IMG/VR virus record: IMGVR_UViG_3300046005_001513
Coordinates: 6,384-70,383 of that record
Length of the DNA: 64,000 nt
Direction: 5' to 3' (one strand)
Origin: a virus
Under the pieces are notes generated by a model. It did no database searches. It was not told the origin of the DNA and saw nothing but the letters and a program-made list of their open reading frames with translations. Both the position numbers and the translations under genes were made by a program. Positions within the stretch are counted from its first letter, which is position 1; every line of letters begins with the position of its first letter. Positions 1 through 64,000 of this stretch are shown here, piece after piece.

Positions 1-1
1 C

Positions 2-145
2 TACGCTGTAGTCATTATTGATGGGTTACGTCACATCATTACGAATAACGGTAAGATGTACGCTTCAAAGACGACTATTAAAAAGTGGATTAAAGAACAC
101 AGGGCTGTTTTTAAACATGAAGAATATGAGTGCCTTTCATCTTAA
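2..145 (+). CDS. hypothetical protein, 5'-truncated at window edge
   Basis: Open frame from window start to TAA at 143-145, same strand as neighbours. Confidence 0.55.
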   Translation, partial: YAVVIIDGLRHIITNNGKMYASKTTIKKWIKEHRAVFKHEEYECLSS

Positions 146-173
146 AGTTTAGAGTTTAGAGTTTAGAGTTTAG
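146..173. repeat. tandem repeat (AGTTTAG)x4
   Basis: Four perfect 7-bp units read directly. Confidence 0.95.
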
Positions 174-229
174 TCCCTGTGACAGGGGGACTACGCCCTA
201 CATTCTGTAGGAAGTACCCCAAAGGGTAC
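171..229 (+). promoter_or_regulatory. three consecutive short hairpins upstream of early gene
   Basis: TAGTCCCT..GGGGACTA, CCTACA-TTC-TGTAGG, AGTACCC-CAAA-GGGTACT; related element at 1684-1717. Confidence 0.5.
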
Positions 230-254
230 TTTAAATTTAAATTGGAGTTATATC

Positions 255-671
255 ATGGCTAATTGGTACGGTGCGGCAAGAAGTAATTATGTTTCAATCA
301 CAGACGTTGAAGCAGTGGAAGCGATTGTTTCGCCTTTTGGTATTGAGATGAGTCAAGGCGAAAATGATAAATGGGCGTTCTTTCCATCAAACGACACGGA
401 TGGTGATTTCAACTACAGCACGGAAGATGAGGATGGTGACGAGATTGAGTTTGCTTGGGACGAAGTGATGGCGTATGTTCCTGAAGGGGAAGTTCTTGTT
501 GTAATGTGTAGTGGGGCGGAGAAACTTCGGTTTATAACTGGGGAGGCTTTTGCAATTTGCAGGAAGGGTGCTGAGGTCAACTACACATGCCTTCGTTTGT
601 ATGACATTTACAAACAAGCTGCAACTAATTTCAATGTTGACATACAAACAATCAGCGTAGCGGAGTATTGA
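255..671 (+). CDS. acidic phage hypothetical protein
   Basis: 138 aa, GGAG RBS. Confidence 0.85.
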   Translation: MANWYGAARSNYVSITDVEAVEAIVSPFGIEMSQGENDKWAFFPSNDTDGDFNYSTEDEDGDEIEFAWDEVMAYVPEGEVLVVMCSGAEKLRFITGEAFAICRKGAEVNYTCLRLYDIYKQAATNFNVDIQTISVAEY

Positions 672-672
672 G

Positions 673-975
673 ATGAAAAAACTATTAAACTTTTTGGTGG
701 CGATGGAAATCCTAGCCACAGCGCATGATGAAGCACTTGTTGACCTAAGATTCGAGCCTAACCACAACGAGTATTTCGTTGAGGCTTTTGATGGTGAAGT
801 ATGGTGGGAAATCACCAACATATGGGCAGATTTCACGGATGGGGATGACAACCAGTATTTTGCTTGGTGTTCAGATGCTGATGGCGAATTTGTGAAAGAC
901 ATCCTTGTAATCCCAAACACATTGCGTGTAAGGGATTGGGAATCTGATGAGTGTGTTTATTTTGGTGGTCAATAA
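673..975 (+). CDS. acidic hypothetical protein
   Basis: 100 aa, RBS, tightly coupled to upstream gene. Confidence 0.8.
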   Translation: MKKLLNFLVAMEILATAHDEALVDLRFEPNHNEYFVEAFDGEVWWEITNIWADFTDGDDNQYFAWCSDADGEFVKDILVIPNTLRVRDWESDECVYFGGQ

Positions 976-1004
976 TTAACTTTCAATTTAATAGGAGAAT
1001 ATTT

Positions 1005-1436
1005 ATGTTTGTTCCATCGTGTGAAGTAAAAGATAAAGGTGAAATCGAACTTTGGAGATTCTTCGATTACGAAGAATTTATTGAGGACGTAGGTGAAGAC
1101 CACGAGGTCCTGAGCGTGTTCCAAGTCCCAGACGGAATGTGGAATGATGGCAGGTTAGACCCAGACTTTTGGGAATTTATGAAAGTAGTTGAAGAATCCA
1201 GCTATGAGCAGGCTGAGGCAGGCTACGAACTGGGAATCCAATTCGACAAGATAAATAGGGCTTGTCGTGGGCATTTTGGGTCAGATAGATCATTTGCTCA
1301 AAGTATGCTGTATGACGAGTTTGAAGCGATGTCACCAGCCTTTCAGTGTGCAGTTGATTGGGACTTGGTTTGGAGCAGGTCACTAACCGTTAGCTATACA
1401 GAGCAGAACCACTACTATTTTAGAAGTGACTGGTAA
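1005..1436 (+). CDS. ArdA-like antirestriction (DNA mimic) protein
   Basis: Very acidic; C-terminal GHFGSDRSFAQ..AVDWDLVW..NHYYFR resembles the ArdA C-terminal domain; start moved to AGGAG-supported ATG. Confidence 0.65.
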   Translation: MFVPSCEVKDKGEIELWRFFDYEEFIEDVGEDHEVLSVFQVPDGMWNDGRLDPDFWEFMKVVEESSYEQAEAGYELGIQFDKINRACRGHFGSDRSFAQSMLYDEFEAMSPAFQCAVDWDLVWSRSLTVSYTEQNHYYFRSDW

Positions 1437-1453
1437 AAACTTGGAGAATAACA

Positions 1454-1684
1454 ATGTTATATGCTAAACGAGTAAAAGAAGACGTGGCTATCTTGTACTG
1501 CTACGAGGATATTGTGGGAACAATTAACCTTGATGGTGCTGTCACTGTGCACTTGAGGAATGTGGGGAACTACATGCACCTATTGCCCTTGATTACCTAC
1601 GTTTTGACCACTGCATGGTCAAATTACATGTACATAACACCATCAGGTGTAGTGTATGGGGTAGATGAATTGATTGGTGAATAA
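1454..1684 (+). CDS. hypothetical protein
   Basis: 76 aa, GGAG RBS. Confidence 0.75.
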   Translation: MLYAKRVKEDVAILYCYEDIVGTINLDGAVTVHLRNVGNYMHLLPLITYVLTTAWSNYMYITPSGVVYGVDELIGE

Positions 1685-1738
1685 GTACCCAAAGCCCTAC
1701 AAATTCCTTGTAGGGCTAATTAACTAGGAGTTACAAAA

Positions 1739-2677
1739 ATGAGTAAGATCGAAAATTTTGGGCAAGCGTTGCCACCTGTAACAAGAAACGTGGCGCGTAA
1801 AGTTGCTACAGTAAAAACGCCAAGAGTTGTTAAGCCTGTGCAGTTCACTTGTTACCGACACACCTCCACTGGTGTGTGTTTCATAAGCAAAAAGGGTGAT
1901 AGTATTCACCGCAGGTTATTTGAGGGGAGTAGTTTCAAGGAATGCCAGAATTATTTGTACTCAGATGATGGTTATGCTGAGTTGTGTGTTCGTTGGGACA
2001 TAATAAAAGAACAGGATAACGTGTCTGACTCTGATGTACGAACTGACTCAGAAAGCATAAACACTTGGGATAAGTGGGAGTTAGATGGGTTGACAGTTGA
2101 GCGTTTTCACCGTACATTCCCTTTCCGTGGAGTCGAGTTCGGGGATTGGGTTTCAGAAACTGAGCGCAGAAATTTCTTACAGAAAACGTTTGTTGCCTTA
2201 TGCGACTTGGAAGCCTTGATTGGTAAGTTGCCATTGGAAGGCTTGGGCATTGCGTTTGGGGATCGTGGAGCTGGTCGTAAGGCTTCAGCCCATTACGAAC
2301 CCACAAATCATGTAATCAATCTCACAAAACGAACAGGGGCTGGGTCGTTGGCGCATGAGCTTTTCCACAGCATGGATACAGATGACCAGTATTCAACGCA
2401 AGTAATGGGCTATGTGCCACGTTCTTTCCTTGACCGATGCCAACGCATGGACAAGTCCAGAAGTAAGGCTTACTGGGCAACAAAAAGGGAGATAGGGGCG
2501 CGTGTGTTCGAGTCATGGGTTAAGGATAAGATGGAGGAACAAGGATTTGTGAACGAGTTCTTAGTCAACATCATTTCGTTAAATGAGTTCTCAAAGAACA
2601 AAGGGATGTACCCATACTTGCTAGAAAGTGAGAAGGCTTTTGTTTATAAGTATTTGGATGGGAAGTTTTTATGTTAG
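1739..2677 (+). CDS. LPD1 (large polyvalent protein-associated domain 1)-like protein with HExxH
   Basis: FRGVEFGDWV, LGIAFGDRG, AHYEP, GAGSLAHELFHSMD, YWATKREIGARVFES. Confidence 0.75.
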   Translation: MSKIENFGQALPPVTRNVARKVATVKTPRVVKPVQFTCYRHTSTGVCFISKKGDSIHRRLFEGSSFKECQNYLYSDDGYAELCVRWDIIKEQDNVSDSDVRTDSESINTWDKWELDGLTVERFHRTFPFRGVEFGDWVSETERRNFLQKTFVALCDLEALIGKLPLEGLGIAFGDRGAGRKASAHYEPTNHVINLTKRTGAGSLAHELFHSMDTDDQYSTQVMGYVPRSFLDRCQRMDKSRSKAYWATKREIGARVFESWVKDKMEEQGFVNEFLVNIISLNEFSKNKGMYPYLLESEKAFVYKYLDGKFLC

Positions 2678-2937
2678 GGCGTAGGTTATACAAACAAGGT
2701 GGAGTTCAGCTCCTCGTAGTAACGGAGACTTTGCAATCGGATGTGAAGAAGAGTTACAAGATATTACGTGGTGGCAAGTGGTACAGGTTGCATGAGGGAT
2801 GGATTGAGAAGAGTGGTGAGACGATTGCTGAAATCATGAAGTACCCTGAAGGGTACATTGTTCATGAAGAAAGTTCAGAAAGTGTTGCTTGGATTAACAA
2901 GTATGACCTGCCTGGTGCAGAAGTTGAGGAGATGTAG
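2671..2937 (+). CDS. hypothetical protein
   Basis: 88 aa, coupled to upstream gene. Confidence 0.65.
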   Translation: MLGRRLYKQGGVQLLVVTETLQSDVKKSYKILRGGKWYRLHEGWIEKSGETIAEIMKYPEGYIVHEESSESVAWINKYDLPGAEVEEM

Positions 2938-2938
2938 A

Positions 2939-3106
2939 ATGGCGTTATTGATTTTGATAAGTGCGGTAACAACGTACAGTAGTTTAGGATCGCCGCACAT
3001 AAATTATGTGGCGAGTGTTGAGAGAGTTCACTACAAGGACTGTCTTGTAATCAAGAAAGCTGCGCCGAAGCAGCACGTTGTTACTTGTTTGAAGGAGTCA
3101 AAATGA
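2939..3106 (+). CDS. small hypothetical protein, hydrophobic N-terminus
   Basis: RBS-supported ATG inside ORF 2858..3106. Confidence 0.55.
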   Translation: MALLILISAVTTYSSLGSPHINYVASVERVHYKDCLVIKKAAPKQHVVTCLKESK

Positions 3107-3273
3107 GTCAGCACTTGATATGTGACATCATTTTCAATTACGAGAATGAGTGGACGATTGATGACATCATTGACGTTGCGAATAGGGATTTCAAAAGAAA
3201 GATTACGTCTGAGCAAGTGCAACAGGCGATTGAGTTTTTAACTGAAAGAGGATGTATTGATGCCAACGATTAA
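3103..3273 (+). CDS. small hypothetical protein
   Basis: AAGGAG RBS, ATGA overlap. Confidence 0.65.
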   Translation: MSQHLICDIIFNYENEWTIDDIIDVANRDFKRKITSEQVQQAIEFLTERGCIDAND

Positions 3274-3388
3274 GAAAGATTTCAAAGATTTACGGGTAAG
3301 TAACACTGAGTTAGATTTTCAAATGGGTTTTGTATCGGCGCTTGCTGTGATTGCTGTTGTGTTAAAGATAGCAGGGGTGTTGGTATGA
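3260..3388 (+). CDS. 42-aa membrane microprotein (not in ORF track)
   Basis: GAGG RBS, hydrophobic C-terminus, ATGA overlap with next gene. Confidence 0.55.
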   Translation: MPTIKKDFKDLRVSNTELDFQMGFVSALAVIAVVLKIAGVLV

Positions 3389-3573
3389 AGGAGTGTAATA
3401 ACTGTGGTGAGCGTAAGTCGCTTACTGAATTTAAGAGAACGATGGGTTACGTCAATTCAGTGTGTAACACGTGTTTACCGTTAATGAAAGGGAGAGTAAC
3501 AAAGCCAGGAATAAAAATAGATGTGAAGAAGTACGAGAAGTACACACAATTTTTAGTTCAACAAGGGGTATAA
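3385..3573 (+). CDS. small CxxC..CxxC zinc-finger protein
   Basis: CNNC...CNTC. Confidence 0.7.
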   Translation: MKECNNCGERKSLTEFKRTMGYVNSVCNTCLPLMKGRVTKPGIKIDVKKYEKYTQFLVQQGV

Positions 3574-3574
3574 C

Positions 3575-3964
3575 ATGAGTGCATTAAGAGCGGTAAAAGT
3601 TGAAGAAGATGTAGAATTGAAAATGATGATTGATGAATTTTCTATGTTGCACTCTCACCTTGCTGAGAGTAAGAAGCGTTATGAGTTGATGAAAAAGCAG
3701 CTTGCCGAAGCTGCAAATTCAGTACCATCAACAGAACAAAAGGTTTTAAGCGGGTTTGATTTTAGCGTAACTTTCTCAAATTCACCAGAGAATAATGTTG
3801 TACCGAAAGATGTGACAAACGAAATGTTGTTAGAACACTACGGTTTAGGTGCATTTGTCCCTTCAATTACCAAGATCAGTGTCATTGATGAGCGTGGGGA
3901 GAAGGTTAGTCTTTTGACTAAAGTGTGGGGTGGTCGTAGGTTGTTGAATGCGTTTCGGCACTAA
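3575..3964 (+). CDS. hypothetical protein, N-terminal coiled coil
   Basis: 129 aa in operon. Confidence 0.75.
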   Translation: MSALRAVKVEEDVELKMMIDEFSMLHSHLAESKKRYELMKKQLAEAANSVPSTEQKVLSGFDFSVTFSNSPENNVVPKDVTNEMLLEHYGLGAFVPSITKISVIDERGEKVSLLTKVWGGRRLLNAFRH

Positions 3965-4065
3965 ACTTAGTTTAGGCTGAGGGCTTGGGAGCCAGTTATG
4001 AAATCCATCATTGGCTTCCTTATAATCAACGTTTTGAAGTAAATATAACATTTTTTGGAGTTACC

Positions 4066-4443
4066 ATGATCAAGTTAGAATTGGGAAAGTCGTATCGTAA
4101 CAGAAAAGGCGAAATTGTCGCAATTACAGGGATTGACAGAGAGTGCCGTGCATTCCCGTTTGAGGGTAGTGACATGGGTTTATATGCAGAAGACGGGTCG
4201 TACGACGAAAATGGAGAATCCTGTCCAGATGATTTGATTGAAGAAGTAGTAGACAATCATGTTACTTTGTCATTTTCAAGGGAGGAGTTGGAATGTATGT
4301 TCAACATTGTGAACCATGTCATAGCGTGGGAAGCACCTTTGGCGTTGCAATCCCCTGATTTAGAAGACCCTGTGTACTGTTTAGCACGGGACAATTACCT
4401 TGAAGCGAAGATGGCGTTGAATGCTTTGAGAAGGGCTTGTTGA
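4066..4443 (+). CDS. phage hypothetical protein
   Basis: GGAG RBS; LELGKSYRNRKGEIV resembles N-terminus of 8750..9100. Confidence 0.75.
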   Translation: MIKLELGKSYRNRKGEIVAITGIDRECRAFPFEGSDMGLYAEDGSYDENGESCPDDLIEEVVDNHVTLSFSREELECMFNIVNHVIAWEAPLALQSPDLEDPVYCLARDNYLEAKMALNALRRAC

Positions 4444-4468
4444 CGTGGCATTATTTGTGTATTACAAT
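4440..4468 (+). promoter_or_regulatory. sigma70-like promoter
   Basis: TTGACG-17bp-TACAAT upstream of RHH/Rha genes. Confidence 0.7.
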
Positions 4469-4496
4469 AACATTACTCAGACAACCAAGGAGTTTT

Positions 4497-4679
4497 ATGA
4501 GTGAGCTAATAAAAGCTTTGATGGCAGACCCATCTAAGAAAACCCCAGAGACATTAGTATTAAGGATTCCATCCGAGATGCTTGCTGGGATTGCAGAAAT
4601 CGCAGAGAAGACTGGACACACGAAGAGCAACGTAGTGAGAACTATGATAGCCAAGTGCTTGAAGGAATTGGAAGCGTAA
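4497..4679 (+). CDS. ribbon-helix-helix (Arc/CopG-like) regulator
   Basis: TLVLRIPSEMLAGIAEIAEKTGHTKSNVVRTMI; AAGGAG RBS. Confidence 0.75.
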   Translation: MSELIKALMADPSKKTPETLVLRIPSEMLAGIAEIAEKTGHTKSNVVRTMIAKCLKELEA

Positions 4680-4733
4680 CAACCGCCCCTGCAGACACAG
4701 GGGCAATTTAAAACTTATTGCCAAAAGGCAAGG

Positions 4734-5459
4734 ATGTATAGCATGCAAAATGCGTTAAAGATTTTACCACAAACTATGTTGTCAACGGAAATTGCTGAGT
4801 TGACAGGCAAAGATAAGAGCCACGTTCACCGAGATATTCAAGTACAGTTGTTAAAAGGACTGTACGGATTAGATAATCCAGATTTGGATAATACTGATTT
4901 AAAAGGGATTTCTTCCGTAAAAGAATCAAGAGGCTTTGTGTCTTACTATGAGCTAGACAAAGAACACACGATGACGTTAATCTCTGGTTATGACGTTAAG
5001 TTGCGGCATAGAATTACCCAAAGGTGGCTAGAACTTGAGGAGACTAAACCAATGTCTCAGCTTGACATTCTTGCGGGGCAGATTCAGATAATGCAAGAGC
5101 AAGAACGCAAACTTAACAAAACGGTTGAGGATGTTAAGCAGTTGGAATCTAAAGTTGAAACTATGCAAATTGATTTACGCAACGGAGTCCCATTTGGGTG
5201 TATTGCGAAGAAGAATGCGTGGAATGTTTATTGTCCGAGTTTAGGCTATGAAACATTCAAACAAGTCATGGAACATTTCAAAGTTGAAACACAAAACTAT
5301 GTACACCATGCTGAAGGGTTTTCGACACCAACATATGCTTATGTTGAGTCCCAGATTAAAACAGCTATCAATAAGTTTATCGAAGATTTAACACAAGAAA
5401 CTAAGTGTTTCTGCCACTCTAACTTCTTGAACAAACGAGTGAAGTATTTGAAGGCGTAA
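4734..5459 (+). CDS. Rha-family phage regulatory/antirepressor-like protein
   Basis: MLSTEIAELTGKDKSHVHRDI..LISGYDVKLRHRITQRWLELE. Confidence 0.85.
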   Translation: MYSMQNALKILPQTMLSTEIAELTGKDKSHVHRDIQVQLLKGLYGLDNPDLDNTDLKGISSVKESRGFVSYYELDKEHTMTLISGYDVKLRHRITQRWLELEETKPMSQLDILAGQIQIMQEQERKLNKTVEDVKQLESKVETMQIDLRNGVPFGCIAKKNAWNVYCPSLGYETFKQVMEHFKVETQNYVHHAEGFSTPTYAYVESQIKTAINKFIEDLTQETKCFCHSNFLNKRVKYLKA

Positions 5460-5491
5460 TTCACGCTTAAACATCGAATTAAACAAAATCA

Positions 5492-5736
5492 AGGACACAC
5501 AGCTCACGGACGAGCATTAACATTGGAGATTAAGATGAAAGTAAAAATTGCAGAAGATGAGTTGTATCCGTTTTACACTTCGGGTCTTGATTACGGGGTG
5601 GAAGTGGAGGTTCCAGAAGATTTTTACGAGAGGTATAAGCGAGTAATGCGGGAGTTTGCGAGACTTCAGGGCGAGTTGGGTGAACTTTACGAAAAAGCTA
5701 CATCAAACTAGGACACACAGCTCAGGGACGAGCATT
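5492..5736 (+). repeat. 27-bp direct repeat pair (5492-5518, 5710-5736) with GCTC-ANGGAC-GAGC hairpin
   Basis: AGGACACACAGCTCA(C/G)GGACGAGCATT twice, each just before an RBS. Confidence 0.9.
5535..5711 (+). CDS. small hypothetical protein
   Basis: GGAG RBS, flanked by the direct repeats. Confidence 0.75.
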   Translation: MKVKIAEDELYPFYTSGLDYGVEVEVPEDFYERYKRVMREFARLQGELGELYEKATSN

Positions 5737-5754
5737 TAACTTTGGAGAAATAAA

Positions 5755-6255
5755 ATGATTGATGATTTAAGATTTTCAAAATTGTACGGAATATCTGTGC
5801 ATTTAGTCAGAGACTATGTAAAAAAGAATAACATTGAGACTCAAGAAGACTTGGAACAGATTCTTAACGAGAAGCTGATAGACTTACAGCCCAAGTCAGA
5901 ATCCCGTGAGGGTGTGATGTCTATTAAAGAGTATGCAAGAACCACCAACGTACTAGAGCGATTCATTACGGCGTACGTAACAAAGAGTAAGTTTGAGAAG
6001 TATGGAAAAGGATGGAATGGTACATCAATGGCATACTTGTACAGCATTGATGACTTAAAAACTATACCAGATCCAGACTATGTACCTGACGGGACAACAA
6101 TTCTCCGTAAATTTGCAAGACTCCACAACTTGAAGAGGTCCCGCGTTTACTCCAGAGTCTTTCACTCTGGTGTTGAACCTGTGGGAATTAGCGGGGTGGG
6201 GGTATATGCCTATAAAATTTCAGACTTAGAGTATTTGATGAAGGATGTAATATGA
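5755..6255 (+). CDS. hypothetical protein with repeated HTH-like units
   Basis: Three similar units (FSKLYG, EYARTT, KFARLH); resembles 28716..28874. Confidence 0.7.
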   Translation: MIDDLRFSKLYGISVHLVRDYVKKNNIETQEDLEQILNEKLIDLQPKSESREGVMSIKEYARTTNVLERFITAYVTKSKFEKYGKGWNGTSMAYLYSIDDLKTIPDPDYVPDGTTILRKFARLHNLKRSRVYSRVFHSGVEPVGISGVGVYAYKISDLEYLMKDVI

Positions 6256-7148
6256 GTAACACGATTATTAAACCAATGCGTCCAAGTGACACAATCATTG
6301 AAAAAATTCAGTACCCTGTAATTGCCCAGCCGAAAGCGGATGGAATTTGTGGTGTTACACAGCATGGTGTTGGGTATTCAAGAACGTTAAAGCCTTTTGC
6401 AAACAGATATACGCAAAAAAGTTTATCTAATGATTTGTTCAATGACTTCCATTATGAAATTTACGTTGGAAACATCACTGACCAAGATTTGTGCCGTAAC
6501 ACGACTTCTGCGCTCAATTCTCACGAAGGTGAACCAAGTATCAACTTAATGGTTTTCGACTTGCTACGGAGCAGCTTACCGTATCAAGCTAGGTTATACG
6601 AATTAGAAACTCGTCTACGCAATTTGGCGTTTGAGAATGTGAAGTTAGTCGATTGGGTTATGTGTTATTCTGAGGATCATTTACTTGATCTTGAGACGAT
6701 GTGGCTTGAGCAGGGATATGAGGGCGTGATCGTTAGAACACTTGATGGTGGGTACAAGGAAGGTAAAGTAGGAAAGACGAATCCGATTTCTACTCGTATC
6801 AAACGCTTCACAGATTCTGAAGCGGTAGTAACTGCACTTGTTGAAGCTGAAGAGAACTTGAATGAAAAGCAAATCAATGAGTTAGGAGTTAGTTTCCGAT
6901 CTTCACATCAAGAGAATAAGATTGGAAAATCTTCAGTAGGTTCGCTTATTTGTACAGACGTTTTGACTGGGAATGAAATCACAGTAGGACCAGGAGCAAT
7001 GACGCATGCTGAAAGGGATACGTTTTGGTTAAACCCAGATACGATTGTTGGCAAAACAATTAAGTACAAATCATTTATGAAGGGCGTGAAAAATTTGCCG
7101 AGATTTCCTACATATTTGTCAATTAGAGCGGACTGGGATTTACAATGA
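6252..7148 (+). CDS. ATP-dependent DNA ligase
   Basis: Motif I QPKADG, MVFD, YEGVIVR, C-terminal PRFP. Confidence 0.92.
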   Translation: MSNTIIKPMRPSDTIIEKIQYPVIAQPKADGICGVTQHGVGYSRTLKPFANRYTQKSLSNDLFNDFHYEIYVGNITDQDLCRNTTSALNSHEGEPSINLMVFDLLRSSLPYQARLYELETRLRNLAFENVKLVDWVMCYSEDHLLDLETMWLEQGYEGVIVRTLDGGYKEGKVGKTNPISTRIKRFTDSEAVVTALVEAEENLNEKQINELGVSFRSSHQENKIGKSSVGSLICTDVLTGNEITVGPGAMTHAERDTFWLNPDTIVGKTIKYKSFMKGVKNLPRFPTYLSIRADWDLQ

Positions 7149-7357
7149 AGTTACATTTAACAGCGTATCGCGTGATGGCACCGTTGAGAGCAACACGTGT
7201 AAAAACAGAGAATTATCTCAACATACATCAGTTACTAAGCCGTGCTGCACCAGATTTGGCTGATGCGGAGTTTGATGAGCTTGTTGCACAATTAACTGAT
7301 TTTTGGGAACGCTCAAGAGCTGAGTACCCCGCAATTTACTTCTGGGTTGGAGAATAA
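7145..7357 (+). CDS. hypothetical protein
   Basis: 70 aa, ATGA overlap. Confidence 0.7.
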   Translation: MKLHLTAYRVMAPLRATRVKTENYLNIHQLLSRAAPDLADAEFDELVAQLTDFWERSRAEYPAIYFWVGE

Positions 7358-7358
7358 A

Positions 7359-7481
7359 ATGAAATACACAAAAATTATGGCTGGAATGCACCACTGCAAC
7401 ACTTGTGGAGCGATTATATACATCAGCGCAGGTAATTACTGCTCATGGCGTTGTGAAGCGATTGGCGAAAGTGGAGAATAA
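7359..7481 (+). CDS. 40-aa Cys-rich microprotein (not in ORF track)
   Basis: GGAG RBS; CNTC..YCSWRC. Confidence 0.6.
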   Translation: MKYTKIMAGMHHCNTCGAIIYISAGNYCSWRCEAIGESGE

Positions 7482-7482
7482 G

Positions 7483-7593
7483 ATGAACGTAGAACATATT
7501 TTCGCAGGACTGATATTTATTCCAGTATTAGTCACAATCTGGAGCGTAACTATTTTGGTGGTTAAGTGGGCGTGGAAGGAGATAATGAGATGA
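7483..7593 (+). CDS. membrane microprotein
   Basis: RBS-supported ATG in ORF 7405..7593; single hydrophobic segment. Confidence 0.6.
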   Translation: MNVEHIFAGLIFIPVLVTIWSVTILVVKWAWKEIMR

Positions 7594-7667
7594 ACAAAGC
7601 AGATATTATGTGGTTTGTGGTGACAATCACGTTGTCATTGATTGTAACTTTTGTTTTTGGGAGATAA
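7590..7667 (+). CDS. 25-aa membrane microprotein
   Basis: MNKADIMWFVVTITLSLIVTFVFGR, bounded by a 22-bp direct repeat. Confidence 0.5.
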   Translation: MNKADIMWFVVTITLSLIVTFVFGR

Positions 7668-7671
7668 TGAG

Positions 7672-8064
7672 ATGAACAAAGAAAAGATTACAAGTTTGGT
7701 TGATTTTGTATTAGACCAACACAGAAAAGGAAATCATTTAAGAACTGAAGTTACAAAGTGGTTTGAGGAAAACCCAATCGAGCCAGTTCTTGTGGGACTT
7801 TCACAAGAACAAGTAACAGGCTTAACTGCAAAGCTGCTTGAACTAACTGATGATTGCGGCGTGCTGATAGGGGAAGCACCAGTTAGGAATTGCATTCTAA
7901 GGCTTTTAGCTTCTCAAGATTTTTCCGAACTAAGTTACAAGAACTTGGATAAGAAGGATGCTGAGATTAGGGCATTACAAGCGGCAAATAAAGTCCATGT
8001 ACAAACACATATTGAACTAAGCAAAGAGCTTGAACGATTAAATTCATTTATGAGGAAATTATGA
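7672..8064 (+). CDS. hypothetical protein
   Basis: Shares WFEEN..VGLSxEQ motif with next gene. Confidence 0.75.
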   Translation: MNKEKITSLVDFVLDQHRKGNHLRTEVTKWFEENPIEPVLVGLSQEQVTGLTAKLLELTDDCGVLIGEAPVRNCILRLLASQDFSELSYKNLDKKDAEIRALQAANKVHVQTHIELSKELERLNSFMRKL

Positions 8065-8753
8065 TGAACGAAGAACAAATTAGTGATTTAGCGAATTACA
8101 TCTGGGAAGGCGGGTTGCACCTTGCTGACATTAAGGGTTCAGTTGAACAGTGGTTCGAGGAAAACCAACAACCCGCAATGCTAAGTTCAAAAGACCTGTA
8201 CAACTTGGCGGATTTCATAAGATGCAGATACGAGTTGGATTACAGTAATCAGTACATCCAAGACGATTTGGAAACATGGTTTGGTGAAGGTATGAAGCAA
8301 GAACCCACAGTCGTTGGGCTTAGTGATGAGCAAGCAAAGAGCTTTATTAAATACTGGATGAATGATAATAGGGACGAAACAACGTGTTACAAAGAATGGG
8401 TTAAAACCCAAACATTCACACAGTCACAGCAATTTACACCTGACTGGTCAAAAATACCAGATGATTCAGCTATTGACGGATGCAAAATTGATTTAGTTTG
8501 GACTTGCTGCGGAGGGTTGATTGAAAGAGAAACTTTGGCAAAGTTTGAACGCCCTAAGCCACCAGCACCGAAAGTTGGGCAGGTTTGGATGCACAAACGA
8601 AAAGGTACAGAGTACGAAGTTTTGGGTTTTACGAGAACTGATGTTAATGGGCAATGGTCAGATTATGTCAGATACGAAGAAGTGAATGGGAATGCTGAAT
8701 ACAGCAGATTAGTTGATGTTTTCCTTACTAAATTTGAACAGGTGCAAGCATGA
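8061..8753 (+). CDS. repeat-containing protein with C-terminal DUF1653-like domain
   Basis: VGQVWMHKRKGTEYEVLG..YSRLVDVFLTKFEQV. Confidence 0.7.
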   Translation: MMNEEQISDLANYIWEGGLHLADIKGSVEQWFEENQQPAMLSSKDLYNLADFIRCRYELDYSNQYIQDDLETWFGEGMKQEPTVVGLSDEQAKSFIKYWMNDNRDETTCYKEWVKTQTFTQSQQFTPDWSKIPDDSAIDGCKIDLVWTCCGGLIERETLAKFERPKPPAPKVGQVWMHKRKGTEYEVLGFTRTDVNGQWSDYVRYEEVNGNAEYSRLVDVFLTKFEQVQA

Positions 8754-9100
8754 TTCAAGTAGGTAAAACGTACAGAACATTTGGTGGTCAGAATGTACAG
8801 ATTATGACCATGACAACTACTGCTACGGATATTGTGTTCACAGGCGATAACGGTGTTGGGTATGACAGGTTTGGCAGAACCGAGCGTGGGCATGATTTGA
8901 GTTTAATCGTCATTGAGGTTCATCCTGCTTATCCTGACAAACAACTGACGGAAAACGAGCGCGAATTACTTCAAACCTTGAAAGATTTAACCGAAGATTT
9001 TGGACTTCGTTCAGTAGGGTTAGACACTACCGACACTCGGTACAGGAAAGCGAAGGATGTAATTGCTAAGTTCAACCGCGTGGGAGAATTGCATGACTGA
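8750..9100 (+). CDS. phage hypothetical protein
   Basis: 116 aa, ATGA overlap. Confidence 0.75.
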   Translation: MIQVGKTYRTFGGQNVQIMTMTTTATDIVFTGDNGVGYDRFGRTERGHDLSLIVIEVHPAYPDKQLTENERELLQTLKDLTEDFGLRSVGLDTTDTRYRKAKDVIAKFNRVGELHD

Positions 9101-9374
9101 TTTAGTTAGAGAAGAAGACGGTTCAATCCGTTGGTGTGACAAAAACATTGCCAAACTTGGTTACTGGTGGACTGTAAAGCATTATTACCGTGTTGAGTAT
9201 TTCGTTGAAACATTGACTGAGTGTTGTGAATACATTTGGCAAGGACTACAAGCAACATTGGCAGTAGTAATCCTGCCCGTATTACCACTGATACTAGCGA
9301 ACACAAAGCTCAAAGAAGCTAAAGAAAATGTTGAGTATGAAAGAGTGTTCAACCGCGTGGGAGGTTCAAAATGA
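9093..9374 (+). CDS. hypothetical protein, possible TM segment
   Basis: GGGAG RBS; bounded by 17-bp direct repeat. Confidence 0.7.
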   Translation: MTDLVREEDGSIRWCDKNIAKLGYWWTVKHYYRVEYFVETLTECCEYIWQGLQATLAVVILPVLPLILANTKLKEAKENVEYERVFNRVGGSK

Positions 9375-9649
9375 CAATTAGACACACACCAGCACCTTGG
9401 CACTGCTACACAAAAGGTTCTGACATTTATGTTGAGGATGCAAAAGAACACGGAATCGCAAACATTAGACGTAATTTCGATTTACCGTTCAATGAGAAAA
9501 TGGCAAATGCGTATTTAATCACTGCTGCACCTGATTTGCTTGTGTCTTTGATTGCATTACTAAATGAAGATATGACTGAGCTTGAAATAGCATACTGGTA
9601 TGAAAAAGCCCGTGCTGCAATCGCTAAAGCAACAGGAGACATCACATGA
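9371..9649 (+). CDS. conserved phage protein (HTPxPW..ANAxLIxAAPDLL family)
   Basis: HTPAPW, ANAYLITAAPDLL, ARAAIAKATG. Confidence 0.85.
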   Translation: MTIRHTPAPWHCYTKGSDIYVEDAKEHGIANIRRNFDLPFNEKMANAYLITAAPDLLVSLIALLNEDMTELEIAYWYEKARAAIAKATGDIT

Positions 9650-9801
9650 GAACCACAATCTACATGGCAGGCATAGGCATCGGTGTGATGTTTGCTGATG
9701 TGTCAAATGGCACAAGTAATTTGGGGCTTCTAGCTACGATAATGTTCATCTTGTTGGGATCAGGGGCTATAGCATATGACGTAACGGAGGATGTAAAATG
9801 A
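9646..9801 (+). CDS. 51-aa membrane microprotein (not in ORF track)
   Basis: AGGAG RBS, two hydrophobic segments. Confidence 0.55.
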   Translation: MRTTIYMAGIGIGVMFADVSNGTSNLGLLATIMFILLGSGAIAYDVTEDVK

Positions 9802-9889
9802 TCCCTCATAGCAGAAGAATGTTACGCAAATTCCCATCGCCAAAAGATGATTGGGATATTACCAAGATACTAAAGTCGTTGAGGGGTGA

Positions 9890-10072
9890 GTGATGGAAGA
9901 TTTAATCAAAGTGTGGCTTCACGATCTTAATGTCTTAAAAGAAAAACTTTACGACATAGGGGATAAGAGTGATTCATTACAGTACAACTTGTTAAGCACT
10001 GAGGCATTGACTTTGGCAACGTGTATACTGGGGTTGCAACAACAAATTATTAACAATAACGGAGAGAATTAA
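9890..10072 (+). CDS. small hypothetical protein
   Basis: 60 aa, RBS. Confidence 0.6.
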   Translation: MMEDLIKVWLHDLNVLKEKLYDIGDKSDSLQYNLLSTEALTLATCILGLQQQIINNNGEN

Positions 10073-10073
10073 G

Positions 10074-12296
10074 ATGCACGTATTAAAGCGTAATGGGCAG
10101 TTAGAAAAGTTAGACATTGGTAAGATTCATCAAGCGGTAGAGTTTGCGAGTAAAGGGCTTGATGTATCGTTATCTGAGATTGAGACGGGCGCACACATTC
10201 AATTCTTTGATGGGATTAAAACGTCACAGATTCACACAGCGATTGTGAATAGTGCGGCGAGTATGATTGACGTGGGTAAGACAGATTACGAGTTCGCTGC
10301 GGCACGTTTATTGTTACAACAGGTTTACAAAGAAGTAACGAAAAGTAACGAATATCCAACGCTTTCTAATTACATTTCAAAAGCAATTGAGCTTGGAAAG
10401 ATCAAACCAGAAATGCAATCGTTTGATTTAGAAGTATTAAATTCAGCGATTGATGTCTCACGAGATATGTTATTCAAGTATTTGGGTATGCAAACGGTTT
10501 ATGATCGTTATCTAATCAGATCGGAAGGCAAGCCTATTGAAATGCCTCAGCATTTTTGGATGCGTGTTGCGATGGGGATTGCGTTAAATGAGCCTGTTGA
10601 AACCCGTACAAAGCATGCGATGGACTTTTACGAGGTACTGTCTAAGTTTGAGTTTGTTAGTTCTACCCCAACGCTTTTCAATTCTGGCACGCTCTTTTCA
10701 CAGATGTCATCATGTTTTGTGACTACGACTGATGACTCAATTTGGGAGGAGCAAGAGGGTGTGAATTTTGGCAAGGGTATCATGGCAACGATGGTAGAGT
10801 GTGGTTTGTACTCAAAGTTTGCGGGTGGTATTGGTACAGATTTTACCAGAGTTCGCTGTGCTGGAAGTGAAATCAAAACTACGGATGGCATTAGTTCGGG
10901 TGTTATTCCGTATTTGAAAGTGTTTAATGATACAGCGGTAGCTATAAATCAAAGCGGGAAACGAAATGGAAGTTTTGCTGCTTACCTTGAGCCTTGGCAT
11001 GGTGACGTTGAGCGTTTTATCAATTTGAAAAAGCCACAGGGTGATGAGCGTTTAAGAGCGCGTGAAATTTTTCCGTACTTGTGGATCAATGATCTGTTCA
11101 TGGAAAGAGTACGGGAAAAAGGTAAGTGGTCGCTTTTCTGCTCACATCGTAATCCTGAATTATGCGAGACATTTGGTGACGAGTTTAGACAAGCGTATTT
11201 AGCCGCAGAAGAGCGTGGTGACGCGGTTAAAGTTATTGAAGCTATGGAGTTATGGAAAAGCGTTATTACAGCGTTAGTTGAGTCAGGAGCGCCGTTAATC
11301 ACGTTCAAAGATGAACACAATCGCCGCAACCCACAGAGCCATGTTGGTGTGATTCGTAGCTCTAACTTATGTTCAGAAATCTCGTTAAACACTAGTGACA
11401 CAGAGTCAGCTGTGTGTAATTTAGGCTCAGTCAATGTGTCGGTAGTACGACCTGAAGACTTCTCACGTGTCATTCCGATTGCGATGAGAATGCTTGATAA
11501 CGTGATTGATTTGAATTTTTACCCAACTGAAAAAGCAAGACGTTCAAACTTGAAACATCGTCCAGTAGGATTGGGTTTAATGGGTTGGACGGATTATTTG
11601 GTAGGAAAAGGTATTGATTGGGAATCGTTGGAACATCTGAGAGAAACGGATAAAGTATTCGAGTTGTACTCTTACTGGGCGATTCGTTCATCGATGCAAC
11701 TTGCAATAGAAAAAGGTGCGTATGATTCGTTCATCGGGTCTTCATGGCATAATGGAATACTACCGATTGACACTGCAAGGGCGTTACCTGAAGAATGGTT
11801 ATCGGATGGAATTTGTCAGTGGAATGAATTACGCAAGGCAGTCAAGCAATACGGAATGAGAAATTCAAACTGTATGGCTATTGCGCCGACTGCGACGATA
11901 GCAAACATCGTTGGTACAACGCCTTGTATCGAACCGATTTACAAGCAGGTATTTGTCAAAGAAAACAAATCTGGCAAGTTCAAAGTTGTGGATCCAGCGA
12001 TGCGTCACAACCGTCCTGAATTGTGTAAAACATCGTTTGATATTGACCAGACATGGTTGATTAAGGCGGCTGCAGTAAGACAGAGATGGATTGATCAAGC
12101 TCAGTCGGTTAATTTATTCAAGAAAGCAAATGTGAAAGGTAACGTAATTTCTGAGTGGTATTTCTTGGCTTGGGAATTAGGATTGAAATCAACGTATTAC
12201 TTGAAGCAACAGATTTCAGAGTTATCACACAATGATGTTATCGAGCCAGTGTTATTATGCTCGATTGATAATCCTGAATGTACAGCATGTGAGTAA
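10074..12296 (+). CDS. nrdA: class I ribonucleotide reductase alpha subunit with ATP-cone
   Basis: VLKRNG ATP-cone, SSCF, NLCSEI, CNLGS, APTA, STYY, C-terminal CTACE. Confidence 0.97.
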   Translation: MHVLKRNGQLEKLDIGKIHQAVEFASKGLDVSLSEIETGAHIQFFDGIKTSQIHTAIVNSAASMIDVGKTDYEFAAARLLLQQVYKEVTKSNEYPTLSNYISKAIELGKIKPEMQSFDLEVLNSAIDVSRDMLFKYLGMQTVYDRYLIRSEGKPIEMPQHFWMRVAMGIALNEPVETRTKHAMDFYEVLSKFEFVSSTPTLFNSGTLFSQMSSCFVTTTDDSIWEEQEGVNFGKGIMATMVECGLYSKFAGGIGTDFTRVRCAGSEIKTTDGISSGVIPYLKVFNDTAVAINQSGKRNGSFAAYLEPWHGDVERFINLKKPQGDERLRAREIFPYLWINDLFMERVREKGKWSLFCSHRNPELCETFGDEFRQAYLAAEERGDAVKVIEAMELWKSVITALVESGAPLITFKDEHNRRNPQSHVGVIRSSNLCSEISLNTSDTESAVCNLGSVNVSVVRPEDFSRVIPIAMRMLDNVIDLNFYPTEKARRSNLKHRPVGLGLMGWTDYLVGKGIDWESLEHLRETDKVFELYSYWAIRSSMQLAIEKGAYDSFIGSSWHNGILPIDTARALPEEWLSDGICQWNELRKAVKQYGMRNSNCMAIAPTATIANIVGTTPCIEPIYKQVFVKENKSGKFKVVDPAMRHNRPELCKTSFDIDQTWLIKAAAVRQRWIDQAQSVNLFKKANVKGNVISEWYFLAWELGLKSTYYLKQQISELSHNDVIEPVLLCSIDNPECTACE

Positions 12297-12304
12297 GTAA
12301 ACTA

Positions 12305-12330
12305 GAGCCACATTCGTGTGGCTCATTTCA
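12305..12330 (+). terminator. hairpin/terminator after nrdA
   Basis: GAGCCACA-TTCG-TGTGGCTC, weak U tract. Confidence 0.55.
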
Positions 12331-12343
12331 AAAGGAGCTAGGA

Positions 12344-12706
12344 ATGACAGATTACGAGTTATTTTTGCAGGAGATGGGATTAAGTGAAGCTCAAGCAGAA
12401 AAGATCAAACAGAATCCGAAAGATCAAGTTGGAATGCCCCATGATGCGTTAGTAGTGGTAAGTGAGTCTAGCATATCGGGGATGGGCATATTTGTTAAGA
12501 AGGATGTGTACGCTGGAACGACATTATCAGCGGTTAGGGTGTGTGGATTTCGTACAGCAGCAGGGGCATATGTTAATCATGACGCAAAACCGAATGCGTT
12601 GATGGTAAAAGACAATGCAGGTAATATAAATTTAGTTGCGATAACTGACATTAAGAGTGGTGTTGAAGCAACTGTGTGCTATCGGCAATCAATGAGGTTA
12701 AGATGA
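12344..12706 (+). CDS. SET-domain protein (putative lysine methyltransferase)
   Basis: SSISGMGIF, YVNHDAKPNA, EATVCY SET motifs. Confidence 0.85.
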   Translation: MTDYELFLQEMGLSEAQAEKIKQNPKDQVGMPHDALVVVSESSISGMGIFVKKDVYAGTTLSAVRVCGFRTAAGAYVNHDAKPNALMVKDNAGNINLVAITDIKSGVEATVCYRQSMRLR

Positions 12707-12909
12707 CAGAAATTTTTTGCACAAGTTTTAATTGCTTGAAAAGGCATCAATGTAAAAAAGCTCTTCCAATCGAAGAGTTTAAATTAGCAAAGCCGTACTT
12801 GCATACTAACGGCTATTGTACTGGTTTTGTACCTGTAACTGAGGAGTGTGTAGTCACGAGGAGTTGGCTAGACCGTTTAATTGATTTAGACTGGCAATTT
12901 TGTAAGTAA
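12703..12909 (+). CDS. small Cys-rich hypothetical protein
   Basis: ATGA overlap; CTSFNC..QC..C. Confidence 0.6.
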   Translation: MTEIFCTSFNCLKRHQCKKALPIEEFKLAKPYLHTNGYCTGFVPVTEECVVTRSWLDRLIDLDWQFCK

Positions 12910-12923
12910 ATTTGGAGTTAAAA

Positions 12924-13415
12924 ATGAGTAATATCAAACAGTTTCCGACTAAAAAGAAGGAACTAGTAGAAGTTAAAGCCGTACCGAGTTACACGAATGG
13001 GTATTGGCATGAAGAAACGAGACCGTCAGACAAGGAGTTTGACAAAGGATATAAATTCTTACGATCTCATGATTATCGGGGGTCATTTGCAAGTTTGCCT
13101 GATAAGCCTGCAAGCGGGTGTAAGACAAAAGAAGAGATTTATAACACAGTAATTCCGATATACGATTTGGTTAAAGCGGCGGTTTTCATCCACGATATTC
13201 TTGACGATTCAGAAGCAAGTGAGTATTTATTGGGAAGATTCAAGCATTACTATGACAGACATGTCGTATTCATAAATTTAAAATGCCTGCCTGATGAGTA
13301 TATCGGGTTTATTGTTTTTATCGGGGAAGAGTTAAAAACAATGCTTTCAATGGGTCAGCATCCTGCTTCAAAAATCCTATGGAGATATGAACACTTGCAA
13401 ACCTGCTGGAAATAG
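12924..13415 (+). CDS. hypothetical protein
   Basis: GGAG RBS. Confidence 0.75.
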   Translation: MSNIKQFPTKKKELVEVKAVPSYTNGYWHEETRPSDKEFDKGYKFLRSHDYRGSFASLPDKPASGCKTKEEIYNTVIPIYDLVKAAVFIHDILDDSEASEYLLGRFKHYYDRHVVFINLKCLPDEYIGFIVFIGEELKTMLSMGQHPASKILWRYEHLQTCWK

Positions 13416-13427
13416 TTTGAAATTACG

Positions 13428-13455
13428 TCCCACATTCTCAGAGTGTGGGATTTTT
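13428..13455 (+). terminator. intrinsic terminator (also operator-like)
   Basis: TCCCACATTC-TCA-GAGTGTGGGA followed by TTTTT. Confidence 0.65.
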
Positions 13456-13471
13456 ATCAATTGGAGGAAAT

Positions 13472-14125
13472 ATGATTAGTTTTTTAAGGGATGACGAAGG
13501 ATGTCTGATACTTGCAGGATACACGGAAGATGGCGTTGCGTTGTACACATCAGAATGTCGCAGTTGCCATAAGATTTACAATTTATCAAATACAAAGAAA
13601 AGTTTCACTGCAAAATGCACGTGTGAGCGTGAGGATCGCTTATTAACAATAGGTGGTGTAACAAAGTCGATTACAGATTGGTGCATTGATAATCCAACTG
13701 TTTCTGAAAGCAGTGTGTATCAAAGGTTTCTATCAAGAAAAGCAGGTAAGCTAGAGTTATCTGATGTTGGTGTGCTGTTTGGAAAACGCAAAGAAACGGA
13801 GGTCTTGCATGTTGAGCCTATATCAAAAGCAACGTGGGAAAGGGAGTTAGCGGATGAAATCAACGCACGTATATCAAGCATGCCTCTCATGACTGCGATC
13901 ATACAAGCGGTAAAATTGGTAAGTCCTAGGATGTCTTTCGTACAGGAAGTCACTATGGTGTATAAAGAGTTTAGTGCAGCTGGGGTAGACTACACAATTG
14001 GTGGAACAACATTGCCTGAGTTATTCACAATGTATGACAACGACATTGATGCGATCATCATGTTATTACACGGTGAAGGGTTAACCGACACTGAAATTAG
14101 TAAATTAGTTAATTTAGGGGAATGA
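13472..14125 (+). CDS. hypothetical protein with Cys motifs and an HNH-associated DNA-binding-like segment
   Basis: ECRSC..CTC; LTIGGVTKSITDWC..VYQR resembles the C-terminus of 32574..33278. Confidence 0.65.
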   Translation: MISFLRDDEGCLILAGYTEDGVALYTSECRSCHKIYNLSNTKKSFTAKCTCEREDRLLTIGGVTKSITDWCIDNPTVSESSVYQRFLSRKAGKLELSDVGVLFGKRKETEVLHVEPISKATWERELADEINARISSMPLMTAIIQAVKLVSPRMSFVQEVTMVYKEFSAAGVDYTIGGTTLPELFTMYDNDIDAIIMLLHGEGLTDTEISKLVNLGE

Positions 14126-14126
14126 A

Positions 14127-14480
14127 ATGGTAGGCGTAGTCAAAACAGGAATCAAAGAAAGTGACGTATTGGTTTTATGTGATCCATTTGAAGAAAAGGT
14201 GGCAGAAGTTTTTTACATAAGAACTTTAACGGATGATAGACAGGTCGTAGTCAGTGACAGCGCAGGAAGGCTTTTCTCGCGTGATGATGGAAAATTGGAC
14301 ATGTGGGTTCACCCTTTAGTGATGCTTAGATTCCCTGCAGAAAACATGAGTGTAGCAACAAAATTTGGGTATAAAACAAAAGTTGAGTTGCATGTAAATG
14401 ACAATCACCGCATTCACTCAGCTCACAGACTTCGGAACAGCGAGTTGTACCAACAACTTCCAGCCTGGGCGAGGAGTTAA
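14127..14480 (+). CDS. hypothetical protein
   Basis: 117 aa, RBS. Confidence 0.7.
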   Translation: MVGVVKTGIKESDVLVLCDPFEEKVAEVFYIRTLTDDRQVVVSDSAGRLFSRDDGKLDMWVHPLVMLRFPAENMSVATKFGYKTKVELHVNDNHRIHSAHRLRNSELYQQLPAWARS

Positions 14481-14482
14481 GC

Positions 14483-17341
14483 ATGATCTTTTACTACAAA
14501 GTCACAGACGAAAAAGAGGGGGAAACTTGGAAACTTGGCTCCCAAGCGGAATTTGAAGAAATTAAGAATCTCTCTGCTAAACATATAGGGACTACGTTTA
14601 TCTCGGAAGAGCCTAATAACAATAACGCACCACTTTATGAAGGTGATTTTTGGTTAGACATTGACCATACGGCACCTGACGCGGGAAGTGAACTTGTAGC
14701 GATTGACAGATCAATTGAAGACGTTAGAAACATCCAGCTGTTCTTAAAAGTATTAGGTGTTGATGTAAATAGCTGTACGCTTTTCATCTCAGGTGGGAAA
14801 GGATTTCATATTCGCATCCCAATGGTATGTTTTGGTGGCGCGAAACACGCAAAACTCCCCAGGATTTACAAAGAAGTAGCGACAGAATTTCTCAGTAAAA
14901 CAGGGGCTTCAGGCATAGACCCATCTATGTACAACATGAGTAAGGGCAAGTTAATTCGTGTTGAGAATAAGCAAAGAAAGAATGGAAGATACAAAGTTCA
15001 AATCAGATGGAGTGACTTAGATACGCTGACACCTGAAGCCTACTTCCTTTTGGCATCTGCTCCAGGCATAGGCTATCCTGTTACTGCCCCTGTTGTTAAT
15101 AAGAACATGGTTAAGATGTTCAACGCAGCACAAAGGTGTGTAACAGATACGGAAAAGTTTGAAAGTGCTCCTGCGTTGGATGGTGAGTACATGAAGATTA
15201 TGGAAGGTGGTGTTACAAACTGCGGAAGGTCATTAGCACAGGGAACAAATTTCAGATCAAACGTAAACTTCAATTCAGCTAAGATGACGTTTGTGCGTTA
15301 CTTGGCTGTGAGTGGATTGCGTCAAAGAGAAAAAGATTTGCTGATCATAGAATTTAGTGAAAACTTTGTACGTAATAGCAAGGCAACACCACGAGATACT
15401 GAGGCAGCTGTTCGTTCAAGCATGAAGTTTGGGGAAGATGGCGCGGCAAATTTTAGTTGCAAGTGGATTAGAGGGACGTTAAAAGAAGATGTCTGTAGTG
15501 GATGTCCAGTTCAGGAGACCCGTGCGATTAAAATGTGTAACAGTGATAGGCTCAAGGTAGTCAACGGTTGTTACTTCAACTTGAATAAGCAGGGAGAGTT
15601 AAACGCATCAATCAGTCGTTTCACGATGAAAGCCCTCGAAGTGTCGTATGAAATTGATGAAAATGGAACTGAACGTGACATGGTATTTACAACAAATATC
15701 ATCAGTAACGATCCGAGTGTACGAACTAGGGTAATGGATTTAAGCTCAGATGTATTTTTGTCTAAGACAGCAATACAAAAAGCGTTAAAGAATTTACCAA
15801 TGGCAGAGTGGACGGGAAGTGACAATGAGGTACTGTACTTACGTGGCGTATTGACAAGTAATCTTGAAGAGGTAGAAAGAGTGATTAGGGTAAAAAAATT
15901 AGGGGTACAGCGAGTCATTGATAACACCCGTGACGAACCAATAGACGAGTATGTTTGGGTAGAAGACAACTGGAGCATGAACAAGTCGGGTGTTGCTAAG
16001 ACTGTAAAGTATCGTGGGATGTTACAAGAAGGTGAGAGCAGTGAAATGACATCATTGACGCTCAAACTTGAAGATGTTGAAGCGGTGGAAACAGAGCTGT
16101 CTGCTCGTGCGTTAGCAGCAATTTTTAAAAGCCGTGATGACATGACAATGGCGGTTTTCTTCGGTTGGATGGCATCTTGCTGGTTAAAACCGATGTTACA
16201 GTCACAGGCATATCGAGATTCATTTCCGCTTCTTCATGTGTACGGAGAACCAGGCGTTGGCAAGTCCGAAGCGTCAAAAGCTCTATCTATCTTTGCAGGA
16301 AATGATGGTGTAAACGGCAGTATTACTAGCGTTAACGGTAACACGGCATTTTTCTTAAAAGCTGAAGCGAGTACGACAACAAGCGTTCCTAGGATTATTG
16401 ATGAGTTTAATAAGCAAAAAATCCCAGCGGCGAAATACTTAGAAGTATTAGATACTTTAAAGATGGCAGGAACAAAAGGTAGTCGTGGGAACGGAAAAGT
16501 TAAAGAAGTTGGTGGGTCATCTAAAACGGTTACGGAAGTAACTGTGATGAGTAGCCCAATCGTCTACATGGGTACGGTTCAAACGGACGATGAAGAATTA
16601 CTACAGCGTTCACTTGTACTCGAGTTAACGAAAGATGGCGTGTTGAATGACAAGTCGATTAGCCAGAACTTTTACTTTGCTTGTGAACACAAAGAAGAAC
16701 TTTTCAGATATGCGAAGATGCTTATGCAGTACACCATTGCATTAACTCCTGAGCAATTGAAAGAGCAGTGGGCGAAAACATCGTGGGTTACAAATTCTGA
16801 GGATCCTAATCATATCAAAGACCACCGCAAAGCTAAGAGTTTGCAATGCGCTCATGTAGGATTAGAAATTGCTATCACTGCATTTAAAAATGCTGGTTGT
16901 TCTCAAGGAACAATTCAAATGATTGAGAATATGATCCCTTTGATTAAAGAATACCGTAATCATCCGTCATACCGATTCTTATTTGAAACACAGTTCAATG
17001 AGTCAGATCGTCTTGTTTCAAGATTGGTTGAGCTGACTATGGTGTATGATTCAAAAGGTGAGCCACTTTTGAAAAAGGGCGTACATTATACAGCAGACTC
17101 TCTGCACCTTCACATCAACATCATAGCATCATGGCACATTGTTTTTAAGTATTATGAGTCTATGAAATTTCAGGTAGAATTTACCACGCATAAGTCATTT
17201 TTAACCGCAACGGCTAAATCTGATTATTACAAAGGTACAGGCATTGCAAGTGGCGTAGCAGGTGTTGATTACTGGCATACTTTTAGCATTGCTGGTCTTC
17301 ATGAGAAAGGTATCAGTACAAGCGCATTACAACCGAAATAG
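14483..17341 (+). CDS. AEP-type primase fused to P-loop helicase
   Basis: WLDID, SGGKGFHI, Cys cluster FSC..CSGCP, Walker A GEPGVGKS, Walker B IIDE. Confidence 0.85.
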   Translation: MIFYYKVTDEKEGETWKLGSQAEFEEIKNLSAKHIGTTFISEEPNNNNAPLYEGDFWLDIDHTAPDAGSELVAIDRSIEDVRNIQLFLKVLGVDVNSCTLFISGGKGFHIRIPMVCFGGAKHAKLPRIYKEVATEFLSKTGASGIDPSMYNMSKGKLIRVENKQRKNGRYKVQIRWSDLDTLTPEAYFLLASAPGIGYPVTAPVVNKNMVKMFNAAQRCVTDTEKFESAPALDGEYMKIMEGGVTNCGRSLAQGTNFRSNVNFNSAKMTFVRYLAVSGLRQREKDLLIIEFSENFVRNSKATPRDTEAAVRSSMKFGEDGAANFSCKWIRGTLKEDVCSGCPVQETRAIKMCNSDRLKVVNGCYFNLNKQGELNASISRFTMKALEVSYEIDENGTERDMVFTTNIISNDPSVRTRVMDLSSDVFLSKTAIQKALKNLPMAEWTGSDNEVLYLRGVLTSNLEEVERVIRVKKLGVQRVIDNTRDEPIDEYVWVEDNWSMNKSGVAKTVKYRGMLQEGESSEMTSLTLKLEDVEAVETELSARALAAIFKSRDDMTMAVFFGWMASCWLKPMLQSQAYRDSFPLLHVYGEPGVGKSEASKALSIFAGNDGVNGSITSVNGNTAFFLKAEASTTTSVPRIIDEFNKQKIPAAKYLEVLDTLKMAGTKGSRGNGKVKEVGGSSKTVTEVTVMSSPIVYMGTVQTDDEELLQRSLVLELTKDGVLNDKSISQNFYFACEHKEELFRYAKMLMQYTIALTPEQLKEQWAKTSWVTNSEDPNHIKDHRKAKSLQCAHVGLEIAITAFKNAGCSQGTIQMIENMIPLIKEYRNHPSYRFLFETQFNESDRLVSRLVELTMVYDSKGEPLLKKGVHYTADSLHLHINIIASWHIVFKYYESMKFQVEFTTHKSFLTATAKSDYYKGTGIASGVAGVDYWHTFSIAGLHEKGISTSALQPK

Positions 17342-17349
17342 GAGATAAG

Positions 17350-18891
17350 ATGAAGTTAATTGAGTATTTTACAGAATCAGGGCTATCCGTTAAGGGTGTC
17401 CCTGCGTGGGCTGCGGAGGTGGTGATGAGTAAGACTCCTTTTGCACACCAGATTGAAGACTTGAAGTACATGGGGCACTTGCAGCGTTCTGGCTTGTATT
17501 CAGAACCTGGCACGGGAAAAACGTTACCAATGCAAGCGTATGGCATTTACAAAGCGTGTCAGGGCAGTAAGGGCATTTATATCATGCCACCAATCCTGAT
17601 CACGCAGTTTATGAACTCACTCAAGTTGAATTACAGTGGGATTGAAAACCATCTAAGTATTGTTGCGTATCATGGTAGTCCATCTGATCGTGAGAAGATG
17701 CTTAAAGAATGGGTAGAAAAAGATTTCCCCGACATTCTTGTGATGAGTAACGTCATGTTTGTGAAAGCTCCTGCTGAGTTTAAAGAGGCGGGTGCTGGTA
17801 AAGTGCGTAACAGATACAGATGGTTAGTCGTGGACGAAGCAACGTCTATTAAAACGCCGTCCTCGCACTTACACAAAACGGTTCTTGACTTTGTGCGGGG
17901 TGAGAAAGAAGCATGGAACAATCAAATAGTTTTAGCAACTGGAACTCCTGTCGAAACTAACGTAGAAGATTGTTACGGTCTAATACGAATTCTTGTACCC
18001 AATGCTTACACATCAATCAAGAATTTTGAGTACAACCACATAATCAAGTTCGGAATTTTCATACCATCAAAAGCTAGGGTTGTGCATCAAACTCAAGGGT
18101 ATAAGAACTTGGATTTACTTCATGATAATTTGTATGCAAGAGCACGCCGTGTGCTGAAATCAGATGTGTCTGATCTCCCACCCCGCTTGATTTCTGAGTA
18201 TGTCATAAATTTGTCTAAGCAGCATGCTCGTCTTTACAAAAAGCTCGTAGATGAAAGAATGGTAGAGATTGGCGAAGAAATGATTGACATGGTAACTGCT
18301 CAGGCGTTGTATCAGGCAACACAGCAAGTGCTATTGAATCCTGAGAAGTACGGGGAAGTCATCAAAGAAAATACATTGTTTGAAGCACTTGATGAAATTA
18401 TCAATGAGTTGGAAGGACGTAAAGTTTTAATTTACGCATGGTACAACGCATCAGTTGATACAATCTGTGAAAGATACGCGCACTTAAACCCTGTAAAAAT
18501 CAATGGCACAGTGACAGGGGATAAGCGTGAGCAAGCGAAACAGAGCTTTATCAATGACAAAGAATGCAAGCTATTAGTATCAAACCCGAAATCTGGTGGT
18601 GTGGGCATTGATGGATTGCAAGATGTTTGTAGCCATGTAATCTATGCGGAAGTATGTCCATTTATTGGTACGTTTCAGCAGTCAGTTGACAGACTACACC
18701 GTAAGGGGCAGAAAGCTGAGTCAGTGAATGTGTATGTGTTGGTTGCAAACAACACTGTTGCTGTAAAGCTACGGAATGACTTAGTCAAGAAGGACTCTTA
18801 CCAAGAATCAGTTATGAAAGATAAACGTGCGATATTAGCTGATTTACAAGGGGCGGATGGCATTCAGGGGAGTTTAGATGACGTAGATTAA
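17350..18891 (+). CDS. SNF2-family (SF2) helicase
   Basis: EPGTGKT, VVDEA, ATGTP, GGVGIDGLQ, QSVDRLHRKGQ. Confidence 0.92.
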   Translation: MKLIEYFTESGLSVKGVPAWAAEVVMSKTPFAHQIEDLKYMGHLQRSGLYSEPGTGKTLPMQAYGIYKACQGSKGIYIMPPILITQFMNSLKLNYSGIENHLSIVAYHGSPSDREKMLKEWVEKDFPDILVMSNVMFVKAPAEFKEAGAGKVRNRYRWLVVDEATSIKTPSSHLHKTVLDFVRGEKEAWNNQIVLATGTPVETNVEDCYGLIRILVPNAYTSIKNFEYNHIIKFGIFIPSKARVVHQTQGYKNLDLLHDNLYARARRVLKSDVSDLPPRLISEYVINLSKQHARLYKKLVDERMVEIGEEMIDMVTAQALYQATQQVLLNPEKYGEVIKENTLFEALDEIINELEGRKVLIYAWYNASVDTICERYAHLNPVKINGTVTGDKREQAKQSFINDKECKLLVSNPKSGGVGIDGLQDVCSHVIYAEVCPFIGTFQQSVDRLHRKGQKAESVNVYVLVANNTVAVKLRNDLVKKDSYQESVMKDKRAILADLQGADGIQGSLDDVD

Positions 18892-18900
18892 AATTAGTGT

Positions 18901-18929
18901 TTGCAACACGCTAGAGTGTGGGGTATAGT
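18901..18929 (+). promoter_or_regulatory. sigma70-like promoter containing a putative operator
   Basis: TTGCAA-17bp-TATAGT; spacer recurs inverted at 25405-25422. Confidence 0.65.
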
Positions 18930-18983
18930 CTTGCCCTTGAGAGGAAATCTCAAGGGTTTAACAATAATCAAATAGGGTGCAAA

Positions 18984-19247
18984 ATGGGTACGTACAAGGA
19001 TTTAGTAAGAGCAGTAGGGGATGCTTCAGGGCAAACGCAGGTAGTTGTTAATGATGTTTTGAGATTAACGTTTTCCATTATTCCCCGAATTGCTGGTGAA
19101 AAAGGATTACGTTTAGGTCGAATGGGCTTTGGTACATTCAAGATGGTAACAAGACATGCACGTGCTGGGCGAAATCCCCAGACGGGCGAACCAATCCAAA
19201 TCGCTGAGTCAACAAGATTGGCGTTTAAAGCAGTAAAAACTAAATAA
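18984..19247 (+). CDS. HU/IHF-family DNA-binding protein
   Basis: GFGTF..RHARAGRNPQTGEPIQIAE. Confidence 0.95.
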   Translation: MGTYKDLVRAVGDASGQTQVVVNDVLRLTFSIIPRIAGEKGLRLGRMGFGTFKMVTRHARAGRNPQTGEPIQIAESTRLAFKAVKTK

Positions 19248-19274
19248 CTTAAAATCTAAAATCAGAGAATTAAA

Positions 19275-20000
19275 ATGGCACTAGAACACATTGGTTCAGC
19301 AGCAGCAACAACAACAGCAGTAGTAGCATCACACGTAGTAGAAGTAGAACAAGAATGGCAGAGTGAAGGTGGTCATACCGCTGTGTATGCTCCCGTAGTA
19401 GTTAATTCACAGATTCAAGCGCCATCTACTGAAAGTGTTGCTACACAAGCGGCATCAATCGCAGCTGATATGGCAACTCGGGGTATCTCGACAATCAAGT
19501 TTGATTGGACATCATTCCCAATGATTGCTTTGAAAACGGAAGGCGCGTTTGAAGACTCTTCAGGTCGTTCATACGGTAAGTCTTTCCAAGCCAAAATTGT
19601 ACAAAATCGGATCAAATACGCTCATAGCTTTGATGGTTCTAAAGATCCGAAAAATGAACTAATGTATTCTTATGACAAAATCACATCGACAAACGGCAAG
19701 TCTGTTGATGAGTTCTTGGCAACATTACGTGCAAAAGGTAAAGGTCCTGAAATTACCTGTAAAGAGTACACGGAATTACTTGTTGAGATGATTGCTCCTG
19801 ATGATGAAGATTTGCATGAAGACTTCAGATTACTTTCAATTTCACCATCGGCTCAGGGTGCATATTCAGCGTTTGCTTTCCGACTTGATAGAAAACGTGA
19901 GTACAACACTGCAATTATTGAGTTTTCATGTGGTGAAAAAGTTCGTACAGTTGCGAACCCGTATTACCCTTGGGCGTTTGCAAAAGCAAAACAGCAGTAA
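19275..20000 (+). CDS. conserved replication-region protein (possible SSB/annealing protein)
   Basis: 241 aa; function inferred only from position. Confidence 0.6.
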   Translation: MALEHIGSAAATTTAVVASHVVEVEQEWQSEGGHTAVYAPVVVNSQIQAPSTESVATQAASIAADMATRGISTIKFDWTSFPMIALKTEGAFEDSSGRSYGKSFQAKIVQNRIKYAHSFDGSKDPKNELMYSYDKITSTNGKSVDEFLATLRAKGKGPEITCKEYTELLVEMIAPDDEDLHEDFRLLSISPSAQGAYSAFAFRLDRKREYNTAIIEFSCGEKVRTVANPYYPWAFAKAKQQ

Positions 20001-20006
20001 ATGAGA

Positions 20007-20034
20007 GTCTCACTGGCGGACGTAAAATGCCAGT
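20007..20034 (+). ncRNA. small H-type pseudoknot, variant copy
   Basis: GTC-TCA-CTGGC-G-GAC-GTAAAA-T-GCCAG. Confidence 0.55.
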
Positions 20035-20038
20035 TTTT

Positions 20039-20115
20039 GGTTACTGTAGCTCAAAAACGAGAGAGCGATTGCGATAAACTCTAGGTTGTCGGTGCAAGTC
20101 CGATCAGTAACCACC
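20039..20115 (+). ncRNA. tRNA-like RNA/pseudo-tRNA with unpaired anticodon arm
   Basis: GGTTACTG/CAGTAACC acceptor, TA-GCTC..GAGC D-arm, GTCGG-TGCAAGT-CCGAT T-arm. Confidence 0.7.
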
Positions 20116-20117
20116 TT

Positions 20118-20194
20118 GGGACAATACCTTAACGGTTAAAGGACTCCGCTCATAACGGATGCAAGTCTCAGTTCAAATCTGAGTTGTCCTACCA
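20118..20194 (+). tRNA. tRNA with CAT anticodon (Met or lysidine Ile2)
   Basis: GGGACAA/TTGTCCT acceptor, TCCG-CTCATAA-CGGA, CTCAG-TTCAAAT-CTGAG, encoded CCA. Confidence 0.92.
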
Positions 20195-20203
20195 AATAAA
20201 ATT

Positions 20204-20288
20204 GGATGATTATTCTCGTAAGGGGCGAGGGGGCACTGTAAATGCTCTGTCTTTGGCACTGTTGGCTCGAATCCATCATCATCCACCA
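20204..20288 (+). tRNA. tRNA-Tyr (GTA)
   Basis: GGATGAT/ATCATCC acceptor, GGGCA-CTGTAAA-TGCTC, long variable arm, CCA; atypical T-loop CTCGAAT. Confidence 0.85.
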
Positions 20289-20303
20289 AACACTACAAAG
20301 ATT

Positions 20304-20477
20304 ATGAAAGAAAGACAAACACATGGCGGGAAAGGCGATCTAGCCAGGAAGATAAACAAAGCCAAGTATGATGCTAATTTTGATAAGATTTTTGGAAAGA
20401 AGGACACAACAGCACCACTTGTTGCTGAAAATACAAGTCGAATTGAATCTCGTCAGGATTCTAAAGAAGTAGGCTAA
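20304..20477 (+). CDS. small basic phage protein
   Basis: GGKGDLARKINKAKYDANFDKIFGKK; upstream part of the tracked ORF is tRNA. Confidence 0.7.
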   Translation: MKERQTHGGKGDLARKINKAKYDANFDKIFGKKDTTAPLVAENTSRIESRQDSKEVG

Positions 20478-20553
20478 CGATATTTGTGTCCCTGCGTTAG
20501 TAACGAGAGTTCATGGCGATAGTTTTCTCTGATTAACTTGCGCCGCCTTTAAC

Positions 20554-20626
20554 GGGACAGCACTTGGCAAAAAGCTCTGTTTGAAACTCAAGCAACTAAC
20601 TGGTTCGATTCCAGCCTGTTCCACCA
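20554..20626 (+). ncRNA. tRNA-like RNA ending in CCA with aberrant D/anticodon arms
   Basis: GGGACAG/CTGTTCC-A-CCA, CTGG-TTCGATT-CCAG T-arm. Confidence 0.7.
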
Positions 20627-20869
20627 ATGTGTATATGCCTGTCCATATTACCGTTGACAGGGGTTGACAGTGGCATTGTCTGTGGTGCGATACCATCAAA
20701 GCGCATCTCGGTGGTAACGTGAGAACCAACCAGTTTATCAATCGCACAATTTGATAAACACCCAGCTCGCCCACCATGTGTGGAAGGAGTTACGGATTCG
20801 GTCAGCGAATCCAGCCCGTGCTAAGTGAGACCGTGTGGCAACGCAGGTTGAAGTCCTGAAAGCACAAAA

Positions 20870-21220
20870 CTCCAGCTTGCAGAGGTTAAATGCAAGCAAA
20901 CACACAAGTGTATAACTGAATACTGCTCCAGCTTGCAGAGGTTAAACGCAAGCACTATCTATTATCAGGAGAATTTAAATGCAAGAGTTTCAAGAAAGAG
21001 TGATTGAAGAGCGAAATGATTTAGTTGAAAAGCTAAACAAATTACAAGAATTTTTGGGTAACCCTGAAGCTGTTAGTAACTTAATTCCTGGTGAAGAAGC
21101 TCGGTTACATTGCCAGGCAGACATCATGGAGCGGTACATTGAAGTTCTGGATGAACGTATCCAGTATTTCCAATAAGGTTAAACACCTCCAGCTTGCAGA
21201 GGTTAAACGCAAGCACTATC
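20870..21220 (+). repeat. three copies of CTCCAGCTTGCAGAGGTTAAA(T/C)GCAAGCA (20870, 20926, 21187)
   Basis: Direct repeats read directly; copies 2 and 3 identical over 34 bp. Confidence 0.95.
20979..21176 (+). CDS. crAss001_48-like small helical protein
   Basis: MQEFQERVIEERNDL..KLQEF..QADIMERYIEVLDERI; AGGAG RBS. Confidence 0.8.
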   Translation: MQEFQERVIEERNDLVEKLNKLQEFLGNPEAVSNLIPGEEARLHCQADIMERYIEVLDERIQYFQ

Positions 21221-21400
21221 AATAAAGCATCGCTCGAACCATACCGCAATTTGGTTCCTTGCAGCGGTTATTCGTGAGTAAGCGGGACAGTCGAGACCCT
21301 GCCCTCATAGCTCGTTCATTGAATTCGTAAGGATTCGGGTTACTACGATAGGGATGAGAAACTGACTCGTAGGACGTAGGAAACGGTGCTTTATTGATAG
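21216..21400 (+). ncRNA. ~185-nt structured RNA closed by a 17-bp terminal helix
   Basis: CTATCAATAAAGCATCG pairs CGGTGCTTTATTGATAG (one G-U); internal pseudoknot and GTAA tetraloop hairpin. Confidence 0.65.
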
Positions 21401-21413
21401 TCCTCCTGAACTC

Positions 21414-21438
21414 AAGGCTTCGCAAGAAGCCTCTTTTT
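21414..21438 (+). terminator. intrinsic terminator
   Basis: AGGCTTC-GCAA-GAAGCCT-CTTTTT. Confidence 0.75.
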
Positions 21439-21584
21439 GAAGTGCATTGTCTAAGTGCATTTCACAAAGAATTCATCACACAGTTCTTTATTCTCGCCCT
21501 AGAATTAAAACTTGGGAGTCAGGCTTGTGGACGGTACTGGCGGATAAAAGATCCACTGACTGCTAGGAAGAGACTGGCATCTTA

Positions 21585-21686
21585 GAGTGTTTAGATTTTG
21601 CTTGTCGCAGGGCTTATAAATCTAAGAACTTTGTTCTACCCTTATTAGTTAGAAGACTGCGACCTTCTAGTTGATAAGGGTTTTTT
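21585..21686 (+). ncRNA. kissing-hairpin pair, second hairpin terminator-like
   Basis: Loop GTCGCAG complementary to loop CTGCGAC; second stem followed by T run. Confidence 0.6.
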
Positions 21687-21700
21687 ATTATGGAGGTATT

Positions 21701-22162
21701 ATGTCTCATTTAGGTTTAGATTTAGAGTTCTTGATGGTAGTTATGGCTGGGCTGAATGCAGGTGCTTCATCTTATACACAACTAACTAGGGGTGAAGAGC
21801 TAATTCTCAGATTTGGTAACGACCACGCAGTCATTTTCACAGCAGAAGATTATAATTACCACTTGGCAATGCTTGAGCAAGAGGGTTATCTGCTGTTACA
21901 CGATTCTAAATACAGATTAAGTTTAAAAGGCTGGAGTGTTTTTAATAAGTTGAAATACTTAGACCGAACTGATTCATTTAGTTGGCTGGATGGGGTTGGT
22001 TTGGACGATGCTTTAGAATACGTTCCATCAGGTTCAGAAGTAATAAAAAGTATCCAGGTTAATTTTGATACAGGTACTATTTACGGTGTCACGAAGGGCG
22101 GGGATGTTATAGCCAAGCATAGGCATAAAAAGGAAATAGAAGTATTGCTGCAAAGCATATAA
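21701..22162 (+). CDS. hypothetical protein (possible winged helix)
   Basis: GGAGGT RBS. Confidence 0.7.
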   Translation: MSHLGLDLEFLMVVMAGLNAGASSYTQLTRGEELILRFGNDHAVIFTAEDYNYHLAMLEQEGYLLLHDSKYRLSLKGWSVFNKLKYLDRTDSFSWLDGVGLDDALEYVPSGSEVIKSIQVNFDTGTIYGVTKGGDVIAKHRHKKEIEVLLQSI

Positions 22163-22172
22163 GGTTTTAATC

Positions 22173-22202
22173 AAAGGCTCAAGCATAACGCTTGAGCTTT
22201 TT
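22173..22202 (+). terminator. intrinsic terminator
   Basis: AAAGGCTCAAGC-ATAAC-GCTTGAGCTTTTT. Confidence 0.75.
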
Positions 22203-22227
22203 CTTGTACAAAAAAAAAGGATAAGAA

Positions 22228-25200
22228 ATGACAGACACATACGCGATCTTGGATTTCAACGGCTGTATTATTCACAGCTACAATTCAGGAAAAGATCCAG
22301 ATGCTTACTTGGAAGATGGAAAGTTATTAAACACACCAGGGTATGGCATCCAGGTATTGCTAGAACGGTACATATTACGAGTAGCTGCGTACGTACCACT
22401 GAATCATATCATCATCGTTGACGATGATGTCAAACCAGACAAAGAAGGTAAATTTAAAGACTTCCGCACGTTGCATGAGCCAAAGTACAAAAAAGCACGC
22501 AGAGAGAAAGGACCATCACCAGAGATGAAGTATCTCCCAGAATTGAAGCGCCTAGCGATAGAGTTAGTCGAAGCAATGGGGATTCCATACGTGACCTTAG
22601 CGAATACAGAAGCGGATGACGTGATTGCTTATCTTGCGATGAATTTACCAGGTGAAAAGCATATTTACACAACGGACGGTGATTTAGTAGCACTGGCGCA
22701 GTACCCAGGTGTAAGAATTTTCCAAAAATTAGTAGAGACATTTAATTTTAAGGGTATAGCACCGAAGCATGTCAATTTGTACAAGTCGTTATGCGGTGAT
22801 TCGTCTGATGGATATGGCGGTGTTAGCGGTTTTGGTCAGGTCAAATGGGATGCATTAAATCTCGCTCAAATCAACTATTTGGACGATGTTATTTCTAACA
22901 AGAACTTTGAAAAATTAGAAGCGGCTTATGCTAAGAGTCAAGATAAGTCCCTGAAAATTCTGTTAACAAAGCAAGAGGAATGGATATTAGCGTATGACAT
23001 CCTTGCTAAACTTCAGCCTCAACGGGTCAATAGTAAACCAACAGAAACTTTCTTTGATGAAGTGTCAGGGCTTACAGTTAAGATCAAAGGAACAAACTTC
23101 AACAGATTAAACTGGGTTAAGAGAGTACCGAACCGCGCAGATTTGTTAGCAGTATTAGCACGAGCAGGGACTGATTACATGATGGATGTGCTTGAACAGT
23201 TCATGCCAACCCAGACGCTTGTTACCCCCGAAAACTTGAATTTAGAGGAAATCAAAGACCAGATTATGGAATCTCGTTATGTTTCACTCGATTGGGAAAC
23301 TTATCAGGAAGATAACGCCAATTTTAAGAAGGCAAATCAAGGTAAAACATATGTAGATATGCTAGGGAGTAGGATTTCTGGCATGGGCATTACAATCGGG
23401 GATAACCTTGAACACACGTATTACTTTCAGTTCGATCATGCTGATACTGAAAATAACTTAGACAAGGCGGTATTACTTGATATTTTGGACTCGATACCTT
23501 CAGATATGCCTGTTGTTGCGTTCAACTCATATTTCGAGATTTCTGTATTGCTTGCTGAGTTCAAAGCCACATTACCGATCATGCACGACCCGATGATTAT
23601 GCACAAGCATATTGATGAGTTGAGTGATAAGCATGGCTTGAAAGATTTGAGCAAACGCTACTTATCGTATGACCAGTTACATTACGAAGATGTAATTGAA
23701 AAAGAAAAAACGATGCGGGATTACACAGGTGCTCATGTATTCCAGTACGGGGCGGATGATCCATTAGTAACTGGACATTTGTACGACTTCTTCGCTCTAA
23801 CTTTGAACCTTGAAAAGTCATGGGATTTCGTCAGAGAGTGTGAATTCCCTACAGTACAGCTTCTTGCTGAGTCGTATGTATCAGGTGTTAGTTTTGATAT
23901 TGATAAAGCGGAACATCAACTACAGGAAGATAAAGTGGTGTATGACAGATGCGTCTCACAGATACGAACTTTGTTGGATGATAACCCACTTACATACGCA
24001 GAAGCATTGCATAATGCAGCAGTGCTTTACAAAGCGGATGTAGACCCATTTGGTACGGACAGTGACCCTGCTGTGCACACATTAGCTGAAGCATTAAAAT
24101 ACTCTGAGTATAAAGAAATCCCTCTAACTGGCACGCAGAAGATAGCAAGATGGACAGGAACGGAATTAAACTTAGATTCACCATTGCAAATGCAACGGCT
24201 GTTCTACGGTACACTAGGATTACCCATCAAAATTCGGGACTTCAAAGTATCAAAAACCCGTAAAAGTAAAGGATTAGAAGGAACTCCGCAAGTAAACAGT
24301 GATGCAATTGAAGAAGCAATATGTTCTGGTGACGCTGTTGATTGGAAAAAAGAGGTGCTTGAATGTTTTACTGAAGCGAAGAAATGTGCGACCAGGATCA
24401 AACTTTACTACAACAAGTTCCCTTTGTGGGTGCATCCGATTGATGGCAATGTACACCCGCGCTTTCAGTCTTGCGGCACAGAAAGCCGTAGACCTACTGG
24501 CGGTTCACCAAATTTACTCCAACTTGGGAAGAAGGGAGAAGGTGTTAAAGTTAGAGAATGTATCGTACCGAATCGCAATAAGGGTCATGACTTAGTCTGC
24601 TCGATTGATTGGGATGGTGAAGAATTGCGAGTTATGGCTGGTCTATCAGGTGATGCAAACTTAACCTCATGTTATGTCGGTGATAACTTAAAAGACGCAC
24701 ACAGTATCGTTGCTGCTCAAATCATGGGATGTGACTATGATGTATTCATAGCCAACCGTAAAAGTGATGATAAAGAGATTTCTAAGAAGTATGATGACAT
24801 TCGTAAGGCTGCGAAAAACGTAAACTTTGCTTCAGCATATGGTTGTGGAGTTCCAAAACTAGCCCGAATGGTAAAAGTAGACGAGGACACTGCAAAAATG
24901 TACTTGGATGCAAAGAAAGCATCATACGCACGCCTTGAAGAGTGGAAAGAAGAAGTTAAAGAAGATTTGAAGCGTGATGGAAAAGTAACAACGCTGATGG
25001 GAAGCGTCAAGCATGCTTATGATTACTACACAGAAAGTGCTAAGGACATGCAAAGTTACTACGAAAGATCGTCTGTTAACTATGTTGTACAAGGTGTATG
25101 TGCTGATTATTTGAAAAGCGTATTAGCCACATTGCACAAATCAAGAACATTTAAAAGGCACAATGCTGACTTGATTGCACCTATTTATGACGAAATTGTG

Positions 25201-25416
25201 TTCTCGTGCCATTCATCCCAAGCAGTATCTTTGATTAAAGAAATCTATGCTGCGATGACGGTAGGAATCCCTGGGATACCAGTAAGAATGCTGGCTAACC
25301 CTGCTGTTGGAATCAACTTTGGAAAGCAAATTGAAGTGCTCGAAGATTGTAATCAGATTTTAACAGATGAACTAATCGTAAAAGCTATCAATAAGGCTAT
25401 CAGTCCCACACTCTAG
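22228..25416 (+). CDS. polA: family A DNA polymerase with 5'-3' and 3'-5' exonuclease domains
   Basis: EADDVIAY/TTDGDL/GDSSDG (FEN), SLDWET and YGADD (exo), SPNLLQ, DWDGEELR, AKNVNFASAYG, IYDEIV. Confidence 0.93.
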   Translation: MTDTYAILDFNGCIIHSYNSGKDPDAYLEDGKLLNTPGYGIQVLLERYILRVAAYVPLNHIIIVDDDVKPDKEGKFKDFRTLHEPKYKKARREKGPSPEMKYLPELKRLAIELVEAMGIPYVTLANTEADDVIAYLAMNLPGEKHIYTTDGDLVALAQYPGVRIFQKLVETFNFKGIAPKHVNLYKSLCGDSSDGYGGVSGFGQVKWDALNLAQINYLDDVISNKNFEKLEAAYAKSQDKSLKILLTKQEEWILAYDILAKLQPQRVNSKPTETFFDEVSGLTVKIKGTNFNRLNWVKRVPNRADLLAVLARAGTDYMMDVLEQFMPTQTLVTPENLNLEEIKDQIMESRYVSLDWETYQEDNANFKKANQGKTYVDMLGSRISGMGITIGDNLEHTYYFQFDHADTENNLDKAVLLDILDSIPSDMPVVAFNSYFEISVLLAEFKATLPIMHDPMIMHKHIDELSDKHGLKDLSKRYLSYDQLHYEDVIEKEKTMRDYTGAHVFQYGADDPLVTGHLYDFFALTLNLEKSWDFVRECEFPTVQLLAESYVSGVSFDIDKAEHQLQEDKVVYDRCVSQIRTLLDDNPLTYAEALHNAAVLYKADVDPFGTDSDPAVHTLAEALKYSEYKEIPLTGTQKIARWTGTELNLDSPLQMQRLFYGTLGLPIKIRDFKVSKTRKSKGLEGTPQVNSDAIEEAICSGDAVDWKKEVLECFTEAKKCATRIKLYYNKFPLWVHPIDGNVHPRFQSCGTESRRPTGGSPNLLQLGKKGEGVKVRECIVPNRNKGHDLVCSIDWDGEELRVMAGLSGDANLTSCYVGDNLKDAHSIVAAQIMGCDYDVFIANRKSDDKEISKKYDDIRKAAKNVNFASAYGCGVPKLARMVKVDEDTAKMYLDAKKASYARLEEWKEEVKEDLKRDGKVTTLMGSVKHAYDYYTESAKDMQSYYERSSVNYVVQGVCADYLKSVLATLHKSRTFKRHNADLIAPIYDEIVFSCHSSQAVSLIKEIYAAMTVGIPGIPVRMLANPAVGINFGKQIEVLEDCNQILTDELIVKAINKAISPTL

Positions 25417-25427
25417 CGTGTTACAAT
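25405..25427 (+). promoter_or_regulatory. operator-like site overlapping extended -10 (TGnTACAAT)
   Basis: Reverse complement of 18905-18922. Confidence 0.6.
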
Positions 25428-25504
25428 CTGAACAGTACGAACGCATACGCAGCAGTTTATCTGTTGCGTATTTTATTATTTAGAAATTCAACTTGAGAAA
25501 TGAT

Positions 25505-26140
25505 ATGAGCAAAGAAGAACACATTCTGGCAGTAAAAAATAAAAATGTTTGGACAAATGGGTACTCAGAAATCCCAGCAGAACTAGGTTTGTCTGATATT
25601 TTTGGTGCGGAAGATTTAGTGATTGGTTCACGAGAATGGTTGGAAGAGGATGAAGGCTTTTTACAGCTGATTCCGTACTGTGTAATCACTTCTGAAAATG
25701 GTAATGTGTTAGCTTACTCAAGAACAACTCAAACAGGCGAAAGTCGGTTGTCTGGTAAAGTTTCAATTGGGATTGGAGGTCACGTTAATGTTGAAGGGTT
25801 GAAACAGAGATCTGGAGTTATTGATACACTCGGCACAATTATGAACTCTACGTACCGTGAATTAGATGAAGAAATTTCACTCCCGCTAGACACTGATGCG
25901 CCGTTTAACATTCAGTTTAGAGGGTTTATCTACGACCCATCTGACGCGGTTGGAAGAGTACATCTTGGTTTGCTCATGGACTGCAAAATTGCACCAGAGC
26001 TTGAAAATTTAAAACATAAGTTTTCTTCTGTAGACAAAGGTATCAATATTTTAGGATTTTTCCCTAAAGAATACTTGTTAAACTCAGATGAAATTTCACT
26101 TGAAGGTTGGTCGCGTATCGCGTTAGAGGCTTTGAAATGA
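25505..26140 (+). CDS. Nudix-family phosphoesterase
   Basis: LQLIPY, GESRLSGKVSIGIGGHV, RELDEE, VGRVHLG. Confidence 0.82.
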   Translation: MSKEEHILAVKNKNVWTNGYSEIPAELGLSDIFGAEDLVIGSREWLEEDEGFLQLIPYCVITSENGNVLAYSRTTQTGESRLSGKVSIGIGGHVNVEGLKQRSGVIDTLGTIMNSTYRELDEEISLPLDTDAPFNIQFRGFIYDPSDAVGRVHLGLLMDCKIAPELENLKHKFSSVDKGINILGFFPKEYLLNSDEISLEGWSRIALEALK

Positions 26141-26349
26141 GATTTTTAAACAACGTTGTAGTTATATTGGTCTGGCAATTACTACAAATGTGTAGGTTGA
26201 CATTAACCATGATTTCCAACCCAATTTTGATTCTTTTAAGATACAAATGGTTTTTAAAACAAGAAGATGACATTATTTGGGATGTTACTGTACAGTATGA
26301 AGAACAAATGATAGCTGTGACTAAATTTGTAGCGAGGTACTGGAAATGA
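26137..26349 (+). CDS. small hypothetical membrane protein
   Basis: ATGA overlaps on both sides. Confidence 0.55.
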   Translation: MRFLNNVVVILVWQLLQMCRLTLTMISNPILILLRYKWFLKQEDDIIWDVTVQYEEQMIAVTKFVARYWK

Positions 26350-27071
26350 TCTGCATTTTTGATACAGAGACAACAGGATTCAAAGGGGATGTGATGGAAC
26401 TTGGTTCCGTTATCATTACTGATACAGGTGAAATGTATCACTTTAATGAACGGTGCAAGCCAATTGAGCCAGTTTCAAAAGGTGCTTTTGAAACGCATGG
26501 CATCTCTGATGAAGACGTTGCGGATTGCAGATCATCTTCTGTAGTCGTAAACGAATGGTTCAATGATATAAAAGAACTAGCATTGCGAGTCAAAGAGGAT
26601 GTAGTATTCTGCGCTCACAATCTTGTTTTTGACATGGGAATTTTAAAACAGCACATTTCCTTAGAGCCTGAAAAAAGAGTCTGTTCTTTAGAAGCCGCAC
26701 GTAGGCTTTTCCCAGAGCTACCAAGTAAAAGTTTAGGTGATTTATACACTTATTTCGGGCTCAAGGAAGAAGTAAAAGCACATTCAGCTTTGGATGATTG
26801 TCTCATGGTTCATAGAATCTTACCTTATCTCATGTCAGACTACTACGCTGAGGCGCATTACCAGTTACCTTTCGCCTTAGAAAAGGCAAGATTAAAGGCA
26901 ATTGAAGACGCAAAGCCACCAAAAATGCTTGAGCGTGTTCTTACTGGAAAAAAGAATAAGGGAAAACTTTTTACAGATGTAACGAAATCAGATTTAGAGT
27001 GGATGTACAACAACATGTTGAATAACAAGGATGTTATTTACACAACAGGGGTACTTCTTGGCAAACACTAA
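26346..27071 (+). CDS. DEDDh 3'-5' exonuclease (DnaQ/ExoX-like)
   Basis: FDTETTG, AHNLVFD, AHSALDD. Confidence 0.92.
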   Translation: MICIFDTETTGFKGDVMELGSVIITDTGEMYHFNERCKPIEPVSKGAFETHGISDEDVADCRSSSVVVNEWFNDIKELALRVKEDVVFCAHNLVFDMGILKQHISLEPEKRVCSLEAARRLFPELPSKSLGDLYTYFGLKEEVKAHSALDDCLMVHRILPYLMSDYYAEAHYQLPFALEKARLKAIEDAKPPKMLERVLTGKKNKGKLFTDVTKSDLEWMYNNMLNNKDVIYTTGVLLGKH

Positions 27072-27492
27072 TGATGGCAAAGCACTTGAGGGTAAACTTC
27101 AAGAAACTTTGAAAACATTTGCAAGTAAGCAACGAGGGTTTAATCATAGGTTTCCTGACACACGCACAGCGCGATCAGGAATAATTCCTTCGCAACCAGG
27201 CGATTACATGCTTTTAGTCCCAGGAAAAGCGATATTGATAGAAGCTAAAAGTACGATTACCGAAGCTCATATTTTTACGTTGGCGCATAAGAACAAAGTA
27301 CAAATTGCACAGCATAGGAAGTGGCATAGGTCTTGCCACCCTAGTTTGTACCTCTGGATGGATTTAAAGCATGACATCATTGAGTTTCATGATGGAAGAA
27401 ACATCGTTGAAAAAGTAGATAAACCACTATTCGTAGGCAAGAGTAAAGATATGTTATCAGCACTTAAAAAAATTGTAGAGGATTTAACATGA
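27058..27492 (+). CDS. RecU-like Holliday junction resolvase (PD-(D/E)xK)
   Basis: GKALE, QPGDY, ILIEAKS; TTG start inferred. Confidence 0.7.
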   Translation: MANTNDGKALEGKLQETLKTFASKQRGFNHRFPDTRTARSGIIPSQPGDYMLLVPGKAILIEAKSTITEAHIFTLAHKNKVQIAQHRKWHRSCHPSLYLWMDLKHDIIEFHDGRNIVEKVDKPLFVGKSKDMLSALKKIVEDLT

Positions 27493-27713
27493 AAGTAGAA
27501 ACATTAGACGGAGTGGATTACCAGTTCGCCAAGATCAAGTCAGCAAGGCTTGTTCAGGGTGTGATTACCATTATCAACTGCCATAACATCAGCATAAGTT
27601 TTGTTAAGCAATCGGAGTACCCAAACGGGTTTAAGCAGATGGATTTGGGTGGTATTTTGAAAGATGCTGATTTTTCAGCCTTAGCTAACCATTTTTATTT
27701 GAGTGATTTCTGA
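27489..27713 (+). CDS. hypothetical protein
   Basis: 74 aa in operon. Confidence 0.65.
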   Translation: MKVETLDGVDYQFAKIKSARLVQGVITIINCHNISISFVKQSEYPNGFKQMDLGGILKDADFSALANHFYLSDF

Positions 27714-28729
27714 TGATTAAGATATTTTCTGATCCACACATAGGGTGTACTCGTTCAAGCCACACAACTACAGCCAGTCGTGAAAAGTTAAAAGAGCATT
27801 TGTACTCATCTGCGATTCAACAAGTAACGTTTGATAACGATGATTTTGTTGTTTGTTGTGGTGATATGTTTGATACGTATTGGTCAGATTCACGTAGCCT
27901 ACAGCTTGGCATGGAAGTTTATCATGGATGTGACTTAGTGCTCGAAGGAAATCACGATCACGCAAATAGAATGAATACGGACTCGTCCTTGTCATTCTTG
28001 AAGAAGTTAAATTCGCATGTCCGAAACGAAGCAAATCAGCCAAAAGTCAATTATGAGTTCCACAAAGGTATTACCATGCAGGTGATTCATCATAAGTTTA
28101 CTCAAGATTTGTTTGATGAAGCCTTGTCTAAGGTTGTTGATGGAGACATACTTTTCTTACACTGTAACTATAACTCAGGATATGCAAAAGATGATGCGAG
28201 CCTTAACTTAACTAAAGAACAAGCTGAAATCTTGCTGACCAAGGTTAAACTGATTTTTATTGGACATGAACATGCTTACTCGGAACATTTTGGTGGAAGA
28301 CTCATCTTGACGGGCAACACACACCCTACATCCTTTTCTGACATTTCTGATAAATATTCTTGGAGCGTTGATCAGGATTTGAATGTAACGAAAAAGCTGA
28401 TATGGGATGCAAAGAAAAACTCTATTAAGTTTGACTACAAGTCCCTTTTTGAAGACATTTATTTAGACGGCTATCAGTTTATTGAGATCACTGGTGTAGC
28501 TGAAAGATCAGAATTACCAGCGATTGCTCGTGCAGTCTCGAATCTTTGGAAAACTTATTCTACGGCATTGATGATTAAAAATTCAGTAGTCTGTGAAAAA
28601 CAGGAAGTCAAAGTTGCTGAAACGACTAAGTTTGTAGATTCGTTAGCTCAAGTGACATCTGAGTTACATGATACAAAATTGAAAGAAATATGGGAGTATT
28701 ACATGGAGAAGCTAAGTGAGACTGATTAG
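27713..28729 (+). CDS. SbcD/Mre11-like metallophosphoesterase nuclease
   Basis: SDPHIG, GDMFD, GNHD, GHEH. Confidence 0.9.
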   Translation: MIKIFSDPHIGCTRSSHTTTASREKLKEHLYSSAIQQVTFDNDDFVVCCGDMFDTYWSDSRSLQLGMEVYHGCDLVLEGNHDHANRMNTDSSLSFLKKLNSHVRNEANQPKVNYEFHKGITMQVIHHKFTQDLFDEALSKVVDGDILFLHCNYNSGYAKDDASLNLTKEQAEILLTKVKLIFIGHEHAYSEHFGGRLILTGNTHPTSFSDISDKYSWSVDQDLNVTKKLIWDAKKNSIKFDYKSLFEDIYLDGYQFIEITGVAERSELPAIARAVSNLWKTYSTALMIKNSVVCEKQEVKVAETTKFVDSLAQVTSELHDTKLKEIWEYYMEKLSETD

Positions 28730-28874
28730 TATAAAAGAGTTTGCAAAAGAAACAGGCAAGCCAAAAATGCTAGTTAAGTCCTATGTAAAAAGTTTTGGAT
28801 TGAGACCTGCGGGGGTCAATAGCTTTAAGGATTTTGTTTATGATCATAACGCATTAAAAAGAATTGTAATGTAA
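28716..28874 (+). CDS. 52-aa HTH-like microprotein (not in ORF track)
   Basis: GGAG RBS + GTG; ISIKEFAKETGKP. Confidence 0.6.
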   Translation: MRLISIKEFAKETGKPKMLVKSYVKSFGLRPAGVNSFKDFVYDHNALKRIVM

Positions 28875-28877
28875 GCC

Positions 28878-29048
28878 ATGAAAACTTATCAAGACATAAT
28901 GGACAGACTTGGGGTGACTAGAATGCAAGTAGAAATGGCATGTTACTCTGGAAGAATCCCCCACGACTGGGCTGACGATGAAAAACTAGAGTTCTACTTA
29001 CGCATATGGCAATTAAGACTCAACAAAAATAAGGACAACAGTAAATGA
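28878..29048 (+). CDS. 56-aa excisionase/HTH-like microprotein (not in ORF track)
   Basis: TYQDIMDRLGVTRMQVEMACYSGRIP; ATGA overlap with next gene. Confidence 0.6.
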   Translation: MKTYQDIMDRLGVTRMQVEMACYSGRIPHDWADDEKLEFYLRIWQLRLNKNKDNSK

Positions 29049-31165
29049 TTTACAAATTAGCATTAAAAAATTTTCGTCAACACGTAGACACTGAAATTGA
29101 TTTCAAAAGTGGATTAAACTCACTAAGCGGGGACAATGGAGCGGGTAAATCTGGTGTCTTGAAAGCAATCATGTATTGTCTTTTTGGAAGCGCAGCTACT
29201 GCGAGTAAAAAAGAAAATTTAACTACGTGGGGAAGTACGGAGAAAATGGAGTGCCAACTATATTGTAGCATAGGTGGAAAATTCACTCACATTATTAGGG
29301 GGTTAGAAAAAGCTGCGATTTATGTTGCAGATGAACTAGTCGCATCAGGTCATACTCCTTGTACAAGATGGGTAGAACAGGAATTAGGACTTGACGCGAA
29401 GGCGTTTAAACACTTATTGTATGCACCCCAAGGCGAGACGCAAGCGTTGTTAAAACTGGGTGCATCTGATTTACAAAGAAAGATAGAGCTAATAACTAAA
29501 GTTGATGGTATTGATAAAATCGTCAAGCTAGTTAGCGAAGACTTGTCAGTCTTAGCGGGTAAGCTATCAGTGTTACCTCCTGTTGAGGATATACAGGGGC
29601 TAGAATTAACCGTATCTTTGTCACGAGCTGATGAGGATGCATTAACTACGTCTATTAGGAGTAAAGAGAGCATGTACGAAGAAAACCAAAAAACCCTTGC
29701 AGATCGTAGAAAATTCGCTATGGAAATGGCAGCGGAGTTAAAAGTTACACAAAGGGCTTTTGCTGAGAGAGAAGCACTCACAGCCGAATTAGGCAGGGTT
29801 AGTGAAGATTTCAGAGTAATCGAAGCATCACAGCCTGCTCGAACAGTACCTCAATTAAACTTGGAAATTGAAGCAATCAAACTTGACTTGACAAAAAAAC
29901 AACGTGCTATTCAAACATCAGGGGACAATTCAAAATACGTCTCAAGAGCAAACAAAAAACACGAAGATGCCGTAATCTCAATATCAAACCTTAAAGATAA
30001 CAAAATTGGTATTAACCACAGATTAGGATTAGTACGCTTAGTTGAAGATTCTGAAACAAACGTGCATAAAACCAATAAAGACTTAAAAGCGGCATCAGAG
30101 CAAAAAACTCACTGCCCAGCATGTGAACGTAAGTATGATGACGTGAACACAGAAGCATTCCAAGCTAGGGTTGCGAAATTAAAGGCTGACTATCTTTTAG
30201 CAATACAAGACAACAGAGCAGCATCTCTTAGCTTGAGCGCGTTTGATGCAAGCAGCAGCAATGCTTTTGTAGGGTTTAAGGACTACGATGAATTAGAAAA
30301 CAAGCTGGGTCAGGACGTAGCTCGTACATTACAAACTCTAGTCTCAGCAAACGCTGAGTTTGAAATCCTTAGTGACGCTGAACTCATTTATTTAACTTCA
30401 GTAGTGCATAACGACAAGCTAGATTTGGAGATTAAATCACGTGACTTGATAACTGCGTTAGCATGGGATCAGGACTGTGTCGTGATTATCAAACAAAAAG
30501 CACGTATCTTGAGCAGACTAGGTGATATTGAATCAGTTACATGTGGATGGACAGAAGAAGAATTAGTTGCCCTTGAGCAAGAAATTGATGTCATGCAAGT
30601 AAAGGCACAAGCAGATTATGTGTTGCTTATGGCTGAAAAATTTAAACTAAAAGAGGCAGAATCCCACAGTCTAGCGTGTGCCAAACAGCTTCTTGAGTCT
30701 AAACAGAATGCTGAAGCACGCAAAAAAACTGAATCAGAACAGGCAGATAGAAAAGAATTATCCTTGTTTCTTAGAAATAATCGCGCACGTTTAATGACAG
30801 GTACATGGGACACTATTACAAGTTTGACAAGTGCCTATGCAAGTGATATTACAAGTGGATTATTATCAAATTTGATTAGAGACGATGCAGGTGATTTCTT
30901 AGTGACGGAAGGTTACATCACAGTTCCTGTTTCAGAATTATCAGGCGGTAGACAATCTATTATTGGTTTAGCCCTAAGAGTTGCATTAGTCCAAACATTC
31001 TATGGTGAGCATGGGTTTATTCTGTTAGACGAAGTAGCAAGTGATTTGACAGAAGAAAACTCAGCAGCTGTTGCAGGGTTCTTGGCGGGACTGAATACAC
31101 AAGTAGTTTCCGTAACACACAGACAGGGTGAGGCAGTAAATGCAACAAACATTATCCTACTTTGA
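29045..31165 (+). CDS. SbcC/Rad50-like SMC ATPase
   Basis: GDNGAGKS, coiled coil with CPAC zinc hook, LSGG, ILLDE. Confidence 0.92.
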   Translation: MIYKLALKNFRQHVDTEIDFKSGLNSLSGDNGAGKSGVLKAIMYCLFGSAATASKKENLTTWGSTEKMECQLYCSIGGKFTHIIRGLEKAAIYVADELVASGHTPCTRWVEQELGLDAKAFKHLLYAPQGETQALLKLGASDLQRKIELITKVDGIDKIVKLVSEDLSVLAGKLSVLPPVEDIQGLELTVSLSRADEDALTTSIRSKESMYEENQKTLADRRKFAMEMAAELKVTQRAFAEREALTAELGRVSEDFRVIEASQPARTVPQLNLEIEAIKLDLTKKQRAIQTSGDNSKYVSRANKKHEDAVISISNLKDNKIGINHRLGLVRLVEDSETNVHKTNKDLKAASEQKTHCPACERKYDDVNTEAFQARVAKLKADYLLAIQDNRAASLSLSAFDASSSNAFVGFKDYDELENKLGQDVARTLQTLVSANAEFEILSDAELIYLTSVVHNDKLDLEIKSRDLITALAWDQDCVVIIKQKARILSRLGDIESVTCGWTEEELVALEQEIDVMQVKAQADYVLLMAEKFKLKEAESHSLACAKQLLESKQNAEARKKTESEQADRKELSLFLRNNRARLMTGTWDTITSLTSAYASDITSGLLSNLIRDDAGDFLVTEGYITVPVSELSGGRQSIIGLALRVALVQTFYGEHGFILLDEVASDLTEENSAAVAGFLAGLNTQVVSVTHRQGEAVNATNIILL

Positions 31166-31253
31166 TTTTTCACAAGTTGAATTAGTGTTGAGGCTGATGA
31201 TTGTATCAGCCTTGATTTTCGCAGTTAATCATAATGACAAGTTGAGGTAAAAA

Positions 31254-31673
31254 ATGGTACAAAGTAGAATTGCAGCTCCACCTAGACTAAACCCTAATTT
31301 AGAGCACGCATTACACGATTTTGAAAGTAGGCTGGAATCACCATCTAAAGCGGTAAGAGATGTTGTAAATGGGGCAACAATGCTTGAAACAATACTGGGC
31401 AGAAAAGATGACCAAGACAAACTTGATTGGACTCTGCTCCCATTCGGTGCGTTGAAAGGCATTGTTAAGGTGTTAATGTTTGGAGAGCGTAAATATGCTC
31501 GAGACAACTGGAAACACGTCCCAGACGCTAAGAACAGGTACAAATCTGCATTTCTTAGACATTACGTTGAGTACCAAGAGGGCAACCCACTCGATGAAGA
31601 ATCAGGCTTGCCGCACTTGTACCATATGGGGTGTTGTTTATTGTTTTTAATTTGGTTTGAGGAGCAAGCGTAA
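31254..31673 (+). CDS. dATP/dGTP diphosphohydrolase-like (DUF5664) protein
   Basis: GRKDDQDK..LLP..FGERKYARDNWK..AFLRH..DEESGLPHLYH. Confidence 0.85.
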   Translation: MVQSRIAAPPRLNPNLEHALHDFESRLESPSKAVRDVVNGATMLETILGRKDDQDKLDWTLLPFGALKGIVKVLMFGERKYARDNWKHVPDAKNRYKSAFLRHYVEYQEGNPLDEESGLPHLYHMGCCLLFLIWFEEQA

Positions 31674-32248
31674 TGCAATTAAAAATCACACTTGAAGCTG
31701 GGTATGAGCAGTCTTTAAAATTTATGAGCTTCAGTTACTTAGATGAAGCAGATGATGTGGATGAATGGTGGGAAAACCAGCATCCGAAAGCAATTAAACG
31801 TGCAGGAATTCTGGCATCTAAATCACCAGAACACGCGAAGTTCTTACGAGCCATTCAGGTCTGGGTAGAGATTAAAGCAACACGAGCGTACTGGCAAGAA
31901 TATGCAACATACAAGGTAGGTTCTACTGAGTTGTCAGCATCTACCATGCACAAACTTTCTAAGCGCAGACCAGAAGCCTGTGACTTTTCTGTTAACACAC
32001 CTTTCATAGTCATTGAAACGTTTCAGAAAATTTGGGATGTGCACAAAGCAGGGGAAATTGATTTCATGGCTTTGAAAGATTCTCTCCCAGAGGGTTACTT
32101 ACAAACTCGTGGTGTTAACCTTAACTACGCTACCTTGCGTAACATTATTGTGCAAAGAAAAGGGCATCGTTACAAGTATTGGGACGATCTTATTGCACAA
32201 GTGATGGAGCAGATTGAACATCCTGAATTACTTGAGGACTTACTATGA
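31673..32248 (+). CDS. ThyX-like flavin-dependent thymidylate synthase
   Basis: HAKFLRAI, WQEYATYK, SASTMH, LPEGYLQTR..NYATLRNI..QRKGHR. Confidence 0.7.
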   Translation: MQLKITLEAGYEQSLKFMSFSYLDEADDVDEWWENQHPKAIKRAGILASKSPEHAKFLRAIQVWVEIKATRAYWQEYATYKVGSTELSASTMHKLSKRRPEACDFSVNTPFIVIETFQKIWDVHKAGEIDFMALKDSLPEGYLQTRGVNLNYATLRNIIVQRKGHRYKYWDDLIAQVMEQIEHPELLEDLL

Positions 32249-32340
32249 TTTCATACTTTGCTAGTTATGGTATTGCAACAGCAACTGTTAGCGTAGTAGT
32301 AACTTTACTGATGATTTGGGCATACTTACCCTATGATTAA
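32245..32340 (+). CDS. 31-aa membrane microprotein (not in ORF track)
   Basis: GAGG RBS, ATGA overlap, hydrophobic. Confidence 0.45.
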   Translation: MISYFASYGIATATVSVVVTLLMIWAYLPYD

Positions 32341-32584
32341 AGTTAAAGAACTAAAGTTTCATTATCAAGGTGATGTTATCCGAATCCCTGTAGAGAGAAT
32401 ATGGGGATTCTCAGTTAAAAACACTGTAAGTCGATTGGACTCAGTTAAAGGTTTATCCTACTTGACATTACGATTGGATAGCCCACCTGAAGACAAAGAA
32501 GTGTGTTGTTCAATGCAAACGTGTTGGCAACCAACACTGGATTTTTTATTAAAATTAAAAGAAGAAAGGGAAAGTGATGAATGA
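32333..32584 (+). CDS. hypothetical protein
   Basis: 83 aa in operon. Confidence 0.6.
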   Translation: MIKVKELKFHYQGDVIRIPVERIWGFSVKNTVSRLDSVKGLSYLTLRLDSPPEDKEVCCSMQTCWQPTLDFLLKLKEERESDE

Positions 32585-33278
32585 AAATAAACCAGCTAGG
32601 CACCATAACTTCAAGGACATAACAGGAAATGTTTATTCTAGGTTAACCGTTTTGCACTGTGAGGGGAGGAAAGGTGAGTCACCAAGATATTCTTGGGCAT
32701 GTAGGTGTGAGTGTGGGAACGTGGTATCCGTTCTAGGGTGTAATTTGGGGCGCATAAATGGAACTCAGTCATGTGGTTGTCTAAGCCGTGAGGTATTACA
32801 TAAACGATCTTTCAAGCATGGAAAACTTGGCTCTAGTGTGTACAACTCCTGGCAGTGTATGCTACAAAGGTGCAACAGCAAAAATGATGCTGAGTACAGC
32901 AACTACGGGGGTAGGGGTATAAGTGTCTGCGAGTCATGGAGAACTTTTGATAATTTTTATGCAGATATGGGGGATGCAGGTGTTGGGATGACACTAGATA
33001 GAATAGACAACAACCAAGGGTACTACAAAGAAAATTGCAGGTGGGCTTCCAGAAGCGAGCAGTCCAATAACAAGCGAACCAATCTCAGATTCTTATTTGA
33101 AGGAAAGGACCAGACCCTAGCTGAAATTTGTGGGGGGAGCAAAAATGCTAAGTATTACAGGGTGCATTCACGGATACGGAATGGTTGGGACGTAGAGTCC
33201 GCATTAAACGTACCCTCAAACTCATCGTATCAAAGAACCAGCATCAAGCGTAAAGGGGAAAAGTTGTGCAAGTTATAA
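32574..33278 (+). CDS. free-standing HNH homing endonuclease
   Basis: CRCECG, SCGC, YGGRGI, TLDRIDNNQGYYKENCRWA. Confidence 0.9.
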   Translation: MMNENKPARHHNFKDITGNVYSRLTVLHCEGRKGESPRYSWACRCECGNVVSVLGCNLGRINGTQSCGCLSREVLHKRSFKHGKLGSSVYNSWQCMLQRCNSKNDAEYSNYGGRGISVCESWRTFDNFYADMGDAGVGMTLDRIDNNQGYYKENCRWASRSEQSNNKRTNLRFLFEGKDQTLAEICGGSKNAKYYRVHSRIRNGWDVESALNVPSNSSYQRTSIKRKGEKLCKL

Positions 33279-34282
33279 ACAAAGCAGAAGCAGTAAATAA
33301 TAGAAGACTTATTGAAGGTACTTCAGAATTTAATAAACTCATGCAAATTCGCCCCGTTAAGCACACTTGGGCAATGCAGATACTAGAACAAATGCAGAAT
33401 AATTCTTGGGATCAGCGTGAAGTTGATTTAACAGAAGATGCAAAGCAATATGCGACAGGGATGCTTACAGATGGAAACCTACATGCTTACCGAAAAGCCT
33501 TAGCATTTTTAAGTAATTTAGACGGGATACAACTGAACAATCTGACGACAAATATTGGCAAATGGGTTACGAGCCCTGAAGTAACTCTTTGTTTAGTAAG
33601 GCAATCTTGGGAAGAAGCGTTACATGTCCTAAGCTACGCACAGATGATTGAAAGCATTGGTTTTGACCCTATCAAGGTATATTGGGAGTTTCTCGATGAC
33701 CCAATTTTAGCTGAGAAGAACGAATTCATTGTCCAATCTAGTGAAATACTGGGGAAGGATTATTCCCCAAAAAACTTTGTCAAAGCAGTTGTTGCTAATA
33801 TCGCTTTAGAAGGTATTTATTTTTTCAATGGGTTCTTAACCTTCTACACATTGGAACGTCAGGGGTTAATGAAAAACAGCGCAAAGATGATACAGTTAAT
33901 TCAGCGTGACGAGGAGGGTACGCACTTACCTCTGTTTGTTAACATGTTCCGAACACTGAAAGAAGAGAATCCACAATTGTTCGATGAACAGCTGCTATTT
34001 GAATGCTCAGAAATAATTAGGCTTGCGGCGGCACACGAGATAGTTTGGGGGAAATGGATTATTTCAGGCGGTGTAATGGGTTTAACAGATGTTATCGTGA
34101 CAGAATTTATCCAGTACCTTGCTGATAAACGTCTGACAAGCATTGGTTTAGACCCCATTTATGGAACCAAGAACCCCGTCTCATGGTTTGATGAGGCTAG
34201 TAATATCAATAATGGCGAGACTAACTTTTTTGAGGGAAAAAATTCCTCGTATGTTGCTGGAGGTAGTCTTCAGTGGGATTAG
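33266..34282 (+). CDS. nrdB: class I ribonucleotide reductase beta subunit
   Basis: LSNLD, EEALHVLSY, EGIYF, RDEEGTH, TNFFE. Confidence 0.95.
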   Translation: MQVINKAEAVNNRRLIEGTSEFNKLMQIRPVKHTWAMQILEQMQNNSWDQREVDLTEDAKQYATGMLTDGNLHAYRKALAFLSNLDGIQLNNLTTNIGKWVTSPEVTLCLVRQSWEEALHVLSYAQMIESIGFDPIKVYWEFLDDPILAEKNEFIVQSSEILGKDYSPKNFVKAVVANIALEGIYFFNGFLTFYTLERQGLMKNSAKMIQLIQRDEEGTHLPLFVNMFRTLKEENPQLFDEQLLFECSEIIRLAAAHEIVWGKWIISGGVMGLTDVIVTEFIQYLADKRLTSIGLDPIYGTKNPVSWFDEASNINNGETNFFEGKNSSYVAGGSLQWD

Positions 34283-34374
34283 TGAATAGCAAATCAAAAT
34301 CAAGATTGTAGGAACTACGGGGGCTAGAGCGATTTTAGCCCCTAAAAGTGAATAGCAAAGTGAATAGCAAATCA
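34281..34374. repeat. three AGTGAATAGCAA repeats around a hairpin between convergent nrdB and rep
   Basis: Copies at 34281, 34347, 34359; GGGGCTA..TAGCCCC between them. Confidence 0.85.
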
Positions 34375-35184
34375 CATTTTGTACTTCTTCACAATGTCCT
34401 CTCCGAATCGTCTCACTAGTTCTTCTTTGTGGGACAAGTCACTTTTAGCCTCAGCAGGTTTACTTGTTGGGGCTTTCTTTTGCGTGGTGACTTTCTTCGG
34501 TAAAGAATAAGCAAAGATTATACCGCTCACCCTCTTCCCACGATGTACTTGATCCCAACTCACTTTCACATCAGATGTTTCATTGATGTCCTTTACCACT
34601 GGGATTAGGACCTTTGCCTTGAAGTTATCCCACCTAGCATACTTATCACCTAGTTCTAACAGTTCTTGCAAATCTTCAAGGTCAATCTCCTTTCCTGTTC
34701 CTCCCCATCGTTTGAACAGCTCGTAGAATCTTATGCTGTAGATACATTTGAACCCAAGCACATTCTCGAGTTTGTACTGAGTGAAGTTTTTTGTAATGTC
34801 ACTTAGCAGGTTTGAAATGCTTGGTGTGAAGAATAATTCAATAACCCCCTCTGTTGGTATATACGCAATTTCAGAAACCCAGCGTATTTTTCTTTCTGAA
34901 ATTCTTTTGGATGGCTTTAACAGAACAACCCAGCGTTCAGCTAACCTGTTCACCGCATCGCGTAGGTTCTCATACGCACTTCTCCCTCCCACACCAACAA
35001 GGTCTTTGATGTCCTCAACAGACAGGACAAATTTAATGCTTGGGTCCAACACTTCTTTTGAGTTGACGCGGGAGATACAAGTCAAAATAATCCTGCTTTC
35101 AAGCACGGAAAGTTGTTGGGCAGCATCGATCAAGTCATTGTGTTTAACTACCACGAGCTTTTCTATGGGCGGTATGTGCGGCAT
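34372..35184 (-). CDS. plasmid replication initiator (Rep_3/RepB family)
   Basis: VVKHNDLI..LSVLESRII, FTQYKL..YSIRFYELF, FKAKVL..DINE. Confidence 0.93.
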   Translation of the reverse strand: MPHIPPIEKLVVVKHNDLIDAAQQLSVLESRIILTCISRVNSKEVLDPSIKFVLSVEDIKDLVGVGGRSAYENLRDAVNRLAERWVVLLKPSKRISERKIRWVSEIAYIPTEGVIELFFTPSISNLLSDITKNFTQYKLENVLGFKCIYSIRFYELFKRWGGTGKEIDLEDLQELLELGDKYARWDNFKAKVLIPVVKDINETSDVKVSWDQVHRGKRVSGIIFAYSLPKKVTTQKKAPTSKPAEAKSDLSHKEELVRRFGEDIVKKYKM

Positions 35185-35211
35185 TTTATCCCCTACAGAC
35201 AAAATTATTAT

Positions 35212-35306
35212 TGTAGGGGATAGTCCCTAATTTGTAGTGTTTCAGTCCCTAATCGGTAGGTAGTTCGTCCCTATTTGGTAGTAATTCAGTCCCTATTTTG
35301 TAGGGA
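35212..35306. repeat. iteron array (~22-bp period), putative plasmid origin
   Basis: Four GTAG-N6/7-GTCCCTAWT units plus a partial fifth upstream of rep, then AT-rich tract ~35352-35380. Confidence 0.85.
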
Positions 35307-35476
35307 GTAAAACCTCCACAACCCTTGTTATTCCTACAAAGTAGGTGTCGCTAAAAGAAAAAATAATAAAAATAAAAAAAGAGATTTTGGTTAGGTATTG
35401 GTTGCGGAAAAATAAACTTTTGCATAACCCAATTTCATGTGATAGCGTAATCGAAAGTTAATTTGGAGTCTAAGCA

Positions 35477-36100
35477 ATGATAATAATCGTCGGTAGTGAA
35501 AAAGGTGGAGTCGGTAAATCAACTATGGCAACTAACATTTCTGTCTTTTTGGCAAAAGCAGGCAAGGAAGTCATTCTTGTTGATGCTGATCGTCAAGGTA
35601 CAAGCTCCACTTGGTCTCAAGACAGAAAAGAATCAGGTGTTGAATGCGTCTCTAAACACGAAGATATTCAGTCAGCTTTAGAAACACTTAACAGCAAGTT
35701 TGAATACGTTGTTGTAGATTGTCCTGGTAGGGACTCCGTAGAGCTTCGTTCTGGGCTGATGGTGGCAGACATATTCATTTCACCAGTTCGCCCCTCACAA
35801 GCCGATTTAGACACACTCCCGAAAGTAATTTCATTGATTGCTACTTCTAGGGTCTACAACAAGAAGCTAAAGTCATATTGTGTGCTTACTCAATCGCCAA
35901 GTTCATCAACAGAAACAAAAGAAGCAAGAGAAGCCTTATTAGCTTATGAAGACTCATTAACTCCTTTAGAATCAATAATTTATGAACGTAGGTCCTACAG
36001 GGACGCTCTAGGTTATGGTTTGGGTGTGATTGAAATGAAAGATCCGAAAGCAACATTAGAAATGACAAACGTTTGTAAGGAGATATTTACATGGTTTTAA
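35477..36100 (+). CDS. parA: ParA/ParF-type partition ATPase
   Basis: KGGVGKST, LVDADRQG, VVVDCPG, PVRPSQADL. Confidence 0.93.
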   Translation: MIIIVGSEKGGVGKSTMATNISVFLAKAGKEVILVDADRQGTSSTWSQDRKESGVECVSKHEDIQSALETLNSKFEYVVVDCPGRDSVELRSGLMVADIFISPVRPSQADLDTLPKVISLIATSRVYNKKLKSYCVLTQSPSSSTETKEAREALLAYEDSLTPLESIIYERRSYRDALGYGLGVIEMKDPKATLEMTNVCKEIFTWF

Positions 36101-36690
36101 GAGCCAGAGAACCACAGGTGTTTAAAGACGCTAAACTTGCATCAGGTGCAGTTGATTTTGTGCAGTCATCACAAAAGACTACGTTGGCTGACTTATCCTT
36201 GGAAGAGTTGGCTGATCGGTATTCCCAAGTTGACATACAATCGCATATGATGAAAGGGTTGATCTTGTTAGAAGCAAGAAATCGCTTTGCATCTGACAAG
36301 GAATTTGGGCAATGGGTTGAGGCTACTGTAACATTATGTGACAGCAGAATGAATCGTAGCAGACTTATGCACTATGCTAAATTCTTCAAAGATAGGGATG
36401 CAACAGGGATTTCATTGACAGCAGGGTATCTAATCGCTTCACCAGCCAATGAAGATATTGCAGAAGTAGTTTATTCAATCGTACAAGGTCAAGACTTACC
36501 AGTCGAAGAAGTTAAGCAAATCATTCTAAAAACAAAAGGTATTCCTGAGTTGAAAACAACACAGAAATCTATAAACAAGAATCAGGCTGAAAAGAAAGTC
36601 ATTAACATTGTGCATCAGTTTGAAAAAGCTGAAGCAATCGAGATACTTGAAAATTGTTTGCAAAGCGTGAAGCAGACTAGCGAGGATTAA
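36091..36690 (+). CDS. putative partition partner with DUF3102-like domain
   Basis: Overlaps parA; GLILLEARNRF..KEFGQWVE. Confidence 0.65.
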   Translation: MVLRAREPQVFKDAKLASGAVDFVQSSQKTTLADLSLEELADRYSQVDIQSHMMKGLILLEARNRFASDKEFGQWVEATVTLCDSRMNRSRLMHYAKFFKDRDATGISLTAGYLIASPANEDIAEVVYSIVQGQDLPVEEVKQIILKTKGIPELKTTQKSINKNQAEKKVINIVHQFEKAEAIEILENCLQSVKQTSED

Positions 36691-36692
36691 AG

Positions 36693-36715
36693 AAAGCCCC
36701 TTAGTAGGGGCTTTT
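36693..36715. terminator. bidirectional intrinsic terminator
   Basis: AAAGCCCCT-TAGT-AGGGGCTTTT between convergent genes. Confidence 0.8.
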
Positions 36716-36746
36716 GTTTAAAACTGAAGATCAGTGTGAATTTCTA

Positions 36747-36944
36747 CTAGCCAAAACTCACACTACCTGCTTTAAGTTCTTTCTTTGAAAGCTCTTGAAT
36801 AGGCGTTGTGGTGCCTAGAATGACTTTACCTTCAAGTTCACTTTGATAAAACGGCACATCAATTTCTGCCAACTCTTTATCCGTTACATCAACGTAAATA
36901 AACTCTGCATTCGGTAACAAGTTCTTTACTTCAAAATAATTCAT
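36747..36944 (-). CDS. small hypothetical protein
   Basis: GGAG RBS before MNYFEVK. Confidence 0.65.
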   Translation of the reverse strand: MNYFEVKNLLPNAEFIYVDVTDKELAEIDVPFYQSELEGKVILGTTTPIQELSKKELKAGSVSFG

Positions 36945-36948
36945 GTTT

Positions 36949-37305
36949 TTAACTCCAAAATTCAACAATAGTTCTTACAGCAGCTTGAGCATTTGTCGTA
37001 GCAAATGCTAATCGCGTTTTAAATGTTGCCAGTTTTGCCCCGCTGATGCCAAGCGTTTTTATTTTTTGCGTGATAGCTTTTGTGTTTTTAATCGAGGTCA
37101 CTTTTGCAGTTTGCAAACTGGTGGCTTTTTTAAATCCACTAATTGCGACCGAAAAATTATTTTCCGCTTTAAACGACACCAACGTTGCCGAATTGATACC
37201 CCCAACTTTTGCTTTGCCGAGTAACGCGCTCAATCTCTTACTGCCAGGCACTTTAATTGTGCGAATAGGCGAGGTTTTGGTAAAAAGCGTTGTTATGTTT
37301 ATCAC
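36949..37305 (-). CDS. basic hypothetical protein in fibre operon
   Basis: 118 aa, coupled to upstream gene. Confidence 0.6.
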   Translation of the reverse strand: MINITTLFTKTSPIRTIKVPGSKRLSALLGKAKVGGINSATLVSFKAENNFSVAISGFKKATSLQTAKVTSIKNTKAITQKIKTLGISGAKLATFKTRLAFATTNAQAAVRTIVEFWS

Positions 37306-39368
37306 GCTGGTATCACAGCTTGCGCGAGCGTCACATTAGAAGCCACAAACTGACTATTCAGATTTCCATACACTTTGAAGCCGTTAGCAGTAGGGGCAAT
37401 TACTCGTGAGCCATCATAAGCAATAAATTGATTGGTGGTTGAAGGTACAAGCACGGTACTGGCCCCAGTTGCACTAAAAGCTGTAGCCAAATCTCCAGCA
37501 CTATTTCCACCTAGTGAGAGCGTTTGCAACCCGCCACCAGCAGCACCTGTGCGGTGTAATGCGTGAATCACACCTTGTATTTTTGTCAACGTGATGGGCT
37601 GTGAGAGGGTAGTAACAACTGCCGCCCCCCCTGCTACAACTGCTGTAGCAGTTGGTGTTGGACTAACTGGGGATTGTAAAGTTAAACTAGATAATCCATT
37701 TACTCTTACTTGCTGGGTTGCTGCTGTTCCTGTGGTTGTACCATACTGCACCAGTAGAGTATTTTCATCAAGTAATAACAAACCACCGTATATGCCGAGT
37801 AACGCGACACTCAATACGATAATACCTACCGCGTTTGTGTCTGGATAAAACATAGCAATTCTTGCCGCTGCGCCAAGTGTATAGCGACAAAAACCGAACA
37901 CAGTGCCATTTTTATCAACCACCATATCAGAAATGACGCAGGTATTAGTTGCATCTCCAGTCACAATCGGGATAGCCGCCGAAACGTTTGCGGTGCTAAA
38001 GTTATTAACGGGGATTTTTCGTACATTTGGGTTTAGAGCTACGGGAGGGTTTGATACGACGACAAAAGTATCAGTGACGGCTAACGCAGCCGCACCGCCT
38101 GAAATATCAACTGCTGAAATCGCATCTGTTCTAATGTCAATGCGGCGCACTGTATTCGTGTTTGCGGTAGAACCAACATAGACATAAAACTCGCCGTCAT
38201 AAACAATATCAACTAGCGTAGTGTCTGATACCAAAACAGTTTCGACATTCGTAATGGCGTTCCATTTTGATACACCAAACGATGTAATGAAATAGTAAAA
38301 CCCACCAGTTGAAATCATATCCGTTGGTCTAGCGCCGCTGGGAAGAATGTAAGTGTTGGTAACTAAATTAGTAATAGAGGATAAATCGTAAGCTGCTATA
38401 GGTTTGTGGTGAGTATTCAAAACCCAATGGTCTTTGTCTGTTGCACCTGCACCATAATTGCCGTTTTCATTTGCGCTCACCTTGATGCTGCTCATATTGT
38501 TGCCGACTGGCGAAATAAATTTTAAGCCGCATACCGTGCCATAATTAGCAACATAGTTCCCTGCATAATTGAATAGTGGTTTAATTGGGAATGCCATTTT
38601 GCTCGTGATGTCCCACGCATTAGCACTAAATTTATTGCCACCATTACCCAAATACTGCGTAAACGCGCTTCCTGTGTTGTGCAACCAGTTTGGATAGGAC
38701 ACGATGCCGTAATCGGCAGCAAAGTTTTTCGCAGCATTCACCCCTGTTTCGCCTGAGCGGGTTCTTGGCATACAAATTAGCGGAAAATCAGTACCACCAA
38801 GAGGTCTTCCTATTCCACCTATGGTTGCTGCACCTAGGGTAAATAACACGCTATTCATCACACCCCAGCAAGGAAAGTTATTTGCAGCCGTGTCATTCAC
38901 ATCTTCACGCTCCATTTCAAACACGCCTGCCCATAAATCGGGTTCACTCAAAATGTAACTATGCACCACGCAAAAACGTTTATGCGTCACAATTAGCAAA
39001 TCACATGCGCTCAAATTAAAATGAATCGGCGCACAACTGTAATAAGTGAAGGCTTCATTGACAGGCGTTTTTGTTGTGAGATTCCATGACTCGCAGGTCG
39101 AAACATTGATTTCTTGCACCAGCTTATGAATACGCAAAATTAAATACTTGTAAGTTAAGCCGTCGATATTGGGTGAGCGATACACCTTCGTGACTTGGGT
39201 ATTAGCTGGATTTACAGTATCGTAGAGAGTCCAGCCTGTTTCTCGCACGGGATTACTGCCTAAAATGGCATTGTCGATTGCGCTGATTAAATCTGCAAAG
39301 GTGCTACCTATGCCACTGAGTGTAATTTGACTGGTACTACTGCCAAGAGATGTTACGTTTATTGCCAT
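37302..39368 (-). CDS. putative tail fibre/receptor-binding protein (beta-propeller-like C-terminus)
   Basis: 688 aa, Gly/Thr/Ala-rich, in tail operon. Confidence 0.65.
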   Translation of the reverse strand: MAINVTSLGSSTSQITLSGIGSTFADLISAIDNAILGSNPVRETGWTLYDTVNPANTQVTKVYRSPNIDGLTYKYLILRIHKLVQEINVSTCESWNLTTKTPVNEAFTYYSCAPIHFNLSACDLLIVTHKRFCVVHSYILSEPDLWAGVFEMEREDVNDTAANNFPCWGVMNSVLFTLGAATIGGIGRPLGGTDFPLICMPRTRSGETGVNAAKNFAADYGIVSYPNWLHNTGSAFTQYLGNGGNKFSANAWDITSKMAFPIKPLFNYAGNYVANYGTVCGLKFISPVGNNMSSIKVSANENGNYGAGATDKDHWVLNTHHKPIAAYDLSSITNLVTNTYILPSGARPTDMISTGGFYYFITSFGVSKWNAITNVETVLVSDTTLVDIVYDGEFYVYVGSTANTNTVRRIDIRTDAISAVDISGGAAALAVTDTFVVVSNPPVALNPNVRKIPVNNFSTANVSAAIPIVTGDATNTCVISDMVVDKNGTVFGFCRYTLGAAARIAMFYPDTNAVGIIVLSVALLGIYGGLLLLDENTLLVQYGTTTGTAATQQVRVNGLSSLTLQSPVSPTPTATAVVAGGAAVVTTLSQPITLTKIQGVIHALHRTGAAGGGLQTLSLGGNSAGDLATAFSATGASTVLVPSTTNQFIAYDGSRVIAPTANGFKVYGNLNSQFVASNVTLAQAVIPA

Positions 39369-39781
39369 TTTTGACGCTCTAAAATGATGGTTAAATTTTC
39401 GCTATTGCTTGCTTGCACAACATCAACGGTTAAATAATCTGACGCTAAAATGACATTTTCATTTATGCTAAAGGTAGCGATTGCGGATTTAAAATTGTTG
39501 GCTTGGGCCGTGAGTTCAAATAACGCTGCGCCATTCTTTTTAATTCGCACGGTAACAGGCGCAGTATCTGATTTACCTAAAATGAAATAGGCGTTAATTA
39601 GCGTTACGTCATAAGCTGGCGACCACTTTGCAGTGCCTACAAACGGGGAAAGGCTTCCGATTAAGTTTAACTTGGTTTCATAAGTCTGTTGTATCGCGCT
39701 TAAATCAATCCCAGCTAAACTTTGTGCGATTTGAGCAAGTTCATTTATGCCTTCAATTTGTTTAAGCGCGATTTTTGACAT
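39359..39781 (-). CDS. putative virion/fibre-associated protein
   Basis: DYLTVDVVQ..LTIIL beta-sandwich-like end. Confidence 0.65.
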   Translation of the reverse strand: MSKIALKQIEGINELAQIAQSLAGIDLSAIQQTYETKLNLIGSLSPFVGTAKWSPAYDVTLINAYFILGKSDTAPVTVRIKKNGAALFELTAQANNFKSAIATFSINENVILASDYLTVDVVQASNSENLTIILERQKWQ

Positions 39782-39783
39782 AG

Positions 39784-40464
39784 TTAGTAAGCGTATTCAA
39801 TCAAAAGTGTGTCAGTGGTTTGCAAGGTGAAATCAACATCAAGCCACGTTACCGTTGTACCCAATACACTAAAATCAACACCAATTTTGTAGCGAATGCC
39901 ATTGACAGTTAACGCTAAATCGTTAATGTCTTTTGGTGTCTGCGCTAACGCAAAACCTGTTTGACCGTTTGTTGTAATTGCGGGTGATTCAACAATATGT
40001 AAATGCGAAGCGGGTGACGATGCGTCAAACTCATCAATACCTTCACCTGCATAAACAATCGCCGATGGTGTCGATACGCCAATTTGAACTGATTCGCACC
40101 AGCGAAAATCAAACGTTGCGCCTGCTTGTAAATCAGCAGTAAAGTCAAACGCGGTTTCAATTCCAGACACAAGACTAAAAAACGACACTAACCATGTGCC
40201 ACCACTTTCTGTTAGTCTGCCAAAGATTGACGATTCGTTTTCAAGGTCAACGAGCGGCTTACCTGTTGCTGCATTGCGTAAGAAAACTTTATTATGTGGC
40301 GTGGTTGTATAAACTCCAGCTAACGCATCAGAGCCGCCAGGAGCTTTACCTGTAAACGCAGTAGTTACTGTCACAGATGCAGCAGAAGGCACTGCGATTC
40401 CTGTAGTATTCCAGTGCGCTTGACCCACAAGTTGGTTAATCTGTTTACCTTTAATTTTTGACAT
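39784..40464 (-). CDS. putative virion structural protein
   Basis: MSKIKGKQI start; LTVNGIRY..DFSV..LQTTDTLLIEY module. Confidence 0.65.
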   Translation of the reverse strand: MSKIKGKQINQLVGQAHWNTTGIAVPSAASVTVTTAFTGKAPGGSDALAGVYTTTPHNKVFLRNAATGKPLVDLENESSIFGRLTESGGTWLVSFFSLVSGIETAFDFTADLQAGATFDFRWCESVQIGVSTPSAIVYAGEGIDEFDASSPASHLHIVESPAITTNGQTGFALAQTPKDINDLALTVNGIRYKIGVDFSVLGTTVTWLDVDFTLQTTDTLLIEYAY

Positions 40465-40479
40465 TTTTCTATCTCTCTC

Positions 40480-40896
40480 TTAGTAATAAATTGTTAGAAT
40501 ATCCGAGTTGTCAACCTCTCCAGGTGTTAAGTCATCAATGTGTATGTTTACGCCGTCTATCGAAGTTGATGTTTCTATACCATTGACGAATGCCAATACT
40601 ACTCCGACAGCAACATCGTCCAGTACATAATCCAAAATTCCTGTCTGTAAGGGTATTGAAACCTTACGAAGACCTGAAAGGTTAGACTCTCCAGCAGGTC
40701 CTGCTGGACCCGAAGGACCTACTGAACCTGAAGGTCCTGCTGGACCTTGTACGCCAATCGTAACTACATTTTCATTGCCAGGGGTTGCAATGATGTTGAT
40801 ATTATTTGAGCCATTGCTTGCAGCAAATTCACCGCTGCCTTTAGCAACAATGTTGGTTACGGCATTCTGAGCATAGACCAAATAAGTGTCTGTCAC
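40480..40896 (-). CDS. collagen-repeat structural protein
   Basis: GVQGPAGPSGSVGPSGPAGPAGE. Confidence 0.75.
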   Translation of the reverse strand: MTDTYLVYAQNAVTNIVAKGSGEFAASNGSNNINIIATPGNENVVTIGVQGPAGPSGSVGPSGPAGPAGESNLSGLRKVSIPLQTGILDYVLDDVAVGVVLAFVNGIETSTSIDGVNIHIDDLTPGEVDNSDILTIYY

Positions 40897-41300
40897 CGCA
40901 CAACCTCTAAGTTTGGCTCGAGAATCCCAACAACAAGAGTGCTGGTGATCCCATTAGGCGAAGTTACCTCGAGACCAAAGATTGCTTTGCGGAACGCAAT
41001 TGCAGAAGTAACAGAACTAGGAACATTCAACTGCACACCCTGAGCTTGTGGGATCATAATACCTTTTGCATCTTCAGCATCAGCAGTAACAATGACAAGT
41101 CCACCATTTACAGTGGTTAAATCAAATCCTGGTAACACTTCTTCAGCTGTAGGGTTTAACCTTGCCTGGAACTGAGCAGTGTATCCTGTCATATCAATAA
41201 CAGAGTTATTCTTGCCTAAGTAGAAAAAGATCGGGTTTAAAGTTGCACCCTTGGTGAACTTAATTGTAATGTTTGGCGGTCTTAGATCTAATACTTGCAT
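40893..41300 (-). CDS. BppU-like tail-fibre adaptor protein
   Basis: KGATL..IDMTGYTAQFQAR..EVVR. Confidence 0.65.
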   Translation of the reverse strand: MQVLDLRPPNITIKFTKGATLNPIFFYLGKNNSVIDMTGYTAQFQARLNPTAEEVLPGFDLTTVNGGLVIVTADAEDAKGIMIPQAQGVQLNVPSSVTSAIAFRKAIFGLEVTSPNGITSTLVVGILEPNLEVVR

Positions 41301-41348
41301 TTAACGCTCCTTGAAAGTAGTGGTATTGTATCATAGATAAGCTATTGA

Positions 41349-43079
41349 TTACACAACAGTCCAGCCTTTTGCAGTGGCGAGTGATTCGTCAATGTAGGCT
41401 GTAGTGTCTTGAGATTTGAAACCCACCCCGAATACACCACTAACTGTTTGAGTAGTGTCTAACGTAACAGTATTGCCGTTTATGGCAGTGATGATTCCAG
41501 ACACACTTGTGTTAATAATGTCCAATGCAAACTCTACCACCGTCCCTGCTGTAGCCACTGGGTAGTAATCTTGCGTGTAAAAACCCCCACTTCCGTCATT
41601 ACTTGACTTGCTTGTTATTTTAAACAACTGCATTCCTGAGTTGGATGCAAATGGGTTTGACGAGGCTATTGGCAGCAATCTAGTCCCGTATCCAAGAATT
41701 GTAATCGTGCTGCTTGTTGGATTCACAAAGCGGTTATTTCCAGAGGCTTGTAATGAAGCAGAAAAGCTACTTGCGTATGCGCCGACTATCTTCATTCCCA
41801 CAGCAAGTCCCGTACTGTCAGAAACAGTAATATCTTGAGACCCAGACACTGTAACAGCTCGCTTCATAACGGTTGGAGCGACAAACTTCCCGTTGGTTGT
41901 TAATTTCGGACTGAATGTTGATGCTATAAGACAATTGGTAATGAACCACTCAACTTGCGCTTTGTTCCAATTAAAGTCAGAAATACTTATTGAGCGTTTT
42001 AGATTTAACACAACAAAGCTAGTTATCTTATCTAAACCGTACTCACCAACGCCATACGCACTATATGCCAAGCTATTCAAATTCCAAACAGGAACAGCTT
42101 CTAGGTTGTAACAGTCGCTAACAATCGAACCCACATCCGTAGCTGCTGCTGTTGTGTACGATTCTGGAATAGTCTTTATCGTTACGCAGTATTGGAAAGC
42201 ACCATAGAAATTAGTAACTGCACTGGTATCTATCAGTGGCAACTCTGGTAATAAATTGCATCTATAAAAACACTGGCTCATGTTTGTAACAACGCCTAGA
42301 GCAACAATATCTATCTTTTCCAAAAAGCCAGCCACATAAAAAGCCTGACTCATGTCTGTGACATAAGGTGCATTTACTTTTGCATATTTTATAAGTCCAC
42401 CTCTAAACATATTCGGCATTTTAGTCAGGCTAGGTGCGGTATTTATCAACTCAATACTCGACAAGGCGATAAATGATGCTCCAAGCTGAGATGCTGACTG
42501 GCAAGTAAATCCTGGACCGCCAAATCTTATATCCAACCACCGAACTCGTGATTTTCTCGCAACATAGAATGCTGGCGATGCTGCATCAAGATGTTTTCCC
42601 AAGTCTAAATCAATAAACCCTCCAGCAACTGTTGGAGTCATTGTTACCACTACTTGCTTGTTGCCACTTGATAGCGCTGCATTTGAAATAGACGCAAAAG
42701 TATAATTGTGAATCGCGTAGGTCCCAGAAGCAAAAGTCTCTGTATTACCGTCACCCCAATCAATCGTGCAATCGCATGGTATTAGCGGAAAGCAGCAAAC
42801 ACTGTTTGCAGGTATCACCTCGAACAGCCCAGAGAAGCCTTCTGTAATTTCGGCAAGTGGCAGCCATTCTGCTGGTCTTGTCCAAGCCCCACCGCCAGTT
42901 CCAGTTCCAGTTCCAGGTATAAAAGCTGTCGGCGGATTAGCCCACACCGCAGTAGTTGCGCTGGTTGCTCTCAATACTTGACCTGCCATCGGCGGTGCTA
43001 TTGTTGATATGTCAATCACACCCGTTGCCGTTTTAAGTCTTACGGCTGTTCCTAAAATTTCTGTCATAAAGTTGTCCAT
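41349..43079 (-). CDS. tail fibre with BspA/DUF285-like repeats
   Basis: WTRPAEWL, TIDWGDG, VTDMSQAFY/VTNMSQCFY/DTSAVTNFY, ATAKGWTV. Confidence 0.7.
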   Translation of the reverse strand: MDNFMTEILGTAVRLKTATGVIDISTIAPPMAGQVLRATSATTAVWANPPTAFIPGTGTGTGGGAWTRPAEWLPLAEITEGFSGLFEVIPANSVCCFPLIPCDCTIDWGDGNTETFASGTYAIHNYTFASISNAALSSGNKQVVVTMTPTVAGGFIDLDLGKHLDAASPAFYVARKSRVRWLDIRFGGPGFTCQSASQLGASFIALSSIELINTAPSLTKMPNMFRGGLIKYAKVNAPYVTDMSQAFYVAGFLEKIDIVALGVVTNMSQCFYRCNLLPELPLIDTSAVTNFYGAFQYCVTIKTIPESYTTAAATDVGSIVSDCYNLEAVPVWNLNSLAYSAYGVGEYGLDKITSFVVLNLKRSISISDFNWNKAQVEWFITNCLIASTFSPKLTTNGKFVAPTVMKRAVTVSGSQDITVSDSTGLAVGMKIVGAYASSFSASLQASGNNRFVNPTSSTITILGYGTRLLPIASSNPFASNSGMQLFKITSKSSNDGSGGFYTQDYYPVATAGTVVEFALDIINTSVSGIITAINGNTVTLDTTQTVSGVFGVGFKSQDTTAYIDESLATAKGWTVV

Positions 43080-46000
43080 TCTGCGCTTGTAGCAGAGGTA
43101 GCGATTAAATAATCCCCATCAACAGGGTCGTTAGAGTCAATAACCACACCACCAAGTTTGCTTGCCGTGAGTAGTGTATACGGTTCATAAATTACCGTGT
43201 CATCAATAATGTCTATAGTGATTGTTGTTGACGCTGACCCATCGTGTGAGCTAACAGTAAAGGTTTCGGTTATAAGCACCCCGTTTTGCGAAAAGGCAGA
43301 TTCAAAGTTTGCGGAGTAACTCCAATCCCCATTCTCGTCAACACTGAATAAGCCATAAGTCCCCTGGGTTTGAAATTGAGGTACATACTTATTTTCACCC
43401 AAGTCCGCGTCAACAACATTTTGTAACTTTCCAGTTTTGTAAAAAATAGATGAGCGATAAGCCGCTATTGACTGGGGGTTAGAAACAACAGCCACCTCCC
43501 CTGTTCCAGTTACATCAATGCTAACAACACTCAACACAGTCCCACTGTAGCTTCGGATACTGAAGATTTCTGTAACTGTTTGACCTTCTACCAATGACTC
43601 AACAGAATCTTCCGTTGTATAACTCCAATAAGCCGTCCCCCTGTTTTCTAGCTGGTGTTCGATGTAATAGCTAAAGGTTCCGTATACCCCTAATATGTTT
43701 TTACTAGAAACACTGGGTACCCCAAATTCATAGTCAAAATAGGTGATAACCCCGCTTGTTGTTTGAGGTGAATTTCCTTCTAAAATAGCGTATACGCCCA
43801 CAGAGCTTACAGTTTCTGTTGGCATATCGTAGCCTGAAACGTAAAAATACAGTCTGACGTATTTAAAACTTGAATTTGTACCATTACTCGCCAAAGAAGA
43901 AATCCAGACGTATCCAACCGCAATGAAATTGCTTCCGCTGACGGAGTATTTGTACTGCGCCATAGGTATGGTAACTTGCCAGCTTCCGTCATTTTGCAGC
44001 GATAAACTATAACTAGGGTTGTTCGGACCGTCCCCAACTTTTGTTACCGTTAGACCCTCTGAAGTAACAGGTGTTGAGTAGTCTGCTATCCCATTGGGTG
44101 CACCTGTGGCGTAGGCAAAAGTGTATGAAGTTGCGCCGTAGTCGTGAGGAGTTATTTTCCCAGAAAGTATTAAGTCATCTTTTTGTTTTAAATATGTCGC
44201 TGAAGAACTTCCGAAAAGACTTCCAGTTAATACAAGTTCCATTGGAAAAGTAGGGGCGAGTATATCACAAAACAGCGTTGCGCTAACACTGTCCTGGACA
44301 GTAGTAACGGTGAATATACAATGTTCTCGTTGGTCGAGCTTTATTCTGTCTGGGCGGTATGTTGGGGTGTAAAACTTAAACTCCCAGTACCCGTTTTCAA
44401 ATACAGTAAAATCTCCCATGTAAGACTCTGTCGTCTGTTCTACAAAGGTTATAGTGGTATTGTCGGGGTTGGAGTGAATAAAATTACCTGACAGAGTGTA
44501 ATTAGCTGAAGCGTAGTTACTTGACCACGTTTCAAGTCCGCTTCTTGTTAAACGCCATGTATTACTCGGAAGCCACCCAACAACCAAGTTATACAGATCG
44601 CCAAACCCGTAGAGCCTCCCACCAGGGTCGTAAGTGAAAGATATTTCAGAATTATTAAGAGATAAATCTGTTATTTCTCCAATCGTCAATGCCCCTGTGA
44701 TTTCCATTGATGCGCTTTCACCACCAATAAATAAAGTGTCTATATACTTTTCCCCTCCAAACAATTGCGTAACATCGTAATCCGCTAGGCTGTACGTAAC
44801 TTTATAGGCATATTTGGGGAGTTTTTTAATCTCATAGTAAACCCCCTCTTTTGCAAATTGTGTTTTGTATCCCACAACTGCGTAGCGGTACAGTATCTGG
44901 GATATGTAAACTTCGCACCCTTCAAGCAAGATGTCATTTATCGAGTAGGCATATCTTTCAAATATAAACTTTCCGTAGGTTCCTTGAACCTCAAACGAGG
45001 CAATTGTTGGCTCGTTAAATATGCTTTTTTCGGTTACTACGCCGAATGGAGCTGTCACATCTGTTTCTGCAATGCTAGTTGAAGAGGGGTACTCCAAAAA
45101 ACCCCAAACAAAGTCTGGAGACGTTGTTGTTAATTTAAGAGTTATTGCGGTAACTTCTGTGGCGGACGTGTAAATAGGGGAGTGCAGTGTCGAATTTATC
45201 CCTGTCAGCCTTTTCAACCCCACTGGAATCTCATAATAAATTTCTGTCCCTATAGGTAGATCGCTATTTTTTGCAACTTCGTTAAGCCTACACTCCCATA
45301 CTTGGTCCTGCTTGTATTTAAAGTAGGGTCTAAAATAGAATGTAATGTAGCTATCGGGAACAACAGTGCCGTCATTTAACTTACCCAAAACCGAAACAGC
45401 ATTTACAGTTACGAAAGGGTCGCCACCGAATGAGTAATACGCTGAATAGACTCCAGCTGTATTTGAAAACTCGAAATAAAAGGAAGGGTAATAAGATTCA
45501 TAAGAAAACGGTATATAAACCATCTCAGGACTTACTACCTCATTATTCCTTTTAGCTAAAAATTTCCCCGTCAGTATTGTCGAATCTAGCTCATTATATG
45601 ATGGCGTGTGAATTTGACTGGCTTCAAGATTTTTAAGCACCACTGACAAATTTGTAGTGTCTATGTTGTCTGCACCGATTATTCTAATAGTTACAACTCT
45701 ATCAGTAGGTGAAATTTCACCATCAATAGTATATTTTACTGGAATACTTAACGTCTTTGTGTCGCCAGAATCAATTCCTTGCATTCTTACGGGGTCAAAC
45801 TCACAAACCCATTTCCCATTAGGGAGTATCGTGAACAACCCATTTTCGACATCATAATTATTTACAGGAATGTAGGAGACTTGATACCCTTCCCCTTCGT
45901 CAAGATAGGACAAATCACCTTGAGCGAAGAAGCTGTCGTAAAAAACTGGCTCTGTAACAACTGTTTCCAATATTGCCTTAGTTTCTTTTACGATTGTCAA

Positions 46001-48166
46001 ATTCACCCTGTAAGGCTGTATAGTTGTTTTTGTTGTGGTAGCCTTCCAGGACACGGGTCTTGTTGTGTAAAGTGGTCTCATTTCCCACACAGTCTTATCT
46101 GCTATTCCCCAAGTTGTAACCGTACCATCGAACTCTAAATTATCAATTGATTGGGAATAACCAGTAGCCACCTCCATGTACCCGCTAATCACGTTCTCAT
46201 CTACGGGAATATATTTTGTCGTGATGTCCTCCCTGACCCTGTTTACTAAAATGTCTGAAATGGTTACGGAAGTGCCTTGCCTCAAGTGCCTTATGGATGC
46301 TTTGTTTATAACAAAATCCACCCCATCAATAACATCCTTAACACCCCCAGAAAGAGCAAGTGAAAGGTATTCGTCTAGTTTAGAACGCACAGTCTCTGTT
46401 TTGCTTATTGTCCCATATAGCGGCTGACCAGACACTAATTCAAACTTAACATCTCTTCCTGTAAGCGTTCCGTTCATTTTTGAATGGTTGGAAAGAATTT
46501 GTATTTTCCCATCTTTTGATGACATGGATAGGTTAAGAGTAATCTCTGGCAAAGTTTCTGTCTGGGCTTTGGGCTCATACTTAAAGACATAAAATCTTAA
46601 ATTTTCCCAAAGTTCTTTTGTCTGTCCAGATGGGGTAGTTGCGCTTAACTTAATAGGTATGGAGACGTTGGCACCTACGTCACCAGTCGGCGGAGAGGTT
46701 ATTTCATAAGTATAAGCCCCGTATTCTGTTATAGAGAATGTACCGTAACTTACTTGCTGGTTTACAATGGGGGTTATTGATGTTTGTAAATCTAAATTGT
46801 TGCCAGCCTCGAGTCTAAATATAGTGGCTATGATAGACCCAGTATTGATTATATCCTCAGCATACTGATCGTACCCTGAAACCCTACTCAAATAATAAGC
46901 TGAGTCGGCTTTGAGCTTTACCTCTGCAAGCTCTGCCTTCATGCGGTTGTACATATCCAACTGCTGCATTTTAAAGTCTAAAAGGTCTTTTGCCTCTTGT
47001 TCTTTTTCAAGTTCATACCTTAATGCAGCCTGGTATCTCGGGTCGGACGTTGTGATTCCTGTAGTCTTTCCAAATACGGCTGCTATTTCTGGGATTTCAT
47101 CAATGTTCATCATTTTCAAATTGACAAACAGTGTAATTGGCAGAGCTGGTAGTTTTTTTAACCAGATGTAAAAACTCTCTTCGTTTATTCTTGTGACACC
47201 AGGGACCACTATATCGTTGTTTGCAAACGCATCCCTTTGGGCTTGAGTGGATATTCTAATTGTTATAAATCCGCTTCTTGTACATCTTAAAGTTACATGG
47301 TTTCCTTCAACCTCGTAATCATCTTCAAAAAACATTGGAGTGATGATAAGTTTTTTAGGGTCTTGCGGGTCAGGAGCAGCAACGGTCTCATAGGCGTAAG
47401 AAGCATCAAGCGGCATTTGACCACATACATAAGCGTAGTAGACCATGCTGAGGTTCATAAAGTAGTCGATTTCAAAACATAATGCACCGTCCTTCTTTTT
47501 ATAGTCTATCTCTTTATCCGTTGTTCTTAAAAACTTCCTAGTGTAAGCATACTGAAGAGAGTCTTCAGAGATGGATGGTGTGTTCAGAGTTGCTGACTTA
47601 ACTAGGAAATCTAGCTTTTCTATTTTCGCAATTAGACTCCAGCGATATTCTCTTTCCTTAGCAACAAACAAATCAGCGTCTGAGACAGACGCGAACAGTA
47701 TGTTGGTTACTGATACTACTATGCCCGTAGTTATGCCGATACTGGATACAAAACTAGACAGGTCTCCAGAGTTTTTAAAGCCAAAATAAGCTATATTCGT
47801 CCGAATACTCACGCCACCAGGTTCTACCACAGTAGACAAGCCGCTAAGTGCCTGGTGAGATGTATTTGCCTCGGCAATAAGACGGTCATAGCTGTTTATC
47901 GTCGAGCCAATTGCATCTTCAACTATTGAGGCTATAGATGTTTGATTTGCCAGCGACACCATGTCGGCAGCACTGGAGTACACGTAGACTTTCGGTACCG
48001 CAGGAGGGTCTGGAGGTGTGTCTGGGATGTAATCATTTATTGCTACTATTCCTATCTTTGTGCCTAAACTCCCGTCAACAATAAGATCTTGTGCAGTTTT
48101 TTTCTCATCGCCGCTAAACCCATCACTGTTGAGTATGTTAACGTCAAGACTGATTGTACTTTCCAT
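43064..48166 (-). CDS. 1700-aa virion-associated adhesin-like protein with VCBS-type repeats
   Basis: GTYGLFSVDENGDWSY, LVEGQTVTEIF, ITETFTVSSHDG. Confidence 0.7.
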   Translation of the reverse strand: MESTISLDVNILNSDGFSGDEKKTAQDLIVDGSLGTKIGIVAINDYIPDTPPDPPAVPKVYVYSSAADMVSLANQTSIASIVEDAIGSTINSYDRLIAEANTSHQALSGLSTVVEPGGVSIRTNIAYFGFKNSGDLSSFVSSIGITTGIVVSVTNILFASVSDADLFVAKEREYRWSLIAKIEKLDFLVKSATLNTPSISEDSLQYAYTRKFLRTTDKEIDYKKKDGALCFEIDYFMNLSMVYYAYVCGQMPLDASYAYETVAAPDPQDPKKLIITPMFFEDDYEVEGNHVTLRCTRSGFITIRISTQAQRDAFANNDIVVPGVTRINEESFYIWLKKLPALPITLFVNLKMMNIDEIPEIAAVFGKTTGITTSDPRYQAALRYELEKEQEAKDLLDFKMQQLDMYNRMKAELAEVKLKADSAYYLSRVSGYDQYAEDIINTGSIIATIFRLEAGNNLDLQTSITPIVNQQVSYGTFSITEYGAYTYEITSPPTGDVGANVSIPIKLSATTPSGQTKELWENLRFYVFKYEPKAQTETLPEITLNLSMSSKDGKIQILSNHSKMNGTLTGRDVKFELVSGQPLYGTISKTETVRSKLDEYLSLALSGGVKDVIDGVDFVINKASIRHLRQGTSVTISDILVNRVREDITTKYIPVDENVISGYMEVATGYSQSIDNLEFDGTVTTWGIADKTVWEMRPLYTTRPVSWKATTTKTTIQPYRVNLTIVKETKAILETVVTEPVFYDSFFAQGDLSYLDEGEGYQVSYIPVNNYDVENGLFTILPNGKWVCEFDPVRMQGIDSGDTKTLSIPVKYTIDGEISPTDRVVTIRIIGADNIDTTNLSVVLKNLEASQIHTPSYNELDSTILTGKFLAKRNNEVVSPEMVYIPFSYESYYPSFYFEFSNTAGVYSAYYSFGGDPFVTVNAVSVLGKLNDGTVVPDSYITFYFRPYFKYKQDQVWECRLNEVAKNSDLPIGTEIYYEIPVGLKRLTGINSTLHSPIYTSATEVTAITLKLTTTSPDFVWGFLEYPSSTSIAETDVTAPFGVVTEKSIFNEPTIASFEVQGTYGKFIFERYAYSINDILLEGCEVYISQILYRYAVVGYKTQFAKEGVYYEIKKLPKYAYKVTYSLADYDVTQLFGGEKYIDTLFIGGESASMEITGALTIGEITDLSLNNSEISFTYDPGGRLYGFGDLYNLVVGWLPSNTWRLTRSGLETWSSNYASANYTLSGNFIHSNPDNTTITFVEQTTESYMGDFTVFENGYWEFKFYTPTYRPDRIKLDQREHCIFTVTTVQDSVSATLFCDILAPTFPMELVLTGSLFGSSSATYLKQKDDLILSGKITPHDYGATSYTFAYATGAPNGIADYSTPVTSEGLTVTKVGDGPNNPSYSLSLQNDGSWQVTIPMAQYKYSVSGSNFIAVGYVWISSLASNGTNSSFKYVRLYFYVSGYDMPTETVSSVGVYAILEGNSPQTTSGVITYFDYEFGVPSVSSKNILGVYGTFSYYIEHQLENRGTAYWSYTTEDSVESLVEGQTVTEIFSIRSYSGTVLSVVSIDVTGTGEVAVVSNPQSIAAYRSSIFYKTGKLQNVVDADLGENKYVPQFQTQGTYGLFSVDENGDWSYSANFESAFSQNGVLITETFTVSSHDGSASTTITIDIIDDTVIYEPYTLLTASKLGGVVIDSNDPVDGDYLIATSATSAEWTTL

Positions 48167-49737
48167 TATGCCACCTGCATTATTGCGACTACTCTAACGT
48201 CATTAGACGATACATATGCCGAGGCGTTGGCAGATTTACTCAATACACCTGCAGATACGAAAATCTTCACTGCTTCTCCTGCCGCAACGGTAAGACTATA
48301 ACTTACAGAGAAATTCGCGTATTTTGGCGGAGAACCAACCGTGACCGCTGAATCCAGCAACTTAACTGCTGTTCCATCCTTCACCGTACCTTTGTAAATA
48401 GCAAAGACGCAGTCTGCATAATCCCCAGAGGAAAAAGACCATGCCCTAACATCCCCAGAAAATATAAGTGCATACTTTACCGAGTATCCTGTTCTGACTG
48501 GCAGGACCAGCTCCCCTGTAGCGAAAGTGCTTCCAAGAGTTTGCGTTAGCGATGCAGGTGTTAACGGAAATATAGAGGAAAATGTAGCCATTTTCACTGT
48601 CCCTAAAGTCTCTGGGGCAATGTAATTGGTTATGTTCATGTCTGGAGTCAACTGACCTTCGATATTAGCAAACAAACCAGTATTTTTTGTTGCTCCGTCC
48701 ACTGCTTTTTTTCCGTTGTCGTTTACAACCTGCGACCATTTTTGCACAGCGTTATCAACTGTAACGCCTGCAGAGCCTATACCTTTCAAAACCCCAGAAT
48801 CAATTATTATTTTGGTGTTTAATATATCAGCCACATCTGTTAAGTGGCTTGAGTGTGTTACCAGATTTGATGCTGCCTTCCAGCGTATTTGCTCCAACGC
48901 ACTTTCATAAGATATAAAAACTGTTTTTCTCCCATTTTCCGCACCAGGGGCAGTGTTGGTGTGAATTACAATATCTCCAGCAGAAGAGTTTGAAGGGTAG
49001 ACAAGCGGCTCATTTCCTTCTCCGTCAGTGTTGAACACAGCATTAGTTTTTGCTCTAGCTTCCCAGTTATCTAAAGTTTTGTAAAACAAAGTATTTGTGG
49101 TTTCAGAGAAAAACTCATCTGACATCGTTGCTTGAGCGTTTATATTAACCCAGCCCCCCGAGGCGCTTTTGTAGAGACTGTAGCTCTTGCTTGAAATGGT
49201 TCCAGATGCAAGTAAGAAGAATTTTTCTGCTGCAACAGAAGATGGCAAGGTTGTTCCGCTTGCACCCGTGAATTTTTTATTTATTGTCCCTTTCAAATCC
49301 CAAACATCAGAGGATTTTTTATAAACAAATCCCTTTATTTTGTTTACCCACACATCGCCGTTATTACCATCCGCACTGGTTGGGTCCGTTATTTTGTCGT
49401 AGGAAACACTTGTTAAAATTTTGAACTGTGTCCCGTCCCACACTGCCTCGCCGTTTGTATCTATGTCATATGTTTTTCCACCCGCCGTGAATGTCTGATT
49501 TGGTCCTGTATTTACCCAGTAATCACCAACGGTTAGACCAGACGTACTTGGAGGATTATCGGAGTGAATCCTTTTGTTCAACCCATCCACCGCACTCCAA
49601 GGTGTCTTCAACAATTCCCAAACACTACCATTCCATTTAGCAGATTCTCCTGGTGGGATCATTACACCCCCAGGGGCAGAGATACTAGAAGTACCTCCGT
49701 TTATAAAAATATCTCCAATATACACAATATCCGACAT
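48166..49737 (-). CDS. tail fibre protein
   Basis: VGDYWVNT, GNNGDVWVN, DGATKN motifs. Confidence 0.65.
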   Translation of the reverse strand: MSDIVYIGDIFINGGTSSISAPGGVMIPPGESAKWNGSVWELLKTPWSAVDGLNKRIHSDNPPSTSGLTVGDYWVNTGPNQTFTAGGKTYDIDTNGEAVWDGTQFKILTSVSYDKITDPTSADGNNGDVWVNKIKGFVYKKSSDVWDLKGTINKKFTGASGTTLPSSVAAEKFFLLASGTISSKSYSLYKSASGGWVNINAQATMSDEFFSETTNTLFYKTLDNWEARAKTNAVFNTDGEGNEPLVYPSNSSAGDIVIHTNTAPGAENGRKTVFISYESALEQIRWKAASNLVTHSSHLTDVADILNTKIIIDSGVLKGIGSAGVTVDNAVQKWSQVVNDNGKKAVDGATKNTGLFANIEGQLTPDMNITNYIAPETLGTVKMATFSSIFPLTPASLTQTLGSTFATGELVLPVRTGYSVKYALIFSGDVRAWSFSSGDYADCVFAIYKGTVKDGTAVKLLDSAVTVGSPPKYANFSVSYSLTVAAGEAVKIFVSAGVLSKSANASAYVSSNDVRVVAIMQVA

Positions 49738-52700
49738 CTAGTTTGTTCCTGGTAACGTGGTTCCGTAGATAGTGATCGGTTTTGTTATGTCTACTAATGA
49801 CCAGCTATCTGTTGTCTTTCTTCTGGTGTAGTATAACCCATTTTGAGTGTCGTAGAAACGAATGATAGTTGAGTTTGCCCCCGTCCCTTTATCAGGTGTC
49901 TGCCCAGCATCTAAGTTACCGTACCCTTCATTTGCAGACGCGAGTATCACAACTAATACCCAAAAACTTGAACGGACACCGTATAGCCGTTTTTGACCTA
50001 CGTCAGGGTTCCAATAAAATGATCCAGGTACTTTTGGTTTATCAACTGCAATAGCCCCAGCAGTTGTAGCAGAACCTACCCATTTCCCTCTTTCATGCAA
50101 TTTAGCGGCTGTATTTCTCCTCAACTGGTAATTAGCAATAACCACTCTGAATGCTGCAATATCAGTTATTAAGTGTGATTTTTGGTAACAGGTTTTGTAA
50201 GCTCTTCCACCTGTGTTGTTAATTACCCCCGTTGATGTGTATTCCTCTTTCTCAATACCCAGCAAGCGACTGAAGCGATTAACCACAAGTTTTTTGCCTG
50301 GCATGTCACAAATTTGATAACGAGTAACCTCCAACGCAGTAACTAAAGCATTGTAAGTTGATGTGTACCCTGCATCAGGGACACCGTAGAATCTGTATCG
50401 CTCTAACACATCAGCGTGTTCAGCTTTAGCGTCATCAAGAATTGCCTTCAATCCTGTCTTTTCTTTACTAACAATCACGTCATCATCAAGAATTGTGTCC
50501 ACACCTTTCATGTAATCCACAATGGTCACAGTCACAGGGAGTTGAGTTTCTGGATCTGTCGTAACTACTGTTGCGGTAGGCTCAATTACGAGTTTTGCGG
50601 CTTCAGTAATAGCTGACTTTAACGCCACACGCACTGCAAGGTAATCAGCAATCACTAAATTAAACGCAATCGGATCAACCTTGTTATTACATTTCGTGTC
50701 ACTACCACCTACATACCCCCCAGAACTACCATTAGCAAAGTAGACTGAAGTACCCGTACCAAACATACGTCTGTACCAATTTGGGCTATACGATTTTAAA
50801 TTAGGTTTTAGCATCTCATGCCTAGTAACCGTCAACATAGTTTCTAATGCTGCAAACTTACTCGCGTATGTTGTTGTTATGTTGTACTTTGCAATATCAG
50901 CAGTAAATTTTTCCGATTCAAGTCTTGCTGTATCAAGAAGAGATTGTAAACTACCCGATCCAGATGTTTTTTCAGCAATAGAGATAACAGAATCGTTACC
51001 GAAACTCGCTGTTTTCGCTAACAAATCGCTTAAAGTTGCAAAATCTGCACCACCATCTGGGATATTTGAGTCAACACTGATAGAGTCCACAACCCAGGTT
51101 GTGCCATCGTAATGACTTCGTAATCCTGTAAGTTTGTCAACATACTGATCACCTTTTACAAACACGAGTAAAGTGTTCGCAGCAAGAAATAGTGCAAGTG
51201 TTTTTGAGTCAGAATAAATTTGACTTAGACTCAACCCTAAACTTATGGCTAATGCTTGTTTAGCAACATACATCTCAACAGCTTTGTTAAACAGAGACTC
51301 TAAAGAGGTAATACTTTTTAAGATAATATACGCATTGTTACCCTTAAAAGTCTTAATAGTTGTTACGTCTTGTGCAAATACATAAGTTTTCGTATTAAAT
51401 GTATCTTGATTAGCATTGAGCAGAGTTAGGAGTTGTGCCCGTAAGGTAGTTAACGTATTTGTTACGTTATTGTTCACCATTAGTTTGTTATTTTTCTTCT
51501 CCCATGTATCATCTAGCCAGTTAAGCAACGTAGACTGAAAGCTATTGGTTAAAATAAGACCCCATTTTTTATCCAACTGAGATAATAGGTTTATACGGTA
51601 GTCCGTACTATGGTCAAATGAAGAAATACTTGTTAAAGTCGATTCTGATGCTGCCTTAGTTACTACATCAAATGCGTCTGATGCGGCATACCAAGCATCC
51701 CATAGGTTATAAAAAGTAATCACGTCTACGCGATCAACAAAAATACGCCTTAAACTACTCGAAGCACCACCATTCAATTTTGGCAGAAACGGTGTATCTG
51801 CTGAACTTGACGTTACGTTAAGTGCAGACAATGTAAATCTGGGTGTAGTCAGCCCTGTTTTAAGGTTATTAAACGCTGTAGTAACTGGTGTAATACTAGC
51901 TTTCGTTACCGCCGCAGCCATCAAATGGTTATTGTAAGAATCAGTTACTGCTTGGAAGCGAGCGTCTAAACTAACAAGCTCTCCAACGTCCATAATTAAG
52001 TCAGCGATTGTTGAAATTAAGCCTTGAGCTTGATCATTTGCGTTTAGCAAGAAAAGTGTAATCGCAAAGTCAATAGAAATTAGGCTTTTCTCATACGTGT
52101 CAAACACAGCGAGGAATAAAGCTTTGTCAGAAATAAGATGCGTCTTTTTCCGATTCGCTCCAGTTAAAAGATCAGACATAACCGTGCTTGCTGTGTTATC
52201 TGGCTTTGCCTCGTGGTATGTTTGAGTCAACAACTGGTTAAGCGCATTTCTGGCTGTTGTTATGTTGCTCGTGAGACTAGCAGGTATCCCCGTAAGTCCA
52301 GCTAGTTTAGCAAGGACATTACTATATTCTGAATCTGGGGTTGTCGCTATTTTGGCTAAGTAAGGGAGTACAAAGAACTTTTTTTCATATGGCTCAATTA
52401 CTCCATCTTCTATGACATTATTGTAAGATATGCTTAATGCTGATACGTCTATGTTATTGAATTTTAACGCATAGCTTTGTGTTCTGCTTGATGTTGTGGG
52501 TGGACCATAAATAACTGTAGCCTCAGAAGCTAATAACGCTTTCACAGTTCTGTACGGCGTGATTCTCATCGTGTAAAAAGAATTCATTACGCCATTAAAC
52601 GTGTAATGAAACGTCTTATGATCACCTCCCACAGCAGGTAAGAACTTTATGATGTCACCTGACGTTTTGCTATTGAGTGTGAAATCTGCGGCTACGTCTG

Positions 52701-53058
52701 CTGTAGAACCTACAACCTGAATAAAAAACCCGTCTATTGGTTGAACGATTTTACCGTTAACATCCACGTGTTCCCACTTCCAAGAAGCACGAAAATCAAC
52801 CGTGCCGTCACCTACGTCTGTTGGGGTTGAAAAAACTACACTCGTGAGAGCATCAGTAATTGGTGTGGTAATCAGGTTATTATCAGCGTAGAAATCGGCT
52901 TTAGTCGTGACTAGTTCTTCAACTGTAATGCCGTCTAACTCAATAGGAGAACCCGCAGGGGCTCCTATCGTAGCGATAAGTCTTAATTTACCATTGTCAT
53001 TAAAATAAGTTCTATTTGATAATTCATCGATGAAAATTTCGTTAGGTATTAGTTTCAT
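49738..53058 (-). CDS. tail-tip associated protein with helical DxVIxxxEK repeats
   Basis: IEDGVIEPYEKK, NDSVISIAEKT, DDDVIVSKEKT. Confidence 0.65.
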   Translation of the reverse strand: MKLIPNEIFIDELSNRTYFNDNGKLRLIATIGAPAGSPIELDGITVEELVTTKADFYADNNLITTPITDALTSVVFSTPTDVGDGTVDFRASWKWEHVDVNGKIVQPIDGFFIQVVGSTADVAADFTLNSKTSGDIIKFLPAVGGDHKTFHYTFNGVMNSFYTMRITPYRTVKALLASEATVIYGPPTTSSRTQSYALKFNNIDVSALSISYNNVIEDGVIEPYEKKFFVLPYLAKIATTPDSEYSNVLAKLAGLTGIPASLTSNITTARNALNQLLTQTYHEAKPDNTASTVMSDLLTGANRKKTHLISDKALFLAVFDTYEKSLISIDFAITLFLLNANDQAQGLISTIADLIMDVGELVSLDARFQAVTDSYNNHLMAAAVTKASITPVTTAFNNLKTGLTTPRFTLSALNVTSSSADTPFLPKLNGGASSSLRRIFVDRVDVITFYNLWDAWYAASDAFDVVTKAASESTLTSISSFDHSTDYRINLLSQLDKKWGLILTNSFQSTLLNWLDDTWEKKNNKLMVNNNVTNTLTTLRAQLLTLLNANQDTFNTKTYVFAQDVTTIKTFKGNNAYIILKSITSLESLFNKAVEMYVAKQALAISLGLSLSQIYSDSKTLALFLAANTLLVFVKGDQYVDKLTGLRSHYDGTTWVVDSISVDSNIPDGGADFATLSDLLAKTASFGNDSVISIAEKTSGSGSLQSLLDTARLESEKFTADIAKYNITTTYASKFAALETMLTVTRHEMLKPNLKSYSPNWYRRMFGTGTSVYFANGSSGGYVGGSDTKCNNKVDPIAFNLVIADYLAVRVALKSAITEAAKLVIEPTATVVTTDPETQLPVTVTIVDYMKGVDTILDDDVIVSKEKTGLKAILDDAKAEHADVLERYRFYGVPDAGYTSTYNALVTALEVTRYQICDMPGKKLVVNRFSRLLGIEKEEYTSTGVINNTGGRAYKTCYQKSHLITDIAAFRVVIANYQLRRNTAAKLHERGKWVGSATTAGAIAVDKPKVPGSFYWNPDVGQKRLYGVRSSFWVLVVILASANEGYGNLDAGQTPDKGTGANSTIIRFYDTQNGLYYTRRKTTDSWSLVDITKPITIYGTTLPGTN

Positions 53059-56000
53059 TTTGTTACTTGAACCTCTTTAGTTAAGTTAGTTATCGTGTCC
53101 ATTTCCAGCCGAGTTATATCTAAAGTTTTAGGGTGGATTACATCTAGTCCTGTCATGTCTAAAACAGAATCAATAACAGTTGCCCCTAGTACATTAAACT
53201 TGTACACAGGCGTTACGTCTACTGCTGTTACAGTACCTTTCCTAACATAGTAATAGTTTACGTCTTTAGAAATAGTAGCGTCTCTAGTCAAAGTTGCTGT
53301 TGTTCCAAGAATGGCAACTAAGCCCTGTCTAGGCGCATTACTTGGTACTTTTAAACCTGTAGAGCTTGTTACGGTAGTGAAAGAATCAGGAGTGTTAAAC
53401 GTTTCACCAGCTTTAGTTTTTACTGTGGAGTGGGCTAAACTTAAATTCCCATGAATATCTTCAACGTACACCATAAACCCAAAAGTTGGTGATGGTAAAT
53501 TATCGTGCACCTGAGCCGCATTCTTATGATCTGAAGCGTTATCGTGAAGCACGTAATTAAAGTAATCTTCTTTAGTGTACTTTGTGACAAGGATTGGGGA
53601 AGTAAATTCTCCAGGAATTACAACGCCACTACTGTTCAGTTTTGGTACTACCGTCTCTAGGTTGTAGAAATCAATTCGGTATCTTTTAAACCACGAATCA
53701 AGCTCTTCCTGAGAGTGGAACATCTTTTCATCTTCAAGGATGGTATTGATGTTTGTTTTAAAAGACAGTTTTAACTCCTCACCTTCAAATTCATACCTAC
53801 TTTGATCTGGGTCATAGTCAAAATCACCACTAACTTCTACACGGAGCTTAGTCATCAAGTCCATTGTAACTGGCGTGAACGTACCAAAGAAGCTTTGTGG
53901 GTAACTTTTATTCGTAACAGTGTTTGTTACTGTATTGTACTCAACGTAAGCCCAGTCACTGTGTAACTCGCCTTCTACTGCTTTTACCGCAACAACCACA
54001 ACAGGCAAAGCCCACCAATTATCCACCATGTCATAGGTCACATATTCAGTATCAAATCCACCTGTAACATTCTTTGCACCAACGTATCTGGGTATATTCA
54101 TTGGGTTAGGAGTTAGGTTTCCATCCGTAGTCAGTACACGAATGGCATAGTAAATACCTGGTCTTCTTGGCATACCCGCATCAGACTCGCTTAACAACTT
54201 GTCTTGTTGTGCCACAGCATCCCTATGCTTCCAGTGAATACGCATGTATCCGCTATCATCTGACTCAACACCAATGCTTGCAGGTGGGTAAGGGTTTGCC
54301 CAATTTGAATTCACTGTAACAACTTTCGTAGGTGGCGCATTCTCATCTTTAAGGCGGTTATTATTCGAGACAGGGAACATGGTTCCACCAATCTGTTGCT
54401 TCGCTACCCATTCAATATCAATAGTAACTTTGTCTAAATCTTGGCTGTAAAACCAGATAGTAGACCCTACAGGAATTTCTTGTGGTACAGATGATATACA
54501 TCCACGTCCAACAGTTACTGTTTCGTAGTTAACCCCAAATTCAATGATTTGCAAGTATTCCCCGTTACAATAAGCATACACATCTTGACCTTTAACGGTT
54601 TGTAACAGCAAACTTACCTCTACGTTTAGGTGGATTACTGTTTCATGGCGATGGGCTAAAACGCTTGTTTCAGCATAAGGGACAGTATCGTAGACTCCAA
54701 TAGTTCTGTACAACTTAGAATTTTCAGGGTGTGTGTAATCTGATGGGGTATTATCTACTTCGATAATTCCTGTGCCTATGGTACTTCTAACTGCCAACTC
54801 AAATATCTTTTCATTCTCGGTTTTTGCTCCACAGAAAGCTGCAATAGCACCACCTGATGTATCAACGTAATCAAAGGAAGTTGTAGCACCTGCCTGTAAT
54901 CTTAATCTGAGCAAATCAACATAGTTTAAGTTTACTAAGTCATACTCCACGGGTATGTGAGCAGTGTCTGTTTTTACTGCTGCCATTTCAGGCTCAGACA
55001 TGGGAATGAAAGAGGCAATACCTACGTTGTACACATCTTCAACACACTTCAGCGTGATTCTTCCATCTTCAATTAAACCATATCCAATATCCACAATACG
55101 CAAGATCATGCTTTCGATGCCAAGGTCTAACCAGTGAAATTCAATCACCTCGCCAAGATGAGAGTCCATAAAATCTCTGTTTACAATTAACTCCACGGTT
55201 GCTAATGGCTGAGATAAAATAGCTAAATCCCTTGCAGCTAATTGGTTTGCGAGTTTATCAGACGTAATCCCTACGTAATTTCTAATCGTACCAATGATAC
55301 CTCCCTGCATTTCTCTCATAGCTGTATTGTGCACAGTCATTGAACGCTGAGTACCCAAGATCGCATCTGTCCACTGTAACGTAACTTGGTTTGTAAGTTC
55401 CGATATTGCGGGTCTTGCAAAACTTCTCATCTCCAAGACGTTATATTCATTCGCCAGTTTCTTATTTCCAGTCCACTTACGGATAAGTTGAAGCGTGAAT
55501 TTGCTTGTTAGCGGATGTACATATAAAACCGCATTGATCGTCTGAATGACTGTGCTTATGAAGTCCTCCACAGTAGCATTGTTTTCCCATACCGCAGACA
55601 TCCCAAATTCTTCTGTAGCTAGTGTTTCCGCAGCAAATTCAAAAGAATCAAAATCAATGAATTCTAATGGGTATGACATTCCATATTCAGGGCTAACTAA
55701 GCACTCAAGTATGATCAAGGCTGGGTTTGCTTCTTCATGTGATGCTTTACGCCCGTCATTTGATGCTACAGATTGGGATGCAATTTCAGCTAACTTATCT
55801 GCTTGGCTGAACATTACCTCCGCAGAAGCGTAGTAAGAGCTACTGATAGCAGCACAGAAAGCCTGAGTCCATTCCAGTTTTACCCACACTTGTGATGAAG
55901 TCCCCGACTCGTTAAGCCCCGTAGTCAACTCGTAATACGCCCACGATACAACACTAGGTGGGACTACTGTTTTTACACCTGAGTCAGCTGTAATTTTGCG

Positions 56001-57071
56001 ACCAGTCCAGATTACCTTTGCATTCCAGTAAAACTGATCAAGTGCATATGGTTTACCTGCTGGACCATTAGATGTGTAGTAAGCCGTTTTCTTCCATGGG
56101 AAAGTCACGAGCATATCGTTTATCTTGAAAGAAGGGTCTCCCACTCCCCCTTTCTTGGACACACTCCCCATATCCGCACCACCCATGAGTGCTATAGAGT
56201 TGACGTTATCCTTTGTATCATTATTGATTACCCCTATAGCTTTACCCGCTTTAGTTTTAGCAAGTCGAAACGGTACACGGCAGACTTTAAAGTTCCACGG
56301 CTTGGGTCGTGAGGAATTCGTCTGGTAATGCAAGTCATCCCACACACAATAAGCAATTCCTCGGTATGCGGATAATCTATCAGCGTAACCAACCTCGTTT
56401 ACCAGTGCGTTCTGAGTAACAGGAACAACTGACGTTTGAGTCGTAGTTGTTGTCGTTGCTACGACTACTTTCTTCTCCTCTGTAGTCGATACAGGCGCAC
56501 TTGTAACTGGATCCGTAACTACTTTTGTTTCTACAAGAATCTGTATATCTTCTGCAACTAATGTTGTTGCTACATCCACATTACTCGGAGTAGCCATAAC
56601 AGTTGATCTTAAATGCTGTGCTAAGTCTTTTAAAGTGAAGGATGTAATCGGAACGTAAGCACTAGGTGAAGCTCCAAACGATGTAATAGCATTACGACTT
56701 TCTCCTGTACCTGCAACTAACTCAGCGAGACGTGTCATACGCGGTTGGGAATACCCACCATTTGCTAAGTACACGGTACTCCCATTAGCCGTACCCGACA
56801 CACCCACGCCACCTTCTCGCTTAACCCCACCATAGATATTTGGATGCTCTACATTCACAGAAAGTAAATCATCCGTGTTATAACTCCCATCACTTCTTAA
56901 AGATGGTCGCAAACTAGTTTGTTCTATATCATTTTTACCATGAATAATGACGTTTTCATACGAGCGAATATCTTTTACATAATCTACGGGTCCTTTACAA
57001 ATGGCTAACTGCATACTCAAAAAGTAATGATAACCAATGGTTATGGGACCGCCTGACTCTTTACCGCCCAT
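53055..57071 (-). CDS. tail tip/central fibre protein (gpJ/Phage-tail_3-like)
   Basis: GYHYF..ICKGPVD, GGVKREGG, AYRGIA, ANPALII, AARDL..SQPL. Confidence 0.88.
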   Translation of the reverse strand: MGGKESGGPITIGYHYFLSMQLAICKGPVDYVKDIRSYENVIIHGKNDIEQTSLRPSLRSDGSYNTDDLLSVNVEHPNIYGGVKREGGVGVSGTANGSTVYLANGGYSQPRMTRLAELVAGTGESRNAITSFGASPSAYVPITSFTLKDLAQHLRSTVMATPSNVDVATTLVAEDIQILVETKVVTDPVTSAPVSTTEEKKVVVATTTTTTQTSVVPVTQNALVNEVGYADRLSAYRGIAYCVWDDLHYQTNSSRPKPWNFKVCRVPFRLAKTKAGKAIGVINNDTKDNVNSIALMGGADMGSVSKKGGVGDPSFKINDMLVTFPWKKTAYYTSNGPAGKPYALDQFYWNAKVIWTGRKITADSGVKTVVPPSVVSWAYYELTTGLNESGTSSQVWVKLEWTQAFCAAISSSYYASAEVMFSQADKLAEIASQSVASNDGRKASHEEANPALIILECLVSPEYGMSYPLEFIDFDSFEFAAETLATEEFGMSAVWENNATVEDFISTVIQTINAVLYVHPLTSKFTLQLIRKWTGNKKLANEYNVLEMRSFARPAISELTNQVTLQWTDAILGTQRSMTVHNTAMREMQGGIIGTIRNYVGITSDKLANQLAARDLAILSQPLATVELIVNRDFMDSHLGEVIEFHWLDLGIESMILRIVDIGYGLIEDGRITLKCVEDVYNVGIASFIPMSEPEMAAVKTDTAHIPVEYDLVNLNYVDLLRLRLQAGATTSFDYVDTSGGAIAAFCGAKTENEKIFELAVRSTIGTGIIEVDNTPSDYTHPENSKLYRTIGVYDTVPYAETSVLAHRHETVIHLNVEVSLLLQTVKGQDVYAYCNGEYLQIIEFGVNYETVTVGRGCISSVPQEIPVGSTIWFYSQDLDKVTIDIEWVAKQQIGGTMFPVSNNNRLKDENAPPTKVVTVNSNWANPYPPASIGVESDDSGYMRIHWKHRDAVAQQDKLLSESDAGMPRRPGIYYAIRVLTTDGNLTPNPMNIPRYVGAKNVTGGFDTEYVTYDMVDNWWALPVVVVAVKAVEGELHSDWAYVEYNTVTNTVTNKSYPQSFFGTFTPVTMDLMTKLRVEVSGDFDYDPDQSRYEFEGEELKLSFKTNINTILEDEKMFHSQEELDSWFKRYRIDFYNLETVVPKLNSSGVVIPGEFTSPILVTKYTKEDYFNYVLHDNASDHKNAAQVHDNLPSPTFGFMVYVEDIHGNLSLAHSTVKTKAGETFNTPDSFTTVTSSTGLKVPSNAPRQGLVAILGTTATLTRDATISKDVNYYYVRKGTVTAVDVTPVYKFNVLGATVIDSVLDMTGLDVIHPKTLDITRLEMDTITNLTKEVQVTK

Positions 57072-57259
57072 TATGCAACTCCTTCTTTATATTTGATAAT
57101 TTTGGATATAAAAGCATCACCTTTTAAATGTTCAACTTCTTGCACAGTATATCCTTCCCTTAATAACTTTTTGAAATCCAAGCCGAGAGTTTCAGCGTGG
57201 TACTTAATGCCCTTTACACAGAATCCTGCTGCTCTAACATCTTCGATTGTGACTATCAT
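57071..57259 (-). CDS. conserved small tail assembly protein
   Basis: VTIEDVRAAGFCVKG..GLDFKKLLREG. Confidence 0.8.
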   Translation of the reverse strand: MIVTIEDVRAAGFCVKGIKYHAETLGLDFKKLLREGYTVQEVEHLKGDAFISKIIKYKEGVA

Positions 57260-57507
57260 TGTACGTTAACACGGTTAGGTAACGCTCTTGGATTACCCCA
57301 CCAAACTACATTCGGCGTAGTAATTACTCGAGTACCAAATACAATTGGTACAGCCTTCCCTTGTTCAGCTGTTGGTATGTAACTGATATTCTGTGCAGGT
57401 GGGACAGGTGGTTCTGGCGTTTTTGCTGTCATCATTTGGTAAATACTAATCCCCATAGATATAACGCCCAGTACGATACCAACTATTGCTACGACAACCC
57501 AAGACAT
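57256..57507 (-). CDS. small tail assembly protein
   Basis: PTAEQGKAVPIVFGTRVITTPNVVWWG. Confidence 0.82.
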   Translation of the reverse strand: MSWVVVAIVGIVLGVISMGISIYQMMTAKTPEPPVPPAQNISYIPTAEQGKAVPIVFGTRVITTPNVVWWGNPRALPNRVNVQ

Positions 57508-57938
57508 AACGTATCTCCTTTATATTTCTGTTCAAATTCCTTAAAGGTATCTGAAACTAATTCTTCTTCAATCAAGTTTAAATCACTCTCATGTGTGTGA
57601 TGTATATTCAAAAATAGACTATCCTCAAGTGCATGACACATACGCTTTGTCCCAGGTGCATCAATAGTCGTATTTGGTGCGGTTATCGTCACTGTTGTTA
57701 AACCGTCAGTTACATCTAATTTTCCCTTCAGCAATACTGAAATCTTTGGTGCGTTATGTATCTTCCCGACTAACCAAGTTCCCTTTGGTATGAACAGGCA
57801 TCTCACGTACACGCCAGGAATCCTGTAGTGTTCTACAGGTAATTCACATGCTTCACCGCTTTCTTGCATTCGCTTTTCAATCTCTAACATCCACGGCATA
57901 TCTCCTCGTGACTGTAAAATTTCAGCTAATCCATTCAT
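57489..57938 (-). CDS. cupin-fold protein
   Basis: HYRIPGVYVRCLFIPKGTWLVGKIH..PGTKR..ALEDS. Confidence 0.75.
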   Translation of the reverse strand: MNGLAEILQSRGDMPWMLEIEKRMQESGEACELPVEHYRIPGVYVRCLFIPKGTWLVGKIHNAPKISVLLKGKLDVTDGLTTVTITAPNTTIDAPGTKRMCHALEDSLFLNIHHTHESDLNLIEEELVSDTFKEFEQKYKGDTLCLGLS

Positions 57939-57940
57939 AC

Positions 57941-59275
57941 TTAACCCATAGGTACATGTGTACCTTCAAACGGATTTGATGGTGTTAACCAAGGGAATCC
58001 ACCAAAATTAAGAATGTTTCCTAATTTGGAGCAAGTTACAGTCGTGTGATCACAGCCTGGGTATATTTTCAAATTACCCTCAACAAGCTGGGCTACAGGG
58101 ATAGACCTGACTAAGTGAATTACTACTACACCAGATTCTTTCGTATGAGATGAGACCATATGGAGCGTTTTATCGGGGAGTTCTAACATCCCACCTGTAA
58201 ACCAGCCAGTTCCAGATGATACGACTTCGCCTGTAGTTCCATCAAGAACAGGGTTTAACAAATTAGTTCCTGCTTGACGAGCCGTAGTTTCTGCTGGTTG
58301 GGCTACCACGCCAGCATCCCGTATCTCCAAGCTATTTCTATATGAATTCAGCGTGTAATCCATCACTAAGTTAGCCTTTGTGCTTCTCGCTAATTTACAA
58401 GATGACATGTCATATAAAGCATGGCAGCAACTTGTTTCATAGTATTGACGTAACCCAAGACGTTTTATAGACACATAAAGCGAATCACAGTCGATTGACG
58501 CTTCAAACCCAGTAAAAGAACAGGCACTAACTCTACCGTGATACTGAACAATAAAATCGTAGTCACCATTCTTATTAACAAATCCTCTGTATGACCTGAC
58601 GAAAATAACAGTAGATGGCGTACCTGCTATGAACATCTTCGCTATATCATTATTCTTTGATACAGTGAGTGTTAACTGCCCTTTTGAAATATCCGTTGTT
58701 TGCCTGAGTTCTGATCGTCTAATCAGTTCAGGTGCATAGACATTCCCATTTATTTTTACAAGAAAATTACCCGATGTGTAACGATAGAATAATAATCCTT
58801 CTTCAAACCCTACCCCACCGTATGAAAACTCGTAAGCATCGATTGGCTCATTGACAGCTGATTTTTCATACTCAAGAAACAAGGCGTTACTAGCTAAAGT
58901 TGTAGATGTTGCAGGCGATACAGGTAAATTAGATACGGGAGGGACGTACACGCTAACATCAACAGAAAATGCTAAGGAGACAGGAATATCTATAGGTAAT
59001 TCACCTATATAAAATGCATCAGAAGTTAAGAAATCTAAAGTTACATTCCCAGTTATAAGCCCCACGGGTCTGCCTGGACCAGGATACACTCTCAGTGTTG
59101 CTGTACTCGGAGTATCTGCGATGATTAGTTCTGCTGTCCAGCCTGGAATACCAACACTACCTTCGGACATGTTGTTGTAAAATACATCCCCGACTAAAAT
59201 TACATCAGAATCAAGACTGAATTGCCCTGCTGCGGATGTATTTTCTTTAAACGGGCTAAAGGTTATTGTACTCAT
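57941..59275 (-). CDS. DUF2163/BR0599 tail tip protein (gpL-like, Cys cluster)
   Basis: CCHALYD..CKL, YPGCDHT..C..NFGGFPW. Confidence 0.88.
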   Translation of the reverse strand: MSTITFSPFKENTSAAGQFSLDSDVILVGDVFYNNMSEGSVGIPGWTAELIIADTPSTATLRVYPGPGRPVGLITGNVTLDFLTSDAFYIGELPIDIPVSLAFSVDVSVYVPPVSNLPVSPATSTTLASNALFLEYEKSAVNEPIDAYEFSYGGVGFEEGLLFYRYTSGNFLVKINGNVYAPELIRRSELRQTTDISKGQLTLTVSKNNDIAKMFIAGTPSTVIFVRSYRGFVNKNGDYDFIVQYHGRVSACSFTGFEASIDCDSLYVSIKRLGLRQYYETSCCHALYDMSSCKLARSTKANLVMDYTLNSYRNSLEIRDAGVVAQPAETTARQAGTNLLNPVLDGTTGEVVSSGTGWFTGGMLELPDKTLHMVSSHTKESGVVVIHLVRSIPVAQLVEGNLKIYPGCDHTTVTCSKLGNILNFGGFPWLTPSNPFEGTHVPMG

Positions 59276-59276
59276 G

Positions 59277-60683
59277 CTATTGCTGTATGTTTGTGAACGT
59301 GACGGAAGCCTGATACAAGTCAGGTGTAATCCAACTAATTTCTATTATATCAGAGTTAAACCTGCTTAACGTCAAGAAACTTATACTAATTACATCATCT
59401 TCAGTCCAATCAAACGGGAAAGGATCAGCACTTCCATTCGTTGCGAACACAGGTACAGTTTCTATGCCGTTATGTTCAACTGGCTGACCAAATTTACATA
59501 CAACAGGTTCTCTATTTTTAAATTTTACATAGAGAAATTTGGTGAGGTTAGCCAACGTGTATGCATCAGCAAGCCCTGCAGCTACAACTTGAAAGCTTTG
59601 TGTGACATGCGAATACTTAAACCCCTTTATTAGATTCATATCAGCTGTAAAACTCGGTAAGTAAAAGGCTTTAAGCTTTCCCTTCATTTGGTAAAACATA
59701 TCCCTAACCCCAAACGCACCTTTCCTGCCCACAAATGTAAACGTCCTTAGCGTATCAGAGTACATATGTAAGTCATACGCAACTGTTACACCCGTGCCGT
59801 AATCCAAAAGCGTAGTAGGTCTAATCAAATCCATACTTGCTGGAGTCACCCAATTTAACTCTTCATTGAATATAGGGTAGTCTCCGATCTTAGGCAATAC
59901 TTTGGCTATGTTTCGAGTATCCCCACCGTTTGGTTTAATATCCGCAGAGACCTTACCTGTAGCAGCTGCTGCTGAAATCATCGATAAGGATATTTTATCC
60001 CTTATACTTCCCTTGGATATTGGCACAATCCAGGGTGTGGTATTCAAATCCATTTCTACTTGATTCTTAAACCAAAGAATACCACCTGTTAACTCAAGTT
60101 CAACTTCTTCAGTATGCGCGTAGGACGCGAATAATATGTACTTACCAGGGACTAATTCACCGTCTGTTAAGAGATTTCCTGAGTCAACTAATGCGTGGGT
60201 TAATACCTTCATTAAATGCCATTGAGGAATCCCAATAGTTCTACCTTGTATGTAATTGACCTGATTCACAAAATGCTGGTACAGCTCAAAATACACGAGA
60301 ATGTCGTACTCAAGTTGTATCTTTGGGTAGTACACTAAACCATGACGAGTCTCACGACCATACCGTGATTGTAAAATGTCAGTGTGAAAACTTACCCTCT
60401 CTATAACTGGTGTTGTCCAGTTCGCCATAGGGTGTAACAATTCAGTAGTCGGCGAGTAATAAAGATAATGTAGCGCTCGGAGTTTTAGGGCTTTCAGTGT
60501 AGGCGAATCAAGGTAATCTGCTGTCATCGCCTCAGTTAAGTAATGCCGACAAATCATCGCAGGCAAATTAACAATTGTGAATCCACTTCGATTCGCCCAA
60601 AAACTTATCTCGACTTGTGCGGGGGTATAACTTGTACCAAAAATTTCGCCATACCCCAATAAAATCTGACTATTAGTAAGCAT
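59277..60683 (-). CDS. distal tail protein
   Basis: NWTTPVIERVSFHTDILQSRYGRETR; directly after tape measure. Confidence 0.75.
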   Translation of the reverse strand: MLTNSQILLGYGEIFGTSYTPAQVEISFWANRSGFTIVNLPAMICRHYLTEAMTADYLDSPTLKALKLRALHYLYYSPTTELLHPMANWTTPVIERVSFHTDILQSRYGRETRHGLVYYPKIQLEYDILVYFELYQHFVNQVNYIQGRTIGIPQWHLMKVLTHALVDSGNLLTDGELVPGKYILFASYAHTEEVELELTGGILWFKNQVEMDLNTTPWIVPISKGSIRDKISLSMISAAAATGKVSADIKPNGGDTRNIAKVLPKIGDYPIFNEELNWVTPASMDLIRPTTLLDYGTGVTVAYDLHMYSDTLRTFTFVGRKGAFGVRDMFYQMKGKLKAFYLPSFTADMNLIKGFKYSHVTQSFQVVAAGLADAYTLANLTKFLYVKFKNREPVVCKFGQPVEHNGIETVPVFATNGSADPFPFDWTEDDVISISFLTLSRFNSDIIEISWITPDLYQASVTFTNIQQ

Positions 60684-63600
60684 TATTTAACCACCTGTTT
60701 CATCATTGTACTATTACGTTTCATAAAGTTTACTAACACTTTTTCACCTTCTGAAGAATTTATAAAATCACCAACTCTTCGTTGGTCATCAACCATGACT
60801 ACTCGAATGTTAGTATCACCTGCTGGAGCTTGTTGTGCTGGAGCTGGTGCAGCATAGCCTAATCTGGATGGGCTTAATGTACCAACCGCACCACCCGTAG
60901 CGCGATGTACAGGCGCACGTGAAATAGCGTTCCAGTTATCCAAAACATCTTTACCAATATGCCGAACCGCGTCAGCTTTAATAACATATTCACCATTGGA
61001 TAACATAGCAGGAATAGAGTCTGACGTACCTGAGCCAGGACCAGTAATATAACCACCCGTGGCAGCGTTATACTGAACAGGTCCATCGAAAGTTGATGTC
61101 TCCATATTTATATCGCCAGCAATCGAGCCTAACCCACTAAAGGCTTTACCAGCTCCTGCTGCAAGACCTAATACAGAACTAGCAATTCCTGTCCACTTCT
61201 TTATCTGATCAAGCGTTGACTCTTTTTTGCTTACGCCTAATGCTGAGAATAACGTAGCTCCTAACCCAGTGACAAACCCATCAAGTTTGTCTCCCATTAC
61301 GTCAGTGAAGTCTGTGAATATCGTCTTTGTCTCATCCCAAGTTTTCGACATACCATCGAAAATACCTGTCTCAGCAGCCGTTCCGAGTGCATCTACAGCC
61401 GCACCACCACCACCCGCCATCGAGGTACCGTCTGTAAATTCACCAACAATCGAGGAAGTTTGGTCAGCCAATGGCGAAATCGTAACTCCCGATGCTGATG
61501 TGCTGTCAAATCTAGGTGCAGTTCCTTGATCTTGAATCAGTCCTTCTGACGGAGGTGGTGTTGTTCCACCAGATGTGTCAGTAAAGAAAGACTTTACTTT
61601 ATTAAACGCAGTCCCAATTAAACCTGTGGGAGACGTTGAAGCACCAGTCCCGCCCATTTTTTCTGGGAAGTTTGTGACTTCAGCATAAATAGGTTTTGTC
61701 GGAGCAGACCCTAAAGCATCAGAGAATAATCCTGTCACTTCCGCTTTGATTACATCTTTAACCGCACCCTCAATTAAGTCTTTTCCCGCTAACTGGAGTT
61801 TACCCGCAAAGCTTTCATTAAATGCAACCTTGTCGGCTGCCTTCTGCGCTTCGTTTATTTGGAACTGAGCTAGTTGCTCCGCTTGTACCTGAGCGTCCGT
61901 GGCGGCTTTTATTTGCGCTTCCTGAGCGACAGGGTCAACTTCGTTCATCCGTACTGATGCAATCTTTTGTGCTAGGTCAATACGATTTGTTTGTAAAAGG
62001 GCTAAGTCACCTTTCTTATCCATTACGTTTAGTAACGCATCAGTGGCTTCTTTCGTAGCAATCTTGAAGCCCAGCAACCCTTCAGCAGCCTTTATCGTAG
62101 AATCAGCAAGATCACCCGATACAGCATCAGCAAACTGCACAGCACGCGAAGTCAGATTCTTATCTAAATTCTTCAATGAGCCATTCAGGTTATCAATCTC
62201 AGCACCAATGTTACTCGCTGAAATTTGACCTAATTGATTTGCAAGGGTTGGCGCGAGATCCTCAGCCACAACACCCAGCTTGGCAATTTCTGCTCTCGCA
62301 ATATCAGCTTCTTTTCCTAACTGCTCAATGTCTAATTTCGCTTTTTCACTAATGTTTATATCCGTGGATTGGGCAGCAGGTTGTAATGTTGAAATTCTTT
62401 CAAGGTAATCAGCTAACTTCGCCTGCTGTGCACCCATGTCACGTGTGTTTTGAGCCTTCTGGTCTGAAAGGTACTGCGTATGTCCTAATGCGTCCTGACG
62501 ACCTTTTCTTGAAGCTCCTTCAATAGGCTTATCAACTACTTTAGATAATTTTGCTGCTTCCAAAGTATTGAATGACCCAACATCATGCAAGGCTTCTTTC
62601 GCTTTCTTCGCTTCATCTGCAGCATCAATCAAATCCTGAGCCTGATTTGTTTTGTCAGGGTTTGCCTTGATTTCTTCTATTTTCTTGAGTCTACGATCTT
62701 CAACTAACTTAGTTTTCTGTGCCTCAAGTTCATTGAACAGTGTTAAGTTTCCTGAGTCCTCTGCAACCTTTGAATTCGTATCATTCAACTCAATCGTTTT
62801 ATCCAGAACCTTCAGCTCAGTTTGGATATTTTTAAGAACTGATTCAATCGAGCGTTCTTTGATACGTTTAGCTAAATCTGTATTTTCTTTAGCAATCTTA
62901 GCAGTGATGTCATCACGTTCAGCTGTATCTTTCCCTAATTCCTTTTCAACATCGTTCCAGCTATAAGCAAGACTTTTCTGTAACTTATCATTAAGGTTGG
63001 CTACGATATGGGCAGTTCTTTCTTTATCCTTAGAGTCTAAAGCAGGGTCATGTTTATTAGCTGCTGCCAAGTTGTCCATTTCAACGCCAAGGTCTACAGC
63101 AGCCTTTTCGTGACTTCTATAAGTAGGGTCTGACTCATTAAACGGAACTCTAGCAGCTTCTATTTCACGTTTTTTCTTCGTCAGAGCAAATTCTGCATCG
63201 GACTTATCCTGCTGCCTTTTTAATTCTGCGACCTTTGCATCTGTCCCTAAACCATCACGTTCTTCGTTTGCATTGGTTCTGAATTTTTGGGTATGCTCCA
63301 GCTTCATAGCTGCCATACCATCTACGCCAGCTTTCTTCTCTGCATCAAAAGCGTCTAGTATCGGTTGTGCTTGTTTACCCGAAGAACCACCATGTTCCGC
63401 AATGTAATTGGCTTTTTTAATTTCAGCATCAGTAGACTGATTTCTAAACGCGACATACTTAGGATCGTTCTCATTAAACGGCGTTCTCCCATCAGTTCTA
63501 GTTAACTTAGACTGACTTTCAGCTTGGCTTATATCCGCATCTTGCTTTGCTTGTTGCGCTTTAGCAACAGCTGCTGCCCTTGCCTTATGTCCTACTTTGG

Positions 63601-64000
63601 TTTTTGGGAAATCTTGAGTGTTCTCTGCCCAGTCAATAGCACCGTTTAAGTCAACTAACTGTTTTTCATACAACTTTGCACTGAACTCAGCTCTTGCTGC
63701 ATCATTATCGTCATTCTTTTTATCCTTCTTAAAGTCAAGCTGCATCTGCGTCATTTCGAGTCTTCTTGCCTCGATTTCTACTGCGTTAGCTTCTGCGTAC
63801 CCCTGCTTTTTCCTCGCGTCTTCTGCTGCTTTTGTATTTTTAAGTATCGTTGAAGAATGTGACACATTTGGGGAAACTTTTAGATCCACCGTCTTTTCAG
63901 CATCAGGTAAATCTAATTTTCCCTGAGTTTGATTTTGACGAATCAAATCAGCCTTCATCGCATTGTATTCTTTTAATGCAGAATTGAACGGCTCAGGTAG
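60683..64000 (-). CDS. tape measure protein, 5'-truncated at window edge
   Basis: Ala/Lys/Glu helical; ATGGYITGPGSGTSDSIPAMLSNGEYV; frame stays open to base 64000. Confidence 0.9.
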   Translation of the reverse strand, partial: LPEPFNSALKEYNAMKADLIRQNQTQGKLDLPDAEKTVDLKVSPNVSHSSTILKNTKAAEDARKKQGYAEANAVEIEARRLEMTQMQLDFKKDKKNDDNDAARAEFSAKLYEKQLVDLNGAIDWAENTQDFPKTKVGHKARAAAVAKAQQAKQDADISQAESQSKLTRTDGRTPFNENDPKYVAFRNQSTDAEIKKANYIAEHGGSSGKQAQPILDAFDAEKKAGVDGMAAMKLEHTQKFRTNANEERDGLGTDAKVAELKRQQDKSDAEFALTKKKREIEAARVPFNESDPTYRSHEKAAVDLGVEMDNLAAANKHDPALDSKDKERTAHIVANLNDKLQKSLAYSWNDVEKELGKDTAERDDITAKIAKENTDLAKRIKERSIESVLKNIQTELKVLDKTIELNDTNSKVAEDSGNLTLFNELEAQKTKLVEDRRLKKIEEIKANPDKTNQAQDLIDAADEAKKAKEALHDVGSFNTLEAAKLSKVVDKPIEGASRKGRQDALGHTQYLSDQKAQNTRDMGAQQAKLADYLERISTLQPAAQSTDINISEKAKLDIEQLGKEADIARAEIAKLGVVAEDLAPTLANQLGQISASNIGAEIDNLNGSLKNLDKNLTSRAVQFADAVSGDLADSTIKAAEGLLGFKIATKEATDALLNVMDKKGDLALLQTNRIDLAQKIASVRMNEVDPVAQEAQIKAATDAQVQAEQLAQFQINEAQKAADKVAFNESFAGKLQLAGKDLIEGAVKDVIKAEVTGLFSDALGSAPTKPIYAEVTNFPEKMGGTGASTSPTGLIGTAFNKVKSFFTDTSGGTTPPPSEGLIQDQGTAPRFDSTSASGVTISPLADQTSSIVGEFTDGTSMAGGGGAAVDALGTAAETGIFDGMSKTWDETKTIFTDFTDVMGDKLDGFVTGLGATLFSALGVSKKESTLDQIKKWTGIASSVLGLAAGAGKAFSGLGSIAGDINMETSTFDGPVQYNAATGGYITGPGSGTSDSIPAMLSNGEYVIKADAVRHIGKDVLDNWNAISRAPVHRATGGAVGTLSPSRLGYAAPAPAQQAPAGDTNIRVVMVDDQRRVGDFINSSEGEKVLVNFMKRNSTMMKQVVK

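What the first reader, a model, noticed from the sequence alone, without database searches (positions are those of the whole stretch)
20001..21690. 1.7-kb phage RNA island almost fully tiled by structured non-coding elements
Seen: between the HU-region genes and polA there are only two tiny ORFs. The rest is two tRNAs, two CCA-type tRNA mimics, several pseudoknots, a T-loop mini-RNA, a 185-nt closed RNA, kissing hairpins and terminators, all on the + strand downstream of the 18901 promoter. Established: phage tRNA clusters can carry stable RNAs of unknown function (T4 species I/II). Inference: a polycistronic RNA processed into an arsenal of decoy or anti-defence RNAs. This is the best candidate here for an undescribed system.
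Basis: partly seen in the sequence, partly recalled or inferred. Interest (0 to 1): 0.85.

Follow-up and report, generated by a model that had tools for sequence, protein, structure and literature searches.

The report
Phage tRNA island with conserved hairpin motif
A 1.7-kb gene-poor stretch in an uncultivated lake phage is a patchwork accessory island holding two working-looking tRNA genes, two worn-down tRNA copies, two tiny protein genes, terminators and a short repeated RNA-like motif also found beside the tRNA genes of unrelated Corynebacterium phages, so it is mostly ordinary rather than a new weapon system.

Summary
The gene-poor island is real. It is the least-coding 1.69 kb of the window, and it is missing from all 14 related loci that extend far enough to judge.

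The claim that it is almost fully tiled by structured RNAs does not hold. Folding z-scores in the island match those of the flanking coding DNA. Rfam finds only tRNA.

Contents:
- A T4-type tRNA sub-cluster: a degenerate tRNA, tRNA-Met/Ile2(CAU) and class-II tRNA-Tyr(GUA).
- A conserved 57-aa gene.
- A tRNA-Phe-derived element with intact acceptor stem, T-arm and CCA but a collapsed anticodon arm.
- A crAss001_48-family 65-aa gene.
- Three copies of a 30–37-nt hairpin motif.
- An 18–21-bp inverted repeat closing about 150 nt.
- Three terminator-like hairpins.

Lake metagenome contigs show that single modules, cut exactly at tRNA ends and at the motif edge, are swapped among co-occurring phages.

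One thing was unexpected. The repeat motif is 28/30 identical to a sequence 3 nt upstream of tRNA-Trp in Corynebacterium phages. Both differences keep a possible pseudoknot pair.

Best reading: a mosaic tRNA/accessory island. An arsenal of decoy RNAs is not supported. Interest is moderate.

The parts
20013..20038 (+). Hairpin (5-bp stem, 11-nt loop) followed by TTTTT, directly after the stop of the 241-aa gene. Terminator-like.
   Evidence: Read from the sequence. The terminator scan did not list it because its loop exceeds 8 nt.
20040..20112 (+). Degenerate tRNA. The acceptor stem (7 bp), D-arm and T-stem are intact. There is no anticodon stem, the T-loop is UGCAAGU, and the 3' end reads C-ACC instead of CCA. 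It sits at the position of tRNA-Thr in the T4-type cluster.
   Evidence: Rfam tRNA 33 bits, gathering 29. Default ARAGORN does not call it; at -ps80 it gets a 2-nt 'anticodon'. Alignment A4 to UFV-AREG1.
20118..20194 (+). tRNA with anticodon CAU (Met, or Ile2 if lysidinylated). CCA is encoded.
   Evidence: ARAGORN. Rfam 55.1 bits. AUA makes up 15.9 per 1000 codons in 28 long ORFs.
20204..20288 (+). Class-II tRNA-Tyr(GUA) with a long variable arm, A73 and encoded CCA. It is slightly off consensus: C54 and one T-stem mismatch.
   Evidence: ARAGORN calls it at -ps and -ps90, settings that give 0 and 1 calls in the other 62.3 kb. Rfam 28.8 bits against 29. It aligns to the T4-like tRNA-Tyr.
20304..20477 (+). 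57-aa protein gene of unknown function. It starts 15 nt after the CCA of the preceding tRNA and has no Shine-Dalgarno sequence.
   Evidence: Coding score +0.075. Four homologues with 26 invariant columns. Natural variants are synonymous or mostly conservative: I>V, Y>F, F>Y, K>R, D>N, plus A>E.
20478..20552 (+). Non-coding tail that travels with the 57-aa gene as one module in other lake contigs.
   Evidence: A contig piece covers 20304-20552 with only 3 listed differences after 20403.
20554..20626 (+). tRNA-Phe-derived tRNA-like element. It has a 7-bp acceptor stem (with G3.U70), A73, encoded CCA and a canonical T-arm. It has no D-stem, and its anticodon arm folds into a 7-bp stem with a 3-nt loop.
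   Evidence: Fold. Rfam tRNA 14.4 bits, full-length alignment. Its 3' part is 27/29 identical to the tRNA-Phe of Erwinia phage phiEt88. It is a discrete module 20523-20626 in other contigs at 18-38x.
20627..20869 (+). GC-rich (49-55%) non-coding stretch of unknown function. 20627-20751 is a separately shared module.
   Evidence: Composition. Folds z = -0.9 and -1.95. Module and joints at 20751/20760. No Rfam family.
20870..20906 (+). Repeat motif copy 1. Hairpin GCUUGC-11 nt-GCAAGC. Its 5' flank can pair with 4 of the 5 loop positions.
20926..20962 (+). Repeat motif copy 2. It ends 16 nt upstream of the 65-aa gene.
   Evidence: Weak Rfam GP20-a alignment at 19.6 bits.
20979..21176 (+). 65-aa gene of the crAss001_48-related family (PF21825), preceded by AGGAG.
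   Evidence: Pfam E = 1.4e-16. PHROG 774 E = 4e-14. Coding score +0.034.
21187..21223 (+). Repeat motif copy 3, with a full 5-bp possible pseudoknot stem (ACCUC/GAGGU). Its tail forms the left arm of the inverted repeat.
   Evidence: Strain-level joints end at 21185/21187.
21212..21404 (+). Long-range inverted repeat (18-21 bp) closing about 150 nt of GC-rich non-coding sequence.
   Evidence: I1. Fold z = -2.6 on + and -2.5 on -.
21415..21440 (+). Intrinsic terminator: 7-bp stem, GCAA loop, then CUUUUU.
   Evidence: The window 21400-21499 has z = -5.6. A variant contig keeps the stem with a different loop (loose end before 21425).
21441..21637 (+). ORF-less stretch of unknown function between two terminators.
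   Evidence: No ORF with positive coding score. Fold z = -0.9.
21638..21690 (+). Intrinsic terminator (18-bp stem plus T-run) directly before the ribosome-binding site of the 153/163-aa gene that precedes polA.
   Evidence: Fold z = -3.36.

Best explanation
The stretch is a lineage-specific accessory island inserted into a conserved phage replication module (SNF2 helicase, HU, 241-aa gene, [island], 153/163-aa gene, polA). It belongs to an uncultivated lake phage that also carries plasmid-type replication and partition genes.

It is a mosaic of small modules that are exchanged independently:
(1) A T4-type tRNA sub-cluster: a degenerate tRNA at the 'Thr' position, tRNA-Met/Ile2(CAU), and class-II tRNA-Tyr(GUA).
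(2) A conserved 57-aa gene that starts 15 nt after a tRNA CCA end.
(3) A worn tRNA-Phe copy that keeps its acceptor stem, T-arm and CCA but has lost a usable anticodon loop.
(4) A crAss001_48-family 65-aa gene bracketed by three copies of a conserved 30-37-nt hairpin (possibly pseudoknot) motif.
(5) Two ORF-less units, each ending in a strong intrinsic terminator.

Inferred mechanism. The island is transcribed on the + strand. RNase P and 3' trimming release the two intact tRNAs, which supplement or replace host tRNAs for AUG/AUA and UAY codons. The small proteins are accessory. The repeat motif sits at the 5' edge of expression units and serves as a junction where cassettes are swapped by recombination among co-occurring phages. 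The two anticodon-less tRNA shapes are most likely decaying gene copies.

Shown here: the composition, the homologies, the absence from relatives, and the module boundaries. Inferred: transcription, processing, tRNA use, and the motif's role.
For: - Island absent from relatives. In 14 of 16 loci that encode a 27-40% identical homologue of the 241-aa gene, the next long ORF starts no more than 111 nt after it. The other 2 loci have only about 345 nt downstream. L003 and L012 are the same contig. No tRNA is called in any of them, by default ARAGORN or at -ps90.
- tRNA calls. Calibration of the relaxed ARAGORN settings.
- Colinearity with Thr-Met-Tyr of Escherichia phage UFV-AREG1. 67.5% identity over 200 nt, E = 2e-3. 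The Met-Tyr spacer is 9 nt in both, with 7/9 identical.
- tRNA-Phe origin of 20554-20626.
- The two small genes are real: and the variant pattern.
- Module exchange. Contig pieces 20304-20552, 20523-20626 and 20627-20751 occur at 18-430x, against about 10x for this phage, with different flanks. The breaks fall exactly at the 5' end (20552/20553) and the CCA end (20626/20627) of the tRNA-like element. Joints 20760>21185 and 20790>21187 remove the cassette holding the 65-aa gene and end at the edge of motif copy 3. In other contigs the 57-aa gene follows a different tRNA at the same 15-nt distance.
- The motif is found only in the island: 3 copies in the 70-kb record.
- The plasmid-type origin lies elsewhere: Rep3 gene plus 22-bp iterons at 35223-35308.
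Against: - No transcript data exist for this phage, so expression, processing and the terminators are untested.
- The non-coding parts are GC-richer (49-55%) than the genome (about 41%). This is what functional RNA genes look like, not decaying junk.
- Both anticodon-less tRNA shapes keep perfect 7-bp acceptor stems and T-stems. One of them is a precisely bounded module that is more abundant in the lake than this phage itself. That fits selection for a non-decoding role better than decay does.
- The observed joints are replacements, not simple motif-by-motif deletions, so recombination at the motif is not demonstrated.
- The match to the T4-type cluster has a borderline E-value and rests largely on tRNA conservation.
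Confidence: 0.6

Rival explanations
1. One polycistronic transcript is processed into a set of dedicated decoy or anti-defence RNAs: tRNA mimics that soak up tRNA-targeting nucleases or CCA-modifying toxins, plus further structured RNAs.
For: - Two tRNA-shaped elements keep the acceptor stem and T-arm (one also keeps CCA) but lack a usable anticodon loop.
- The 20523-20626 module is shared at higher depth than the phage itself.
- The non-coding parts are GC-rich.
- Phage tRNAs have been proposed to evade anticodon nucleases (abstract of PMC10264068).
Against: - There is no excess of structure over coding DNA.
- Both 'mimics' are explained by descent from ordinary tRNA genes.
- G3.U70 in the Phe-derived element differs from A3-U70 in the phiEt88 tRNA-Phe by one transition, so an apparent alanine identity is probably incidental.
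- The modules come and go singly among strains.
- No defence-related or tRNA-repair genes were seen among the 38 ORFs scanned with Pfam.
Confidence: 0.12
2. The repeat motif and the two terminator-bounded ORF-less units are genuine regulatory RNAs. The motif would be a 5'-leader pseudoknot acting on conserved host machinery, for example in processing, stabilisation or terminator read-through. The terminators in front of the polA operon would be regulated attenuators.
For: - The motif is 28/30 identical to a sequence in 13 records of Corynebacterium phages, with E = 3e-4 for a 40-nt query. There it lies 3 nt upstream of tRNA-Trp in their tRNA island.
- The two differences are complementary: the middle pair of the 5-bp stem is C-G here and G-C there.
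- A variant contig in run X5 shows A-U at the same pair and a G.U pair possible only on the + strand (loose end behind 20760).
- The motif resembles the 5' third of Rfam GP20-a.
- A strong terminator sits directly before the ribosome-binding site of the gene that precedes polA.
Against: - Only 5 stored sequences were available, 3 of them from one genome.
- One pair of 11 shows a change on both sides, and 49 of 500 shuffles reach the observed score.
- Copies 1 and 2 here pair at only 4 and 3 of the 5 stem-1 positions, and contig L028 at 2 of the 4 it has letters for.
- GP20-a scores 19.6 bits against a gathering score of 47.2.
- A perfect inverted repeat could equally be a DNA site for a protein.
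Confidence: 0.2
3. The repeats and the inverted repeat are DNA-level sites: a replication origin, a partition site or a phage attachment site.
For: - The island lies in the replication module and holds direct and inverted repeats.
- A tRNA 3' half with CCA is the classic shape of an attachment site.
Against: - The Rep3-type initiator has its own four to five 22-bp iterons at 35223-35308, next to ParA.
- The island is not AT-rich.
- No tyrosine integrase is found in the 70-kb record, which is 81% complete.
- The 22-nt 3' half of the tRNA-like element has no exact match in one genome each of 185,579 species.
Confidence: 0.04

Closest known systems
Phage tRNA gene clusters of the T4 type (for example the Gln-Leu-Gly-Pro-Ser-Thr-Met-Tyr-Asn...Arg cluster of Escherichia phage UFV-AREG1). 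The T4 cluster is said to carry stable RNAs of unknown function (species 1 and 2); this is recalled, not checked here.
   Same: - Closely packed tRNA genes with encoded CCA.
- The same order X-Met(CAU)-Tyr(GUA), with a 9-nt Met-Tyr spacer.
- Extra non-coding RNA-sized gaps inside the cluster.
   Different: - Only two tRNAs here look functional. The gene at the Thr position has lost its anticodon arm.
- The cluster is interleaved with protein genes, repeats and terminators.
- The host phage is unrelated: its polA is about 30% identical to the nearest isolates.
Hyperplastic regions and PeSL (promoter-early stem-loop) cassettes of T4-like phages. PMC4122927: abstract read. PMC2839356: search listing only.
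   Same: - Variable small genes grouped between conserved core genes.
- A short repeated stem-loop sequence at cassette borders.
- Insertion, deletion and replacement differences between close relatives that end at the repeat.
   Different: - The repeat here has no convincing promoter: 3/6 matches in each hexamer by my own reading, and no hit. It has no terminator T-run either.
- The joints seen are not clean repeat-to-repeat deletions.
- The phage is not T4-like.
Rfam GP20-a RNA motif (RF02991), a candidate cis-regulatory RNA upstream of GP20 genes (passages of PMC10690425). The original description was not seen.
   Same: The first ~35 positions of the consensus resemble the repeat motif: a short C-rich/G-rich stem, a conserved UGC...UUAAA...GCA, and a position just upstream of a gene.
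   Different: - The score is 19.6 bits against a gathering score of 47.2.
- The 3' two-thirds of the model are not matched.
- The neighbouring gene is not GP20.
- Only copy 2 aligns. Copies 1 and 3 give no GP20-a hit.
The tRNA island of the Corynebacterium phage C3PO group (genus Ceetrepovirus)
   Same: - A tRNA-bearing, gene-poor island next to the DNA polymerase gene.
- It carries the same 30-nt motif (28/30) and further non-coding RNA-sized gaps.
   Different: - One motif copy instead of three, placed 3 nt before tRNA-Trp.
- That island holds a manA-like RNA (47.2 bits, gathering 55.2) for which this window has no match.
- The hosts are unrelated, and no other sequence similarity was seen beyond 11-nt words.

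Membership tests
tRNA (RF00005): element 20118-20194 | Cloverleaf scoring above the Rfam gathering score, with a 7-nt anticodon loop carrying U33 and a purine at 37 | tested here: met
   55.1 bits against 29. ARAGORN calls tRNA-Met CAT, loop CUCAUAA.
tRNA (RF00005): element 20204-20288 | Cloverleaf above the gathering score. For bacterial tRNA-Tyr: anticodon GUA, long variable arm, A73 | tested here: inconclusive
   28.8 bits against 29. ARAGORN calls it only at relaxed thresholds, which give 0-1 false calls in 62 kb. GUA, the long variable arm, A73 and CCA are all present.
tRNA (RF00005): element 20040-20112 | Cloverleaf with a paired anticodon stem, a 7-nt loop and a T-loop of the UUCRANY type | tested here: not met
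   It scores 33 bits, above the gathering score. However, the model skips the anticodon arm, ARAGORN finds a 6-nt loop with a 2-nt 'anticodon' only at -ps80, and the T-loop is UGCAAGU.
tRNA (RF00005): element 20554-20626 | Cloverleaf above the gathering score, with a D-stem and a 7-nt anticodon loop | tested here: not met
   14.4 bits. There is no D-stem, and the anticodon arm folds as a 7-bp stem with a 3-nt loop. It has a 3-nt gap relative to the phiEt88 tRNA-Phe.
tmRNA, one-piece or permuted | A tRNA-like domain with G3.U70 plus a tag reading frame and pseudoknots. Detectable by ARAGORN or Rfam | tested here: not met
   ARAGORN tmRNA mode finds none, even at -ps80. Rfam gives only 11-15 bits on the T-arm and acceptor end.
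GP20-a RNA (RF02991): repeat motif | Score at or above the gathering score of 47.2 bits over the 97-position model, and a location upstream of a GP20 gene | tested here: not met
   19.6 bits, E = 0.57-2.4. Only the 5' third of the model matches. The downstream gene belongs to the crAss001_48 family.
PeSL cassettes of T4-like phages | A composite early promoter plus terminator stem-loop that flanks swapped ORFs between close relatives | tested here: inconclusive
   Repeats flank the 65-aa ORF, and strain joints end at 21185/21187. The promoter/terminator scan gives no hit in the repeat.
H-type RNA pseudoknot: repeat motif | Two stems in the order a-b-a'-b', both kept by compensatory changes | tested here: inconclusive
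   Stem 2 is invariant in 5/5 sequences. Stem 1 is paired in 78% of cells, with 1 pair changed on both sides. 49 of 500 shuffles reach the score. One further compensatory variant was seen only in a contig loose end.
Phage attachment site (attP) in a tRNA 3' half | Identity to the 3' end of a host tRNA gene, plus an integrase | tested here: not met
   No exact 22-mer in genome contigs. No PF00589 match in the record. The record is 81% complete, so an integrase cannot be excluded.

The most novel reading that the evidence does not exclude
The 30-nt repeat is a new, host-independent small pseudoknot RNA that marks the 5' edge of tRNA and accessory units in unrelated phages: a lake phage-plasmid, the Corynebacterium Ceetrepovirus group and a third viral contig. 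It would act on universally conserved machinery, through RNA processing or terminator read-through. Alongside it, the island's anticodon-less but acceptor/T-arm-intact tRNA shapes would be retained as functional non-decoding RNAs. One of them carries G3.U70, A73 and CCA, and it spreads as a precise module at higher abundance than this phage.
Probability: 0.18. Interest if true: 0.6.

Novelty: new variant of a known kind. Interest (0 to 1): 0.4.

Why it matters
The island shows at single-module resolution how a phage tRNA cluster is built and worn down in nature. Whole tRNA genes, a small protein gene and short cassettes are exchanged among co-occurring lake phages, with breakpoints exactly at tRNA ends.

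It also yields one concrete, testable lead. A 30-nt motif is shared almost base for base between phages of unrelated hosts, next to tRNA genes in both. If it is an RNA element, it would add a very small structured motif to the short list of phage non-coding RNAs with a conserved genomic context.

The finding does not open a new class of defence or counter-defence system on present evidence.

Tried and rejected
SEARCHES THAT FOUND NOTHING
- blastn of the island against 50,697 phage records and 72,556 plasmids gave no match at the default limits.
- The search for related loci in viral contigs found no relatives with the 241-aa gene, the 153-aa gene, the 57-aa family or the 65-aa gene as query.
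- Exact-pattern scans of viral contigs for the repeat hairpin and for the 3' half of the tRNA-like element gave 0 hits.
- Genome contigs gave 0 exact hits for the 3' half and no relative of the 241-aa gene.

RNA EVIDENCE
- No RNA holder was listed for this stretch.

IDEAS CONSIDERED AND DROPPED
- tmRNA or permuted tmRNA.
- Replication origin.
- Attachment site.
- The repeat as a sigma-70 promoter. By my own reading it matches 3/6 in each hexamer. Searches found no family of such promoters. In C3PO a transcription start would fall inside the tRNA.
- 'Alanine identity' of the tRNA-like element. G3.U70, A73 and CCA are present, but they differ from a phage tRNA-Phe by a single transition.
- Extra ARAGORN calls at -ps80 (Trp, Leu and a complement-strand call). 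These sit at background level: 31 such calls in the other 62.3 kb.
- A hidden gene on either strand. All other ORFs score like shadow ORFs and have no PHROG hit.
- manA RNA in this window: no hit.
- The ESM Atlas search for the 57-aa protein gave only unnamed viral clusters at 0.89.

TOOLS AND SOURCES NOT AVAILABLE
- Supplementary tables of PMC10690425 (a catalogue of candidate structured RNAs from IMG/VR) and of PMC2864571 were not opened. They might list the motif or the ORF-less units.
- I found no description of the 30-nt motif. The only literature searches were made, and a sequence motif cannot be searched in text.


Full report
ORIGIN AND SETTING

The window is bases 6384-70383 of a 70,383-nt IMG/VR virus record, 81% complete by CheckV. 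Near-identical DNA is held by lake-water metagenome runs.

Genes upstream of the island:
- a 952-aa protein;
- an SNF2-type helicase (17350-18891);
- an HU-type protein (18984-19247);
- a 241-aa protein of no family (19275-20000).

Genes downstream:
- a 153/163-aa protein (21671/21701-22162);
- a 1062-aa family-A DNA polymerase with a 5'-3' exonuclease domain (22228-25416).

The polymerase is only about 30% identical to those of the nearest isolated phages, so this is a poorly sampled lineage.

IS THE ISLAND REAL?

Yes. I trained a three-periodic Markov coding score on 28 long ORFs of the window.
- Only 20304-20477 (57 aa) and 20979-21176 (65 aa) score like genes.
- The other 21 ORFs of 30 aa or more that lie inside or overlap the island, on both strands, score like shadow ORFs. 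This count leaves out the TTG-extended form of the first gene and the flanking 163-aa gene.
- The five of these candidates that I tested have no PHROG match.
- The island is the least-coding 1.69 kb of a window that is 92% coding: at least 1178 non-coding nt, against a median of 17.

The island is also an insertion. I collected 16 loci from IMG/VR and JGI metagenomes that encode a 27-40% identical homologue of the 241-aa gene. Two of them are the same contig.
- In 14, the next long ORF (a small gene or the polymerase) starts no more than 111 nt after that gene.
- The other two end about 345 nt downstream.
- None has a tRNA.

IS IT TILED BY STRUCTURED RNA?

No.
- Thirty-one 100-nt windows inside the island have a mean folding z-score of -0.23. 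Seventy-nine windows in the flanking genes have -0.24 (p = 0.78).
- Only the window holding the 21415 terminator stands out, at z = -5.6.
- Element-by-element folds give z between +0.07 and -1.95. The exceptions are the last terminator region (-3.36) and the long inverted repeat (-2.6).
- Rfam finds only tRNA above threshold. Nothing else is credible at E up to 10.
- One caveat: tRNAs themselves do not give strong z-scores. The non-coding parts are also GC-richer (49-55%) than the genome (about 41%). That is a mild hint of RNA genes.

THE tRNA PART

- 20118-20194 is a good tRNA with anticodon CAU.
- 20204-20288 is a class-II tRNA-Tyr(GUA) with A73 and encoded CCA. Rfam gives 28.8 bits against a gathering score of 29. 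ARAGORN accepts it at thresholds that produce 0-1 calls in the remaining 62 kb.
- 20040-20112 passes Rfam (33 bits) but has no anticodon stem, a non-standard T-loop and no CCA.

These three genes align colinearly with tRNA-Thr, tRNA-Met and tRNA-Tyr of the T4-like Escherichia phage UFV-AREG1. Identity is 67.5% over 200 nt at E = 2e-3. The Met-Tyr spacer is 9 nt in both, with 7/9 bases identical. The first gene is therefore best read as a worn copy at the Thr position.

20554-20626 has a 7-bp acceptor stem, A73, CCA and a canonical T-arm. It has no D-stem, and its anticodon arm closes into a 7-bp stem with a 3-nt loop.
- Its 3' part is 27/29 identical to the annotated tRNA-Phe of Erwinia phage phiEt88.
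- The alignment shows a 3-nt gap in the anticodon loop.
- Its G3.U70 pair corresponds to A3-U70 in phiEt88.

It is thus a tRNA-Phe derivative. The alanine-like acceptor stem is probably incidental.

THE PROTEIN GENES

The 57-aa gene has four homologues with 26 invariant columns, all but one in the first 33 residues. The differences seen in lake contigs are synonymous or mostly conservative: I>V, Y>F, F>Y, K>R, D>N, plus A>E. In this phage it starts 15 nt after the CCA of tRNA-Tyr. In other contigs it starts 15 nt after the CCA of a different tRNA. The N-terminal read-through of P0017 confirms this. The 65-aa gene belongs to the crAss001_48-related family.

MODULE EXCHANGE

I laid contigs of four lake runs on the stretch.
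- The pieces 20304-20552, 20523-20626 and 20627-20751 occur with other flanks, at 18-430x against about 10x for this phage.
- The breaks fall at 20552/20553 and 20626/20627, which are the exact ends of the tRNA-like element.
- Two joints (20760>21185 with 18 other letters between; 20790>21187) remove the cassette with the 65-aa gene. Both end at the edge of repeat copy 3.
- Contigs show presence, not absence, and depth sums over organisms. I therefore use these data only for boundaries and variants.

THE REPEAT MOTIF

Three copies of a 37-nt repeat (20870, 20926, 21187) carry the hairpin GCUUGC-11 nt-GCAAGC. They are the only copies in the 70-kb record.

The motif recurs elsewhere:
- It matches 28 of 30 bases in 13 records of the Corynebacterium phage C3PO group, with E = 3e-4 for a 40-nt query. 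There it lies 3 nt upstream of tRNA-Trp, inside a tRNA island next to the DNA polymerase gene.
- One further viral contig (L028) has the hairpin.

The two differences from C3PO are complementary. They would keep the middle pair of a 5-bp stem between the 5' flank and the hairpin loop (ACCUC/GAGGU here, ACGUC/GACGU there). That would make an H-type pseudoknot. A variant contig in run X5 shows A-U at the same pair and a G.U closing pair in the hairpin.

The support is thin.
- There are five stored sequences, three from one genome, and one pair changed on both sides.
- 49 of 500 shuffles reach the observed score.
- Copies 1 and 2 pair at only 4 and 3 of the 5 positions. L028 does not keep stem 1, pairing at only 2 of the 4 positions it has letters for.

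The first third of Rfam GP20-a resembles the motif, but the score is 19.6 bits against 47.2. The motif is not a member.

THE REST

An 18-21-bp inverted repeat (21212-21232 / 21384-21404) closes about 150 nt and is followed by a strong terminator. A second ORF-less stretch, 21441-21637, ends in an 18-bp terminator directly before the ribosome-binding site of the gene that precedes polA. Both strands of the inverted-repeat unit fold equally well, so the strand is not settled. I could not assign a function to either unit.

DNA-level readings are unlikely:
- The phage has a Rep3-type initiator with four to five 22-bp iterons and a ParA gene at 34.4-36.1 kb.
- The island is not AT-rich.
- No integrase is found.
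- The tRNA-like 3' half has no exact match in 185,579 species genomes.

VERDICT

The interpretation as an arsenal of decoy RNAs is not supported.

The most likely reading (0.6) is a mosaic tRNA/accessory island of a known general kind. It is comparable to T4-type tRNA clusters and hyperplastic regions with repeat-bounded cassettes (abstract of PMC4122927). It contains two tRNA genes in decay.

The one new element is the 30-nt motif shared with Corynebacterium phages. Whether it acts as RNA is open.

Papers: PMC4122927 and PMC10264068, abstracts only. PMC10690425, PMC2864571 and PMC9964418, passages found by term. PMC2839356 and PMC5389517, search listings only. The T4 species 1/2 RNAs, AlaRS recognition of G3.U70 and the tRNA-Tyr identity rules are recalled knowledge and come from no call.

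Noticed in passing
window 34372-36100: A plasmid-type Rep3 initiator gene on the - strand (Pfam E = 1.8e-33), four to five 22-bp iterons at 35223-35308 and a ParA/MipZ-type ATPase gene. No integrase is found in the record. The virus may persist as a phage-plasmid.
   Followed up: partly
window 31254-31673: A 139-aa protein with the N-terminal domain of dATP/dGTP diphosphohydrolase (PF18909, E = 1.7e-27). No adenylosuccinate-synthetase-like (PurZ) gene is found in the 70-kb record. This hints at nucleotide-pool manipulation or a modified base.
   Followed up: partly
L026 1610-1796 (Corynebacterium phage C3PO, NC_042085.1): The 190-nt unannotated gap between tRNA-Trp and tRNA-Ser matches Rfam manA RNA over its full length at 47.2 bits (E about 1e-10; gathering score 55.2). 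The host phylum lies outside the marine/cyanophage/gamma-proteobacterial range given for that motif.
   Followed up: partly
L026 about 1424-1490: Just upstream of the shared 30-nt motif, C3PO has an unannotated tRNA-like piece: a 7-bp acceptor-type stem and a T-arm-like hairpin (my reading of the sequence). Default ARAGORN does not call it.
   Followed up: no
window 20289-20303 and variant contigs: The 57-aa gene starts exactly 15 nt after a tRNA CCA end in two different tRNA contexts, with no Shine-Dalgarno sequence. Its mRNA 5' end may be made by tRNA processing.
   Followed up: no
window 12344-12706 and 1739-2677: A 120-aa SET-domain protein (E = 4e-6) and a 312-aa protein with an LPD1 domain (E = 2.6e-13) lie in the early region.
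   Followed up: no
window 21404-21410 versus 20965-20971: CUCCUGA, just after the right arm of the inverted repeat, is complementary to the ribosome-binding region UCAGGAG of the 65-aa gene. At 7 nt this may be chance.
   Followed up: no
L028 about 860-1010 (- strand): A GC-rich non-coding stretch upstream of the motif contains a 17-nt direct repeat (cgctacgcctctcggtg) in two copies.
   Followed up: no
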